This document shows, piece by piece, positions 1-64,000 of a stretch of DNA of 64,000 nt. Every line of letters begins with the position of its first letter. The stretch's first letter is position 1. The translations under genes were made by a program, and so were the position numbers. The notes beneath the pieces were generated by a model. That model was not told the DNA's origin. It saw nothing but the letters and a program-made list of their open reading frames with translations, and searched no databases. Origin of the DNA: Edaphosphingomonas fennica (GTDB lineage: Bacteria; Pseudomonadota; Alphaproteobacteria; Sphingomonadales; Sphingomonadaceae); NCBI GenBank assembly GCA_036946415.1, contig JAQIJD010000003.1, positions 107,772 to 171,771 on the forward strand, read 5' to 3'.

Positions 1-596
1 TCCGATCGCACCTGGGCGAAGGTCACGGGTGCCGTAGCATGGTAGAACAGATCGCAGCGCTTCTCACCGCGGATCTTGCCCCTGCCGCCGTATTTATTCG
101 GCGTCGTGATCATCACGAAATATTTGCTTTCGAGCACCCCGGTCGCACGCATCGTCATCTCGGTGCCGAATTGCGCGGCCTGACCGGGGCTGAGCAAGGC
201 GCTGCCGATCTTCAATCCCCAGCGGGCCGCCTTCGATTTCTTGCCGTGGCCGGTCACGAGATCGTCCGGATCGACCTTGTAGATCGCGGCGTCGGACGCG
301 CTCAACGGATCGTTGAACCGCGTCCTGGCATGTTTCATCTTCTCGTATCGGCCATGATAGAAGTCGATGTCGCTGCCGCCCGCGGCGCACAGCACATCCA
401 TATGCTGGTCCATATAGGCGATGAAGTCATCCCACTTCTTCTTGCTCGTCATCACGAAGCTGGTCAGCCCGTTCTCGTGCAGGACGAGGCGGCCGGCGGT
501 CGCCGTCGGGGGTGGGGCCCACCCGCTCGGCTGGTTTCCGCCCGGCAGCCCCACCGCCTGCGTCCTGTTCAGATTGACGATCGACGAACGTCCCAC
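1..596 (-). CDS. Hypothetical protein, runs off the left edge (>198 aa; MGRSSIVNLNRTQAVGLPGGNQPSGW...)
   Basis: Translated by hand; absent from the ORF track because its stop lies outside the window. GTG at 596, AGGGGA RBS just upstream, no stop down to position 1, normal globular composition. No family recognised. Confidence 0.7.
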   Translation of the reverse strand, partial: MGRSSIVNLNRTQAVGLPGGNQPSGWAPPPTATAGRLVLHENGLTSFVMTSKKKWDDFIAYMDQHMDVLCAAGGSDIDFYHGRYEKMKHARTRFNDPLSASDAAIYKVDPDDLVTGHGKKSKAARWGLKIGSALLSPGQAAQFGTEMTMRATGVLESKYFVMITTPNKYGGRGKIRGEKRCDLFYHATAPVTFAQVRS

Positions 597-767
597 GGTC
601 TCATTCCCCTTCTGTCCGGCGAGGGTTCGTGCGCTGCCCCGGCACCGCCATCGCGCCCGGCGGTGCGGCAGCATCTCCCCCCGATCCGCTCCGCACGATA
701 GGCCCACCGGCAGGCCGGGGGATCGGCGCTGCGTCTCATTCCGTTGTGACGGAATGCCAAAGCAGGT

Positions 768-1808
768 TCAGGACAGGCTGGCGACCAAGGCGCGATAGCG
801 CTCCCCCGATATCGCCATGTCCGGCAGCGATACGGGGCGCACCGGGTGGTCGGCGTGGCGGCGCAGGTCGCTCATCGTATAGCCGAACGTGCTCCGGAAC
901 AGGCGGGAGAGTGCCGGCATGTCCAGAAAGCCGCAGGCGAAGCCCAGTTCGGCGATGCTGCGCGTATCCGCCGCGTCCACCAGCAGGCGGTGCAGCATCC
1001 GCAGCCGCCGCCGCCGATCGTAGGCGTGGACGCCACCGTCCTGGTGGAATGCCCGGAACAGGCTGGATCGCGAAAGGCCGAGGTCCGCCATCAGCGCCGG
1101 CAGGTCGATCTCGCCCGGCGGCAGCGCGGCGATATGCTGCCGCACGCGGGCGCGCACCCCCATCGTCCGCGCCGGCGCGGAAGCGGGATCGCCCGCGGCG
1201 CGGATCGCCGTCGCCAGCAGGTCGCGCACGATCCGCGACAGGATCGGCACGCTCGCCATCCGCGTCGTCGGCAGGCGCAGGACGAGGGAGCGCAGGAAAT
1301 CGATCAGCACGCGCGTCTCGCCGGTCGACGGCAGCACGCCATGCGCATGGGCGCTGCCCGTCCCCGCCTCCAGGAAGGTGCGCGCCATCGACAGCACCAG
1401 CACGTCGAGCCCGCTGGTGACGGTGACGGACGGCAGGCTGAAATCGTTGACCAGCACCGCGCCGGGCCGGCACGTCTCGCGCCCGTTGCCGCCTTCGAAT
1501 TCCAGCGCGCCGGACAGCGGCACGGTAATCATGTAGTGATCGGCGGGCTGCGCCCGAATCTGCCGCTCGTCGCGGGTCGAGATCACCGAATCGATCCACG
1601 TTTCGGCGAGGATCATCTCGTCCAGCGGCCAGATCGTCGAGCGGACGTGGAACGGCCCCTCGGCATCGCGGGTGATGCGCGACGTCGGGCTGTAGGCGGC
1701 GAAGGCGGCGAGCTGTTCCGGCTCGGGCAGGGCGGCGGTGTCGAAGCGGATCGGCTGGACCGGCGGCCCCTCGTCAGCGGGTGCCGCCCCGGCGGGATCA
1801 GCCGCCAT
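768..1808 (-). CDS. AraC-family transcriptional regulator
   Basis: C-terminal double HTH (LGLSRSSLFRAF...SIAELGFACGFLDMPALSRLFRSTFG) and N-terminal cupin-like ligand domain. ATG at 1808 overlaps the upstream antiporter stop. Confidence 0.88.
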   Translation of the reverse strand: MAADPAGAAPADEGPPVQPIRFDTAALPEPEQLAAFAAYSPTSRITRDAEGPFHVRSTIWPLDEMILAETWIDSVISTRDERQIRAQPADHYMITVPLSGALEFEGGNGRETCRPGAVLVNDFSLPSVTVTSGLDVLVLSMARTFLEAGTGSAHAHGVLPSTGETRVLIDFLRSLVLRLPTTRMASVPILSRIVRDLLATAIRAAGDPASAPARTMGVRARVRQHIAALPPGEIDLPALMADLGLSRSSLFRAFHQDGGVHAYDRRRRLRMLHRLLVDAADTRSIAELGFACGFLDMPALSRLFRSTFGYTMSDLRRHADHPVRPVSLPDMAISGERYRALVASLS

Positions 1809-3573
1809 CGCGCAGCCTGCGCCGCTGGAGACGCGGTTCGCGGTTGATCCGCGCCATCTGCATGATCTTGGTGCGCAGTTCGGCGCGCTTCTCATGGATC
1901 GAGGCGATCACCGGCCCCATCGCCACGCCCAGATCGACCAGCACCGCCTCCGACAATTGCAGCGAGCTTTCCAGCGTCTCGGGCACCGCATCGGTGGCGC
2001 CTGCTCGATACAGTTCCGCCGCATGGTTGGGGTCGCGCGCGCGGGCGACGATCGTGAGGTTCGGGAAGGCGGCGCGTACCTGGCGCGTCAGCCGCACCGT
2101 CGCCACGGGATCGTCCATCGTCAGGATCATGGCGTTGGCGTTGGCGAGGTCCAGCTTGTCGATCATGCCGGGGCGGGCGACGTCCCCGAACGCCGCCGCA
2201 TAGCCGCGCTTGCGGGCGTGGGCAACGGCATCCACGCTGGCGTCGACCGCCAGATAGGGGCGGTGGTGCGCCTGCAACATCTGCGCGACCAGCCGGCCGA
2301 CGCGGCCGAGGCCGACGATCACCGTCCGCTCGCCGTCCGCCTGCGGCAGATCGACCGTCAGCGCCGCGCGGTCGCGCCGTTCGACGCGCAGGCCGGCCTG
2401 CCGGCCGATCCCGGCGAGCAGGGGCGTGATGGTGAGGCCGATCGCCGTCACGATCTGCCAGAAGCCGGCGGTGCCGGCCGAGATCAGCCCGGCCTGCACC
2501 GCCGTCGCCAGCACGATCAGCGTCGTTTCGGACGGGGACGCCATCAGCAGCCCCGCCTCCGCCGCCACCGCGGACCGCGATCCCGCCACGCGCAGGATGG
2601 CGGCCGTCACCACCGCCTTCACCGCCACCACGCCGGCGACCGCGCCCAGCAGCGCGGCCCAATTGTCGAGGATGATGGCGACGTCCACGCTCATGCCGAC
2701 GGTGATCAGGAACACGCCCAGCGCCAGCCCCTTGAACGGCGCGGTGATCAACTCGACCTCGCGGTGATAGTCGGTCTCGGCGATCAATATGCCCGCCAGC
2801 AGCGCGCCGACGATGGGCGAGAGGCCGGCCGAGGTGGTGGCGATGGAGGCGAGGATCACGACGAGCAGGCTCGCCGCCAGGAACAGTTCGGGGCTCTTGG
2901 TGCGCGCGGCCTGTGCGAACAGGCGGGGCAGCAACAGCCGCCCCAGCACCAGCAGCACCGCGATCGTCGCCATGCCGATCGCGACGGTGCGGGCGAGGCC
3001 GTGCCACCCCTCGTCGGTGGCGGTGGGGGCGAGGGCGGCGAGCGCGAAGATGATCGGCACCAGCGCCACATCCTCGAACAGCAGCATCGCGAAGGCGCGC
3101 CGGCCGACCGGGCTGGCGGTGCCCACCATCGGCAGCACCAGCGCCGTCGAGGACAAGGCGAGCGCGAAGCCCAGGCCGAGGCCCCCCGCCACGCTCTGCC
3201 CCAGCGTCACGAAGCCCGCCGCCAGCACCAGCCCGGACAGTGCCAGTTCGGCAAGGCCGAGGCCGAACACCATCCGCCGCATCGCCCACAGCCGGGCGAA
3301 CGAAAGTTCCAGCCCGATCGAGAACAGCAGGAGGATGATGCCGAACTGCGCGAAGGGCGCGATCGATCCCGGCTCGCTGATCGTCAGGTGATAGAGCCAC
3401 GGGACTTGCGGCACGAACCGCCCGAATCCCGCCGGCCCGACCGCGAGGCCGACGAGGATGAAGCCGATCACCGGATTGACGCGGAAGCGGGCGAAGGCCG
3501 GGATGACGAGGCCGGCGGCCCCCAGGATGACCAGCGAATCGCTGAAGGCCGTCGAATGGATCGGAAGCGCCAT
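1798..3573 (-). CDS. CPA2 cation:proton antiporter, KefB/KefC-like, with C-terminal TrkA-N (KTN) domain
   Basis: Many TM segments, LLFSIGLEL, LSSTA and LLFED motifs, GLGRVG Rossmann motif, ARARD...GAT...PETLESSLQL. Confidence 0.9.
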   Translation of the reverse strand: MALPIHSTAFSDSLVILGAAGLVIPAFARFRVNPVIGFILVGLAVGPAGFGRFVPQVPWLYHLTISEPGSIAPFAQFGIILLLFSIGLELSFARLWAMRRMVFGLGLAELALSGLVLAAGFVTLGQSVAGGLGLGFALALSSTALVLPMVGTASPVGRRAFAMLLFEDVALVPIIFALAALAPTATDEGWHGLARTVAIGMATIAVLLVLGRLLLPRLFAQAARTKSPELFLAASLLVVILASIATTSAGLSPIVGALLAGILIAETDYHREVELITAPFKGLALGVFLITVGMSVDVAIILDNWAALLGAVAGVVAVKAVVTAAILRVAGSRSAVAAEAGLLMASPSETTLIVLATAVQAGLISAGTAGFWQIVTAIGLTITPLLAGIGRQAGLRVERRDRAALTVDLPQADGERTVIVGLGRVGRLVAQMLQAHHRPYLAVDASVDAVAHARKRGYAAAFGDVARPGMIDKLDLANANAMILTMDDPVATVRLTRQVRAAFPNLTIVARARDPNHAAELYRAGATDAVPETLESSLQLSEAVLVDLGVAMGPVIASIHEKRAELRTKIMQMARINREPRLQRRRLRDGG

Positions 3574-3674
3574 GCGCGCATTGTTCAGGCAAAGCGGCGC
3601 GATTGCCACAGCCGATGTGGCAGAACTGCCGGCGCACGCCGGCCGCGCCTAACCGAAGGGGGACCGACCGACGC

Positions 3675-5303
3675 ATGCACCACACGCCGCTCATCGCCAC
3701 GATCGTCGCCGGCATCGTCCTCGCGTTCGTGATGGGCAGCGCCGCGCAGCGGCTCAGGCTGCCGCCGCTTATCGGCTATCTGGCGGCGGGCGTGCTGATC
3801 GGCCCCTTCACGCCGGGCTATGTCGCCGATCAGCCGCTCGCCAACGAACTGGCCGAACTGGGCGTGATCCTGCTGATGTTCGGCGTCGGCCTGCATTTCT
3901 CGCTGAAGGATCTGCTGGCGGTGCGACGCGTCGCCATTCCCGGCGCGGTCGTGCAGATCGCAGTGGCGACGGCGATGGGCTGGGCGCTGGCGGCGGCGAT
4001 GGGCTGGTCGCTCGGCAGCGGGCTGCTGTTCGGCCTCGCTCTGTCGGTGGCGAGCACCGTCGTGCTGCTGCGCGCCCTTCAGGAGCGACGACTGATCGAT
4101 ACCGATCGCGGGCGGATCGCGGTCGGCTGGCTGATCGTCGAGGATCTGGTGATGGTGCTGGCGCTGGTGATGATCCCGGCGCTGGCCGGCGGGGTCGTCT
4201 CCGCCTCCGCACTGGGGCTTGCCGCCGGGGTGACGTTGCTGAAGGTCGGCGCGTTCGTGGCGGTCATGCTGCTGATCGGCCAGCGGGCGATCCCGTGGCT
4301 GCTCCACCTCGTCGCCCATTCCGGCTCGCGCGAATTGTTCCGCCTGGCGGTGCTGGCGGTGGCGCTGGGCGTGGCCTTCGGCGCGGCGCTGCTGTTCGGC
4401 GTGTCCTTCGCGCTCGGCGCCTTCTTCGCGGGCATGATCCTCGCCGAAAGCCCGTTGAGCGCCCGCGCCGCGGAGGAGACGCTGCCGCTGCGCGACGCCT
4501 TCGCCGTGCTCTTCTTCGTCTCGGTCGGCATGCTGTTCAATCCCAGCATCGTCGTCGAGGCGCCGCTGGCGCTGCTGGCGACGCTCGCCATCATCGTCCT
4601 CGGCAAGTCGCTGGCCGCCTATGCGATCGTGCTGCTGTTCGGGCGGGATCGCCGGACCGCGCTGACGATCTCCGCCAGCCTCGCCCAAATCGGCGAATTC
4701 TCCTTCATTCTCGCGACCTTGGGCCGGCAGCTTGAGATCCTGCCGCAACAGGCGAGCGACCTCATCCTCGCCGGTGCGATCCTCTCCATCCTGCTCAATC
4801 CGCTATTGTTCATCCTGATCGACCGGGTGATCGGCAAGTCGGTCGGCGTCGACGACGAACATCCGCTGGGGGAGGCGCCGCCGGTCGCGACGACGGGGCC
4901 GGTGGTGCTGGTCGGCTTCGGCCGCGTCGGGCGGATCGTCGCGGCGGACCTGATCGCCGCCAACCAGCGGATGACGCTGATCGAGGCGCAGGACGATCTG
5001 TCCGGCCTGCCCCACGACCGCGCCAACGTCCGTCTCGTCTTCGGCAATGCCGCCTCGGCCGATGTGCTGACCCGCGCCGGCATCGCCCAGGCGCGGCTGC
5101 TGTTCGTGGCGGTGCCGGAGGCGTTCGAGGCAGGACAGGTGGTGGCGCAGGCGCGGGCGATGAACCCGGCGATCCGCATCGTCGCCCGCGCCCATAGCGA
5201 CGCCTTCGTCAAGCATGTGACGGCGTGCGGCGCCGACGCGGCGATCATGGGCGAACGCGAGATCGCCCGCCGCATGGTGGAAGAAGCCTTGAGCGGGCAC
5301 TGA
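3675..5303 (+). CDS. ybaL: CPA2 cation:proton antiporter, YbaL/RosB-like
   Basis: MHHTPLIATIV start, GPFTPG, LMFGVGLHFS, SVASTVVLLRAL, PLRDAFAVLFFVSVG, AQIGEFSF, KTN domain GFGRVG. Confidence 0.88.
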   Translation: MHHTPLIATIVAGIVLAFVMGSAAQRLRLPPLIGYLAAGVLIGPFTPGYVADQPLANELAELGVILLMFGVGLHFSLKDLLAVRRVAIPGAVVQIAVATAMGWALAAAMGWSLGSGLLFGLALSVASTVVLLRALQERRLIDTDRGRIAVGWLIVEDLVMVLALVMIPALAGGVVSASALGLAAGVTLLKVGAFVAVMLLIGQRAIPWLLHLVAHSGSRELFRLAVLAVALGVAFGAALLFGVSFALGAFFAGMILAESPLSARAAEETLPLRDAFAVLFFVSVGMLFNPSIVVEAPLALLATLAIIVLGKSLAAYAIVLLFGRDRRTALTISASLAQIGEFSFILATLGRQLEILPQQASDLILAGAILSILLNPLLFILIDRVIGKSVGVDDEHPLGEAPPVATTGPVVLVGFGRVGRIVAADLIAANQRMTLIEAQDDLSGLPHDRANVRLVFGNAASADVLTRAGIAQARLLFVAVPEAFEAGQVVAQARAMNPAIRIVARAHSDAFVKHVTACGADAAIMGEREIARRMVEEALSGH

Positions 5304-5310
5304 CACGGAA

Positions 5311-5340
5311 AGGGGCGGCACCGTCGCCGGTGCCGCCCCT
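5311..5340. terminator. Hairpin between convergent ybaL and icd
   Basis: AGGGGCGGCACC-gtcgcc-GGTGCCGCCCCT, 12-bp perfect stem. Confidence 0.7.
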
Positions 5341-5376
5341 CATGCGGCGTCCTTGAGACGCCGTCTCAAGTATCGA

Positions 5377-6597
5377 TCAGGCCCAGCCGGCCATCTCGCT
5401 CTCGAGGTTGACGCGGATCTGCTCGAAGAACTGCTCGGTCGTCATCCACGCCTGATCGGGGCCGATCAGGATCGCCAGATCCTTGGTCATGTGCCCGTCC
5501 TCGACGGTCTTGATGCAGACGCGCTCCAGCGTCTCGGCGAAGCGCACCACGTCGGGCGTGTCGTCGAACTTGCCGCGGAACTTGAGGCCGCCGGTCCAGG
5601 CGAAGATCGAGGCGATCGGGTTGGTCGAGGTCGACTTGCCCTGCTGGTGCATGCGGTAGTGGCGCGTCACGGTGCCGTGCGCGGCTTCCGCCTCGATCGT
5701 CTTGCCGTCGGGCGTCATCAGCACGCTGGTCATCAGGCCCAGCGAGCCGAAGCCCTGCGCCACCTGGTCCGACTGGACGTCGCCGTCGTAATTCTTGCAG
5801 GCCCAGACGAACTTGCCGCTCCACTTCAAGGCGCTCGCCACCATGTCGTCGATCAGGCGATGCTGATATTCGATGCCGGCTTCGGCGAACTTGTCCTTGA
5901 ACTCGTTGTCGAACACTTCCTGGAACAGATCCATGAAGCGGCCGTCATATTGCTTGAGGATGGTGTTCTTGGTGCTGAGATACAGCGGCCACTTGCGGCC
6001 CAGCGCGTAATTCATGCTGGCGCGGGCGAAGTCGCGGATCGAATCGTCGAGGTTGTACATCGCCAGCGCCACGCCCGGCGCCTTATAGTCGTAGACCTCG
6101 CGGTCGATCGTCTCGCCATTCTCGCCTTCCCAGACGAGGCGCAGCTTGCCCGGGCCGGGCACCTTGAAGTCGGTGGCGCGATACTGGTCGCCGAAGGCGT
6201 GGCGGCCGACGACGATCGGGTCGGTCCAGCCGGGGATCAGCCGCGGCACGTTCTTGATGACGATCGGTTCGCGGAAGATGGTGCCGCCCAATATGTTGCG
6301 GATCGTGCCGTTGGGCGACTTCCACATCTCCTTCAGGCCGAATTCCTCGACGCGGCCCTTGTCCGGCGTGATTGTCGCGCACTTCACGCCGACGCCATAT
6401 TTCTTGATCGCCTCGGCGCTGTCGATGGTGATCTGGTCGCCCGTCTCGTCGCGCTTCTTCACGTCCAGATCATAATAGACGAGGTCGATGTCGAGATAGG
6501 GCTGGATCAGCCGCTCCCGGATCCACGCCCAGATGATCCGCGTCATCTCGTCGCCGTCGATCTCGACGAGCGGGGTCTTCACCTTGATCTTCGCCAT
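5377..6597 (-). CDS. icd: NADP-dependent isocitrate dehydrogenase
   Basis: [51 protein letters not shown]. Confidence 0.97.
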
Positions 6598-6632
6598 GCT
6601 GCTCTCGCGCTGGAGGGGGAATGGGGCAGGCT

Positions 6633-7144
6633 CTACGGGGCGATGCGCGACGTTTCAACCGCGACGACGGGCGGTGCGGCGAGCGTTTCGGCGAACGCTG
6701 CGATGGCGCGGGGCGAACCGAGGCGGATCGCCGGCACCGCCCGTCGCTCGAAGAGGCGTGCGTAAGCGGCCCGATTGCCGGGCGTCGTCACGAGGATATG
6801 ACGGATCATCGCCCATTTCACGCTGTCGCGTCCACAGCGGCGGACATAGCGGAACAGGCTGATCGCGGCCGGAACGTCGAGCAGGATAAGGCCCGTGGCC
6901 CGCGCCAGCCGCTGCGGCAGCAGTGCGGAATAATTGCCCTCGATCACCCATTCGTCGCCTGCGATGGCGATATCGTGCAGGTGGGCGAAGTCCGCGTCGG
7001 GCCGCGGCACCCAGTCGCTGCCCGGCAGGTGGCGCAGCCGGTCGAGGTGAACGGGCGGGAGGCAAGCGCCACGGCCAGCGTTGATTTGCCGCTGTTCGAC
7101 GGGCCGAGGATGCAGATGCGGCGGCCGAGATCGTCGATCGTCAT
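6633..7144 (-). pseudogene. Adenylate-kinase-like P-loop protein (FlaR / 'topology modulation protein' family), frameshifted near 7062
   Basis: N-terminus [16 protein letters not shown] is in one frame and [15 protein letters not shown]...WVIEGNYS...[12 protein letters not shown] is in another. Confidence 0.7.
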
Positions 7145-7214
7145 CGCCACCGCCCCCGTGCGCCCATGCCCGGATCGGTTGTATCCGCACGGCTCGTCCC
7201 ATAGAAGCGGCGGT

Positions 7215-7952
7215 ATGACCTCGATCGAACCGGCGTCGTCCGCCGCGACCCCCAGCGCGCGCTGGCGTTGGCCCGCCGTCCATCCCGAAGGCCGCAAGTT
7301 CGTCGCCATCGCCGCGGCGATCACCCTCTTTTTCGCGCTGATGGCGTGGGAAACGCTGGCGTGGCCGATGGCGGGCGTCACCATCTGGGTCGCCGCCTTC
7401 TTCCGCGATCCGGTCCGCAGCGTGCCGCAGGGGCGCGATTTGATCGTCTCGCCCGCAGACGGCCTCGTCACGATGATCCAGCCGGTGGCGCTGCCGCGCG
7501 AACTGGCCGGACCGGAGGCGCTGGGCGATCAGCCGCTCGTCCGCATCTCGATTTTCATGAGCGTGTTCGACGTGCACATCAACCGCACGCCGATCACCGG
7601 CACGATCCGCCGCGTCGTCTACATCTCGGGCAAGTTCCTGAATGCCAGCCTCGACAAGGCGAGCGAGGAGAATGAGCGCCAGCATATCCTGGTCGAGGAT
7701 GCCGACGGCCGCCGGATCGGCTTCACCCAGATCGCCGGGCTGGTCGCTAGGCGGATCCTGCCGTTCGTCAAGCCGGGCGATATCGTCGCCGCCGGCCAGC
7801 GGATCGGCCTGATCCGCTTCGGCAGCCGGGTCGACGTTTTCCTCCCCGCCGGCACCGCCCCGCTCGTCACGCTCGGCCAGCGCGCCATCGCCGGCGAGAC
7901 GATACTGGGCGTGATCGGCGAGGATCGCACGCTCGTGGGGCAGAAGCTGTGA
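7215..7952 (+). CDS. psd: Phosphatidylserine decarboxylase proenzyme
   Basis: [40 protein letters not shown] (GS self-cleavage site). Confidence 0.93.
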
Positions 7953-7992
7953 GCGCCGTCGGCTCCGCCGCGGCGGCCGGGGAGGGGCGGCG

Positions 7993-8800
7993 ATGATGCG
8001 CCCGCGCGGCGACCGGCGCGGCATCCCCCTGCGCGCGCTCGCCCCCCAATGCGGTCACGGCGCTCGCGCTGTGCTTCGGCCTTACCGGCGTCCGCTTCGC
8101 CATCGCCGCCGCCCAGCAGGGGGAGCCGGCGCTGTGGGGCATGGCGGTGGCGATGATCGTCGGCGCCGGCATCCTCGACGGGCTCGACGGCCGCATCGCC
8201 CGGCTGCTGAAGGGCGAAAGCCGCTTCGGCGCCGAGCTCGATTCGCTGTCGGACGTGATCGCCTTCGGCGTCTCGCCGGCGATCATCCTCTATCTGTGGG
8301 CGTTGCAGGCATTGCCGCAGTTCGGCTGGATCGTCGCATTGAGCCATGCGGTCTGCTGCGCGCTGCGCCTCGCCCGCTTCAATTCCAACCTCGATGTCGG
8401 CGATCAGCCGCAGAAATCGGCGGGGTTCCTGACCGGGATTCCGGCGCCGGCCGGCGCCGGCCTGGCGCTGCTGCCGCTGATGCTGTGGTTGGTGTCGCAG
8501 GGCACCGGCCTGTCCGAGCCGTTCCGCGCCTTCTACATCGTCGGGCCGTGGACGATCCTCGTCGCGTTCCTGATGATCTCCGACATCGCGACCTACAGCT
8601 GGTCGTCGATCCGGCTGCGACCGGGCATGCGGCTGGGCGTCCTAGTCGCGGTGGCGCTGGTCGGCGCGTCGCTGGTCACGGCCCCCTGGGCCACGCTCAG
8701 CCTGATCGCGCTTCTCTATGTCGGCAGCGTGCCTTTCTCGGCGCGTGCCTATGCGCGGATCAGGCGGCGCGCCGCCGTTCCGCCACCGCCCGCGGCCTGA
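7993..8800 (+). CDS. pssA: CDP-diacylglycerol--serine O-phosphatidyltransferase (one extra C in the C-run at 8042-8047, probable sequencing error)
   Basis: [27 protein letters not shown] motif. The N-terminal PNAVT is restored by removing one C. Follows psd. Confidence 0.88.
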
Positions 8801-8981
8801 TCGCCAGCGATCGCACCCGCCGCGCCCGCGCCACCAACCGCGCGCGCGGCGCCGTGGGGGCGGCGCTGCCGAACAGCGCCTGCGCGATCTCCGCACGATG
8901 CTCCGCCAGGCCGCGCACCATCACCGACAGCGCCAGCGCCATCGCACATCCGTAGATCATGACCGCGATCATATGTGTCAT
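8760..8981 (-). CDS. Small (73 aa) single-TM protein, probably SOS-regulated
   Basis: [38 protein letters not shown]...RRRAA; GGAG RBS; LexA box and TTGACA upstream. Confidence 0.7.
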
Positions 8982-9053
8982 CTCCGTGCCTCCCGCCTGA
9001 CGGGCTGGCCAAACTGTCAAAAACAACAGTCCCATCCGTCGCTTGTTCCGCAT

Positions 9054-9068
9054 GTTCACCATATGTTC
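9054..9068. promoter_or_regulatory. Alphaproteobacterial LexA (SOS) box GTTC-N7-GTTC
   Basis: GTTCaccatatGTTC, with an extra GTTC at 9045-9048. Lies just downstream of a minus-strand TTGACA (9074-9079). Confidence 0.78.
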
Positions 9069-9082
9069 CGGTCTGTCAACCC

Positions 9083-9111
9083 TTGTCTTTCCGGATGGGG
9101 GGCGGTAAGGG
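9083..9111 (+). promoter_or_regulatory. Probable sigma70 promoter of rpsB-tsf
   Basis: TTGTCT-N17-TAAGGG, the alphaproteobacterial housekeeping pattern. Confidence 0.55.
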
Positions 9112-9120
9112 CGCGGCCAT

Positions 9121-9197
9121 TCCACATGCGGGGCGCCATAACCGGTGCCGCGGCCTTCCTCGGAAGGCCCGGTCACTGCCCCGCAGAGGTCAACCGG
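9121..9197 (+). ncRNA. rpsB 5' leader (t44 / S2-autoregulatory-like structure)
   Basis: TGCGGGGC(9127-34) pairs with GCCCCGCA(9178-85); inner hairpin GGCCTTCC-tc-GGAAGGCC; CCGGT/ACCGG pairing; located directly before rpsB. Confidence 0.6.
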
Positions 9198-9212
9198 GAA
9201 GGAGAAAATCCT

Positions 9213-9965
9213 ATGGCGGCTCCCACCGTCTCCATGCAGGCGCTGCTCGAATCGGGCGCGCACTTCGGCCACCAGACGCACCGCTGGAACCCGAAGATGA
9301 AGCCCTACATCTTCGGCGATCGCAACGGCGTCCACATCATCGACCTGTCGCAGACGGTGCCGCTGTTCGCCCGCGCGCTCGATTTCATCAGCCAGACGGT
9401 CGCCAGCGGCGGCAAGGTGCTGTTCGTCGGCACCAAGCGCCAGGCGCAGGAGCCGATCGCCGAGGCGGCGCGCATGTCGGGCCAGCATTACGTCAACCAC
9501 CGCTGGCTGGGCGGCATGCTCACCAACTGGAAGACGATCTCCGGCTCGATCAAGCGCTACAAGTCGCTGGAAGAGCAGCTCGCCGGGGATACGCACGGCC
9601 TGACCAAGAAGGAAGTCCTCCAGCTCACGCGTGAGCGCGACAAGTTCGAGCTGTCGCTGGGCGGCATCCGCGACATGGGCGGCATCCCGGACGTGATGTT
9701 CGTGATCGACGCCAACAAGGAGGAACTGGCGATCAAGGAGGCCAATACGCTCGGCATCCCGGTCGTCGCGATCCTCGATTCGAACGTGTCGCCGGACGGC
9801 ATCGCCTTCCCGGTGCCCGCCAACGACGACGCCAGCCGCGCCATCCGCCTCTATTGCGAGGCCGTGGCCGAGGCCGCGACGCGCGGCAGCCAGGGCGGCC
9901 GCGCCGCCCGCGGCGAGGATCTGGGCGCCATGGCCGAGCCGGTCGCCGAAGAGGCGCTGGCGTAA
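9213..9965 (+). CDS. rpsB: 30S ribosomal protein S2
   Basis: [39 protein letters not shown]. Confidence 0.98.
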
Positions 9966-10012
9966 CATCCCGGTCGCACGCCCGGCGTAGCGCCGGGCGT
10001 GCGGACCATCCG

Positions 10013-10039
10013 CCGCGGGGGTCGCCCCCCGCGGTTTTT
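10013..10039 (+). terminator. Intrinsic terminator/attenuator between rpsB and tsf
   Basis: CCGCGGGGG...CCCCCGCGG followed by TTTTT. Confidence 0.6.
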
Positions 10040-10059
10040 GTATCGAAAGGATCGAGGAC

Positions 10060-10983
10060 ATGGCGGAGATCACCGCTGCGGCCGTGAAGGACCTGCGCGA
10101 GCGCTCGGGCGCCGGCATGATGGATTGCAAGAAGGCGCTGACCGAGACGGGCGGCGACATGGAGGCCGCGGTCGACTGGCTGCGCGCCAAGGGCCTCGCC
10201 ACCGCCGCCAAGAAGTCGGGCCGGGTCGCCGCCGAGGGTCTCGTCGGCGTCGCCGTCGCGGGCCTCAAGGGTGCTGCGGTCGAGGTCAATTCCGAGACCG
10301 ACTTCGTCTCCAAGAACGAGCAGTTCCAGGATTTCGTCCGCACCGTCACCGGCCTCGCGCTGGACGGCGACGGCACGGTCGAGAGCCTGGCGGGCGCGAC
10401 CTATCCGGGCGGCGGCACCGTCACCGAGAAGCTCACCGCCAACATCGCGACGATCGGCGAGAACCAGACGCTGCGCCGCGTGAAGACGGTGTCGGTGACG
10501 GACGGCGTCGTCGTCCCCTACGTCCACAATGCGGCGGCCCCCGGCCTCGGCAAGATCGGCGTGCTCGTGGCGCTCGAGGGCGATGCCCCCAAGGCCGAGA
10601 TGGAGACGCTGGGCAAGCAGCTGGCGATGCACATCGCCGCCGCCAGCCCGATGGCGCTGCACGAGGAAGGCCTCGACGAGGCGCTGGTCGAGCGCGAGCG
10701 CGCGATCGCTTCGGAGAAGGCGGCCGAGAGCGGCAAGCCCGCCAACATCATCGAGAAGATGATCGAGGGCGCGGTCGCCAAGTTCCGCAAGGAAGCGGCC
10801 CTCCTCAGCCAGATCTTCGTCATCGACAACAAGACCAAGATCGCCGACGTGGTGGCTGCCGCCGCCAAGCAGGCGGGGGGCACGATCGTGCTGAAGGACT
10901 ATGTTCGCTTCCAGCTCGGTGAAGGCATCGAGAAGGAAAAGAGCGACTTCGCCGCCGAAGTCGCCGCCGCCGCCGGCAACTGA
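10060..10983 (+). CDS. tsf: Elongation factor Ts
   Basis: [38 protein letters not shown]. Confidence 0.98.
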
Positions 10984-10999
10984 TCGGCCGACGATCGCG

Positions 11000-11034
11000 A
11001 AAGGCCGCGCCCTGCCAAGGGGCGCGGCCTTTTT
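11000..11034 (+). terminator. Rho-independent terminator of rpsB-tsf
   Basis: AAAGGCCGCGCCC...GGGCGCGGCCTTTTT. Confidence 0.85.
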
Positions 11035-11047
11035 GTTGTCCGCAGCT

Positions 11048-11170
11048 TCCTCCCCCGTGGGGGAGGATACGAAGACTTGGCGGCCCCGCCGCCTAGTTGG
11101 AGTTGGTGAGGGCCTCCGTTCCATCGGCGTAGCGCCCCCTCACCCAACCCTCTCCCCAGCGGGGAGAGGG
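11048..11170. repeat. REP/REPIN-like intergenic palindromic element
   Basis: Terminal hairpins TCCTCCCCC-gt-GGGGGAGGA and CCCTCTCCCC-agc-GGGGAGAGGG, plus an inner GTTGGTGAGGG/CCCTCACCCAAC pairing. Confidence 0.65.
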
Positions 11171-11257
11171 CTTCCGGCCGCTAAAGGGCTTCCCTGCGCC
11201 CGGCAGGCGGCCTAAGGATCGCCGATCCCCGCTATCTCACAGGAACCGCGCCGCTCC

Positions 11258-11999
11258 ATGCCCACGCCCCGCTTCAAGAGGATCCTGCTGAAGCTGTCCG
11301 GCGAGGTGCTGATGGGGGAGGGGGGTCTCGCGATCGACCCCCGCCGTCACCGCGCGCGTCGCGGAGGAGATCGGCCACGCCAAGGCGATGGGGTTCGAAC
11401 TGTGCATCGTCGTCGGCGGCGGCAACATCTTCCGCGGGCTGGCGGGCGCTGCCAAGGGCTTCGATCGCGCCAACGCCGATTATATGGGGATGCTGGCGAC
11501 GGTCATGAACGCGCTCGCCGTCCAGAATGCGCTGGAAAAGGCCGGCATCGATACGCGCGTCCAGTCCGCCATTCCGATGCCCGCGATCTGCGAACCGTTC
11601 ATCCGCCGGCGCGCCGAACGGCATCTCGAAAAGGGCCGGGTGGTGATCTTCGCCGCCGGCGTCGGCAGCCCCTATTTCACAACCGACAGCGGCGCCGCGT
11701 TGCGCGCGGCCGAGCTGAAATGCGATGCGCTGTTCAAGGGCACGTCGGTCGACGGCGTCTACGATGCGGACCCCAAGAAGGTATCCGGCGCCAAGCGCTA
11801 CGAGACGATCGATTACGACACGGTCCTCTCCGACAATCTGAAGATCATGGATGCCAGCGCCGTGGCGCTCTGCCGCGACAACGACATCCCGATCGTCGTC
11901 TTCAACATCAGGGAGCGCGGCAACCTCGCGCGCGTGCTCGCCGGGGAGGCGACCGCGACGGTGGTGCAGGCCCGCGCCCGCAATACGGAAGGAGCCTGA
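11258..11999 (+). CDS. pyrH: UMP kinase (one extra C in the run at about 11338-11342, probable sequencing error)
   Basis: [12 protein letters not shown] in the first frame; [41 protein letters not shown] in the second. Confidence 0.93.
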
Positions 12000-12003
12000 A
12001 CCC

Positions 12004-12561
12004 ATGGCCGCTTACGACAAGGCCGATCTCGAACGCCGCATGGCCGGCGCGGTCGAGGCGCTGAAGCACGATCTGCAGGGCCTGCGCACCGGCCGCGCGT
12101 CCGTCACGCTGCTCGATCCGGTGTCGGTCACGGTCTATGGCGCGCAGATGCCGATCGTCCAGGTCGCCACCGTCTCCGCGCCCGAGCCGCGGCTGCTCGC
12201 GGTGCAGGTGTGGGACAAGGCCAATGTCGGCCCGGTCGACAAGGCGATCCGCTCGGCCGGCCTCGGCCTCAACCCGATCGTCGACGGCCAGACGCTGCGC
12301 CTGCCGATCCCGGACCTGACCGAGGAGCGCCGCAAGGAGCTTGCCAAGCTCGCCGGCCAATATTCGGAGAAGGCCAAGGTTGCGGTCCGCAACGTCCGCC
12401 GCGACGGGATGGATGCGCTCAAGACCGACGAGAAGAAGGGCGCGATCAGCGAGGACGAGCGCAAGCGCCACGAGACCGAGGTCCAGAAGCTGACCGACGC
12501 GACCGTCGCCGATCTGGATGCCGCCGCGGCGGCTAAGGAAAAGGAAATCCTGGGCAAGTGA
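12004..12561 (+). CDS. frr: Ribosome recycling factor
   Basis: [30 protein letters not shown]. Confidence 0.97.
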
Positions 12562-13308
12562 TCCCGGCGGCCGCCAGCCCGGCACCCGTTGCGCTGCCGG
12601 CCGGCGGCGGGGCGGTGCCGCGCCATGTGGCGATCATCATGGACGGCAACGGCCGCTGGCCAAGGCCCGCCACCTGCCGCGCATCGCCGGCCACCGCCGC
12701 GGGGCCGAGGCGCTGCGCCAGGTGCTTGCGCGCCGCCGCCGAGACGGGGCATCGGCGTCCTCACCGTCTATGCCTTCTCGTCCGAGAACTGGCGCCGGCC
12801 CGAGGACGAGATCAGCGATCTGATGGGCCTGCTCCGCCTCTATCTCTCGCGCGAGCTGGAGGAGGTGGCGTCGAACGGCATCCGCCTGCGCGTGATCGGG
12901 GACTGGCGGCGGCTGGCGCCCGACATCGTCGCGATGATCGACGGGGCGATCGCGCGCACCGCCGGCAACGGCGGCCTCGAATTCGTCCTCGCCCTCAATT
13001 ACGGCGCGCAGGACGAGATCGCCCGCGCCGCCCGCGCGCTCGCCGCCGATGCCGCGGCGGGGCGGATCGACCCGCAGGCGATCGACGCTGCCGCGATCGA
13101 GGCGCGGCTCGATACCGCCGGCCTGCCGCCGCCCGATCTCGTCATCCGCACCTCGGGCGAACAGCGCCTCTCCAACTTCCTGCTGTGGCAGGCGGCCTAT
13201 GCCGAGCTGGTCTTCACCGACCGGTTGTGGCCCGATTTCGACGGCGCGGCGCTGGCCGAGGCGGTCGCCCGCTATGCCGCGCGCGAACGCCGCTACGGCG
13301 GCCTCTGA
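12558..13308 (+). CDS. uppS: Undecaprenyl diphosphate synthase (three apparent indels near 12660, 12727 and 12747)
   Basis: [30 protein letters not shown] and [19 protein letters not shown] distributed across frames. Confidence 0.9.
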
Positions 13309-13309
13309 C

Positions 13310-14095
13310 ATGACCGGCGCGACGGCGGCGGCACGCGGACGCGACCTGCGCGTGCGGGCAGTATCGGGCGGGGTGATGATCGCTGTCGCACTGGCGGCGC
13401 TGGCGCTGGGCGGTGTCGCCTTCTGGCTGCTGGCGGCGACGGCGGGGCTGCTGATGGTCGCCGAATGGGGGGGGCTCGCCCACGCGCCGCTCAAGCGCAT
13501 CAGCCTGTCGCTGCTGTTCTTCGCAGCGGCGATGCTGATCGCCTCGCCCTTCCTCGCCGGGCCGAACCGCGATGCGGTGGCGATGCTGCTGACGGCGGCG
13601 CTGGCCGTCGCCCTGTCGGCAGGGGGCCGGCAGGCGGCGGGGCTGCTCTACGCCGGTCTGCCGGTGATCGGCCTCATCTTCCTGCGCGACCGGCCGGACG
13701 GGATCGCCATCACGCTCTGGACGCTGGCGATCGTCTGGGCGACCGACATCGGCGCCTATTTCTGCGGCCGCCGCTTCGGCGGCCCGCGCCTCGCGCCCGG
13801 CATCAGCCCGGCCAAGACCTGGTCGGGGCTGATCGGCGGCGTCGCGAGTGCGGCCGTGCTGGGGGCGGTGGTGGCCGCCGCCACCGGCCTGCCGCCGATG
13901 CTGCTCTGGCTGGCGGCGCCGCTGGCGGTGTTGGCGCAGATGGGCGATCTGTTCGAGAGTTTTCTCAAGCGCCGGGCGAGCGTGAAGGATTCGGGCCGGC
14001 TGCTGCCCGGCCACGGCGGCGCGCTCGATCGGCTGGATGGGGTGGTGCCGGTGGCGATGCTCGTCTCGCTGCTGGCGGCGGCGGAATTGCTGTAG
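13310..14095 (+). CDS. cdsA: Phosphatidate cytidylyltransferase
   Basis: WATDIGAYF, ISPAKTWSG, GDLFESFLKR..VKDSGRLLPGHGGALDRLD. Confidence 0.95.
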   Translation: MTGATAAARGRDLRVRAVSGGVMIAVALAALALGGVAFWLLAATAGLLMVAEWGGLAHAPLKRISLSLLFFAAAMLIASPFLAGPNRDAVAMLLTAALAVALSAGGRQAAGLLYAGLPVIGLIFLRDRPDGIAITLWTLAIVWATDIGAYFCGRRFGGPRLAPGISPAKTWSGLIGGVASAAVLGAVVAAATGLPPMLLWLAAPLAVLAQMGDLFESFLKRRASVKDSGRLLPGHGGALDRLDGVVPVAMLVSLLAAAELL

Positions 14096-14098
14096 GCG

Positions 14099-15253
14099 AT
14101 GCGGACCGTCTCCATCCTCGGCGCCACCGGATCTATCGGCACCTCGACGCTCGATCTGATCGAGCGCGCGCCCGATCGCTTCCGCGTCGTCGCCCTCACC
14201 GCGCATCGTGATGTCGCAGGCCTCGCCGCCGCGGCGCGCCGCACCCGCGCCGCCTTCGCCGCGGTCGCCGATCCAGCCCTGCTCGGCGAGTTGCGTGCGG
14301 CGCTCGCCGGCACCGATACCGAGGTCGCCGCCGGACCGGAGGCGATCGTCGCCGCCGCCGCGCGCGACGCGGACTGGACGATGGCGGCGATCGTCGGCAC
14401 CGCCGGCCTGCCGCCCGTGCTGGCGGCGCTGGAGCGGGGGCGGACCGTCGCGCTCGCCAACAAGGAATCGCTGGTCTCGGCGGGCGCGCTGATGACGGCG
14501 GCGGCGGCGCGCGCCGGGGCCACGCTGCTGCCGGTCGATTCGGAACATAACGCCGTCTTCCAATGCTATCCGCACGACGATCCGGCGCGCGTCCGCCGCA
14601 TCATCCTGACGGCGAGCGGCGGGCCGTTCCGGGGACGGACGCGCGCCGAGATGGCCGCCGTCACCCCGGCGGAGGCGGTGCGCCACCCCAATTGGTCGAT
14701 GGGCGCCAAGATCTCGGTCGACAGCGCAACGCTGATGAACAAGGGGCTGGAGCTGATCGAGGCGCACCACCTGTTCCCGATCGGTGCGGACAGGCTGGAC
14801 GTGCTGGTCCACCCCCAGTCCGTGATCCATTCGATGGTTGAATATCTCGACGGATCGGTGCTGGCCCAGCTTGGCACGCCCGACATGCGCACCCCGATCG
14901 CGCACACGCTCGCCTGGCCGGAACGGATGGGCACGCCGTGCCCGCCCCTCGATCTGGCGCGCGTCGGCCGGCTCGATTTCGAGGCGCCCGATCGTGCCGC
15001 CTTTCCCGCGCTCGACCTCGCCTTCGCAGCCCTTGCGGCAGGCGGCGCGCGGCCGGCGGTGCTCAATGCCGCCAACGAGGTGGCGGTGGCCGCCTTCCTC
15101 GGCCGGCGCATCGGCTTCCTCGCCATCGCCGATACGGTGGCGGAGGTGATGGCCAGCTACGATCCGCCCGCGCCCGAAGCGCTGGACGACGTTTTCGCGA
15201 TCGACGCCGCGGCGCGCGCCGCGGCCGAACAGGCGCTCAGGAGGGCGGCATGA
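14099..15253 (+). CDS. dxr: 1-deoxy-D-xylulose-5-phosphate reductoisomerase
   Basis: ILGATGSIG, ALANKE, PVDSEH, HPNWSMGAKISVDSAT. Confidence 0.97.
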   Translation: MRTVSILGATGSIGTSTLDLIERAPDRFRVVALTAHRDVAGLAAAARRTRAAFAAVADPALLGELRAALAGTDTEVAAGPEAIVAAAARDADWTMAAIVGTAGLPPVLAALERGRTVALANKESLVSAGALMTAAAARAGATLLPVDSEHNAVFQCYPHDDPARVRRIILTASGGPFRGRTRAEMAAVTPAEAVRHPNWSMGAKISVDSATLMNKGLELIEAHHLFPIGADRLDVLVHPQSVIHSMVEYLDGSVLAQLGTPDMRTPIAHTLAWPERMGTPCPPLDLARVGRLDFEAPDRAAFPALDLAFAALAAGGARPAVLNAANEVAVAAFLGRRIGFLAIADTVAEVMASYDPPAPEALDDVFAIDAAARAAAEQALRRAA

Positions 15254-16383
15254 GCGAGGGACCGGGTATCCTGCTGACGGTGGCGAGCTTCCTGCTCGTC
15301 ATCGGCCCGCTCGTCTTCCTGCACGAGCTTGGCCATTATCTGGCGGGCCGCGCCTTCGGCATCCATGCCGAGGCCTTCTCGATCGGCTTCGGCCGCGAGA
15401 TCGCGGGCTGGACGGACAGGGCCGGCACGCGCTGGAAGGTCGCGCTGCTGCCGCTGGGCGGCTACGTGAAGTTCGCCGGCGACATGAACGCCGCCGGCCG
15501 CAGCGATCCGGCCTGGCAGGCGCTGCCCGCCGCCGAACGGGCGCGCACCTTCCAGGCCAAGCCGCTGTGGCAGCGGGCAATCGTCGTCGCGGCGGGGCCG
15601 TTCGCCAATTTCGTCGTGGCGATCCTGATCGTCGCCGGCTTCCTCGCGACCTACGGCGAGATGAAGACCCCGCCGGTGGTGGCCGGGCTGGTCGAGGGAT
15701 CGTCCGCCGCCGCCGCGGGCCTCCGCCCCGGCGACCGCATCACCGCGCTGGGCGGGCGCGGGGTCGAGACGTTCGGCGATCTGGTCGAGCTCGTCCGCAT
15801 CCATCCGGGCGAACCGCTCGACCTCGCGTTCGAGCGGGGTGGCCAGCCGCTCACCACCGTCATCACGCCGGCGGCGATCCAGGAGCGCGACCGGTTCGGC
15901 AACCATTTCCGCATCGGCGCGATCGGCGTCCGTTCCGGCCCGCAGACCTTCGCCACGGTCGGCCCGCTGGAGGTGCTGCCGCGCGCCGTGATCCATACCG
16001 CCAGCATGCTGCGGACGATGGTCGACACGCTCGGCCAGATCGTCACCGGCCGGCGTTCGCTGGACGAACTGGGCGGGCCGCTCAAGATCGCGCAAGTTTC
16101 CGGCCAGCAGGCGACGCTGGGGGCGGCGAACCTGCTGTTCCTGGTGGCGATGGTTTCGATCAATCTCGGGTTCATCAATCTCCTGCCAATTCCCATGCTC
16201 GATGGCGGACACCTGCTCTTCTACGCGATCGAGGCGGTGCGGCGGCGGCCGGTGCCCGTCGCCGCGCAGGAATGGGCGTTCCGTTCGGGCGTGGCGCTGC
16301 TGTTCGGCTTCATGCTGTTCGTGACGCTCAACGATCTGGCGTCGTTCGGCCTCTGGCAGCGGCTTGCCGGGTTGATCGGCTGA
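15250..16383 (+). CDS. rseP: RIP zinc metalloprotease RseP
   Basis: HELGH, PLGGYVKF, PDZ domain, NLLPIPMLDGGH. Confidence 0.95.
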   Translation: MSEGPGILLTVASFLLVIGPLVFLHELGHYLAGRAFGIHAEAFSIGFGREIAGWTDRAGTRWKVALLPLGGYVKFAGDMNAAGRSDPAWQALPAAERARTFQAKPLWQRAIVVAAGPFANFVVAILIVAGFLATYGEMKTPPVVAGLVEGSSAAAAGLRPGDRITALGGRGVETFGDLVELVRIHPGEPLDLAFERGGQPLTTVITPAAIQERDRFGNHFRIGAIGVRSGPQTFATVGPLEVLPRAVIHTASMLRTMVDTLGQIVTGRRSLDELGGPLKIAQVSGQQATLGAANLLFLVAMVSINLGFINLLPIPMLDGGHLLFYAIEAVRRRPVPVAAQEWAFRSGVALLFGFMLFVTLNDLASFGLWQRLAGLIG

Positions 16384-16485
16384 CGCGGATCGGGCAGGGC
16401 GGCGCGGGGCCGTGCGATCGCCGTTCCGGCAAGGCGTCGCACGAAGGATACGGGCCGAGTTTCTTTCGAGCGAGGGCGGGGTTTC

Positions 16486-19170
16486 GTGACGCGCAGCATT
16501 AACGGAGCCGGCTTTCCGGCGCACCGGCGTATCGGCGCCGCCTCCGCCCTGATGATCGGCACCGCCCTCGGCGGCATCCCGATCGAGGCGCAGGCGCAGC
16601 GCGCCGCCGCCCGGCAGACGCCGGCGCCGCAGCTTACCGCCGTGCCCCCCGCCGACGCGCCCGCCACCCCCGCGGGCGCGCTGCCGGGATCGGGCACGAT
16701 CCGCTCGCTCACCGTCTCCGGCGCGCAGCGGCTGGAGCCGGACACCGTCCGCTCCTACATCAAGCTGCGCGCGGGCGAGCCCTATACGCGCGAAAGCCTC
16801 GATCAGGCGCTGAAGGATCTCTACGCCACCGAACTCTTCGCCGACGTGCAGATCCGCGGCGCGGATACGGGCGAACTGGTGGTGCAGGTGCGCGAGAACC
16901 CGGTCATCAACCGGATCGTGCTGGAGGGCAACAAGCGGATCAAGGAAGACAAGATCCGCCCCGAGATCAAGATGCAGCCGCGCCAGATCTTCACCCGCAG
17001 CAAGGCGCGGGCGGACGTGGCGCGCATCATCCAGCTCTACCAGCGTCAGGGCCGCTACGCCGCCACGGTCGAGCCGAAGATGGTCCAGCTCGACCAGAAC
17101 CGCGTCGACATCGTCTTCGAGATTTCGGAAGGCGCCAAGAGCCGCGTCCGCCGCATCAACATCATCGGCAACGAGCAATTCTCGGACGGCCGGCTGCGCG
17201 GCGAGATGGCGACCAAGCAGGCCGGCATCACCAAGATCTTCTCGTCGGGCACCAGCTACGATCCCGATCGCCTGTCCTACGATCAGCAGAAGCTGCGCCA
17301 ATTCTACCTGACGCAGGGTTATGCCGATTTCCGCGTCGTCTCCGCCATCGCCGAGCTGACGCCCGACAAGCGCGACTTCATCATCACCTACGTCGTCGAG
17401 GAAGGGCCGCGCTACAAGTTCGGCACGATCGACGTCGACAGCGACATCCGCGACCTGAAGCCAGAGGCGATCCGCTACCTGATCCGGATGAAGCCGGGCG
17501 ACTGGTACAACGCCAAGGCCGTCGAGGACACGGTCGACAGCATCAACGAGACGGCGGGCCTCCTCGGCTACGCCTTCGCCGACGTCCGCCCGAACTTCGA
17601 TCGGGACAAGGACAAGCTGACGATGTCGATCACCTACAAGGTGGCCGAAACGCCGCGCGTCTATGTCGAGCGGGTCGACATCAACGGCAATACGATCACG
17701 CGCGACAAGGTGGTGCGCCGCGAGATGCGCCTGTCGGAAGGCGATGCGTTCAACGGATTCCGCGTCAAGCGCTCGCGCGATCGCATCCAGAGCCTCGGCT
17801 ATTTCCAGGACAAATTGGAGATCGAGCAGAAGCAGGGTTCCAGCCCCGACAAGGTGATCCTGGAAACGAACGTCGAGGAGCGGTCGACCGGCGAATTGCA
17901 GGTGTCGGCGGGCTTCTCCAGCCTCGAACGGTTCATCGTCAACCTGTCGATCACCCAGCGCAACTTCATGGGCAAGGGGCAGGAGCTGCGCGCCTCGGCC
18001 GATTATTCGACCTATTCGAAGTCCGTCAGCGTCGGCTTCACCGAGCCTTATCTGTTCGATCGCAACATCGCCGTGGGCGGGGACATTTTCCGCCGCGATT
18101 TCAACTCGTTCAACTTCACCAACCAGGGCCGCAACACCACCTACGAGCAGACGACGACCGGCTTCCAGCTGCGCGCCGGCGTGCCGCTGACCGAGTTCGT
18201 CAGCCTCGCCCTCCGCTACGGCCTCAGCTACGACGAGGTGTCGCTCGACCGGAACAGCTTCTTTATCGACGGGCAATGCTCGCCGATCCTCGCCGGCCGC
18301 TATCTCTGCGAGCAGATCGGCAATCGGCTGACCTCCTCGGTCGGCTATTCGCTGTCGTTCGACAATCTCAACAACCGCATCCGGCCGACCGCGGGCCACC
18401 GCCTGCTGTTCAGCCAGGACGTGGCGGGCCTCGGCGGCGACGTGCGCTACATCCGCACCACCGCCAACGCCCGCAAATATTGGGGCCTCGGCTCGGGCTT
18501 CGTCTTCTCGGCGGGCGCGGAGGGCGGCTATATCCGCGGGCTCGGCCAGCAGGTGCGGCTGATCGACCGCTTCCAGCTCGGCCAGCCGCAGATCCGCGGC
18601 TTCGACATCCGCGGCGTCGGCCCGCGCGTCATCCGCCGCAGCTACGACACGACGACCATCCCGGCGACGGTGGTGACGGGCGACAATACCTTCACCGACG
18701 ACGCGCTGGGCGGCAACGCTTACTATCTGGGCAAGCTGGAGCTGGAACTGCCGCTGGGCAACGGCGCGCGCGAGCTGGGCCTGCGCCCGTCGATCTTCCT
18801 CGACGCGGGTGCCGTGTTCAACGTCCGCCGCCCGGTCCTGACGGACAGCTGCGCCGCCGCCAACGGCGCCGGGGTGCAATGCCCGGGCGAGGTGATCCAG
18901 AACCGCGACATCAACGGCAATCTGCTCTACATCCAGGCGGACGGCACGACGGTCGGCACCACCGTCACCGCCAACCCGAGCCTGTCCTCCCTCGGCGCCT
19001 TCCGCGAGGAATTCTTCGGCGATACGCCCAAGCCGCGCCTTTCGGTCGGCTTCGGCGTCAACTGGAATTCGCCGTTCGGCCCGCTGCGCATCGATATCGC
19101 CAAGGCGCTCCTGAAGCAGCCCGGCGACGACACCCGACTCTTCACCTTCAACGTAGGGACGCAATTCTGA
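16486..19170 (+). CDS. bamA: Outer membrane protein assembly factor BamA (start uncertain)
   Basis: POTRA repeats, IRGF motif, [12 protein letters not shown]-terminal GTQF. Confidence 0.96.
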
Positions 19171-19835
19171 TGAGGACCATCACCAAGGCCGTTCTGGCCG
19201 CTACTGCCTTCGCCGCGATCCCCGCCGCCGCCTCGGCGCAGAGCGTCGCCACCGCCGATCTGGAGACGGCGGTCGCCAATTCCGCGGCGATGAAGAACGC
19301 CACGCAGCAGATCCGCACCCAGTTCGCGACGCAGATCACCGCCTTCCAGACGCGCGAGACCGCGATCCAGAACGAGCTGCGTCCGCTCGCCACCGAATTG
19401 CAGACGTTGCAGAACACCCCCAACACGCCGCCCGCCACCTTCCAGGCGAAGGCGCAGGCGTTCCAGACCCGCCGCGAGGCCGGCACGCGCGAGTTGCAGA
19501 CGCTGAGCCAGCCGTTCGCGCGGCCGACCAGCTATGCGCAGGAGCAGGTGCTCGCCAAGATCGAGCCGGCGGTACGCGCCGCCATGACCGCCAAGAACGT
19601 CAGCGTGCTGGTGAAGCCCGATGCCGTGCTCGCCTTCGGCCCGACCGGCGACATCACCGCCGACGTGACGGCGCAGCTCGACAAGCAGGTGACGAGCGTG
19701 TCGATCACCCCGCCGGCCGGCTGGCAGCCCGGCCAGCAGCAGGCCGCCGCCGCCCCGGCCGCCGCGACCCCGGCGGCGCCCGCCGCCGCCACGCCGGCCC
19801 CCGCCGCCGCCGGCCGCCGCCCCACCGGCCGGTGA
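19170..19835 (+). CDS. skp: OmpH/Skp periplasmic chaperone
   Basis: Signal peptide, coiled-coil body, DIT motif, located between bamA and fabZ. Confidence 0.8.
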
Positions 19836-20311
19836 GCGAGACGGCCGGAGAGGCTGCGACCGTCGGCCCGCTCGATATCCGGGCGGTGCTGGCGGCGCTG
19901 CCGCATCGCTATCCGATGCTGCTGGTCGACCGGGTCGAGGCGATCGTGCCCGACCGGTCGATCACCGCGATCAAGGCGGTGTCGTTCAACGAGGGCTTCT
20001 TCCAGGGCCATTTCCCCGGCCGCCCGATCATGCCGGGCGTGCTGATCGTCGAGGCGCTGGCGCAGGCCGCCGGCGTCCTCGCGGTCGAATCGCTGGGGCT
20101 GTCTGGCACGGGCAAGCTCGTCTATTTCATGGCGATCGAGGAGGCGAAGTTCAGGAAGCCGGTCGAGCCGGGCTGCCTGCTGACGCTGGAGGTGGAGTTC
20201 GTCCAGAAGCGGCCGCGCGTCTGCAAGTTTGCCGGCCGCGCACTGCTCGACGGCGAGGTCGCGGCGAGCGCCAACTTCACCGCGATGATCGCCGATCCGC
20301 CCGCCGCCTGA
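19832..20311 (+). CDS. fabZ: 3-hydroxyacyl-ACP dehydratase
   Basis: [36 protein letters not shown]. Confidence 0.97.
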
Positions 20312-20316
20312 CGCGC

Positions 20317-20345
20317 TTGCCCTGACGCCTCGTGTCCGCTAGGGC
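20317..20345 (+). promoter_or_regulatory. Probable sigma70 promoter of rpmE
   Basis: TTGCCC-N17-TAGGGC. Confidence 0.5.
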
Positions 20346-20393
20346 GCGCCCACCCTTGGCTGGTCGGAAACCAGCCGCTTCGAGAAAGACCAT

Positions 20394-20624
20394 ATGAAGA
20401 AGTCGATCCACCCCGATTACCACACGATCACCGTGCAGATGACCGACGGCACGACCTTCCAGACCCGCTCCACCTGGGGCGCGGAAGGCGACACGCTCCA
20501 GCTCGACATCGATCCCACCGTCCACCCGGCGTGGACCGGCGGCCGCGGCTCGCTGCTCGATGCAGGCGGCCAGGTCGCGCGCTTCAACAAGCGCTTCGGC
20601 GGTCTCTCGCTCGGCAAGAAGTAA
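20394..20624 (+). CDS. rpmE: 50S ribosomal protein L31 (Cys-free form)
   Basis: [25 protein letters not shown]. Confidence 0.96.
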
Positions 20625-20629
20625 CGCTT

Positions 20630-20737
20630 CCCCCCTCCCTTTCAGGGGAGGGGGCCGGGGGTGGGGACTGTCAGCGAGGCTCAGCGCTTCGCGGAGTACG
20701 GGCCTCACCCCACCCCCTCCCCAGAAGGGGCGGGGCT
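20630..20737. repeat. REP/REPIN-like intergenic palindromic element
   Basis: CCCCCTCCC...GGGAGGGGG, GGGGTGGGG/CCCCACCCC and CCCCTCCCC-agaa-GGGGCGGGG; same architecture as 11048-11170. Confidence 0.6.
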
Positions 20738-21537
20738 TATCGGCTGAACCGGCCCAGCACCTCATAGGCCATCACCGCCGTCGCCACCGCGGCGTTCAGG
20801 CTGTCGGCCTTGCCCAGCATCGGTATCTTGACCCGCACGTCGCAGGCGGCCGCATAGTCCGCCGGCAGGCCCTGCGCCTCGTTGCCGGTCAGCAGGAAGG
20901 TCGGCGCCGCATAGGCCGGCGCCCGATAGTCGACCGCGCTGTCGAGGCTCAGCCCCACCAGCATCCCCGGCCCGGCCCGCAGCCAGGCGAGGAACGGCGC
21001 CCAGCCGCTCTGCACCACCGGCACCGTGAACAGCGCGCCCATGCTGGCGCGCACCGCCTCCACCGAAAAGGGATCGACGCAATCGTCGATCAGGATCAGC
21101 CCGCCCGCACCCACCGCATCGCCGGTGCGCAGGATCGTGCCGAGATTGCCGGGATCGCGCAGCCGCTCCGCCACCAGCCAGATCGGGGCGGTGCGGCGGT
21201 CGATCCGGTCGAGCGCGGTATCGAACTGGCGATAGACGCCCAGCACCGTCTGCGGATTGTCCTTGCCGGACAATTTGTGGAGGATGTCCCGACTGGTCTC
21301 GATCGCCTCACCGCCGGCCGCCTCGGTCGCCTCCGACAGGCGACGGACGAGCGGGTGGCCGGCGCTGTCGGCGGCATAGAAGAGGTGGGTCGGCACGCGG
21401 CCGGCATCGAGCGCCTCGGTCAGGATGCGCAGCCCCTCGGCGAGGAACAGCCCTTCCTCGCGGCGATGGCGCTTCTCGCGCAAGCCGCGCACGCGCTTGA
21501 CGAGGGGGTTGGAATAAGCGGTGATCTCGCGCGGCAT
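20737..21537 (-). CDS. TrmH/SpoU-family RNA methyltransferase
   Basis: DPGNLGTILRT, GNEAQGL, IPMLGKADSLNAAVA. Confidence 0.93.
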   Translation of the reverse strand: MPREITAYSNPLVKRVRGLREKRHRREEGLFLAEGLRILTEALDAGRVPTHLFYAADSAGHPLVRRLSEATEAAGGEAIETSRDILHKLSGKDNPQTVLGVYRQFDTALDRIDRRTAPIWLVAERLRDPGNLGTILRTGDAVGAGGLILIDDCVDPFSVEAVRASMGALFTVPVVQSGWAPFLAWLRAGPGMLVGLSLDSAVDYRAPAYAAPTFLLTGNEAQGLPADYAAACDVRVKIPMLGKADSLNAAVATAVMAYEVLGRFSR

Positions 21538-21580
21538 GGCGCGGCCTATGCCCGGCCGGCGCGCCCGTGTCGAACCCCGC

Positions 21581-21877
21581 TCACTCCTCGCCGAATTTCG
21601 CCTCGACCAGTTCGACAAGCGCCGCCAGCGCGGCGTCCGCCTTGGGTCCGCTGGCGGAGATGACGACATGGTCGCCCATCGCCGCGCCCAGCATCATCAG
21701 CCCCATGATCGAGGTGCCGGCGACGCGCGATCCGTCCTTCTCCACCTCGATCTCGGCATCCTGCGCGCTCGCCAGCGTCACGAACTTGGCGCTGGCGCGG
21801 GCATGGAGGCCGCGCTTGTTGGCGATCAGCACGGTCTGGCGCAGGGCATCGCCCGCGGTCGCGGCGGCCCCGCTCAC
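21581..21877 (-). CDS. ptsH: HPr/NPr phosphocarrier
   Basis: NKRGLHARASA, SIMGLMMLGA. Confidence 0.92.
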   Translation of the reverse strand: MSGAAATAGDALRQTVLIANKRGLHARASAKFVTLASAQDAEIEVEKDGSRVAGTSIMGLMMLGAAMGDHVVISASGPKADAALAALVELVEAKFGEE

Positions 21878-22281
21878 GCCGCCGCCTCGCCGAGGACTTC
21901 GGACGCGACCGAGATATATTTCCGCCCCGCATCGCGCGCGGCGGCAACGGCGGCTGTCACCTTCATCATCTTGCGGGCTCCTTCCAGACGGATCAGCATG
22001 GGCAGGTTGACGCCGGCGATCACCTCGACGCGGCCGGGCTCCATGAGCGAGATGGCGAGGTTGGACGGGGTGCCGCCGAAAAGATCGGTGAGCAGGATGA
22101 CGCCGGCGCCTTCGTCCACCGCCTTGACGGCGGCGGCGATGTCGGCGCGGCGCGCCTCCATATCGTCGTCGGGGCCGATGCAGATCGCCTCGATCGCGCG
22201 CTGCCGGCCGACGACATGCTCCATCGCGGTGACGAATTCGGCCGCGAGGCCGCCATGGGTCACCAACACCAGTCCGATCAT
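21874..22281 (-). CDS. PTS EIIA, mannose/fructose family (ManX-like)
   Basis: MIGLVLVTHG, LTDLFGGTPSN, GVNLPML. Confidence 0.92.
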   Translation of the reverse strand: MIGLVLVTHGGLAAEFVTAMEHVVGRQRAIEAICIGPDDDMEARRADIAAAVKAVDEGAGVILLTDLFGGTPSNLAISLMEPGRVEVIAGVNLPMLIRLEGARKMMKVTAAVAAARDAGRKYISVASEVLGEAAA

Positions 22282-22350
22282 CCCGCCACCCGAGCCTTCA
22301 TGTTTCTCCGCCGTTCCGGGCCGCCTCTCGCACATGCGCCCCGCCTTCGG

Positions 22351-23230
22351 TCAGCGGACGAGGTCGCGATGGGTGATGGTGGGCGAAAATCCATTTCGGT
22401 GCAACGTCTGTGCGATACGTTCCGCCACATGCACGGATCGATGCCGCCCGCCGGTGCAGCCGAAGGCGATCGTGACGTAGCTTTTGCCCTCGGCAGCATA
22501 GCGGGGGAGGAGGGCGAGCAGCAGGCCCTCGATCCGGTCCAGCGCGTCGCCATAGGCCGGGTCGCCCGCGACATGATCCGCCACCGCCGCATCCAGCCCG
22601 GTCAGCGGTTTCAGATCGGGCACCCAGTGCGGATTGCGCAGGAAGCGCATGTCGAACATCAGGTCGGCCTGCCGCGGCACCCCCCGCGAGAAGCCGAAGG
22701 ACAGGATGCTGAGCGTGGGGGAGGGCGCGGTCGCGCCCTCGCCGAAGAGGCCGCGGATTTCGGCCTGGAGGCCGTTGGTGGTGAGGCCGGTAGTGTCGAT
22801 CAGCCGGTCGGCGGCGGCGCGCAGGGGGCCGAGCAGCTCGCGTTCGCGGCGGATGCCGTCCTCGGCCGGGCGATCGAGCGCCAGCGGGTGGCGGCGGCGC
22901 GTTTCCGAATAGCGCCGGGCGAGTTCGGCGCCGCCGCAGTCGAGGAACAGGATAGAGGGATCGAGCGCGGGATCGGCCGAGAGGGCGGCGGCGCGCTCGA
23001 CGATTCGGGCCGGGTCGAAGCCGCGCGTGCGCGTATCCACGCCCAGCGCGAACGGCCGGTCGTCGTCGGGCGAGCCGGGGGCGGGGGGGGCTGGCGAGCA
23101 GCCGGTCGAGCAGGCGGAGCGGCACGTTGTCGACCACCTCCCAGCCCAGATCCTCCAGCGCCTTCAAGGCGGTGGTGCGGCCGGCGCCCGACAGGCCGGT
23201 GACGATCAGGATGCGGCGCGGGGCGGTCAC
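22351..23230 (-). CDS. rapZ: RNase adapter RapZ (one extra base in the G8 run at 23083-23090)
   Basis: [20 protein letters not shown], then [37 protein letters not shown]. Confidence 0.9.
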
Positions 23231-23649
23231 GGCGCCGGCACAAGATGGCGCAGCGCCAGCTCGACGCGGATCGCGGCGGACGGCCCCCGCCCGTCGAGCG
23301 CCAGATGCGGCACCGCCACGCCCGCCAGCTCGATCGTCGGCAGCGGATCGGGGGCCATCCGCTCCGGCACCGCGACGAGATCGATGGCGAGCGCCACCGC
23401 CGCCTCGGTCGCGGCGAAGGGCAGGATGCCGAGGCCGCGCACCTCCATCTGCCCGGTGATCGTCGGCGGGGCCGACGCGACGAGCCGGTCGCCGTCGGCC
23501 CTGAGCGCGACGCCGTCGTCCGCCACCAGCCGCGCGCCGCGATCGATCAGGCGGAGGGCGAGATCGGACTTGCCCGCCCCCGGCGGCCCCAGCAGCAGCA
23601 CCCCGCGCCCCTCGATCGCGACGCAGGTCGCATGGATGGGGGCGCTCAT
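23227..23649 (-). CDS. hprK: Short HPr kinase/phosphorylase
   Basis: [31 protein letters not shown]. Confidence 0.9.
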
Positions 23650-25220
23650 CGCACCGCCGCCGGCAGGCGGATCAGGAAGCGCGCGCCGGGATGGCCGTTC
23701 TCGCGATCCTCGACATGGATGGTGCCGTTATGCCCCTCCACGATCGCCTTGGCGATGGCGAGGCCGAGGCCGGAATGGCGGCCGAACGCCTCGCCTTCGG
23801 GGCGGATGCTCTGGAAGCGGTTGAAGATCGCCTCGCGCAATTGCGGCGGCACGCCCGGCCCCTCGTCGTCGACACGCAGCAGCACCTCCTCCTCGTCGCG
23901 CGTTGCCGATATCTGGACGAGGCCGCCGGGGGGCGAGAAGGAGATGGCGTTGTCGACCAGATTCTCGACGACGCGGGCGAGGCGCGAACCGTCTCCGAAC
24001 ACGAGCGTCGATCCGCGGCGGGGGCGGGCGTAGGCGAGGCGGACGTCATGCCCGCCGCGGGCGTCGCGCGCCTCGATCAGGCCCTCTACCATCCCGCCGA
24101 GATCGACCGTCTCGAACCGGGCACGCGCGAATTCGGCGTCGAGGCGCGAGGCTTCGGCGATGTCGGAGATGAGGCGGTCGAGCCGGTGCACGTCGTCGCG
24201 GATCACCGCGATCAGTTCCTCGCGCTGCGCGCCGTCGCGGACGAGGCCGAGGCTGTCGACCGCGGAGCGGAGCGAGGCGAGGGGGTTCTTCAGCTCGTGC
24301 GTCACGTCGGCAGCGAAGGCTTCGGTCGCGTCGATCTTCTGGCGGAGCGCCTGGCTCATGTCGGACAGGGCGCGGGCCAGCGTGCCGATCTCGTCGTGGC
24401 GGGCGGGCAGGCGGGGCACCTGCACCTCGCGCGCGCGGCCGAGGCGGACGCGGTGCGCCGCCAACGCCAGCCGCCGCAGCGGGCGGGCGATGGTGCGGGC
24501 CAAGAACAGCGACAGCGCGATCGAGACGAGGCCGGTGCCGAGCAGGATCATGCTCAGCCAGAAGCGCTCGGCGCGGACGATGCGCACCACGTCGCGCGCA
24601 TTGGCGGTGACGAACAGCGTCCCCGATCCGTCGGGCAGCGCGACGGCGGCGGAGATGACGGGCGTGCGATCGGGAGCCCGGCGCAGCACCGTTTCCACCG
24701 CGCCGCCGGGGCCGGCACGCGCCGCCGCCTCCGCCTCCGGCCAGGCGCCGCGCCGGTCGGGCACCGGCTCGACGAAGGCGGGCGGGCGATCGGCGCCGAC
24801 GACCGTATCGATCGCACGATCGAGAAAGCGGGCGACACGGCGCTGCCACGCCTCCGTCGCCGGATCGCGCAGCGCATAGCCGGGGGCGGTGCGGAAGCTG
24901 TCGACCAGCGGGCTGCCGTCCGCCCCGTAGAGGCGGATGCGGGCGGCGATCGGCCGGGCGAGGCGCGCGGCGAGCGGCTGCCGCTCGCCCGCCGGCACCG
25001 CCGCCAGCGCGCCGGCGATCAGCACCGCCTCGTCGGAGGCTTGCGCGCGCCGTTCGTCCACCAGCCGCGATCGATAGCTGTCGAGATAGAAGAAGCCGCC
25101 CGCCAGCAGCGCAAGGGCGAAGATGTTGACGGCGAGGATGCGGGCGGTGAGCGTCAGCCGGCCGGACCAGCCCGGCCCGGCCGCCGCCTCACTCGCCCGA
25201 AAAGCGGTAGCCCACGCCAT
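23646..25220 (-). CDS. chvG: Sensor histidine kinase ChvG
   Basis: TM-sensor-TM-HAMP layout, [19 protein letters not shown]; pckA/chvI/hprK synteny. Confidence 0.9.
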
Positions 25221-25890
25221 AGAGCGTCTCGATCGCCTTGAATTCGGGGTCCACCTGCCGGAACTTCCGGCGCAGGCGCTTGATATGGCTGTCGATCGTG
25301 CGGTCGTCCACGTAGACGTCGTCCTGATAGGCGGTGTCCATCAGCTGGTCGCGCGACTTCACGAATCCCGGTCGTTGCGCCAGCGTCTCGAGGATAAGGA
25401 ATTCGGTGACGGTCAGAACAACGTCGCGTCCGTCCCACGTCACGCGGTGGCGGGCGGGGTCCATGGCGAGGCGGCCGCGGTCGATCACGGGGGCGGCCGG
25501 TTCGTCGCCGCCGGTGCCGGCCCGCGCCTCGGTGCGGCGCAGGATGGCGCGGATGCGCGCGATCAGCAGCCGCTGTGAGAAGGGCTTGGTGATGTAATCG
25601 TCCGCCCCCATCGCAAGGCCCAGCGCCTCGTCCAGCTCGTCGTCCTTCGACGTGAGGAAGATCACCGGCAGCGCGCTCCGCTCGCGCAGGCGGCGCAGCA
25701 TCTCCATCCCGTCCATGCGCGGCATCTTCACGTCCACCACCGCCAGATCGGGGGCATTCTCGGTCAGGGCCTTCAGGGCCGCCTCACCGTCCGGATAGAG
25801 GCGCACGGCGAAGCCTTCGGCCTGAAGCGCGATCGAAACCGAGGTGAGGATGTTGCGGTCGTCGTCGACGAGCGCGATCGTGGCGGACAT
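25189..25890 (-). CDS. chvI: Response regulator ChvI
   Basis: [41 protein letters not shown]. Confidence 0.94.
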
Positions 25891-25953
25891 GGCGCGTCTT
25901 CTGCAATCATCGACCTGCCTCGTCCATGAATAATGTGGTGCGTCCGTTGCTTC

Positions 25954-25998
25954 GCAATCGATCGCATCTTTGACGATGTTGCAGCCGGGCGTTAAGCC
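25954..25998 (+). promoter_or_regulatory. Probable pckA promoter with an adjacent LacI-type palindrome
   Basis: GCAATCGATCGC (25954-65), then TTGACG-N17-TAAGCC. Confidence 0.4.
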
Positions 25999-26065
25999 GG
26001 GGGATAACATCAGGCCGAAACCGCGCATCCGCGCCGGTGAAGCGCCCACCCAGGGAGACAGTGAG

Positions 26066-27664
<1,599 letters not shown>

Positions 27665-27670
27665 GCCGGA

Positions 27671-27699
27671 CCCGGCGGCGGGGATCGCCCGCCGCCGGG
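27671..27699 (+). terminator. Hairpin after pckA
   Basis: CCCGGCGGCGGG-gatcg-CCCGCCGCCGGG. Confidence 0.55.
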
Positions 27700-27779
27700 A
27701 ACATGCCTAACGGCCCGGAAACCACCATTTTCCGGGCCGTTCGGCTTAACCGCGGCAGGGCGCCGCCGTTACCTTGGGC

Positions 27780-28901
27780 ATGAGGTACGATACCGTCACC
27801 CCCGCCAGCGAACCCCGTCAGCCGCGTCTCCGGATCGGCCAGCGGATGCGGGCGGTGCGCGATTTCTTCGCCCATCCCCCGGCGCCCGATCCGCTGTTCG
27901 GCGGCGCCGCCGCGGCCCCCGGCACGGCCGAGCTGGTCACGCGCATCGTCGATTTCCTGGCGCTGAACGGCCTCGATGCCACGCCCGCCAATTATCAGCT
28001 CGCCTATGAGGCGATCCGCGCCGGCGGCGATGCACTCGGCGGATCGATCGCTTATTCGGCGCCGACCTCGCCGGCGGGCTCGGCCATCCAGCCCGACGCC
28101 CATGTCCTCGACGAACTGATCGAGGTGGCGCAGCAGGCGATCGGCCGGCTCGACGGCGTCGTCCGCCAATCGACCGCCGACGCCCATGCCTATGGCTCGG
28201 CGCTCGCCACCAGCGTCGCGGGCATGGAAGTCGGCGGCGGCAGCGGCGAGATGGCCGATGCGCTGCTGGCGCTGACCCGCGCAATGATCGAGCGCACCCG
28301 CCACGCCGAACGCCGGCTGGCGGACATGGGGCAGGAGATCGAGCAGCTTCAGCACAATCTGGCCGAGGCCCGCGCCGTCGCCGCACGCGATCCGCTGACC
28401 GGCCTGCCCAATCGCGCCGCGATCGAGGAACGGCTGGCCGAGGCGATGGCCGCCGCCGCCCGGCTGCGCGCGCCGCTCGCCTTCGCTTATTGCGACGTGG
28501 ACGATTTCAAGCGGATCAACGACGAGTTCGGCCATGCCGTGGGCGACCGGGTATTGAAGCTCGTCGCCGATGCGCTGCGCGAGACGGGGCGCGCGGGCGA
28601 ACTGGTCGGCCGCCTCGGCGGCGACGAATTCGTGATGCTGTTCGAAGGCAGCACTGCCGATGCGGCGGGCGAGCGGGTCGATTCGATCCGCGCCACGCTC
28701 GCCGCCCGCTCGCTGCGCGTGCGCGGCGAGGACCGGCCGCTCGGCACGGTCACATTGTCCGCGGGCGTCGCGCCGATGCTGCCGGGCGACCAGCCCGCCG
28801 ACCTTACCACCCGTGCCGACGAAGGGCTGCTCGCCGCCAAGCGCGCGGGGCGCAATCGCGTCGTCGTCAACCAGCCGGAGCGGGCCGCCGACGCCGCCTG
28901 A
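27780..28901 (+). CDS. Diguanylate cyclase (coiled-coil plus GGDEF)
   Basis: DPLTGLPNR, DVDDFKRINDEFGHAVGD, GRLGGDEF, AKRAGRNRV. Confidence 0.93.
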   Translation: MRYDTVTPASEPRQPRLRIGQRMRAVRDFFAHPPAPDPLFGGAAAAPGTAELVTRIVDFLALNGLDATPANYQLAYEAIRAGGDALGGSIAYSAPTSPAGSAIQPDAHVLDELIEVAQQAIGRLDGVVRQSTADAHAYGSALATSVAGMEVGGGSGEMADALLALTRAMIERTRHAERRLADMGQEIEQLQHNLAEARAVAARDPLTGLPNRAAIEERLAEAMAAAARLRAPLAFAYCDVDDFKRINDEFGHAVGDRVLKLVADALRETGRAGELVGRLGGDEFVMLFEGSTADAAGERVDSIRATLAARSLRVRGEDRPLGTVTLSAGVAPMLPGDQPADLTTRADEGLLAAKRAGRNRVVVNQPERAADAA

Positions 28902-30407
<1,506 letters not shown>

Positions 30408-30411
30408 TCCG

Positions 30412-31590
30412 ATGACGCCGCCCGCACGGGCGCAGGCCGCGATCGAGCTGCTGGATGCGATCGGCGAGGCCGCCGGGCGCGGCGGGGCGGCGGCGGACAC
30501 CATCATCGCCGCCTATTTCAAGGCGCGCCGCTATGCCGGATCGAAGGACCGGCGCGCGGTGCGCGACCTCGTCTATGCGGCGATCCGACGCACGGCGGAG
30601 CGGCCGGCCAACGGGCGGGCGGCCCTCGTCGGGCTGGCGCGCGAACGGCCCGAGGTCGCCGGACTGTTCGATGGTTCGGCCCACGCGCCCGCCCCGATTG
30701 CCGCCGACGAACCTGCCGCACCTGCCGGCGCCGTGCCGGAATGGCTCGTGCCGCTGCTGTCGGGCGCGCTGCCGGACGGCGAGAGGGCGGCCCTGCTCGA
30801 TCGCGCGCCGCTCGACCTGCGCGTCAACCGGCTGAAGGCGGACGTCGCCGCCGTCCGCGCGCGCCTGCCGGACGCCGTACCGGGCGCGCATGCCGCCTAT
30901 GCCCTGCGCCTGCCCGAAGGCTGGCCGATCGAGCGCGACCCGGCCTGGGCCGAAGGGCTGGTCGAGGTGCAGGACGAGGGCAGCCAGCTGATCGCCGCCG
31001 CCTGCCGCGCAACGCCGGGGGCGACGGTGATCGATCTCTGCGCGGGCGCCGGCGGCAAGACGCTGGCGCTGGCGGCGGCCATGGCCGGGCGGGGGCGGCT
31101 GATCGCCTGCGACATCGACCGGCGGCTGATGCGCCTCGCCCCCCGCGCCGAACGTGCCGGGGCGGCGGGGATCGAGTTGCGCCTGCTCGATGGCGGACGC
31201 GAGGCCGAGGGGCTGGCCGATTTCGGCGGGATTGCGGATGTCGTGCTGGTCGATGCGCCCTGTTCGGGGACGGGCACCTGGCGGCGCAATCCCGAGGCGC
31301 GCTGGCGGCTGACGGAGGCGCGGCTGGCGCGGCTGATCGAGACGCAGGCGCGCGTGCTGGCGTTGGCCGAACGGCTCGTCCGGCCGGGCGGGCGGCTGGT
31401 CTATGCCACCTGCTCGGTGCTGGCGGGGGAGGGGGCCGCGCAGATCGCCGCTTTCCGGGCGGATCGGCCCGGGTGGACGGTCGAACCCCCGGCCTTCGCG
31501 GCGGGGCGACCGGACGGGGACGGGCGGCTGCTCACGCCGGCGCACGACGGCACCGACGGCTTTTTCGTCGCCAGCCTGATCCGCCCATGA
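30412..31590 (+). CDS. RsmB/NOP family RNA m5C methyltransferase
   Basis: EVQDEGSQ, DLCAGAGGKT, VDAPCSGTGTWRRNPE, YATCS, TDGFF. Confidence 0.92.
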   Translation: MTPPARAQAAIELLDAIGEAAGRGGAAADTIIAAYFKARRYAGSKDRRAVRDLVYAAIRRTAERPANGRAALVGLARERPEVAGLFDGSAHAPAPIAADEPAAPAGAVPEWLVPLLSGALPDGERAALLDRAPLDLRVNRLKADVAAVRARLPDAVPGAHAAYALRLPEGWPIERDPAWAEGLVEVQDEGSQLIAAACRATPGATVIDLCAGAGGKTLALAAAMAGRGRLIACDIDRRLMRLAPRAERAGAAGIELRLLDGGREAEGLADFGGIADVVLVDAPCSGTGTWRRNPEARWRLTEARLARLIETQARVLALAERLVRPGGRLVYATCSVLAGEGAAQIAAFRADRPGWTVEPPAFAAGRPDGDGRLLTPAHDGTDGFFVASLIRP

Positions 31591-31625
31591 TAGGCTGGCG
31601 GTAAGCGTTCCTGTCGGAGACCTCG

Positions 31626-32153
31626 ATGTATCGCCCCTTGTTCGCGCTTGCCCTTCCCCTGGCGCTGCTGGCCGGATCGGGGGCCGGCATCGGCCAGCGC
31701 CCCGACGACCAGATCAACCCGCGCAGCACCGCGCTCGCCGCGCGGGCCGAACAGGCGCGTGCCGCCGGCAATCTGACGGGGGCGACCGACCTCTTGGAGA
31801 CCGCGCTCGCGGTCGATCCGCGCAACCGCGCCGCCTTCGTGGCGCTGGCGCGCGTCGCCGAGGCGCAGGGGCTGCACGGCAAGGCGATCCGCCTCTACGG
31901 CGATGCGCTGCTGCTCGAACCGAACGACCAGCAGGCGCTGGCGGGGCAGGGTGAATCGATGGTGCAGAAGGGCGCCGTCGAGCGGGCGCGGGTCAACCTC
32001 ACGCGGATCGAGGGGCTGTGCAAGGGGCCGTGCGCGCCGGCGCAGCGCCTGTCCGCCGCGATCGCCAAGGGATCGCCGCAGACCGTGCTGGCCGACCAGA
32101 CGAGCGACAAGGTGCCGCCGAAGGGCGAGGAAGCGCGCACCATCAAGCCCTGA
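31626..32153 (+). CDS. Secreted TPR-repeat protein
   Basis: Signal peptide; TPR-like helices ([16 protein letters not shown]). Confidence 0.75.
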
Positions 32154-32163
32154 CCGGCCCGGC

Positions 32164-32997
32164 TCAGGCGGCGGGCGCGTCCAGCCGGCGGGCGATATTG
32201 ACGTAATCGCCGACCGCCAGCGTTTCGGCGCGGGCGGCAAGGTCGATCCCTTCCGCCAGCGCCGCCTCGATCGCGCCGGGCATCGCCTTCAAGCTCTGCC
32301 GCAGCATCTTGCGGCGCTGGCCGAAGGCGGCGGCGGTCAGCCGCTCGATCGTGGCAGGAGAGACGCCGGGCGGCGCATCCGCCGGCACGATATGGACCAC
32401 GGCCGACATCACCTTGGGCGGCGGCACGAAGGCGGCGCGGTTGACGCCGAAGGCGATCGAAGGGCGGCTGCGCCATTGCGCCAGCACGGCCAGCCGGCCA
32501 TAGGCCGAGGTATCGGGCCGGGCGACGATCCGCTCGGCCACCTCGCGCTGGAACATCAGCGTCAGCGAAGCCCACCACGGCCGCCACTCGGCGCCGCCCA
32601 GCCAGCGCACCAGCAGCGCCGTGCCGATATTGTAGGGCAGGTTGGACAGGATGTGCGCGCCGTCCCCCGCCTCGGCCCGTTCGTCCACCGCCAGCGCATC
32701 GCCGGCGATCACGCGCAGCCGGCCGGGCGCGGCTTCGGCCAGTTCGGCCAGCGCCGGCAGGCAGCGCGCGTCGCGCTCCACCGCCACCACATGAGCGCCC
32801 GCCCCGATCAGCGCGCGGGTAAGGCCGCCGGGGCCGGGGCCGACCTCGTAGACGCGGGCGCCCGCCAGATCGCCCGGCACGCGCGCGATGCGGGCGAGCA
32901 ACTGGCCGTCGAGCAGAAAGTTCTGGCCGAGCGCCTTGGTCGCGCTGAGGCCGTGGCGCGCGATCACCTCGCGCAAGGGGGGCAGGCTGTCGAGCAT
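32164..32997 (-). CDS. rsmA: 16S rRNA m6,2A dimethyltransferase
   Basis: [34 protein letters not shown]. Confidence 0.96.
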
Positions 32998-33000
32998 CGC

Positions 33001-34023
33001 TCAGCCGGCGGCGAGGCGGCGGCGGGCGCATTCGCCGGCCAGGCGGATCGCTGCGATCATCGCGCCGGGATGCGCCGCGCGCTTGCCGGCGAGCGCGAAG
33101 GCGGTGCCGTGATCGGGCGCCGTCCGCACGATCGGCAGGCCGAGCGTGGTGTTGACGCCCTCGTCGAAATGCAGCGTCTTGATCGGGATCAGCGCCTGAT
33201 CGTGATAGAGGCACAAGGCCGCGTCATAGGCGGCGCGCGCGCGGGCGTGGAACATCGTGTCGGCGGCGAGCGGGCCGACGATGTCGATTCCCTCGCCGCG
33301 CAATTGCTCGACCGCGGGGACGATCAGGTCGATCTCCTCCCGGCCGATCGCGCCGCCTTCGCCGGCATGCGGATTGAAGCCGGCGATGGCGAGGCGCGGA
33401 CGATCGATGCCGAAATTGCGCTGCAATCCGCGTTCCGTGGTCCGCGCGCGTGACACGATCAGGTCGACCGAAAGGTAAGACAACACCTCCGCCAGCGGCA
33501 CATGGACCGTGATCGGTACGGTGCGCAGGCTCGGCCCGGCCAGCATCATCACCATATTATGTGGGGCGACCCCGCAGCGTTCGGCGACGAACTCGGTCTG
33601 GCCGGGGTGGACGAAGCCCGCCGCATAGAGTTGCGCCTTGGCGACCGGCGCCGTCACCAGCGCCCCCGCCGCGCCCGATCGCGCGAGGCCGACCGCCAGT
33701 TCGAGCGAGTCGATCGCGCAGCGCGCGCCCGCCGCATCGGGCACGCCCGGCACGATCTGGCCGGCATCGGCGACGGAGAAGAGCGGCAAGGCCTGCGCGA
33801 AGACGTGCGCGGCCTCGTCCGGCGAGGAGACGGTGACGATCGGCCCGTCCCATACCGCCGAGACGGCACGCGCATCGCCCACCGCGAAGAAGGGCGGCAG
33901 ATGCGCGGTCAGCCGCGCTTCCCAGGCCAGCGCGACGATCTCGGGGCCGATCCCGGCGGGATCGCCCAGCGCCACCGCCAGCGGCGGCAGCCCGCCCGCC
34001 TCAGCGATAATCGACGACCGCAT
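33001..34023 (-). CDS. pdxA: 4-hydroxythreonine-4-phosphate dehydrogenase (start uncertain)
   Basis: GDPAGIGPE, NPHAGEGG, YHDQAL, RTAPDHGTAF. Confidence 0.95.
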   Translation of the reverse strand: MRSSIIAEAGGLPPLAVALGDPAGIGPEIVALAWEARLTAHLPPFFAVGDARAVSAVWDGPIVTVSSPDEAAHVFAQALPLFSVADAGQIVPGVPDAAGARCAIDSLELAVGLARSGAAGALVTAPVAKAQLYAAGFVHPGQTEFVAERCGVAPHNMVMMLAGPSLRTVPITVHVPLAEVLSYLSVDLIVSRARTTERGLQRNFGIDRPRLAIAGFNPHAGEGGAIGREEIDLIVPAVEQLRGEGIDIVGPLAADTMFHARARAAYDAALCLYHDQALIPIKTLHFDEGVNTTLGLPIVRTAPDHGTAFALAGKRAAHPGAMIAAIRLAGECARRRLAAG

Positions 34024-35344
34024 CGCGCCGCAGATCGCGCAGATAGCGTTGCGCGCGCTTGTTGACGCGCTGCTCCTCGAGTTGGGAATATATCTGGTCG
34101 AAGGACGGACCGGCCGCCGTCTCGGGATCGTCGCGCCCGCAGACGACGAGCACGCGCACGCCATCCTCCAGCGATCCGAACGGCGGGGTCGTCTCGCCCA
34201 CCTGCAAACGCACCATCAGATCCTGCAACGGCCCCGGCAGATCGCGGATGCGGACCTGATCGTTGTCGACCACCTCGGCACCGAACGCCTCGGCCGCGGC
34301 ATTGGCGCGGCCGCAGCCCTGGATGGTTTTGGCCAGCTCCGCGAACTTCTCGACGCGCGGGGCGGCCTGCGTCTGCGTCTGCCCTTTGGGGAAGGTGATA
34401 GCGATCTGCTTGAGGCTGAGCACGGCGTCGCGCGGATCGGCGGTCAGCACCTGTCGCTTGTCGAGCATGGCGACAATCGAATAGCCGCCGGGAATGGCGA
34501 TCGGATCGCTGATCCGCCCGGTTTCGAGCTGCGCCGCCACCGCCGCGATCTCGTCGGGCAATTGCTCGCCGCGCACCCAGCCGAGATCGCCGCCGACCGC
34601 CGCCGTCGAGGCTTCGGAATATTGCCGCGCATAAGCGACGAAGGACGCGCCCTGGCGCACCTGCTCGACGATACGCTGGGCGTTCGCAAGCACTTGCGCA
34701 TTGTTGTTGACGTTTGCCGAGAGGTATATCTCACCCACCCGATATTCCTGCGCGCCCTTGGAGGCGTTGAGGCGCGCCATCACCTGCCGCACCTCGTCCT
34801 CGCCGACGTTCACGAACGGCTCGACCTTGCGGCTCAGCACGCGCCGCCACGAAAGCTCGCCCTGGATCTGGCGCTTGAGCGACGCCTCCGACGAGCCGAT
34901 CGAGGTCAAGTAGGCAGTGAAATCCTTGGGCGTCCGCTTGAAATTGCCGGCCACGCGCGTGAAGGTCTGCTGGATCTCGGCCGGGTCGATCTTCACGTCC
35001 TGCGCGGCGGCTTCCTGTATCTCCAGCGTCTCGTCGATCAGATTGCGCAGCACCTGCAACCGCAGCCGCTCGCGCTCCTCGCCCTCGATCTTGCCGCCGT
35101 TGGCGGTCAGCACCAGCGCCAGCCGCTGGTCGATGTCCGTATCGGTGATGATCGTGCCGTTGACGATCGCGGTCGCCTTGCGCACCGCGGGATCGCGCTG
35201 GCCGAAGATGGTCAGATCCTTCGGCAGGTCGAGTGCGTCGGCCCCTTCGATCTGGGCGATCGCGGGGCCGGCCGCCGCCATCGCACCCGCCGCGATGCCG
35301 GCCGCCAGCGCTGCCGACATCCATCTGGACTTCACTCGCTTCAC
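34001..35344 (-). CDS. surA: SurA-like peptidylprolyl isomerase/chaperone
   Basis: Signal peptide, AIVNG..IT, ARQYS..GGDLGW, YLRDLRRDAVVDYR. Confidence 0.9.
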   Translation of the reverse strand: MKRVKSRWMSAALAAGIAAGAMAAAGPAIAQIEGADALDLPKDLTIFGQRDPAVRKATAIVNGTIITDTDIDQRLALVLTANGGKIEGEERERLRLQVLRNLIDETLEIQEAAAQDVKIDPAEIQQTFTRVAGNFKRTPKDFTAYLTSIGSSEASLKRQIQGELSWRRVLSRKVEPFVNVGEDEVRQVMARLNASKGAQEYRVGEIYLSANVNNNAQVLANAQRIVEQVRQGASFVAYARQYSEASTAAVGGDLGWVRGEQLPDEIAAVAAQLETGRISDPIAIPGGYSIVAMLDKRQVLTADPRDAVLSLKQIAITFPKGQTQTQAAPRVEKFAELAKTIQGCGRANAAAEAFGAEVVDNDQVRIRDLPGPLQDLMVRLQVGETTPPFGSLEDGVRVLVVCGRDDPETAAGPSFDQIYSQLEEQRVNKRAQRYLRDLRRDAVVDYR

Positions 35345-35408
35345 CCCGGCCTGCCCGTTTCCTGCTACGTTCGGGAGCGGCGTTACCGCGCTCCCGCTTA
35401 ACCGCTGC

Positions 35409-37652
35409 TTAGCGGCCGATGTTCTTCAACGCCAGCTTCAACAGGAAGCTGTTGCCGCCGCGCGCATCGCCCACCCGGTAATAGTTGCGCAGCCAGGTCA
35501 GCCCGATCTGGAAGCAATCGTCCGAATAGAGCACGCCGAGGCGATGGCGGAACGGCTCGAACCCGTCGGAGGTCGACAGCGGGTCGTCGTCGCGGCCGGT
35601 GAGATCGACCACCGCCGACCCGAACAGCGACCAGTAGCGGGCGAGGCGGACGCGCGCGCCGACCCGCGCTTCCTCGCGGTCGTTCAGATCCTCGATCGAG
35701 GCGGGAATGTTGCGGTTGAGCCGGAAGTAGCCGATCGACACATAGGTCTCGCGGCTGCCGAACGACGCGTCGATCTCGTTGCGGCGGACGGCAAGCGTAT
35801 CCTTGTCCAGCCGGAACCGCTCGGTCAGCTGGATGAAGCTGCCGTAGCGCACGGAGACGCGGCCGACGATGTCCGACCAGCGATCCGACAGGCCGGTGCC
35901 CGGCGGCAGGATGCTGGGGCGGGAGACGAGCCTGTAGCTCTGGCCGACGATGCCGCGCAGCGACAGGCGAGGGCGGTCGAACACATATTCCAGGCCGTAG
36001 GTGGCGCGGCTGCCATCCTCCCACCGGTCGTAGCCGTTGAAGCGGTTGAGCGCGAAGAGGTTCGAATCCTCGAGATCGACGGCGCGCGAATCCTCATTGG
36101 GGATGCTGAGGTTGCTGGTGCGCGGCGTGGCGACGAGCTGGACGCGCGGCGTGATCCGCTGCGTGCCGCCGAACAGATCGCCCACGAACGGCCAGCGCGC
36201 ATCCGCCGCCGCCGCCACGATCGCCCGCCTGCTCCACCCCTCGTCCCCGCGGTAGATGCCGGTCGCGGTCGAGAGCGTGTTGTCGGTATGGTAGAGGTCG
36301 CCGCGGGCGTAGCCGGTGAAGGTGATCGACTGGCCCATGCCGGTCAGCGTCTCGCGCGTCCAGGTGGCGCCGGCGAACAGCCGCTGCGTATCCTGCCCCT
36401 CGGTGCGGATCAGGGCGAGCGTGTTCGCCTGCAATTCGATCCGCCCGCCCAGCAACGGATCGGCGAGGCGGCGGCGATAGTCGATCGCGGGCAAGGCGAA
36501 GGGCTGCTGGCCCTGGCTGCCGACGGCGCGCATCGTCTGCACCGCCCAGCCGGCGATCGAGAGATAGCTGTCGCGGTCGATCCGCTCGGCGCGGAGGGTG
36601 GAGCGCAGGCGATCCTCGTCGCTGATCTCGTAGCGGCGCAGGAAGGTGCGGTCGGTGGCGACGCGGCCGATACCGGTCACGGTCCAATCGGGGCCGAGCT
36701 GCCAGCGGCCGTTGGCGTTGATATAGCCGCGGAATTCGTTGGGGCCGGCGTCCGTCGCGGTCGATCCGGCCGGCAGGCGCGAGCTGGACGTGCCGATCGC
36801 CGAGACCTGATAGGCGCCGCGCGCCGTCAGCTGCCGATATTGCGCCTCGAGCGCCGGCAGCGCGTTGGTGAAGACGTGCGGCGTGACCGTCAGGTCTCGA
36901 TTGGGGGCGAGGCGGACGTAATAAGGCAGCGCCAGTTCGAGGCCGTTGCTGTTGTTGACCGACACGTCGGGCATCAGCAGGCCGGATGTGCCGGCGGCAC
37001 CGCTCCCGTCCGGATGCGAGAAGGCGGGCAGCCACAGCACCGGCAGCCCCAGGAAGGAGAAGCGCGCATCGCGATAGGAGATGCGGTGCCGGGCCGGATC
37101 GTGGACGATGCGGACGGCGGTGATCTTCCACGTCGGCTCGCGCGGGCAGCCGCCCGAATCGACGACGCCGCACGGCGAATAAGCGGCATGATCGAGCGTG
37201 GTGACGCCGTTTTGCCGCGTGCCGCGCCGCGCCGCCAGCCGGCCGCCGTCCTCCAGCACCAGCAGCAGATTCTCGATCACGCCGTCCTTCAGCGTGTCGG
37301 TCAGGTCGACGCTGTCGCCGTACAGCGTGTCGCCTTCGGGATTGGTGGCGGCGACGTTGCCGGTGGCGGTGACGGCGCCGGTCTTGCGGTTCCAGACGAT
37401 CCGGTCCGCGCGCAGCCGGTTGCCGGCACGCACCATCCGCACGTCGCCCGTCGCCGTCACGATGTCGGCATCGCTGTCGTAATCGAGGGCGGCGGCGGAG
37501 AAGCCGACCTCGTCGTCGGTGGCCGGCACCGGCGGGGGCGCGACTTCCGCCGGGGCGGCCGGCGTTTGCAGCACCTGCGCCGGGGCGGCCACGGCGGCGA
37601 GGCCGAGGCCGATCGGCAGGGCCGTCCTCCAGATCGGGCGGATACGTTGCAA
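35409..37652 (-). CDS. lptD: LptD outer-membrane lipid translocon
   Basis: OstA-like N-domain, YSPC...PTWKI, PNEDS, NRFNGYDRWEDG, DDCF. Confidence 0.9.
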   Translation of the reverse strand: MQRIRPIWRTALPIGLGLAAVAAPAQVLQTPAAPAEVAPPPVPATDDEVGFSAAALDYDSDADIVTATGDVRMVRAGNRLRADRIVWNRKTGAVTATGNVAATNPEGDTLYGDSVDLTDTLKDGVIENLLLVLEDGGRLAARRGTRQNGVTTLDHAAYSPCGVVDSGGCPREPTWKITAVRIVHDPARHRISYRDARFSFLGLPVLWLPAFSHPDGSGAAGTSGLLMPDVSVNNSNGLELALPYYVRLAPNRDLTVTPHVFTNALPALEAQYRQLTARGAYQVSAIGTSSSRLPAGSTATDAGPNEFRGYINANGRWQLGPDWTVTGIGRVATDRTFLRRYEISDEDRLRSTLRAERIDRDSYLSIAGWAVQTMRAVGSQGQQPFALPAIDYRRRLADPLLGGRIELQANTLALIRTEGQDTQRLFAGATWTRETLTGMGQSITFTGYARGDLYHTDNTLSTATGIYRGDEGWSRRAIVAAAADARWPFVGDLFGGTQRITPRVQLVATPRTSNLSIPNEDSRAVDLEDSNLFALNRFNGYDRWEDGSRATYGLEYVFDRPRLSLRGIVGQSYRLVSRPSILPPGTGLSDRWSDIVGRVSVRYGSFIQLTERFRLDKDTLAVRRNEIDASFGSRETYVSIGYFRLNRNIPASIEDLNDREEARVGARVRLARYWSLFGSAVVDLTGRDDDPLSTSDGFEPFRHRLGVLYSDDCFQIGLTWLRNYYRVGDARGGNSFLLKLALKNIGR

Positions 37653-37824
37653 CCTTTACTCCCGGCGCCGGGCCGGGGTTTGCCCCATGCCCCCCTCTGG
37701 CGTGTTCAGGCTCCCGCGCCTATCCCAATGGCGGCGCGTGCGAAAGGGGATCGATCGGCGTCCCTCAAGCGCTACAACCCGCAGGCGGCCGCGTGCGGCC
37801 TCCGAGAGACATGAGGATTGCGCC

Positions 37825-39300
37825 TTGATCGATATCCACTTCGCCCCCGCCGTGCCCGCCGATGCCGAGGTGATCGTCCTGCCCGTGACCGCCGCCGATG
37901 CCGCCGAGGGCAACTGGCCGGCGGCGGCCGGCCCGCTCGCCGCCGCCAGCGCCGCCGCGGTGCGCTTCACGGGCGAGGCGGGGAGTGCCGTGGAGCTGGT
38001 GACGGGCGAGGCCGGCTCCGCCCGGCGCGTATTGCTCGTAGGCGCCGGCAAGGGCCTCAGCGATGCGGGCGCGGCGGAGAAGCTGGGCGGCACGATCGCC
38101 GCGCGGCTGCTGCTGTCCGGCGCGACCACCGCGGCGATCGACCTGTCGACGCTGGACGCGGACGGCGCGACGGCGGCGCAGGTCGGGCTGGGCGCGCGGC
38201 TCCGCTCGTGGCGCTACGATCGCTATCGCACCAAGCTCAGCGACAAGCAGAAGCCGACCCTGAAGACGCTGACGGTGGCGGGCGTCGCCGCGCAGGCCGG
38301 TGCGGACTGGGCGCGCGCCGCCGCCGTGGCCGAGGGCGTGGCGCTGACGCGCGAACTCGTCACCGAACCGGCCAACATCATCTATCCCGAAAGCTTCGTC
38401 GCCCGCGTCCGCGCGGCGGCCGAGGGCAGCGGCCTCGGCATCGAGGTGCTGGGCGAGGCGGAGATGCGCGCCGCCGGCATGGGCGCGCTGCTGGGTGTCT
38501 CGCAGGGCTCCGCGCGCGAGGCGCAGCTGCTCGTCCTGACGTGGAACGGCACCGGCGATACGGCGGCGCAGCCGACGGCGCTGGTCGGCAAGGGCGTCAC
38601 CTTCGACACCGGCGGCATCTCGATCAAGCCGGCCGCCGGCATGGAAGACATGAAGTGGGACATGGGCGGCGCGGGCGCCGTCGCCGGGGCGATGCTGGCG
38701 CTGGCGCGGCGCAAGGCGAAAGCGCATGTCGTCGGCGTCTGCGGGCTGGTCGAGAACATGCCTTCGGGCGAGGCGCAGCGGCCGGGCGACGTCGTCACCT
38801 CCATGTCCGGCCAGACGATCGAGGTCATCAACACCGATGCCGAGGGGCGGCTGGTGCTGTGCGACGCGATCACCTGGACGCAGGCCCGCTTCAAACCGAA
38901 GACGATCGTCGATCTCGCCACGCTGACGGGCGCGATGATCATCTCGCTCGCCCGCGAATATGGCGGGCTGTTCGCCAATGACGACGGGCTCGCCGCGGCG
39001 CTCACCGCCGCCGCCACCGCGGTGGGCGAGCCGCTGTGGCGGATGCCGATGGGCGAGGCATATGACAAGATGATCGAAAGCCCGATCGCCGACATGAAGA
39101 ACGTCGGCCCGCGCGAGGGCGGATCGATCACCGCCGCGCAGTTCATCCGCCGCTTCGTGGACGAAGGCGTGGCGTGGGCGCATCTCGACATCGCCGGCAT
39201 GGTCTGGTCCGCCAAGCCCGGCGTGCTCCACGACAAGGGCGCGACCGGCTATGGCGTGCGCCTGCTCGATCGCTTCGTGGCGGACACGCTGGAGGGCTGA
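37825..39300 (+). CDS. pepA: Leucyl aminopeptidase
   Basis: VGKGVTFDTGG, MKWDMGGA, NTDAEGRL, HLDIAG. TTG start inferred. Confidence 0.96.
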   Translation: MIDIHFAPAVPADAEVIVLPVTAADAAEGNWPAAAGPLAAASAAAVRFTGEAGSAVELVTGEAGSARRVLLVGAGKGLSDAGAAEKLGGTIAARLLLSGATTAAIDLSTLDADGATAAQVGLGARLRSWRYDRYRTKLSDKQKPTLKTLTVAGVAAQAGADWARAAAVAEGVALTRELVTEPANIIYPESFVARVRAAAEGSGLGIEVLGEAEMRAAGMGALLGVSQGSAREAQLLVLTWNGTGDTAAQPTALVGKGVTFDTGGISIKPAAGMEDMKWDMGGAGAVAGAMLALARRKAKAHVVGVCGLVENMPSGEAQRPGDVVTSMSGQTIEVINTDAEGRLVLCDAITWTQARFKPKTIVDLATLTGAMIISLAREYGGLFANDDGLAAALTAAATAVGEPLWRMPMGEAYDKMIESPIADMKNVGPREGGSITAAQFIRRFVDEGVAWAHLDIAGMVWSAKPGVLHDKGATGYGVRLLDRFVADTLEG

Positions 39301-39310
39301 GGCGGGGGCC

Positions 39311-39743
39311 ATGCAGGTCGATTTCTACCTCGTCGGCGGGGAGGGGCCGGCCCCCGTCCTTGCCCGGCTGGCGGAACGCGTGCTGGAAGCGGGCGGCCGG
39401 CTGCTGGTGGTGACGGGCGACGCCGACGCCGCCGGCCGGCTGGACGAGGCGCTGTGGACGGGTGACGGCTTCCTGCCCCACGGCTGTGCCGGCGGGCCGC
39501 ACGACGCGCGCCAGCCGGTGCTGATCGCCGACGTGCCCGTCGCCGCCAACGGTGCGCGCACCGTGGCGCTGATCGACGGCCAGTGGCGCGAGGAGGCGCT
39601 CGGCTTCGATCGCGCGCTCCACATCTTCGACGAGGCGGCGACCGAGGCGGCGCGCGCCGCGTGGCGCGGGCTGGCGGACCGGGATGGCCTCGTCCGCAAT
39701 TTCTGGCGGCAGGAGGGGCGGGCGCTGGCGGCAGATCGCCTGA
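39311..39743 (+). CDS. holC: DNA polymerase III chi subunit (probable extra G at 39715-39718; as read, the ORF runs on to 39772)
   Basis: MQVDFY, LDEALW..FLPHG, ARAAWR. Removing one G gives FWRQEGGRWRQIA-stop. Confidence 0.85.
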
Positions 39744-39746
39744 CGC

Positions 39747-39775
39747 TTGCCGCTGCGGCTGCGAGCGGCTAGACG
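39747..39775 (+). promoter_or_regulatory. Probable sigma70 promoter of ndk
   Basis: TTGCCG-N17-TAGACG. Confidence 0.5.
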
Positions 39776-39818
39776 CGCGCCACTTCCCGAACCCCTATCT
39801 ATGGAGCTTGGCCTCGCC

Positions 39819-40241
39819 ATGGCGACGACCCGCACCTTTTCGATCATCAAGCCCGACGCCACCCGCCGCAACCTGACCGGCGCCGTCACCGCCATGCTGG
39901 AGGAGGCCGGCCTCCGCGTCGTCGCCTCCAAGCGCATCCAGATGAGCAAGGAGCAGGCCGAGGGCTTCTACGCCGTGCACCGCGAGCGGCCGTTCTTCGG
40001 CGATCTGGTCTCGTTCATGATCTCCGGCCCGGTCGTCGTGCAGGTGCTGGAGGGCGAGGATGCCGTGGCGCTCAACCGCCGCGTGATGGGTGCCACCAAC
40101 CCGGCCAATGCCGACGAGGGCACGATCCGCAAGGTGCATGCCGAATCGATCGAGGCCAATTCGGTCCACGGTTCCGACAGCGCCGAGAATGCCGAGATCG
40201 AGATCGCCTATTTCTTCAAGCCGGAAGAGATCGTCGGCTGA
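39819..40241 (+). CDS. ndk: Nucleoside diphosphate kinase
   Basis: [24 protein letters not shown]. Confidence 0.97.
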
Positions 40242-40248
40242 TGCCAGC

Positions 40249-40281
40249 GCCGCCGCCCCCGGCGATCCCGGGGGCGGCGGC
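40249..40281. terminator. Hairpin between convergent ndk and the DUF218 gene
   Basis: GCCGCCGCCCCCGG...CCGGGGGCGGCGGC. Confidence 0.6.
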
Positions 40282-40286
40282 ACCGG

Positions 40287-41375
40287 TCACGGATCCTGCG
40301 GGTCGATCGGGTCCACCCGCGCCGACGCCGCCGAGGGGCGGAAGACGACCGCATTGGGCGATATGCGCGCCCCGATCGTGCCCGGCTGATAGCCAAGCTC
40401 CGTGCGGTTGCGCACCCCGAACGCCGGGCTGGCGACAGCGTCGATATGGCCGACGTTGCTGACGACCAGCGTATCCCGATCGAGCGGCGCCCCGAGCGCG
40501 ATCAGCCGGCGCGCGGCGTTGCGCAGGTTGGTGGTGGTATGCCGGGCATAAGGTTCCACCACGATCGCGTCCTCCGGGATGCCGAAGCGTTCGACCAGCG
40601 CCCGCCGCATCTCCATCGCCTCGACATGCGGCGTATCGCGCGGATGGACGGCGCTGCCGCTGACGATGAGGAAGGGGGCCAGCCCCTCCGCAAACCGCTC
40701 CGCCGCCATCCGGACATTGGCCTTGCTGCGCGCGCTGAGCGGCGTGACGGGATCCTCCGGGCCGACCCCCAGCACGATGATCGCGCTGTAGCGGAAGCGC
40801 GACCAGTCGACCTGTCGCGCCTTCGCCAGCGCGCCGGCATTGAAGCGCGGGTCGAGCGGCTCGAAGGCCGCCGCGGCATTCTTGTCGTTGGCGTCGAGCA
40901 GCGCCAGCGCGAGCGACAGGCTGAAATCGCCGGCGACGGCGGGGTCGTCGGCCTGCGCCGTCGCCAGTGCGACCGCATCGGCGACCATCGCGGCGAAATC
41001 GGCGCTGCCGAACGGCAGATCCGATCCGTCTATCATCGGGTAGCGCGGCAGCTTGCCGATGCCATAGACGCGCAGCACGTCGTTCAGGCCGTCGATCTCG
41101 CGCCGCACGTCGTCGCTCGCGCGCCCCGCGCCCGCCGCCAGCATGTCCCGCTCCGCGTCCTGCCAGAGGGCGGCCTCGACGATGCACGGGGGTGCGCCGT
41201 CGCACGCCGCGATCCGCCGCTGCCGCGCGCCACCGGGCAAGGTGCGGCCGTGCAGGCTGGGGAACAGCCGCCCGGCCATCGCCGTCAGTTGCGCATCGCG
41301 GGCCGGCACCGCGCCGGCGGGCACGGCGGCAAGCGCCGCCGCGACCGCCATCAGGGCGATCGCGCGCCTCACCAC
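40287..41375 (-). CDS. Secreted YdcF/DUF218 (ElyC/SanA-like) protein
   Basis: Signal peptide; IIVLG, IVSG..VHP, EA.EM, GIP..AI.VE..ARHTTTN. Confidence 0.8.
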   Translation of the reverse strand: MVRRAIALMAVAAALAAVPAGAVPARDAQLTAMAGRLFPSLHGRTLPGGARQRRIAACDGAPPCIVEAALWQDAERDMLAAGAGRASDDVRREIDGLNDVLRVYGIGKLPRYPMIDGSDLPFGSADFAAMVADAVALATAQADDPAVAGDFSLSLALALLDANDKNAAAAFEPLDPRFNAGALAKARQVDWSRFRYSAIIVLGVGPEDPVTPLSARSKANVRMAAERFAEGLAPFLIVSGSAVHPRDTPHVEAMEMRRALVERFGIPEDAIVVEPYARHTTTNLRNAARRLIALGAPLDRDTLVVSNVGHIDAVASPAFGVRNRTELGYQPGTIGARISPNAVVFRPSAASARVDPIDPQDP

Positions 41376-43894
41376 GCGCGGCTGACGATGAAGCGCACCG
41401 TCCGCCCGAAGATCGGCCGGCCGTAGATCGCATCGCGCGAGGTCTGGCCGTCGAGCTGGTCGGTGCGCGGATTGCCCTCGGTCAGGCCCTTGTCGTTGAA
41501 GACATTGTCGCCGACGACCTGGAACTGGAAGCCGCCCCGCGTCAGCGTGCCGCCCAGTCCGAACGTGTTGAACGACGGCAGCCGGGTGTTGTTGAACAGA
41601 TCGACGTAGCGGCGCCCGGTATATTCGTAGCGGCCGTAGAATTCGATGCGGTTGCTGCCGGTCTCGAACGAGAGGGTCGGGCGGACGTTGCCGAACACCT
41701 TGGGCTCGCGGATGATCTGGTTGCCGTTGACGGCGGACGGATCGGCGCCCGCGGTGTTCGCCAGATTCTTGTATTGCGGATCCTGATAGGTGAACGAGCC
41801 CGAGACGAAGAACCAGCCGACCGGGGCGAACGTGCCGTCCACCTCGACGCCCTTGACCTCGGCCTTGCCGATGAACGGCACCGCCTGATCGTTGCGGCCC
41901 GTCGCCGGGTTGAACGCCACGAACGAGGCATTGAACGGATCGAACTTGGTGTAGAAACCAGTCAAATAGAGGTAATTGCGGCCGAACGACGCCTTCAGGC
42001 CGGCCTCATATTGATCCGCCTTCGTCTTCACCAGCACCGGATTGATGTTGTAATAGCTGCTCGACTGCGGCGGCACCTCGAGGTGCGAGGCGCGGACGTA
42101 GCCGCCGAAATTGTCGCTGACGTCGTAATTGGCGCCGATCGTCCAGTTGGTCGCGGTCGGGCTGCCCTTGCGCGACTGGCGGCCGCCGTCGAAGGCGCGG
42201 ACGGCGTTGTCGGCCAGCGTCGTCGCATCGCCGAGGTTGGCCGAGATCGAGGTCAGGCCGTAGCCGTCGATATGATACCATTCGTGGCGGATGCCGCCGT
42301 CGAGGCGCAGGCCCGGCAGCACTTCCCACGTATCGTTGGCGTAGAGGGCATAGACCGTCGAATCGACGTCGCCCTGGTTGAGCGTGGTGCCGTAGCGCAG
42401 CACGCCGCGATCGGTGACGGAGCCGAGCACCGCCCCGCTCGCCGAATAAGCGACGAGATCGAGCGTCCGCGGCTGGCTGCGCACCTCCATCAGATAATCC
42501 TGGTAGATCGCCTTGTTGCTGAGGCCATATGCCGAGGCGTAGCCGCCGACGCGCAGATCGTGCGTGCCGATGCCCGTCTTGAACTTGCGCGTCACGCTCA
42601 CGTCGCCCTGGCCCGAATAGAAGCTGGAACCGACGCCGCGATACTGGCCCTGCACCACGAGACCCGAGGCGGCATAGGGATCGTAGGCGGTGGCGCCGTT
42701 GGTGCCGGACAGCGCATAGCCGAGGCGCGCGACCGGAGTGGCGGCGGTTCCGAAGGCGTTGGCGGCGGTGCGGAAGCCGGCGGCGAAGGCATTGGCGTCG
42801 ACGGGGTTCGACGTTGAATAGAGCGCGTCGAAGTTCAGCCGGCCCTTGGTGTAGCCGGCGCGCACCGCCAGCTGCCATTCGCCGAACATGCCCTCATATT
42901 GCAGGCCGACATTGCCATATTCCATGTGGCGCCCGTCGGCGAGGTCGCGCGTCTCGCTCCGCGTGACGCCGGCGGCATCGCGATATTTCAGCGTCACGCC
43001 GCGGAAGGCGGGCGAATTGAGCGTGCCGCGGAAGAAATCGATGAACGGATCGAGCGAGACGGACGGATTGCGCGGATCCGCGGTCGGGATCGGCAGGTAG
43101 AACAGATTGTGATCGTTGAGGTAATTGACGCTCAGCCGGATCGAGCCATTGTCCAGTTCATGCTTGATGTTGGCGCGGATCTGGCCGCCGCGGTCGTTGG
43201 GGAAGCCGTTGTCGCGCTGGCCGCCGTCGCGCCTGAGGAAGCCGCCGACCGCATAGAAGGTGCGCGGACCGAGCGGGCCGGACTGGACGGCATCGAGCCG
43301 GTAGAGATCGGTCGTGCCGATCGTCGCCTGCACCTTGCCGCGCGGCGTATCGGTGCCGGTCACGGTCAGATTGTTGATGATCGCCGCCGCCTGGCTGGCG
43401 AAGATCGGCGCCGGGCCACCGCGCACCACCTCGACCCGCTCGGTCATCAGATCGTAGCGGTTGAGGCTGTCGCCGCGGAAGAAGTTGCCGTTGATGTCGT
43501 GGAACAGCGGCAGGCCGTCCTGATGGAAGACCGCATAGCCGTCGTCGGTCGGGATGCCGCGGATGCGGGTGATGTTCTGCACCTCGCCGCCCGTCGCCTC
43601 GACCTGGATGCCGGGCAGCTTGCCGAGCAGATCGGCGAAGTTGAGCGGAGCGAGCCGCTGCACGTCCTCCTGCCCCAGCGAATTGATCGCATAGGACACG
43701 TCGAACCGCCGCTGCCGCCGCGCCGATCCGGTGACGATGATGTCGGATACGTCCGCCTCGTCGGCCGCGACCGGCGCGGTGCCGGCGGCCGCCGTCTGCG
43801 CCACCGCCGCCGGGGCCAGAAGCATCGCTGCCGCACCCAGCGAAGCCAGACCCGCGCTACGCAGCAGCGCGCTCCGAATTGCTACCGTCATCAT
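41369..43894 (-). CDS. TonB-dependent receptor
   Basis: Signal peptide, DIIVTG TonB box, ERVEVVRGG plug, beta-barrel, terminal aromatic W. Confidence 0.92.
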   Translation of the reverse strand: MMTVAIRSALLRSAGLASLGAAAMLLAPAAVAQTAAAGTAPVAADEADVSDIIVTGSARRQRRFDVSYAINSLGQEDVQRLAPLNFADLLGKLPGIQVEATGGEVQNITRIRGIPTDDGYAVFHQDGLPLFHDINGNFFRGDSLNRYDLMTERVEVVRGGPAPIFASQAAAIINNLTVTGTDTPRGKVQATIGTTDLYRLDAVQSGPLGPRTFYAVGGFLRRDGGQRDNGFPNDRGGQIRANIKHELDNGSIRLSVNYLNDHNLFYLPIPTADPRNPSVSLDPFIDFFRGTLNSPAFRGVTLKYRDAAGVTRSETRDLADGRHMEYGNVGLQYEGMFGEWQLAVRAGYTKGRLNFDALYSTSNPVDANAFAAGFRTAANAFGTAATPVARLGYALSGTNGATAYDPYAASGLVVQGQYRGVGSSFYSGQGDVSVTRKFKTGIGTHDLRVGGYASAYGLSNKAIYQDYLMEVRSQPRTLDLVAYSASGAVLGSVTDRGVLRYGTTLNQGDVDSTVYALYANDTWEVLPGLRLDGGIRHEWYHIDGYGLTSISANLGDATTLADNAVRAFDGGRQSRKGSPTATNWTIGANYDVSDNFGGYVRASHLEVPPQSSSYYNINPVLVKTKADQYEAGLKASFGRNYLYLTGFYTKFDPFNASFVAFNPATGRNDQAVPFIGKAEVKGVEVDGTFAPVGWFFVSGSFTYQDPQYKNLANTAGADPSAVNGNQIIREPKVFGNVRPTLSFETGSNRIEFYGRYEYTGRRYVDLFNNTRLPSFNTFGLGGTLTRGGFQFQVVGDNVFNDKGLTEGNPRTDQLDGQTSRDAIYGRPIFGRTVRFIVSRAW

Positions 43895-44055
43895 ATTCCC
43901 CCTTATTATCGATGTTCGATTTGGGCCTCCCTCGCGCCTTATGGCTACATTTTCAAGTAACGCGCCCGGGGGCGTGGGAAGGATGCGGACAGGAAGCGCC
44001 CCCTCCTGCGTCGGTCCGCGCCGGGGGATCGTCGCCCGGCGTATCGCGCGACGGC

Positions 44056-44694
44056 CTATCGCGCCGTCAGCGCGTCGATCTTGCGTTGGGCGTCGGCCGG
44101 TGCGCTGCGGCCGATCAGCGACAGGCCGGTGAGCTTCAACGCCGAACCCACCAGCCGCCCCTCCACCCGATAGCCGAGATGATAGAGCGCGGTGCGCTCC
44201 ACCGGATCGCCGTCCGCCCCCACGAAGCGGGTGGTTATGGCGATAGGGACGCGCAGGTCGCGGTCGTGCGGCTTGCCGGCCTTTAGCGGTTCGATCCAGC
44301 CGGCCTCGATCCGCGCATCCCCGGTCGTGTCGACCGCGGCGATGCCGGTCGGGCGGGGGAACAGGACGTGCTGGCTCTGGATCGTCTGTTCGGGATCGGC
44401 CGGCGACAGCGCCAGCGTCTCGCCATCCTTGGCGAGCGTCGCCTTCAGCACCAGCGTCACCGCCTTGGTGGCGGCTTTGGCCGCCGCGGCGGCGCGTTCG
44501 CGTTCGCCGTGGCTGCGTTCGCTCCAGGCGTTCCAGAAGGTCAATGCCGAGATGACGACGGCGACGACCGCCAGCACCTCGCCCAGCGTGATCCAGCGGC
44601 GGCGGATCGCGGCGGCCTCGGCCTTTTCCGCTACGGTCTGGGGCGGGGCGGGGGCCTCGTCCTTCTCCCACGGCGCCTTCGGGCGATCGGTCAT
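44056..44694 (-). CDS. Hypothetical single-TM membrane protein
   Basis: RRRWITLGEVLAVVAVVISALTFW TM segment; ATGA overlap with purN. Confidence 0.7.
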   Translation of the reverse strand: MTDRPKAPWEKDEAPAPPQTVAEKAEAAAIRRRWITLGEVLAVVAVVISALTFWNAWSERSHGERERAAAAAKAATKAVTLVLKATLAKDGETLALSPADPEQTIQSQHVLFPRPTGIAAVDTTGDARIEAGWIEPLKAGKPHDRDLRVPIAITTRFVGADGDPVERTALYHLGYRVEGRLVGSALKLTGLSLIGRSAPADAQRKIDALTAR

Positions 44695-45266
44695 CGCGCG
44701 GCCCCCGTCACCAGCGCGGCGAGGGCGGCCGGATAGAGGCGATGCTCCTCCGCCAGCACGCGCGCCGCCAGCGCCCCGGCATCGTCACCGGGCAGCACGG
44801 GCACGCGCGCCTGCGCGAGGACCGGCCCGTCGTCCAGCGCGGCGGTGACGAGGTGGACGGTGCAGCCATGCTCGGCATCGCCCGCCGCCAGCGCGCGGGT
44901 ATGCGTATCCAGCCCCTTGTGGCGCGGCAGCAGCGACGGGTGGATGTTGACGATGCGCCCCGCGTGGCGGGCGACGAAATCGGGCGAGAGCAGCCGCATA
45001 TAGCCGGCCAGCGCGATCCATTCCGCCTCGCCCAGCGCCGCCTCGATCCAGGCCTCATGCAAGGCGCGGGAAAGGCCGGCGTGGCTGCGGGCGGCCGTCG
45101 GAATGCCCTCGGCGGCGGCGATGGCGAGGCCGGGGGCGGCGGGATCGTTGGCGATCACCACCGACAGGCGGAACGGGCAGGCGGCATCGCGCGCCGCCGC
45201 CGCCAGCGCCGCCATGTTCGAGCCGCGGCCCGAGATCAGCACCGCGATGGGCGCGCGATCAGCCAT
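44691..45266 (-). CDS. purN: Phosphoribosylglycinamide formyltransferase
   Basis: [28 protein letters not shown]. Confidence 0.96.
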
Positions 45267-46365
45267 GATGCGTGGCGGACCAGCCGGCCCGCGCGCTCCA
45301 CGTCTCGCCGCCGCCGCGCACGGTGCAGCCTTTGTCGCCCGCTTCGATCCGGCCGATCGCGAACACCGTCTCGCCGGCCTCCTCCAGCGCCGCCGTCACC
45401 GCATCGGCCGCATCGGGGCGGACCACGATCGCCATGCCGATCCCGCAGTTGAAGGTGCGCGCCATCTCCTCCGGCTCGATATTGCCCTGCGCTTGCAGGA
45501 AGGCCATCAGCCGCGGCTGCGGCCAGAGATCGGCGTCGATCGTGGCATGGAGGCCGGCGGGCAGCACGCGCGGGATATTCTCGAGCAGGCCGCCGCCGGT
45601 GATGTGCGCGAGGGCCGCGATCCGTCCGGCCCGGATCAGCGGCAGCAGGCTTTTCACGTAGATGCGGGTGGGGGCGAGGAGGGCGTCGATCAGTCGCACC
45701 TCCTGATCGAACAGGGCGGGGCGATCGAGCTTCCAGCCGCGATCCGCCGCCAGCCGGCGGACGAGCGAGAAGCCGTTGGAATGGACGCCCGACGAGGCGA
45801 GGCCGAGGATCACGTCTCCCCCCGCCACCCGATCCCCGGTCAACACGTCGGCCCGCTCGACCGCGCCGACCGCGAAGCCGGCGAGATCGTAGTCGCCGTC
45901 GGCATACATGCCCGGCATCTCCGCGGTCTCGCCACCGATCAGCGCGCAGCCGGCGATCCGGCACCCTTCGGCGATGCCCGCGATCACCGTTTCGGCGACA
46001 CCGGTATCGAGCCGGCCGGTGGCGAAATAATCCAGGAAGAACAGCGGCTCGGCACCCTGCACGATCAGATCGTTGACGCACATCGCGACCAGATCGATGC
46101 CCACGCCCTCGTGCCGGCCGCTGTCGATCGCCAGCTTCAGCTTGGTGCCGACCCCGTCGTTGGCGGCGACGAGCAGCGGATCGGCGAAGCCCGCCGCCTT
46201 CAGGTCGAAGAAGCCGCCGAAGCCGCCGATCTCGGCATCCGCGCCCGGCCGGCGCGTGGCGCGGACGAGGGGGGCGATCGCCTTCACCAGCGCGTTGCCG
46301 GCGGCGATCGAGACGCCGGCCTTGGCGTAGGTATAGGGTTCGGGGGCGTCTTGCGTCGGGTCCAT
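45259..46365 (-). CDS. purM: AIR synthase
   Basis: [36 protein letters not shown]. Confidence 0.97.
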
Positions 46366-46425
46366 GGCCCCGCCTAGCCCAGAAGCGACTTGGATTTCGA
46401 GGCCCAAGTCGCCAAAAGCGGCGGC

Positions 46426-47667
46426 GTGATCCTCGCCCCCCGCCTCGCCAAGCCGCTCGCCGCAGCCGGCGGAGCCGTGCTGATCGGCCTCGCCGTCGCC
46501 GTCACCGCGCAGATCGACCGCAGCGTCGAGCGCGGGGTGCCGCCTATCGACAGTTCCGCCAATTTCGAGGTGACGGGCGTGCTGGTCGACGTGTCCGGCG
46601 CCAATGCCGATGCCGCGCGCACCGGCGGCTGGCGGCTGGCGCAGCGCCGCGGCTGGGCGCAATTGTGGGCGCGCGCCAACGACCGGCCGGTGGCGCAGGC
46701 CCCGGCGCTGCCCGATTCGACGCTCGATACGATCGTCGCGGGGATCGAGGTGGAGGAGGAACGCATCTCGCCGCGCCGCTACGTCGCGCGGCTGGGGGTG
46801 CTGTTCGATCGCGCACGGGCCGGGCAATTGCTGGGCGCCAAGGGCGGCATGCGCCGCTCGCCGCCGATGCTGGTCATCCCGCTCACCGTCTCGGGCGGCA
46901 CCGCGCAGGCGTTCGAGGCGCGGACCGACTGGCAGCGGGCGTGGGCGCGTTTCCGCTCCGGCGGCAGCCCGATCGATTATGTGCGGCCCGTCGGCAACGG
47001 CATCGATCCCCTGATCCTCAACGCGGGGCAGGCGGGGCGGCCGGGGCGTGGCTGGTGGCGGATGCTGCTCGATCGCTACGGCGCGGCCGATGTGGTGGTG
47101 CCGACCGTGCGGCTGACGCGGCTGTGGCCGGGCGGCCCCGTGATCGGCCGCTTCGCCGCGCTCCACGGCGTCGACCAGCGGCGGATCGCCGCCTTCACGC
47201 TGACCGCGGCCGATGCCGACGCGCTGCCGCGGATGCTGGACGATGCCGTCCGCCGCATCGACGCCGCTTATGCCGCGGCGCTGCGGAGCGGCGACCTGTC
47301 GGCCGATCCGTCGCTGGTGATCGAGGAGGAGGTGGCCGACGACCTGCTGGAGAGCGTCGCCGCCGATCCGGCGCCGCCGCCCGCGGCCGGCCCCCAGAGC
47401 ATCCTGCTGCTCCAGGTCGACACGCCGACGGATCAGGCGCTGATGCAGACCGAGGCGGCGCTGCGCGGCCTGGCCGGCGTCGTCGGCGCCAATACGACCA
47501 GCGTGGCGCTGGGCGGCGTCTCGCTGATCCGCGTGACGTGGAGCGGCGATCCCACCACGTTCCGCGCGGCGCTGGCCGCGCGCGGCATCGCCGTGCGGGG
47601 CGTGTTGGTCGAACAGATGCCGCCGCCCGCCGCCGTGACGCCGCAATCGCCGCAGCCGACGCCATGA
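46426..47667 (+). CDS. Conserved envelope protein upstream of hdaA (DUF2066-like by synteny; start uncertain)
   Basis: N-terminal hydrophobic segment; purM-divergent and hdaA-coupled position, as in other alphaproteobacteria. Confidence 0.6.
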
Positions 47668-48284
47668 GCCAGATCGCGCTGCCCCTCGACTGGCCCCCGG
47701 CCGAGGACGAGCGCGACTTCATCCTGGCCGCCCCCAATCGCGATGCGGTGGCGTTGCTGGGGGACTGGCGGCGCTGGCCGGTGCGCGCGGCGCTGCTGAC
47801 GGGGCCGCGCAAGTCCGGCCGCAGCCTGCTCGCCCGCATCTTCGCCGCCGAAAGCGGGGCGGCGCTGCTGGACGATGCGCATGCCGTGGCGGAGGAGGCG
47901 ATCTTCCATGCGTGGAACCGCGCGCAGGAAAGCGGCCGCCCGCTGCTGATCGTGGCGGACGCGCCGCCGCCGGCGTGGGAGGTGCGCCTGCCGGACCTCC
48001 TCTCGCGCCTCGCCGCCAGCCCCAAGGCGGCGATCCGCGCGCCCGACGAGGCGCTGGCGGCCGGCCTGATCGAACGCCGGCTGGCGGCGCGCGGGCTGCC
48101 GGTGCCGGCGGACGTGGTGCGCTATCTGGTGCCGCGGGCCGAGCGCAGCTACATCGGCATCCATCGCCTGATCGATGCGTTGGACGGGCTTGCGCTCGCC
48201 CGGCGGCAGGGGATTTCGGTGCCGCTGGCGCGCGCCGCCCTGATGACGGCGGGTGTCATCGATCGGACGCCGGGGGCGGAATAG
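47664..48284 (+). CDS. hdaA: HdaA, DnaA regulatory inactivator
   Basis: QIALPL clamp-binding motif, [21 protein letters not shown]. Confidence 0.88.
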
Positions 48285-48293
48285 ACGGAAGCC

Positions 48294-50480
48294 ATGGAAG
48301 ACGCTGCCACCACCCCGCTGATCGCCGATCCGCTGCCCGCCCCCGCGGGCGGCGACGCGCCCGCCCCGCCGATCGCGCCGCGCAACCGCTATTTCAATCG
48401 TGAGCTTTCCTGGCTGGCTTTCAACGAGCGCGTGCTGGAGGAGGCGGGCAACCACGCCCATCCGCTGCTGGAACGGCTGCGCTTCCTCTCGATCTCGGGC
48501 AACAATCTCGACGAATTCTTCATGGTCCGCGTCGCCGGCCTGAAGGGCCAGCAATTGCAGGGGATCGAGGATCGCTCGCCCGACGGGCTGACGCCCATCC
48601 AGCAGCTCGAAGCGCTGGCGGAGCAGGCCGATGCGCTGATGGAGCGCCAGCAGCGCGCGTGGCACAGCCTGGCGGACGAGCTGGACGTGGCCGGCATCCG
48701 CGTGCTGGGCCGCGACGAGATCGTGGGGGAGGCGGCGGAGTGGCTGGAAGGCTATTTCCGCACCCACGTCTTCCCGCTGCTGACGCCGCAGGCGATCGAC
48801 CCGGCGCATCCCTTTCCCTTCATCCCCAACCAGGGCTTCTCGCTGATCTTCGAGTTGCGGCGCATCGCCGACGGGCAGGTGATCCAGGAATTGCTGATGG
48901 TGCCGCGCTCGCTGAAGCGCTTCATCCGCGTGCCGGGGCCGGAGGCGCGCTGGGTGGCGGTGGAGACGCTGATCCGCCATTTCCGCACCATCCTGTTCCC
49001 AGGCTACGATCTGGTCGGCTACGGCGGCTTCCGCGTGATCCGCGACAGCGACATCGAGCTGGAGGAGGAGGCCGAAGACCTCGTCCGCTACTTCCGATCC
49101 GCCATCAAGCGCCGCCGCCGCGGCCGCGTGATCCGGCTGGAGACGCACGAGCGGCTGCCCGAGCAGCTTGAGGAGATGGTGCGCGAGGAGCTGGGCGCGG
49201 CCGGCGCCCTCACCTCCGAGACGCAGGGGTTCCTGGGCATCGTCGATCTGGCCGAACTGGTCGAGGAGGATCGGCCCGACCTGAAGTTCCCGCCATTGAT
49301 CGCGCGCTTCCCGGAACGGATTCGCGAACATGGCGGCGATTGCTTCGCCGCGATCCGCGCCAAGGACATCGTCGTCCAGCACCCATACGAGAGTTTCGAC
49401 GTCGTGCTGGCCTTCCTGAAGCAGGCCGCCTCCGACCCCGACGTCGTCTCGATCAAGCAGACGCTCTATCGCGCGGGCAAGCAGTCGGCGGTGATCGCCG
49501 CGCTGATCGCCGCGGCCGAATCGGGCAAGTCGGTTACCGCCGTGGTCGAGCTGAAGGCGCGGTTCGACGAGGAGCAGAACATCAACTGGGCGGCACAGCT
49601 GGAGCGCGCCGGCGTGCAGGTCGTCTACGGCTTCATCGACTGGAAGACCCACGCCAAGGTGTCGATGGTCGTCCGCCGGGAAGGGGACGGCTACCGCACC
49701 TACTGCCACTTCGGCACGGGCAATTACCACCCCGTCACCGCCCGCATCTATACCGATCTCAGCTTCTTCACCGCCGATCCGCGCATCGCGCGCGATGCGA
49801 TGCAGCTGTTCAATTACGTCACCGGCTATGTCGAGCCGCAGGGGCTGGAACTGCTGACGCTCTCGCCCCACGGCCTGCGCGACCGGCTGGGGCATCTGAT
49901 CGACGACGAGATCGATCATGCCCGCGCCGGCCGCCCCGCGGGCATCTGGCTGAAGGTCAATTCGCTGGTCGATCCCGCGATCATCGAGAAGCTCTATCGG
50001 GCGAGCGCCGCCGGCGTGCAGGTGGATGCGGTGGTGCGCGGCGTCTGCTGCCTGCGCCCCGGCATTGCCGGCCTGTCCGAGAATATCCGCGTCAAATCGG
50101 TGATCGGCCGTTTCCTGGAACATAGCCGGATCGTGGTGTTCGGCAATGGCGGGCCGCTGCCGGGGCCGCAGGCCAAGGTGTTCATCTCCTCGGCGGACTG
50201 GATGCCGCGCAATTTCGATCGCCGCGTCGAATATCTGCTGCCGATCGAGAACCCCACCTGCCATGCGCAGGTTCTGTCGCAGGTGATGGTCGCCAATCTG
50301 ATCGACGACGAACAGAGCTGGACGCTCGACGGGGACGGCAGCTACCGCCGGTCGACCGCGGGCGCCCGCCCGTTCAACCTGCATCGCTATTTCATGACCA
50401 ATCCCTCGCTGTCCGGTCGCGGCGCCGCTTCGGGCGGGGCGGGGGCGGTGCCGACCCTGTCCTTCCGGCGCGGCGGCTGA
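48294..50480 (+). CDS. ppk1: Polyphosphate kinase 1
   Basis: [52 protein letters not shown]. Confidence 0.97.
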
Positions 50481-50484
50481 GGGC

Positions 50485-51948
50485 TTGGTCGCGCTCTCGC
50501 TCTTCCGTCCCGCCGCCAGCCCGGACGGCCGCGTCGGCATCGTCGATATCGGCTCCAATTCGGTCCGCCTCGTCGTCTATGACGGGCCGGGGCGGATCCC
50601 GGCGATCCTCTTCAACGAGAAGATCATGGCCGGGCTCGGTCGCGGCCTCGCCCGCACCGGTGCGCTCGACGCGGAGGCGATGGAGCGGACGATCGCGGCG
50701 CTCGGCCGCTACCGGCTGCTGGCGGGAGAGATGGGGATTGGCCGCCTGCGCGTGGTGGCGACGGCCGCGGTGCGCGATGCCAGCAACGGCGCCGTCCTGC
50801 TCGATCGGCTGCGGGGCATGGGCCTCACCGTCGAGCTGCTGAGCGGCGATGAGGAAGCGACGCTGGCCGGCTACGGCGTGCTGGCGGCGATCCCCCGTGC
50901 GGACGGCATCGTCGGCGATCTCGGCGGCGGCAGCCTCGAACTGATCCGCATCGGCCAGGGCGCGGTGCACGATCGCCTGTCGCTGCCGCTGGGCGTGCTG
51001 CGCCTGCCCGCCATCCGCGCGCAGGGGCCGCGCACGCTCGGCCGGATCGTCCGCAAGGCGGGCTGGTCGGGGCGGGGGCAGGGGCTGCCGCTGTATCTGG
51101 TCGGCGGATCGTGGCGCGCGATGACGCGGCTGCACATGCACGCCGCGCGCTATCCGCTGCCGATCGTCCACCATTATGCCATGCCGCCCGCGGAGGCGGC
51201 GCGGATGCAGCGGCTGGCGACGCGGCTGGGACCGAAGAAGCTGCGCGACATTCCCGGCGTCTCGGCTGCGCGCGCGCCCGCGCTGGCCGATGCCGCCGCC
51301 CTGCTGGCGGCGCTGGCGCGCGATCTCGGCTCCTCGATGCTGATCGCGTCCGCCTACGGCCTGCGCGAGGGGCTGCTCTACCAGGGCCTTCCCCCCGCCG
51401 TCCGCGCCGACGATCCGTTGCTGGCGGGCGCGCGTGAGGAAGGGGCGCGGCAGGGGCGGTTTCCCGAACATGGCGACCTGCTGGAACGCTGGACGGCCCC
51501 GATCTTCGCGGGCGAGAGCGCGGAGGCGAAGCGGCTGCGCCACGCCGCCTGCCTGCTCGCCGACGTCGCCTGGCGCGCGCACCCCGATTTCCGGGCAGAA
51601 CGCGGGCTAGACATGGGCCTGCACGGCAATTGGGTGGGGATCGATGCGATCGGCCGGGCGATGCTGGGCCATGCGCTGTGGACGAGCTACGGCTGCACCC
51701 AGCCCGCCGCTGTCGTCGCCGCCCTGCTGGACGAAGCACAGGTGGCGGAGGCGACGCGCTGGGGGCTGGCCATCCGCCTGGGGCAGCGCCTGTCGGGCGG
51801 CGTCTCGGGGCCGTTGCGCGACAGCCGGCTGGAGCGCGACGACGGCCAGTTGCGGCTGCGGCTGGCCAAGGGGGACGAGGAACTGGCCGGCGAGGCGATC
51901 GACCGGCGGCTGAAGGCGCTGGCGACGGCGCTCGGCCTGCGCGCCTGA
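50485..51948 (+). CDS. ppx: Ppx/GppA exopolyphosphatase
   Basis: DIGSNSVRL, ATAAVRDASN, DLGGGSLEL, GLREG. Confidence 0.94.
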   Translation: MVALSLFRPAASPDGRVGIVDIGSNSVRLVVYDGPGRIPAILFNEKIMAGLGRGLARTGALDAEAMERTIAALGRYRLLAGEMGIGRLRVVATAAVRDASNGAVLLDRLRGMGLTVELLSGDEEATLAGYGVLAAIPRADGIVGDLGGGSLELIRIGQGAVHDRLSLPLGVLRLPAIRAQGPRTLGRIVRKAGWSGRGQGLPLYLVGGSWRAMTRLHMHAARYPLPIVHHYAMPPAEAARMQRLATRLGPKKLRDIPGVSAARAPALADAAALLAALARDLGSSMLIASAYGLREGLLYQGLPPAVRADDPLLAGAREEGARQGRFPEHGDLLERWTAPIFAGESAEAKRLRHAACLLADVAWRAHPDFRAERGLDMGLHGNWVGIDAIGRAMLGHALWTSYGCTQPAAVVAALLDEAQVAEATRWGLAIRLGQRLSGGVSGPLRDSRLERDDGQLRLRLAKGDEELAGEAIDRRLKALATALGLRA

Positions 51949-51952
51949 CGCG

Positions 51953-52756
51953 TCAGACCTGTTTGGCCGCCTGCCAGAGCTTTTCCTTGTCCGCCAGCGA
52001 CAGGCCGGCGAAGCCGTCTCCGGCGGCCGCCTCCATCGCCCTGAAACGCGCCTCGAACTTGGCGGTCGCGCCGCGCAGCGCCGCCTCCGGCTCGATGCCC
52101 AGATGCCGCGCCCAGTTGACGCAGGAAAAGAGCAGGTCGCCCATCTCCTCGGCCTGCGCCGCGGGATCGGCCGCCGCCTCGATCTCGGCCAATTCCTCGT
52201 CGATCTTGGCGCGCGGGCCGGCGGCGTCCGGCCAGTCGAAGCCGACGCGTGCGGCGCGCTTCTGGATCTTTTCGGCGCGCAGCAGCGCGGGGAGGGCGGC
52301 GGCCACCCCGTCCAGCGCACCGGCATCGGATGCGGCCGCGGCCCGCTCGCCGGCCTTGATCGCCTCCCAGCCGGCCGGCCCGTCCTGACGCGGCACGGCG
52401 CCGAAGACGTGCGGGTGGCGGCGAACCATCTTGTCGGCGATGCCCTCGATCACCGCCGGCAGCGCGAAGGCGCCACGCTCCTCGGCCATCCGCGCATGGA
52501 AAACCACCTGGAGCAGCAGATCGCCCAATTCCCCGCACAGATCGGCCATGTCGTCGCGCTCGCAGGCGTCGGCGACCTCATAGGCTTCCTCGATCGTGAA
52601 CGGCGCGATCGTCCGGAACGTCTGTTCGACATCCCACGGGCATCCGTCCACCGGATCGCGCAGCCGGGCCATGATCGCAACGAGCCGATCCAGCGCCGCC
52701 GAAGCGTCGGAAGGGGCGATGCCGGGCGATTTTGCAGGGGACCTGTCCGTCACCAC
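51953..52756 (-). CDS. mazG: Nucleoside triphosphate pyrophosphohydrolase
   Basis: GCPWDVEQT, EEAYEV, ELGDLLLQV, KMVRRHPHVF, GFDWP. Confidence 0.96.
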   Translation of the reverse strand: MVTDRSPAKSPGIAPSDASAALDRLVAIMARLRDPVDGCPWDVEQTFRTIAPFTIEEAYEVADACERDDMADLCGELGDLLLQVVFHARMAEERGAFALPAVIEGIADKMVRRHPHVFGAVPRQDGPAGWEAIKAGERAAAASDAGALDGVAAALPALLRAEKIQKRAARVGFDWPDAAGPRAKIDEELAEIEAAADPAAQAEEMGDLLFSCVNWARHLGIEPEAALRGATAKFEARFRAMEAAAGDGFAGLSLADKEKLWQAAKQV

Positions 52757-52764
52757 ATATTCCT

Positions 52765-52792
52765 CAGTCGGATAATATATATTATGTAAAAC
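52765..52792 (+). other. Chromosome dimer resolution site dif (XerC/XerD)
   Basis: CAGTCGGATAA-TATATA-TTATGTAAAAC compared with E. coli GGTGCGCATAA-TGTATA-TTATGTTAAAT. Intergenic and isolated AT-rich; KOPS-like octamers converge on it. Confidence 0.85.
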
Positions 52793-52801
52793 CGGGCGAT
52801 G

Positions 52802-52966
52802 TCAGGCGAGGCCGAAGGCCGCTACCGTCGCTGCTGCCGCCGCAAAGATGGCGAGCCAGAGGATCGCCAGCCGGGCGGTCCGTCCCGCCGACATCCGCCG
52901 CATCGCCAGCCCACGGACGACCAGCACCATCGCCAGCAGGATGACGACGACCTGCGCCATCTGCAT
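52802..52966 (-). CDS. 54-aa two-helix membrane microprotein
   Basis: Hand translation: MQMAQVVVILLAMVLVVRGLAMRRMSAGRTARLAILWLAIFAAAAATVAAFGLA. Starts 12 nt after the MBL gene stop. Confidence 0.6.
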   Translation of the reverse strand: MQMAQVVVILLAMVLVVRGLAMRRMSAGRTARLAILWLAIFAAAAATVAAFGLA

Positions 52967-52977
52967 GCTTCCGCCCG

Positions 52978-53736
52978 TCACAGCATCATCCCGTCATAGC
53001 CCGGCTCGACTCCGTCCGGCAGCGCGGCGCACAGGCGGCGATAATCCATCGACTGGTCCATATGCGTCAGCACCGCCCGTCTCGGCCGCAGCCGATCGAT
53101 CCAGTCGAGCGTCTCGTCCAGATGCGCATGGCTCGGATGCGGCGCCCGGCGCAGCGCATCGACGATCCAGATATCGAGGCCGGCGAAGACCGCCTCCATC
53201 TCGGGCGTCAGCCGGCTGACATCGGTCGAATAGCCGATCGACCGGCCGCCATGGTCGAAGCGCAGCCCGGCCGAGGTGATGGCGCCGTGCGGCTGATCGA
53301 CGGCGGTGACGACAAGATCGCCGATCGTCTGCCGCTCGGTCAGCGTCTCCGCCGCAATCGTCGCCGGATAGCCGTCACGCCCCGCAAAGGCATAGCCGAA
53401 GCGCGCCTTCAAGGCCGCCAGATCGGCGGCGCGCGCATAGCCCGGCACCGGCGATCCGCGCTGGTGGAAGACCTGGCGGAGATCGTCGATGCCGTGGGTG
53501 TGATCGGCATGGTCGTGCGTCCAGACGACCGCGTCGAGGCGATCCGTGCCGGCCGCCAGCAATTGCTCCCGCATGTCGGGCCCGGTGTCGACCAGCAGCC
53601 GTGTTGTCGCCGTGTCGATCAGAATCGCGGCGCGCAGCCGGCGATTGCGGGGCTCGGCCGGATCGCAGGCCCCCCAGTCGCCACCGATCCGCGGCACACC
53701 CGATGACGTGCCGCAACCGAGGATGCGCGCCTTCAC
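52978..53736 (-). CDS. MBL-fold metallohydrolase (PhnP-like)
   Basis: LGCGTSSGVP, THDHADHTHGIDD, HPSH, THM, YDG. Confidence 0.92.
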   Translation of the reverse strand: MKARILGCGTSSGVPRIGGDWGACDPAEPRNRRLRAAILIDTATTRLLVDTGPDMREQLLAAGTDRLDAVVWTHDHADHTHGIDDLRQVFHQRGSPVPGYARAADLAALKARFGYAFAGRDGYPATIAAETLTERQTIGDLVVTAVDQPHGAITSAGLRFDHGGRSIGYSTDVSRLTPEMEAVFAGLDIWIVDALRRAPHPSHAHLDETLDWIDRLRPRRAVLTHMDQSMDYRRLCAALPDGVEPGYDGMML

Positions 53737-54509
53737 GCGCGCGCCTTGGTGAAGAGGCCGTGGAAATTATCGGCCGTAACCTCCGCCAATCGCTCGACAG
53801 TCTCGCCGCGGAGACCGGCCAGCATCCGCGCCGTATCGGCGACGAATGCCGGCTCCCCGGTCTTGCCCCGATGCGGCACCGGCGCGAGGAAGGGCGCATC
53901 GGTTTCGATCAGCAGGCGGTCGGCCGGGATCGCCGCCGCCGTCGCCTGGAGATCGCGCGCGTTACGGAAGGTGACGATGCCCGAGATGGATATGAAACAT
54001 CCCAGATCTAATGCGATACGCGCGAAGTCTGCGGAGGCGGTGAAGCAATGGATGACGGCGGGATAGGGCCCCTTCCCCATCTCCTCAGCCATGATCGCCG
54101 CCGTATCCGCCTCGGCGTCGCGGGTATGAACGATCAGCGGCAGGCGCGTCTGGCGCGCCGCGGCGATATGCGCGCGGAAGCTCGCCTGCTGGCGGGCGCG
54201 ATCCGAACGATCGTAATGATAGTCGAGCCCGCTCTCGCCGATCGCGATCACCTTCGGATGCGCGGCCTGCGCCACCAGCCGCGCCGTATCGACATCCGCA
54301 TGGCCGTCGGCTTCGTGCGGGTGGATGCCGATCGAGGCCCAGATGCCGTCATGCCGTTCGGCTGTGCCGACCACCGCCTCCCATTCGCTCGCCCGGGTCG
54401 AGATGTTGAGCATCGTCTCCACCCCCGCAGCGCGCGCGCGGGCGATCACCGCCGGCTGATCCTCGATCAGGCCGGGATAATTGAGGTGGCAGTGGCTGTC
54501 GACGAACAT
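53733..54509 (-). CDS. TatD-family hydrolase
   Basis: DSHCH, GIHPH, IGESGLDY, HCF, ETDAPFLAP. Confidence 0.95.
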   Translation of the reverse strand: MFVDSHCHLNYPGLIEDQPAVIARARAAGVETMLNISTRASEWEAVVGTAERHDGIWASIGIHPHEADGHADVDTARLVAQAAHPKVIAIGESGLDYHYDRSDRARQQASFRAHIAAARQTRLPLIVHTRDAEADTAAIMAEEMGKGPYPAVIHCFTASADFARIALDLGCFISISGIVTFRNARDLQATAAAIPADRLLIETDAPFLAPVPHRGKTGEPAFVADTARMLAGLRGETVERLAEVTADNFHGLFTKARA

Positions 54510-56038
54510 CAGGCTGCCTCCTTCGCCTCCAGCCGCGGGAAGACGCCCGCGGGCGGCGGCAGCACGAGGCCGGGCGCGAGGCGCTGCCCGAGATGCGCGA
54601 AGTCGCGGGCGTCCGCCCCCTGCCCCAGTTGATCGAGCAGCCGGTCCGCGCTCGCCGGGATCGCCCAGCGGACGAGGATGGCGAGCTGGCGCACCGCGTC
54701 CGCCGCTTCGTAGAGGACGGCATCGGCGGCGGCGGGATCGGTCTTGCGCAGCGCCCAGGGGGCGGCATCGGCGAAATAGCGATTGGCCTCGGCCACCGCC
54801 TCCCAAATCGCCTCCAGCGCACGATGCGGCGCCAGCGCCGCCATCGCCTCGTCGAGCTTCGCCCTGGCGGTGGCGAGCGCCGGCAGCAATGGCCCCGCCG
54901 CATCCGCCGGCGCCGGCACGAACCCGCCGCAGCTTTTGGCGATGATCGACAGGCAGCGCTGCGCCAGATTGCCGAGGCCGTTGGCGAGATCGGCATTGCT
55001 GCGCGTCACGATCGCGTCCGGGCTGTAGGTTCCGTCCTGTCCGAAGCTCACCTCGCGCAGGAGGAAATAGCGGAGCGGATCGACGCCATAGGTTTCGGCC
55101 AGCCCGATCGGATCGATGACGTTGCCGAGCGATTTCGACATCTTCTCGCCGCGGTTGAGGACGAAGCCGTGGCCGAACACCGCCTTCGGGCAGGGCAGCC
55201 CCGCGGACATCAGGAAAGCCGGCCAGTAGACCGCGTGGAAGCGGACGATATCCTTGCCGATGATGTGCAGGTCCGCAGGCCAGAAGCGTGCCATCGCCGC
55301 CGTCTCGTCGGGATAGCCGAGGCCGGTCAGATAATTGGTGAGCGCATCCACCCAGACGTACATGACATGGCCGTCGGCATCGGGCACCGGCACGCCCCAA
55401 TCGAAACTCGTCCGGGACACCGACAGGTCGGACAGGCCACCACGAACGAATGCAAGCACTTCGTTCCGCCGGCTCTCGGGCTGTATGAAGTCGGGATGCG
55501 CCTCGTAATGCGCCAGCAGCCGGTCCTGGAAGGCGGACAGGCGGAAGAACCAGCTTTCTTCGACCGTCCATTCGACCGGCGTGCCCTGCGGCGAGAGCTT
55601 CACGCCCCCCTCCCCGTCGACGATCTCCTTCTCGTCGTAGAAGGCCTCGTCGCGCACCGAATACCAACCTTCGTAGCGGCCGAGGTAGAGGTCGCCCGAC
55701 GCCTCCATCGCCCGCCAGATCGCTTGGCTGGCGCGATGATGCACCGGCTCCGTGGTGCGGATATAGCGATCGTACGAGATGTTGAGGAGGTCGTCCATCT
55801 CCCTGAATGCGCTCGACATTCTATCGACCAGTTGCTGCGGCGTGCAGCCTTCGTCGCGCGCCTTCTGCGCCATCTTCAGGCCATGTTCGTCGGTGCCGGT
55901 CATGAAGAAGACGTCGCGCCCGGCGAGCCGCTGATAGCGGGCGATGGCGTCGGCCGCGATCACCTCATAGGCGAAGCCGATGTGCGGCTTGCCGTTAGGG
56001 TAGGCGATGGCGGTGGTGATGTAGAAGGGTTCGGCCAT
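54509..56038 (-). CDS. metG: Methionine--tRNA ligase (HIGF variant)
   Basis: [40 protein letters not shown]. Confidence 0.96.
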
Positions 56039-56078
56039 GCCGGCGGCTTTAGAGCCTGATCGTCCGGCGTGGAAGGGT

Positions 56079-57032
56079 TCAGCGTGGCGCGACGCTCGCC
56101 ACCAGCCCCGCCAGTTCGAAGGCGGTCGCCTGCGGATCGAGAGAAAGGCGGACCGCGCCCTCCGCCAGCCCCCGCGCCTTTTCCCACGCGCCGATCGCCG
56201 TCGCTAGCGCGGGCCCCTGCCGCCCGCGTGCGGCGCGGGCGATGCGCGCCGGCGCGCGCTCCAAGAACAGTTCGTAGCGCGCCTGTGCCGCCTTGGTGCC
56301 GAGCGCGCGCGCCAGCCGCGTGCGTTCGCCATTGCCGGGATCGCCCGTCTCCGCCAGCCGGTCGATCGCCAGATCGAGCGCCGCCACGTCCAGCCCGGCG
56401 AAGCGCAATGCGGTGCCGGGGGCGCCGCCGGCCAGCGGCGCCAGGGTAGCCGCCTCCGCCGGATCGTCGAGCGTCTGTCGCAGCACCGCTGCGACCTCCT
56501 CGGCCGAGAGCGGCTGGAAGCGCAGCAGGCGGCAGCGCGAACGGATCGTCGGCAGCAGCCGGCCCGGCGCGTGGCTGACGAGGAGGAAGGTGGTCCCCTG
56601 CGGCGGTTCCTCCAGATTCTTGAGCAGCGCATTCGCCGCGCCGCGTTCCAGATCGTCGACCGCGTCGATCAGGATCACCCGCCGCGGCGACAGCGAAGGA
56701 CTGGTCGCGAACATCGGCCCCAGCGCGCGGACCTGCGCCACGCTGATCGAGCGCGCCAGTTCGCGCGACGCCCCCTCCTTCTCCAGCCGGGCGATCCGGC
56801 GGTAATCGGGGTGCGACCCCGCCTCGATCAGCCGCGCCGCCGGATCGTCCGCCGGCGTCTCGAAGCGCGGCCCGGCGGCGCCGGTCAGCAGGTGCAGGGC
56901 CGCCGCCTCGGCAAAGCGGGCCTTGCCGATGCCCTGTGCGCCCGCCAGCAGCCAGGCATGATGCAGCCGCCCGTCGCCGGCCGCCGCGGTGAACGCCGCC
57001 ACCTGCGCGGCATGGCCGACCAGCCCGCTCAC
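56079..57032 (-). CDS. holB: DNA polymerase III delta' subunit
   Basis: [37 protein letters not shown]. Confidence 0.93.
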
Positions 57033-57643
57033 AGCAGGTCCGCCAGCGCCGCCAGCGCCCGCGCCGTCACCGTATCGGGGTCGCCCGCCGCGTCGATCAC
57101 GCGGAACCGTTCCAGCTCCGCCGCTGCGAGGCTCCCGAAACTGGCGGCGACGGCGGCGTGGAAGGCCGGCCCGCGCGCCGCCATCCGGTCCGCCGCCGCC
57201 TCGCGTCGCAGCCCCTCGGCGGGGTCCAGCGCCAGCAGCAAGGTGCGATCGGGCAGCAGCCCGCCCGATCCGATGGCGTGCAGCGCGCGGATCGCCGCCT
57301 CGCCCACGCCGCCCGCCCCGCCCTGATAGGCGATCGAACTGTCCAGGAAGCGGTCGCACAGCACCCAGCGGCCTGCGGCGAGCGCGGGGCGGATGACGCG
57401 TTCGACATGGTCGGCCCGCGCCGCGGCGAACAGCAGCGCTTCGGCCCCCGCCCCCCAGCGATCCGCGCCGCCCGCCAGCACCAGCGCGCGGATCGCCTCC
57501 GCGCCGGGGCTGCCGCCGGGTTCGCGCGTCACCAGCACGTCATGCCCCCGCGCACGCAAGGCTTCGGCCAGCCGCGCCGCCTGCGTCGACTTGCCGGCGC
57601 CCTCGCCCCCTTCGAGGCTGACGAACCGGCCGCGCGCCGTCAC
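57029..57643 (-). CDS. tmk: Thymidylate kinase
   Basis: EGGEGAGKSTQ, TREPGG, CDRFLDSSIAYQG. Confidence 0.96.
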   Translation of the reverse strand: MTARGRFVSLEGGEGAGKSTQAARLAEALRARGHDVLVTREPGGSPGAEAIRALVLAGGADRWGAGAEALLFAAARADHVERVIRPALAAGRWVLCDRFLDSSIAYQGGAGGVGEAAIRALHAIGSGGLLPDRTLLLALDPAEGLRREAAADRMAARGPAFHAAVAASFGSLAAAELERFRVIDAAGDPDTVTARALAALADLL

Positions 57644-58821
57644 GCCCCGAACAGGCGGCGGACGCCGGCGGCAATCCGATCGAGGAAGCCCGCCTCGCCC
57701 ACCGCAGCGCCCGCCACCAGTGGCAGCATCTGCGGCGGCGCATCGGCGGTGCGGACCATCAGGTCGGCGATATGCTGGCCCTTGGCGATCGGCGCCTTGA
57801 TTGGCCCCTGATAGACCACGGACACCTTCATGTCCTGGCCGAGGCCCGCCGGCACCGTCACCGTCAGGTCGCGCGCGGCGACGAGCGGCACGGTCGCGGC
57901 GTCGCCCTGCTGGACGCGGGCGGTGCCCGCCGACCTGCCGGCGGCGAGCACGGGCTTGGCCGTCCACGCGCGGAAGCCCCAGTTCATGAAGGAGACGGAC
58001 TGGTCGATCCGCTGGTTGAACGAGGTCAGCCCCGCCAGCACCATCACCAGCCGCCGCCCGTTCTGGATGGCCGAGCCGGTGAAGCCGTAGCCCGCCTCCT
58101 CGGTATGGCCGGTCTTGAGGCCATCGGCCCCGGCGACGCGGCCGAGCAGCGGATCGCGATTGGCCTGGGTGATCGCGGCGCCCGAACCTAACGTCTTGCC
58201 CCAGGTGAAGTTCGGGCGGCTGTAGAAGGTCTTGTAGAGCTGCGGGAACCGTTCAATCGTGGCGGAGGCGAGCGTGGCGAGATCGCGCGCGCTCACATAG
58301 GTCACGCCATTGTCGGGCCAGCCGTTGGACGTGCCGAAATTGCTGTTGGTCAGGCCCAGTTCCTTCGCCCGCTGGTTCATCAGCGCGACGAACGCCGGTT
58401 CGGTGCCGGCGATCTGCTCGGCCAGCACCACGCAGGCGTCGTTGCCGGACAAGGTGACGATGCCGAACAGCAGATTGGCGACCGAGACCTGCTCGCCGGG
58501 CGAGAGGAACATGGTGGAGCCGGCCTTCGGCCCATGCCACTGGCGCCACGTCTCGGGCCGCACCGTCGCCATCGTATCCAGCTTCAGCTCGCCCTTGCGG
58601 ATGAGATCGAAGGCGACATAGACCGTCATCATCTTCGCCATCGAGGCGGGCGGGATGCGCCGGTCGGCATCCTTGGCGTAGAGCACCGCGCCGGACGACA
58701 GATCCTTCATGAAGGCGATGGGCGCCGGCGTTTCGAACGGCGGCGCGGCGGCGCGCGCGGCGCCGAAAGCCAGGCCGGCGGCGGCGATCGGGGTGGCGAT
58801 ACGGAAAAGCAAGTGTGCCAT
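57640..58821 (-). CDS. D-alanyl-D-alanine carboxypeptidase (PBP5/6)
   Basis: PASMAK (SxxK), SGN, LKTG; signal peptide. Confidence 0.93.
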   Translation of the reverse strand: MAHLLFRIATPIAAAGLAFGAARAAAPPFETPAPIAFMKDLSSGAVLYAKDADRRIPPASMAKMMTVYVAFDLIRKGELKLDTMATVRPETWRQWHGPKAGSTMFLSPGEQVSVANLLFGIVTLSGNDACVVLAEQIAGTEPAFVALMNQRAKELGLTNSNFGTSNGWPDNGVTYVSARDLATLASATIERFPQLYKTFYSRPNFTWGKTLGSGAAITQANRDPLLGRVAGADGLKTGHTEEAGYGFTGSAIQNGRRLVMVLAGLTSFNQRIDQSVSFMNWGFRAWTAKPVLAAGRSAGTARVQQGDAATVPLVAARDLTVTVPAGLGQDMKVSVVYQGPIKAPIAKGQHIADLMVRTADAPPQMLPLVAGAAVGEAGFLDRIAAGVRRLFGA

Positions 58822-58844
58822 CCTGTCCTCAAGCGGCTGAAAGG

Positions 58845-59723
58845 TCATTGGGCCGGCTTCACCAGCCGCGCGCCCTGATAGCCGCGCGCGCCCATCTGCG
58901 CCAGCACGAGCGTGGCGGACGGTTCGTCGGGATAGGGGCCGAGGCGGACGCGGTAGAGGCCGTTCGCCTGGCTAACCTGGCCGCCCACCTCGCGCGCCAG
59001 CCGGGCGGCGCGATCGGGATCGCCATAGGCGCCGATCTGGACCGACCAGCCGGCGGTGACGCTCGTCTGCGGGATCGCCTGCGGCACCACCGGCGGCGGA
59101 TCGGGTGCGCGCGCCAGCATCCGGCGGCGGCCCTCGGCCAGCTCGCTTTCGGTGGCGTACGGCAGGTCGCGCGCCGCCGAACCGGAGCGGAGCGCGAGGC
59201 GATCGGCCTCTGCCGGCACCACCCGCCGGACGCGGACCGGGCCGATGCCGGCGCGGTCGATCCCCAGCATCTGCGCCGCGCGGCGCGACAGATCGATGAT
59301 GCGGTTGGGCACGAACGGCCCGCGATCGTTGACGCGGACGAGGATCGTACGCCCGGTGCGCAGCGAAGTGACCGCGGCATAGCTCGGCAGCGGCATCGTC
59401 TTGTGCGCCGCGCCGACCATGTCCATGTCGTACCGCTCGCCATTGGCGGTGAGACCGCCGTGGAAATCGGCGCCGTACCAGCTGGCGATGCCCACCTCGT
59501 CATAGGCGGGATCGTCGACCGGCGTGTAGGTGATGCCCAGCACCGTATAGGGTTTGCCGATCTTGACCGGCGTATCCGGCACCGGCCCGCGGGGGGCGGC
59601 AGGCGGCCGGGCGGTGGCCGGCGGGGCGGACGTCCGCGGCGGCGGGGCCCGCCGCTCCCCCGCGCAGGCGGCCAGCGCCAGCGCCAGCAGCAGGCCGCCG
59701 CCGGCCCTATTCGACGATCGCAT
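58845..59723 (-). CDS. rlpA: RlpA septal lytic transglycosylase with SPOR domain
   Basis: Lipobox LAAC, GIASWYG, AAHKT.P.PS, VNDRGPF, RIIDLS, C-terminal SPOR. Confidence 0.92.
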   Translation of the reverse strand: MRSSNRAGGGLLLALALAACAGERRAPPPRTSAPPATARPPAAPRGPVPDTPVKIGKPYTVLGITYTPVDDPAYDEVGIASWYGADFHGGLTANGERYDMDMVGAAHKTMPLPSYAAVTSLRTGRTILVRVNDRGPFVPNRIIDLSRRAAQMLGIDRAGIGPVRVRRVVPAEADRLALRSGSAARDLPYATESELAEGRRRMLARAPDPPPVVPQAIPQTSVTAGWSVQIGAYGDPDRAARLAREVGGQVSQANGLYRVRLGPYPDEPSATLVLAQMGARGYQGARLVKPAQ

Positions 59724-60762
59724 CGGCCAGCAGCGTGACGGACAGCGCATAATGGTTGGAGCAATTGTAGGAGAGGATCGGCCGGTAGTTGGTCGTCAGC
59801 AGATAGGCGGTGGCGCCGGGGCCGTCCGGCTCGATCAGCGTCACCATCTCGCGGTCGGCAGGTGCGCGGGCCCCCAGAGGCTGCACGCCCATCGCCCGCC
59901 ATTCGGCCATCGTCAGCCAGCGGCTGTGCTGGGCGTGGACGCGGCCGCATTCGGGCGCGGTGGCGCGCGGGCGGAGCGCTGTGCGATCGATCGCATCGGG
60001 CACGCGCACGGGCACGCCCCACATCACCCCCGGCTTCCACCCGGCATCGGCCAGATAGCGGCCGATCGAGGCGAGCGCGTCCGCCTCGCTGGTCCAGATA
60101 TCGGCGCGCCCGTCCCCGTCCCCGTCCGTCGCGAGGCGCAGGTAGGTGGAGGGCAGGAATTGCGGGAAGCCCGTGGCGCCCGCCCAGCTGCCCTTCAGCC
60201 GTTCGCGCGGCACGCCCTGATCGATCAGCTTCAGCGTCGCGAGATATTCGCCGGCGAACAGCGCCCGCCGCCGCCCGTCGAAGGCGAGGCTGGCGAGGCT
60301 GCGCGGCAGATCGAAAGTGCCGGTGACGGCGCCATAGCCCGTCTCCTGCCCGTAAATGCCGAGCAGGATCGGCCCCGCGACGCCCGTCTGCGCCTGCAAC
60401 CCCGCCAGCCGCGCCGAAAGGTTGCCGAGCTTGGTCTTGCCGCGCTGGATGCGATAGGGTTCGACATGCTTGGCGCGATAGGGCGCAAAGGGCGGCGGCG
60501 GCGCGGGATTGCCCGAAAAGCCGCCCGGCTGCCGCTGGTCGAGCGCGACCACCCGCGGGTTGAAGGTCAAGGTCGCCAGCACCCCGTCGAAGGTCTGCGG
60601 CCGCACCCCCTCCGCCAGCGCGCGCGGGCGGAGCGTCGCGATATACTGGCGCAGCGCCTGATCCTGCGCGGACCATTCGGGCGCGGCCGCCCCCTCCTCC
60701 TGCGCGAAGGCGGGCGCGGCGAGGCACAGGGCAATGGCGGCGGCAAGGCGGAACGATCGCAT
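59707..60762 (-). CDS. Lytic murein transglycosylase (MltB family)
   Basis: GQETGYG, GSWAGATGFPQFLPS, DGDGDGRADIW, YNCS..YAL. Confidence 0.92.
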   Translation of the reverse strand: MRSFRLAAAIALCLAAPAFAQEEGAAAPEWSAQDQALRQYIATLRPRALAEGVRPQTFDGVLATLTFNPRVVALDQRQPGGFSGNPAPPPPFAPYRAKHVEPYRIQRGKTKLGNLSARLAGLQAQTGVAGPILLGIYGQETGYGAVTGTFDLPRSLASLAFDGRRRALFAGEYLATLKLIDQGVPRERLKGSWAGATGFPQFLPSTYLRLATDGDGDGRADIWTSEADALASIGRYLADAGWKPGVMWGVPVRVPDAIDRTALRPRATAPECGRVHAQHSRWLTMAEWRAMGVQPLGARAPADREMVTLIEPDGPGATAYLLTTNYRPILSYNCSNHYALSVTLLADAIVE

Positions 60763-60822
60763 GGCACGAGGCTCTTACACGGAAAGCCCGGCACCGGAAC
60801 CCTCGCCCCGCCCCCTCACCGC

Positions 60823-60852
60823 TTGCATCCCCCGCCCCATCGGCTCTAGCAG
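60823..60852 (+). promoter_or_regulatory. Probable promoter of the tRNA-Ser locus
   Basis: TTGCAT-N18-TAGCAG, 9 nt before the tRNA fragment. Confidence 0.45.
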
Positions 60853-60861
60853 AAGCGCACC

Positions 60862-60903
60862 GGGCAGGTGGCCGAGTGGTTTAAGGCAGCGGTCTTGAAA
60901 ACC
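60862..60903 (+). pseudogene. 5' half of a tRNA-Ser(TGA), broken just after the anticodon loop (att-like junction)
   Basis: GGGCAGG-TGGCCGAGTGGTTTAAGGC-A-GCGGT-CTTGAAA-ACC, with no variable arm, TTCGAATC or 3' acceptor strand following. Confidence 0.85.
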
Positions 60904-61024
60904 ACTGGAGTTACGTGCCCGACGGGGCGAAAAGGCGAGGACTTCTGCGGGTTTTCCGCTGAATCATGGTTGGGGCCGCAAACGCCCATAAGCATGTCGT
61001 AAGCGGTAAGCCGGCTTGTGGTAG

Positions 61025-61114
61025 GGAAGAGTGTCCGAGTGGTTTAAGGAACCGGTCTTGAAAACCGGCGAGCGGGCAACCGTTCCGTGGGTTCGAATCC
61101 CACCTCTTCCGCCA
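61025..61114 (+). tRNA. tRNA-Ser(TGA), complete, 90 nt, CCA encoded
   Basis: GGAAGAG/CTCTTCC acceptor stem, CCGGT-CTTGAAA-ACCGG anticodon arm, long variable arm, GTGGG-TTCGAAT-CCCAC T arm, GCCA end. Confidence 0.96.
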
Positions 61115-61175
61115 GCCCGTCTCATCTTTTCATTAGCCGCCTCCCTTCCCACGTCTGTGAGAGCAACGGGAGTTA

Positions 61176-61997
61176 ATGATGCCTCACAAGATTTTTCTCA
61201 GCCATAATCATAATGACAAGCCACTGGTAGAAGCGGTCGCGATCAAGCTCGCGTCTATCTTTGGGCAGGACCAAGTGTTTTACGACTCGTGGTCGATTCA
61301 GCCCGGGGACGGTATCATTGATAAGATGGATAAGGGATTGGAGGCGCCAGAGTTTGTATTCTTTTTCGTTTCAAATAATAGTCTTGCTAGTGGTATGGTA
61401 AGATTGGAATGGCAGAACGCGCTTTACTCGGCATCTAAGGGAAAGACTCGGATAATTCCTGTGCGGATTGACAGCAGCGATATGCCCGCAGTTCTTAAAC
61501 AAACCCTATTTGTCGATATGCATACAATAGGACTGGATGCAGCGATTGCGCAGATCGTCAGCGTCACACAAGGAAATGCCTCCTTTACGCCTCAGCACCT
61601 TGGCTTCTCAAACCTGAGCTATGCACGTAACAGCGGAGTTGATCGCTCTGTTGAGATCACAGTCAAGGCGTCACACTTGATGGAGCCAAATCCTCATTTC
61701 GCGCTAGTCGTGGGCAATTCGGAGGGAGAGCTCGAATGGGAGATGGTCAACCGCCAACCCTTTATAGGGGGTTTTAACAAAGATGCGGTTAAAGCCAGCG
61801 GCGGCGGCACCGCTAGTTGCATTTCATTTCGACCTCTTGGCGGAGCACTTACCCCCTCGCATCCTTTGAGGTTCCGAGTGAAGCCGCGCGGCAAGGCGCC
61901 GGTCCAATTCCTTGGGCTCCATCACCAGAAAGGCGAAGCGGAATGGGTGCCAGTTCCGATGGACACAAGCGGTTTCGTAGGCGTCAAGATTTCATAA
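61176..61997 (+). CDS. TIR-domain protein with an unrecognised beta-rich C-terminal domain
   Basis: KIFLSH..DK, VFYDSWSIQPGD.I, FFVS.NSL.S.MV.LEW, IIPVRID; GGGAG RBS. Confidence 0.88.
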   Translation: MMPHKIFLSHNHNDKPLVEAVAIKLASIFGQDQVFYDSWSIQPGDGIIDKMDKGLEAPEFVFFFVSNNSLASGMVRLEWQNALYSASKGKTRIIPVRIDSSDMPAVLKQTLFVDMHTIGLDAAIAQIVSVTQGNASFTPQHLGFSNLSYARNSGVDRSVEITVKASHLMEPNPHFALVVGNSEGELEWEMVNRQPFIGGFNKDAVKASGGGTASCISFRPLGGALTPSHPLRFRVKPRGKAPVQFLGLHHQKGEAEWVPVPMDTSGFVGVKIS

Positions 61998-62347
61998 CGG
62001 CGCCCTGCAAGTTAGGTGTCGGTGGCAGGATCTGCTGATATTAGCCCGCATCCGCGCCCGCCCCCTTCCCCCGCCCAGAGTGCTCTACGATCGCGGCGAT
62101 AATCCTTGCCGCGGCTCGGTCAGATCAAGGCGGTGGTCAACGGAGTTTTCGAGACTGCTGCGAAAGACAGAGGAACCGTGGATTCCTTTTCACCGTGGCC
62201 CTCGTATCCAACCCCTGCTCGCCAGCCCCCACCAACATATTCCGCCTGATAGAAAAATTGCGATGGCGGCATGGCGGTAGAAGGCTACGCATACGTCTCT
62301 GCACAGGGCGACGGCAAAAGCCGAGCCGACGCACAAGGGGACAGACC

Positions 62348-64000
62348 ATGCGTAACCGTTCGATCGCCTTCGGGCTGGCGGCGCTCGCCGCAGCGCCTGC
62401 CGCCGCGCAGCAATTGCCCGAACCCGTCCAGACCCCCCAGCCCGCGGTCGGCCAGGCCGGCGATCAGAGCGGGGACGAGGTGGTCGTCACCGGCAGCCGC
62501 GGCCAGCAGCGGACGGTGACGGACAGTCCGACGCCGATCGACGTGCTGGGCGGGCCGGAGCTGGAGAAGACCGGGCGGCCCGGGCTGCTCTCCGCGCTCA
62601 ACACGCTCGTCCCCTCGTTCAACGTGCCGACCCGCGCCGGCGGCGGCACGTCCACCGTCATCTCCACGGGCGGCCTGCGCGGTCTCAACCCCGATCAGAC
62701 GCTGATCCTGGTCAACGGCAAGCGCCGCCACAAGACGTCGCTCATCAACGCCGTGTCGTCGCTCTACAACGGCTCGGTTCCGGTCGATCTCGATCTCGTC
62801 CCCACCTCGGCGATCGACCATATCGAGGTACTGCGCGATGGCGCCGCCGCCCAATATGGGTCGGACGCGATCGCAGGCGTCATCAACATCATCCTGAAGA
62901 AGCGGACCGACGGCGGCGACGCCAGCGTCACCGCCGGCCAGAATTTCGATCGGTCGGATGGCGAGAACTACCTCGGCCAGGTCGCCTACGGCATGGCGCT
63001 GGGCGATGCCGGCTATCTCGATCTGTCGCTCAACGGCCGCAAGCAGCTCCGCTCCAACCGCGCCATCCCGATCGACCGCAGCATCCAGCTCTACAATCGC
63101 ATCGGCGCGGGTGCCGCAGGCGTGCCCGATCCGCGCGAGGCGACAATCGACCGGCTCGTCACCACCAATTATGGCGCCTTCCCGGTCGAGGGAATCAACG
63201 GCGGCTACAATGCCGGCTACGATCTGGGCGGGGTCGAGCTTTACTCGTTCGGCACGTACAGCTGGCGCGATTCCGAACTGAACTTCACCTATCGCGCGCC
63301 CAACAACGCCGCCTCGCTGCCCGAAGTCTACCCCAACGGCTTCAGACCGCGTCTCAACATCCGCGAGCAGGATTATGAGTTCGCGCTGGGCGCGACGGGC
63401 GATATCGCCGGCTGGAACTGGGACGTGTCGACCACTTATGGCCGCAACCGATCGCGCCAGCAGGGCTACGACACGATCAACGCCTCGCTCGGCCCGAACA
63501 GCCCGACCTCCTTCTACGTCGGCACGCTGCGATCGACCGAATGGGTCAATTCGCTCGACGTGACGCGCGGGGTGCCGGTCGGCGGCGGCAACCTCCAATT
63601 GTCGGGCGGCCTCCAGCACCGGCGCGAGACCTATGCCGTGCTCCAGGGCAGCCCCGGCAGCTATGCCGCCGGCTCCGCTCCGGGCCAGACCTATTCCTAC
63701 ATCAACAGCGCCGGCGTCCGCGTCACGCCGCCGCCGGGCGCGCAGGCGGCGGCGGGCTTCACGCCGGCCGACGAAGGGCGGATCAGCCGCAACAATTATG
63801 CGGCCTATGTCGATGTCGCCTATGATCCCAGCGACCGGCTGACGCTGGGCGTCGCCGGCCGCTACGAACATTATGACGATGCGAGCGGCGATACGGTGAC
63901 GGGCAAGGCCAATGCCCGCTACGCCTTCACCGACTGGGTGGCGCTGCGCGGTGCCGTCTCCAACGGCTTCCGCGCACCGGCGCTGGCCCAGCAAATCTAT
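62348..64000 (+). CDS. TonB-dependent receptor, runs off the right edge
   Basis: Hand translation: signal peptide, EVVVTGSR, SPTPIDV, LRGLNPDQTLILVNGKRRH, IEVLRDGAAAQYGSDAIAGVINIILK. Confidence 0.93.
   Translation, partial: MRNRSIAFGLAALAAAPAAAQQLPEPVQTPQPAVGQAGDQSGDEVVVTGSRGQQRTVTDSPTPIDVLGGPELEKTGRPGLLSALNTLVPSFNVPTRAGGGTSTVISTGGLRGLNPDQTLILVNGKRRHKTSLINAVSSLYNGSVPVDLDLVPTSAIDHIEVLRDGAAAQYGSDAIAGVINIILKKRTDGGDASVTAGQNFDRSDGENYLGQVAYGMALGDAGYLDLSLNGRKQLRSNRAIPIDRSIQLYNRIGAGAAGVPDPREATIDRLVTTNYGAFPVEGINGGYNAGYDLGGVELYSFGTYSWRDSELNFTYRAPNNAASLPEVYPNGFRPRLNIREQDYEFALGATGDIAGWNWDVSTTYGRNRSRQQGYDTINASLGPNSPTSFYVGTLRSTEWVNSLDVTRGVPVGGGNLQLSGGLQHRRETYAVLQGSPGSYAAGSAPGQTYSYINSAGVRVTPPPGAQAAAGFTPADEGRISRNNYAAYVDVAYDPSDRLTLGVAGRYEHYDDASGDTVTGKANARYAFTDWVALRGAVSNGFRAPALAQQIY

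What the first reader, a model, noticed from the sequence alone, without database searches (positions are those of the whole stretch)
61176..61997. Stand-alone TIR protein with an unknown ~140-aa C-terminal domain: candidate one-gene anti-phage system
Seen: an N-terminal TIR fold with the conserved Glu (MVRLEW), a beta-rich C-terminus I cannot assign (VEITVKASHLMEPNPHFALV...PLRFRVKP), AT-rich codons, and no partner gene. Established: bacterial TIR domains are Glu-dependent NAD+-cleaving effectors or signal producers in Thoeris, CBASS, Pycsar and SPARTA. Inference: the C-terminal domain may be a new sensor or oligomerisation module that triggers NAD+ depletion.
Basis: partly seen in the sequence, partly recalled or inferred. 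Interest (0 to 1): 0.72.

Follow-up and report, generated by a model that had tools for sequence, protein, structure and literature searches.

The report
Solo TIR–β-sandwich phage-defence candidate
This is a horizontally acquired single gene that joins an NAD-cleaving-type TIR domain to a fast-evolving, predicted β-sandwich domain found with no other partner domain, and it is likely a one-protein anti-phage defence that kills the infected cell, from a widespread family for which no experimental test was found.

Summary
Observation confirmed. ORF 61176-61997 has an N-terminal TIR_2 domain with the catalytic Glu78 and a C-terminal domain predicted (pLDDT 91) to be a β-sandwich, closest in fold to CBM2/CBM3 and complement/macroglobulin domains but matching no family. 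It belongs to a family of about 260 aa across many phyla (1,175 hits). No conserved partner appears in 80 genome loci. PADLOC defence-model hits are enriched next door (19/120 vs 5/147 control genes). Members are lone cargo in prophages, including the E. coli P2 defence hotspot, where Rousset 2022 listed one (Table S5B #101) without cloning it. The TIR is conserved (55%) and the C-terminal domain variable (25%). The Trp linked to ADPR cyclisation is Met in 270/285 members, which favours direct NAD+ depletion over Thoeris-type signalling. Best model: the β-sandwich binds a phage protein, clusters the TIRs and aborts infection, like SpbK with reversed domain order. Sensing and activity are inferred, not shown. 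This scan reported the same family before on other DNA (e1-3936092). New variant of a known kind.

The parts
61176..61997 (+). TIR + β-sandwich gene, 273 aa (272 aa from the likelier ATG at 61179)
61191..61553 (+). TIR_2 domain, residues 6-126
61395..61409 (+). M74-x-x-x-E78: catalytic Glu kept; the WxxxE Trp position is Met
   Evidence: E in 283/285, M in 270/285
61608..61958 (+). Predicted β-sandwich domain, residues ~145-261; conserved N146, A165, E170-P171, P227, P230, P261; the rest is variable
61025..61114 (+). Complete tRNA-Ser(TGA), of the sequence type that stands behind a stranded half in relatives (inferred incoming copy)
60862..60903 (+). Stranded 5' half of a different tRNA-Ser(TGA), ending just after the anticodon loop
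60904..61024 (+). 121-bp spacer resembling those of tRNA-Ser islets in G014, G007 and G008
   Evidence: alignment; no significant blastn match in 300 family genomes
59707..60762 (-). Host SLT_2 lytic transglycosylase gene (left flank, not part of the system)
62348..64000 (+). Host TonB-dependent receptor gene (right flank, runs past the window, not part of the system)

Best explanation
This gene encodes a stand-alone TIR protein with a variable, predicted β-sandwich tail and is likely a one-protein abortive-infection defence: the tail would bind an oligomeric phage protein, cluster the TIR domains and switch on Glu78-dependent NAD+ hydrolysis that stops the infected cell. Shown here: domain anatomy, intact catalytic Glu, no conserved partner, foreign composition, mobile and defence contexts, and the conserved-effector/variable-tail pattern. 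Inferred from known TIR biology: activation by head-to-tail TIR assembly and NAD+ depletion giving mostly linear ADPR. Inferred by analogy only (SpbK, Schlafen-Ig): the tail is the sensor and the trigger is a phage protein.
For: (1) Autonomy: in 80 GTDB loci the commonest adjacent family is an integrase cluster, in 3 loci; 37 of 68 loci with both flanks have no co-directional gene within 100 bp. (2) Defence context: PADLOC hits at E<1e-10 in 19/120 adjacent genes vs 5/147 control genes, Fisher p=4.6e-4; at E<1e-40, 11/120 vs 0/147. Members lie among DRT4, Tmn, AbiD, type I/III R-M, type IV REase and PDC genes. (3) Lone prophage cargo: 27 IMG/VR loci. In E. coli, two of nine near-identical copies were viewed and sit beside the P2-type portal gene, in the gpA-gpQ interval; a tenth, divergent copy sits between ren and ybcN of a lambdoid prophage. 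Rousset 2022 describes the gpA-gpQ locus as an anti-phage hotspot and lists this protein as single-gene system #101, 32 occurrences. (4) Mobility: the gene is lower in GC than its flanks in 71/73 loci; no full-length match in 40 relatives. (5) Enzyme: E78 in 283/285; the position that Manik et al. find aromatic in all cyclase TIRs is Met in 270/285. (6) Sensor pattern: mean pairwise identity TIR 55% vs tail 25% in 142 representatives, and 49% vs 23% in the 66 picked by the tail profile. The Schlafen-Ig paper reports the same pattern for a sensor proven by domain swaps.
Against: No phage, NADase or expression data exist here. Most loci are not defence islands: only 17 of 80 have a PADLOC hit next door, and many copies sit alone between housekeeping genes. 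Dropping six doubtful hits leaves 13/120 vs 5/147, p=0.025, and the control is 19 arbitrary Sphingomonadales stretches, not taxon-matched. In Wang 2024 only 12 of 32 cloned E. coli TIR candidates protected. No trigger is identified. The Trp rule was built on cADPR, 2'- and 3'-cADPR cyclases and says nothing on His-ADPR or N7-cADPR signals; SpbK itself also makes N1-cADPR.
Confidence: 0.6

Rival explanations
1. One-gene defence, but the β-sandwich is an oligomerisation or auto-inhibition module, and the cue (phage protein, DNA or metabolite) is read by the TIR domain itself.
For: The TIR is unusually conserved (85% to the query among 118 close homologues, vs 49% for the tail). The tail keeps a small invariant set (N146, A165, E170, P230, P261) that could be an interface. 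Capsid binding by Thoeris TIR proteins is cited in the SpbK discussion.
Against: A fixed structural role would not predict 23-25% identity over most of the tail.
Confidence: 0.17
2. Orphan Thoeris-like signal producer that activates an effector encoded elsewhere in the genome.
For: Weak ThsB profile hits over the TIR only (E 1.4e-4). One ESM Atlas cluster at 0.96 has ThsB_TIR on 49% of members.
Against: No ThsA model hit among 205 neighbouring genes scanned. The type I ThsA SLOG domain passes its cut-off in 1 of 50 genomes carrying the gene. SIR2_2 and Peptidase_C14 were not found in the own genome, which is only 81% complete. The cyclase aromatic residue is lost. The gene travels alone on prophages and small plasmids.
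Confidence: 0.08
3. The tail is a true carbohydrate-binding module that senses a glycan (for example glycosylated phage DNA or cell-wall fragments released on infection) and activates the TIR.
Against: Identity is 4-13%. Non-CBM sandwiches score nearly as well (BBSome 8.5, TEP1r 7.8, complement C5 7.2). No conserved Trp set: the best is W257 at 44% Trp; the aromatic binding platform of CBM2/3 is recalled knowledge.
Confidence: 0.06
4. Not anti-phage: a selfish or stress-related TIR NADase, or an anti-plasmid factor, carried by mobile DNA.
For: Many copies lie between housekeeping genes, or next to integrase, transposase, relaxase or TraQ genes. 5 of 80 copies are short, split or cut by a contig end.
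Against: Repeated presence in the P2 hotspot and inside R-M and defence clusters.
Confidence: 0.09

Closest known systems
SpbK (B. subtilis ICEBs1; PMC12847820, abstract and Discussion read)
   Same: Single protein of similar size (290 aa in PDB 9phb) with a TIR NADase plus one accessory domain; abortive infection when a phage portal clusters the TIRs. This is the working model here.
   Different: In SpbK the sensor is N-terminal and the TIR C-terminal. Similarity is confined to part of the TIR (PADLOC E 8.5e-4, residues 4-72; PDB E 0.0027). SpbK makes ADPR and N1-cADPR.
E. coli single-protein TIR-V, TIR-VI, TIR-IX (Wang 2024, PMC11350192; first 2 of 7 text parts, passages and supplements seen)
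   Same: One-gene TIR defences of 280-291 aa (IX, V) triggered by portal or tail-fibre proteins.
   Different: TIR-IX residues 16-37 do not resemble this family's N-terminal TIR. TIR-V was not read and TIR-VI was not available, so identity with them is not excluded.
pSlfn5 Schlafen-Ig-like (PMC13056530, passages read)
   Different: The effector is a tRNase. No Schlafen fusion appears among the top 150 tail-profile hits; homology of the two sandwiches was not tested directly.
P2-hotspot system #101 'TIR_2' (Rousset 2022, PMC9122126, Table S5B row seen)
   Same: Same family. The table's sequence begins as the proteins of IMG/VR loci L094/L097/L098 do. The E. coli P2 copy is 40% identical to the query over 263 aligned residues, with both domains.
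   Different: Catalogued only: its motifs are absent from the cloned constructs in Table S2. No domain assignment for the tail.
Cat1, PdTIR, TIR-NLR, BtpA/TcpB, AbTir (TIR_2-type domains in the PDB)
   Same: Best sequence matches to the TIR; Cat1, PdTIR, BtpA and AbTir are also among the structure matches.
   Different: The three alignments shown (PdTIR, TIR-NLR, Cat1) keep WxxxE; this family has MxxxE. Their partner domains differ (CARF, coiled coil, STAND/TPR; partly recalled).

Membership tests
TIR_2 (PF13676) enzymatic TIR domains | Profile score over the curated cut-off, and TIR fold | tested here: met
TIR_2 (PF13676) enzymatic TIR domains | Catalytic Glu in helix C | tested here: met
   E78 aligned to the Glu of PdTIR, TIR-NLR and Cat1; 283/285 conserved
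TIR_2 (PF13676) enzymatic TIR domains | NAD+ cleavage | not testable with these tools
   needs an assay
Thoeris (ThsB) | ThsA effector encoded alongside | tested here: not met
   No conserved neighbour in 80 loci; no ThsA hit in 205 of 1,413 called genes scanned; STALD over cut-off in 1/50 genomes
Thoeris (ThsB) | Type II Macro effector in the genome | tested here: inconclusive
   0/50 genomes, but no control genome rang
ADPR-cyclase TIRs (AbTir-like) | Aromatic residue four before the catalytic Glu | tested here: not met
   Met 270, Phe 3, Trp 1 among the six commonest residues of 285; rule from 10.1101/2022.05.07.491051
SpbK | N-terminal sensor domain, C-terminal TIR, full-length similarity | tested here: not met
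   Reverse order; match limited to TIR residues 4-72
CBASS/Pycsar TIR effectors, SPARTA | Cyclase or short Argonaute gene alongside | tested here: not met
   None in the window, none among scanned neighbours, no recurrent neighbour
CBASS/Pycsar TIR effectors, SPARTA | STING, SAVED, cNMP-binding or APAZ fold in the second domain | tested here: inconclusive
   Not listed among the fold matches, which are β-sandwiches; absence from the list does not exclude
TIR-NLR / Avs | STAND NTPase and repeat domain | tested here: not met
   273 aa; the match covers the TIR only; no tail match in proteins of 477-2000 aa, weak evidence
CBM2/CBM3 carbohydrate-binding modules | β-sandwich fold | tested here: met
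CBM2/CBM3 carbohydrate-binding modules | Pfam profile match and conserved exposed aromatic platform | tested here: inconclusive
   No CBM Pfam hit; no conserved Trp set; surface exposure not computed
pSlfn5 Ig-like sensor domain | Sequence or profile homology to the pSlfn5 C-terminal domain | not tested
   No pSlfn5 sequence was held; indirect only
Wang 2024 TIR-I to IX | Identity with a cloned cluster | tested here: inconclusive
   TIR-IX differs; cluster-18 primers bracket another TIR + TM pair in P2-type contigs; other primers compared by eye with one locus only; TIR-V and TIR-VI not read

The most novel reading that the evidence does not exclude
A widespread, uncharacterised class of minimal one-protein immune receptors. 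A dedicated, fast-evolving β-sandwich (a new sensor-domain family seen only on this TIR) recognises a phage protein and directly fires a non-cyclising TIR NADase, so that tail swaps reprogramme phage specificity.
Probability: 0.45. Interest if true: 0.65.

Novelty: new variant of a known kind. Interest (0 to 1): 0.5.

Why it matters
How bacterial TIR systems detect phage is known for only a few cases. This family is small (260 aa), needs no partner, spans many phyla and has E. coli prophage members that can be cloned at once, so sensing and activation can be tested directly. If the β-sandwich is the sensor, it adds a second case, after Schlafen-Ig, of a variable β-sandwich phage receptor fused to a conserved effector. 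The conserved Trp-to-Met change gives a clear prediction about the reaction product.

Tried and rejected
Homodimer prediction: no answer (score 0.00, controls not folded), no evidence either way. INPHARED phages: no tblastn match. Foldseek of the tail: no hit at E<=1e-3 in PDB or BFVD. ESM Atlas on the tail alone: best 0.78, a lead only. Whole-model fold searches were filled by TIR rows and by mixed two-domain matches such as EF-Tu with rmsd near 20, which I disregarded. STALD and Macro_2 in the own genome: none, but no control rang. Longer fused forms of the tail: none of 545 candidates, weak evidence. The 12 'other N-terminus' tail hits mostly retain TIR-end remnants or look mis-joined and were not counted as real fusions; 54 of 150 were fragments. 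The second TIR next to the gene in L037 has no tail homology. Sigma-70 scan: no promoter-like site upstream of the gene. Sequencing runs: no RNA run holds more than 0.06 of the words, so there is no expression evidence. Spacer search in 300 family genomes found nothing significant. The genus holds only one other genome, without the gene. Ten paper searches found no study of this architecture, and four accession numbers gave 0 papers. DefensePredictor supplements had no accession or motif match. The Mordret preprint mentions TIR only in a reference; its supplements and those of the TIR-signalling preprint were not seen. Wang 2024 supplementary files 1 and 8 were too large to read and could identify TIR-V, TIR-VI or a negative clone as this family. 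The ARAGORN tRNA call at 41293-41382 was rejected as probably spurious.

Full report
Observation. The ORF 61176-61997 (+) is real and encodes 273 aa. Pfam places TIR_2 on residues 6-126 at E 3.1e-23. PADLOC and NCBIfam give partial hits over the TIR only, and nothing on residues 135-273. GC is 0.507 and GC3 0.547, against GC3 0.86-0.91 for four nearby core genes; 61001-62000 is the lowest-GC kilobase of the window. Contigs of public runs bridge the gene and the upstream spacer; one may be the source sample. It is the only TIR_2 match in the 81%-complete own genome.

Local context. The gene starts 61 bp after a complete tRNA-Ser(TGA) at 61025-61114. That tRNA follows a stranded 5' half of a different tRNA-Ser at 60862-60903. 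Of 19 relatives' tRNA-Ser loci examined, three (G014, G007, G008) show the same half + similar spacer + full tRNA layout; G009 has it with another spacer, and G017 has the same tRNA type. Their cargo differs: a PDC-M48B-like gene in G008 (E 7.8e-52), a D12 adenine methyltransferase in G017, and in G001 an integrase follows the tRNA. I infer that the TIR gene is the surviving cargo of a small tRNA-Ser islet. No full-length homologue was found in 40 relatives; three had weak TIR-only matches.

Family. The protein has 1,175 hits at E<=0.001 among 2,148 candidates; the best 120 are 60-100% identical, nearly all full length. GTDB gave 99 confirmed stretches, of which 80 were kept. By record title they span Proteobacteria, Bacteroidota, Bacillota, Spirochaetota, Actinomycetota and others. 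IMG/VR gave 27 loci, several redundant; plasmids gave 3 full-length matches among 26 records; E. coli gave 10 of 5,426 genomes. A profile of the tail run against 1.84 billion representatives gave 258 hits. Of the best 150, 84 are TIR + tail, 54 are fragments and 12 have another N-terminus, mostly TIR remnants or apparent mis-joins. The tail therefore looks dedicated to this TIR.

Enzyme. E78 aligns with the catalytic-position Glu of PdTIR, TIR-NLR and Cat1 and is kept in 283 of 285 full-length members (285 of 321 pooled sequences passed both domain profiles). Those three proteins have Trp four residues earlier; this family has Met in 270 of 285. Manik et al. (10.1101/2022.05.07.491051, passages read) report that all cyclase TIRs have an aromatic residue there. 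I infer a hydrolase giving linear ADPR. The rule does not cover His-ADPR or N7-cADPR.

Partner test. I called 1,413 genes in the 80 loci with my own composition-based caller, which recovered the expected genes in the window. The commonest adjacent family occurs in 3 loci (integrase); no other occurs in more than 2. No ThsA, cyclase or Argonaute model hit any of the 205 neighbours scanned. The type I ThsA SLOG domain passes cut-off in 1 of 50 carrier genomes tested. The 'left-over subunit' reading is not supported.

Defence context. PADLOC hits at E<1e-10 occur in 19 of 120 adjacent genes of 90 aa or more, against 5 of 147 control genes (p=4.6e-4); at E<1e-40 the counts are 11 and 0. After removing six doubtful hits (two UvrB-like, UvrD, SMC-like, two partial) it is 13 vs 5, p=0.025. 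The control came from 19 arbitrary stretches of Sphingomonadales genomes and is not taxon-matched. A hand-picked second scan showed clear islands: DRT4 and PDC-S31 (L037), PifA-like, PDC-M62 and Tmn (L044), inside a type I R-M cluster (L049), type III R-M (L052). Against this, most loci have no such neighbour, and many copies lie between housekeeping genes. The gene is lower in GC than its flanks in 71 of 73 loci, by 9.4 points on average. In E. coli, two of the nine near-identical copies were viewed; both lie between the replication gene and the portal gene of P2-like prophages, beside different cargo. The tenth copy lies between ren and ybcN of a lambdoid prophage. All carry both domains.

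Literature. Rousset 2022 (PMC9122126; passages and supplements searched) defines the P2 gpA-gpQ locus as an anti-phage hotspot. Its Table S5B lists this family as single-protein system #101 with 32 occurrences, and the family's motifs are absent from the cloned set. Wang 2024 (PMC11350192) validated one-gene TIR-V, VI and IX among 12 of 32 candidates. TIR-IX is not this family, cluster 18 is another TIR + TM pair, and TIR-V and TIR-VI remain unchecked. SpbK gives the mechanistic template: a sensor domain binds a portal ring, TIRs cluster and NAD+ is cleaved. pSlfn5 gives the template for a variable C-terminal β-sandwich sensor. Here the TIR averages 55% identity and the tail 25% among 142 representatives, and 49% vs 23% in the tail-selected subset. 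Ten searches found no paper on this architecture (see Tried and rejected). Earlier notes of this scan gave the leads to the P2 hotspot, Rousset 2022 and SpbK; I checked them as above.

Verdict. A real, mobile, stand-alone TIR-β-sandwich gene. Anti-phage function is likely (about 0.85-0.9 over all mechanisms); the full sensor-tail plus NAD+-depletion model is about 0.6. It works like SpbK but is not a member of SpbK, Thoeris, CBASS, Pycsar, SPARTA or Avs by the features tested. It is a new variant of a known kind, catalogued once in print without a test and found before by this scan. Interest 0.5.

Noticed in passing
window 60862-61114; L145, L146, L148, L147, L149: Recurrent tRNA-Ser(TGA) replacement islet in relatives: a stranded 5' half ending after the anticodon loop, a ~120-bp related spacer, a complete tRNA-Ser of a distinct type, then low-GC cargo. 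No displaced 3' half was found in the own genome, which differs from the usual 3'-end duplication at tRNA integration sites (recalled). The mobilising element was not found.
   Followed up: partly
L148:1552-3059 (G008): The same tRNA-Ser slot holds a PDC-M48B-like gene plus a 217-aa gene; a PDC-M48B gene also sits next to the TIR gene in L058.
   Followed up: partly
L147:1712-4139 (G017): The same slot holds a D12 adenine methyltransferase and a 376-aa protein with no Pfam or PADLOC hit: a possible unannotated restriction-type pair.
   Followed up: no
L037:6989-13093: Prevotella defence island: DRT4, a different 336-aa TIR_2 protein, this family's gene, then PDC-S31-like.
   Followed up: partly
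L174 and L178: 2669-4062: Wang 2024 cluster-18 primers bracket a 205-aa ThsB-like TIR and a 258-aa membrane protein in P2-type contigs.
   Followed up: partly
window 41293-41382 (-): The ARAGORN tRNA-Ser call overlaps a gene junction and lacks a clear T-arm; probably spurious.
   Followed up: yes
L011, L048, L054, L022: Family members split into two ORFs or truncated; stops or frameshifts were not examined further.
   Followed up: no
L088, L095, L099: In several prophage contigs the gene lies one or two genes upstream of a terminase small subunit (Pfam Terminase_2): a possible further cargo slot.
   Followed up: partly
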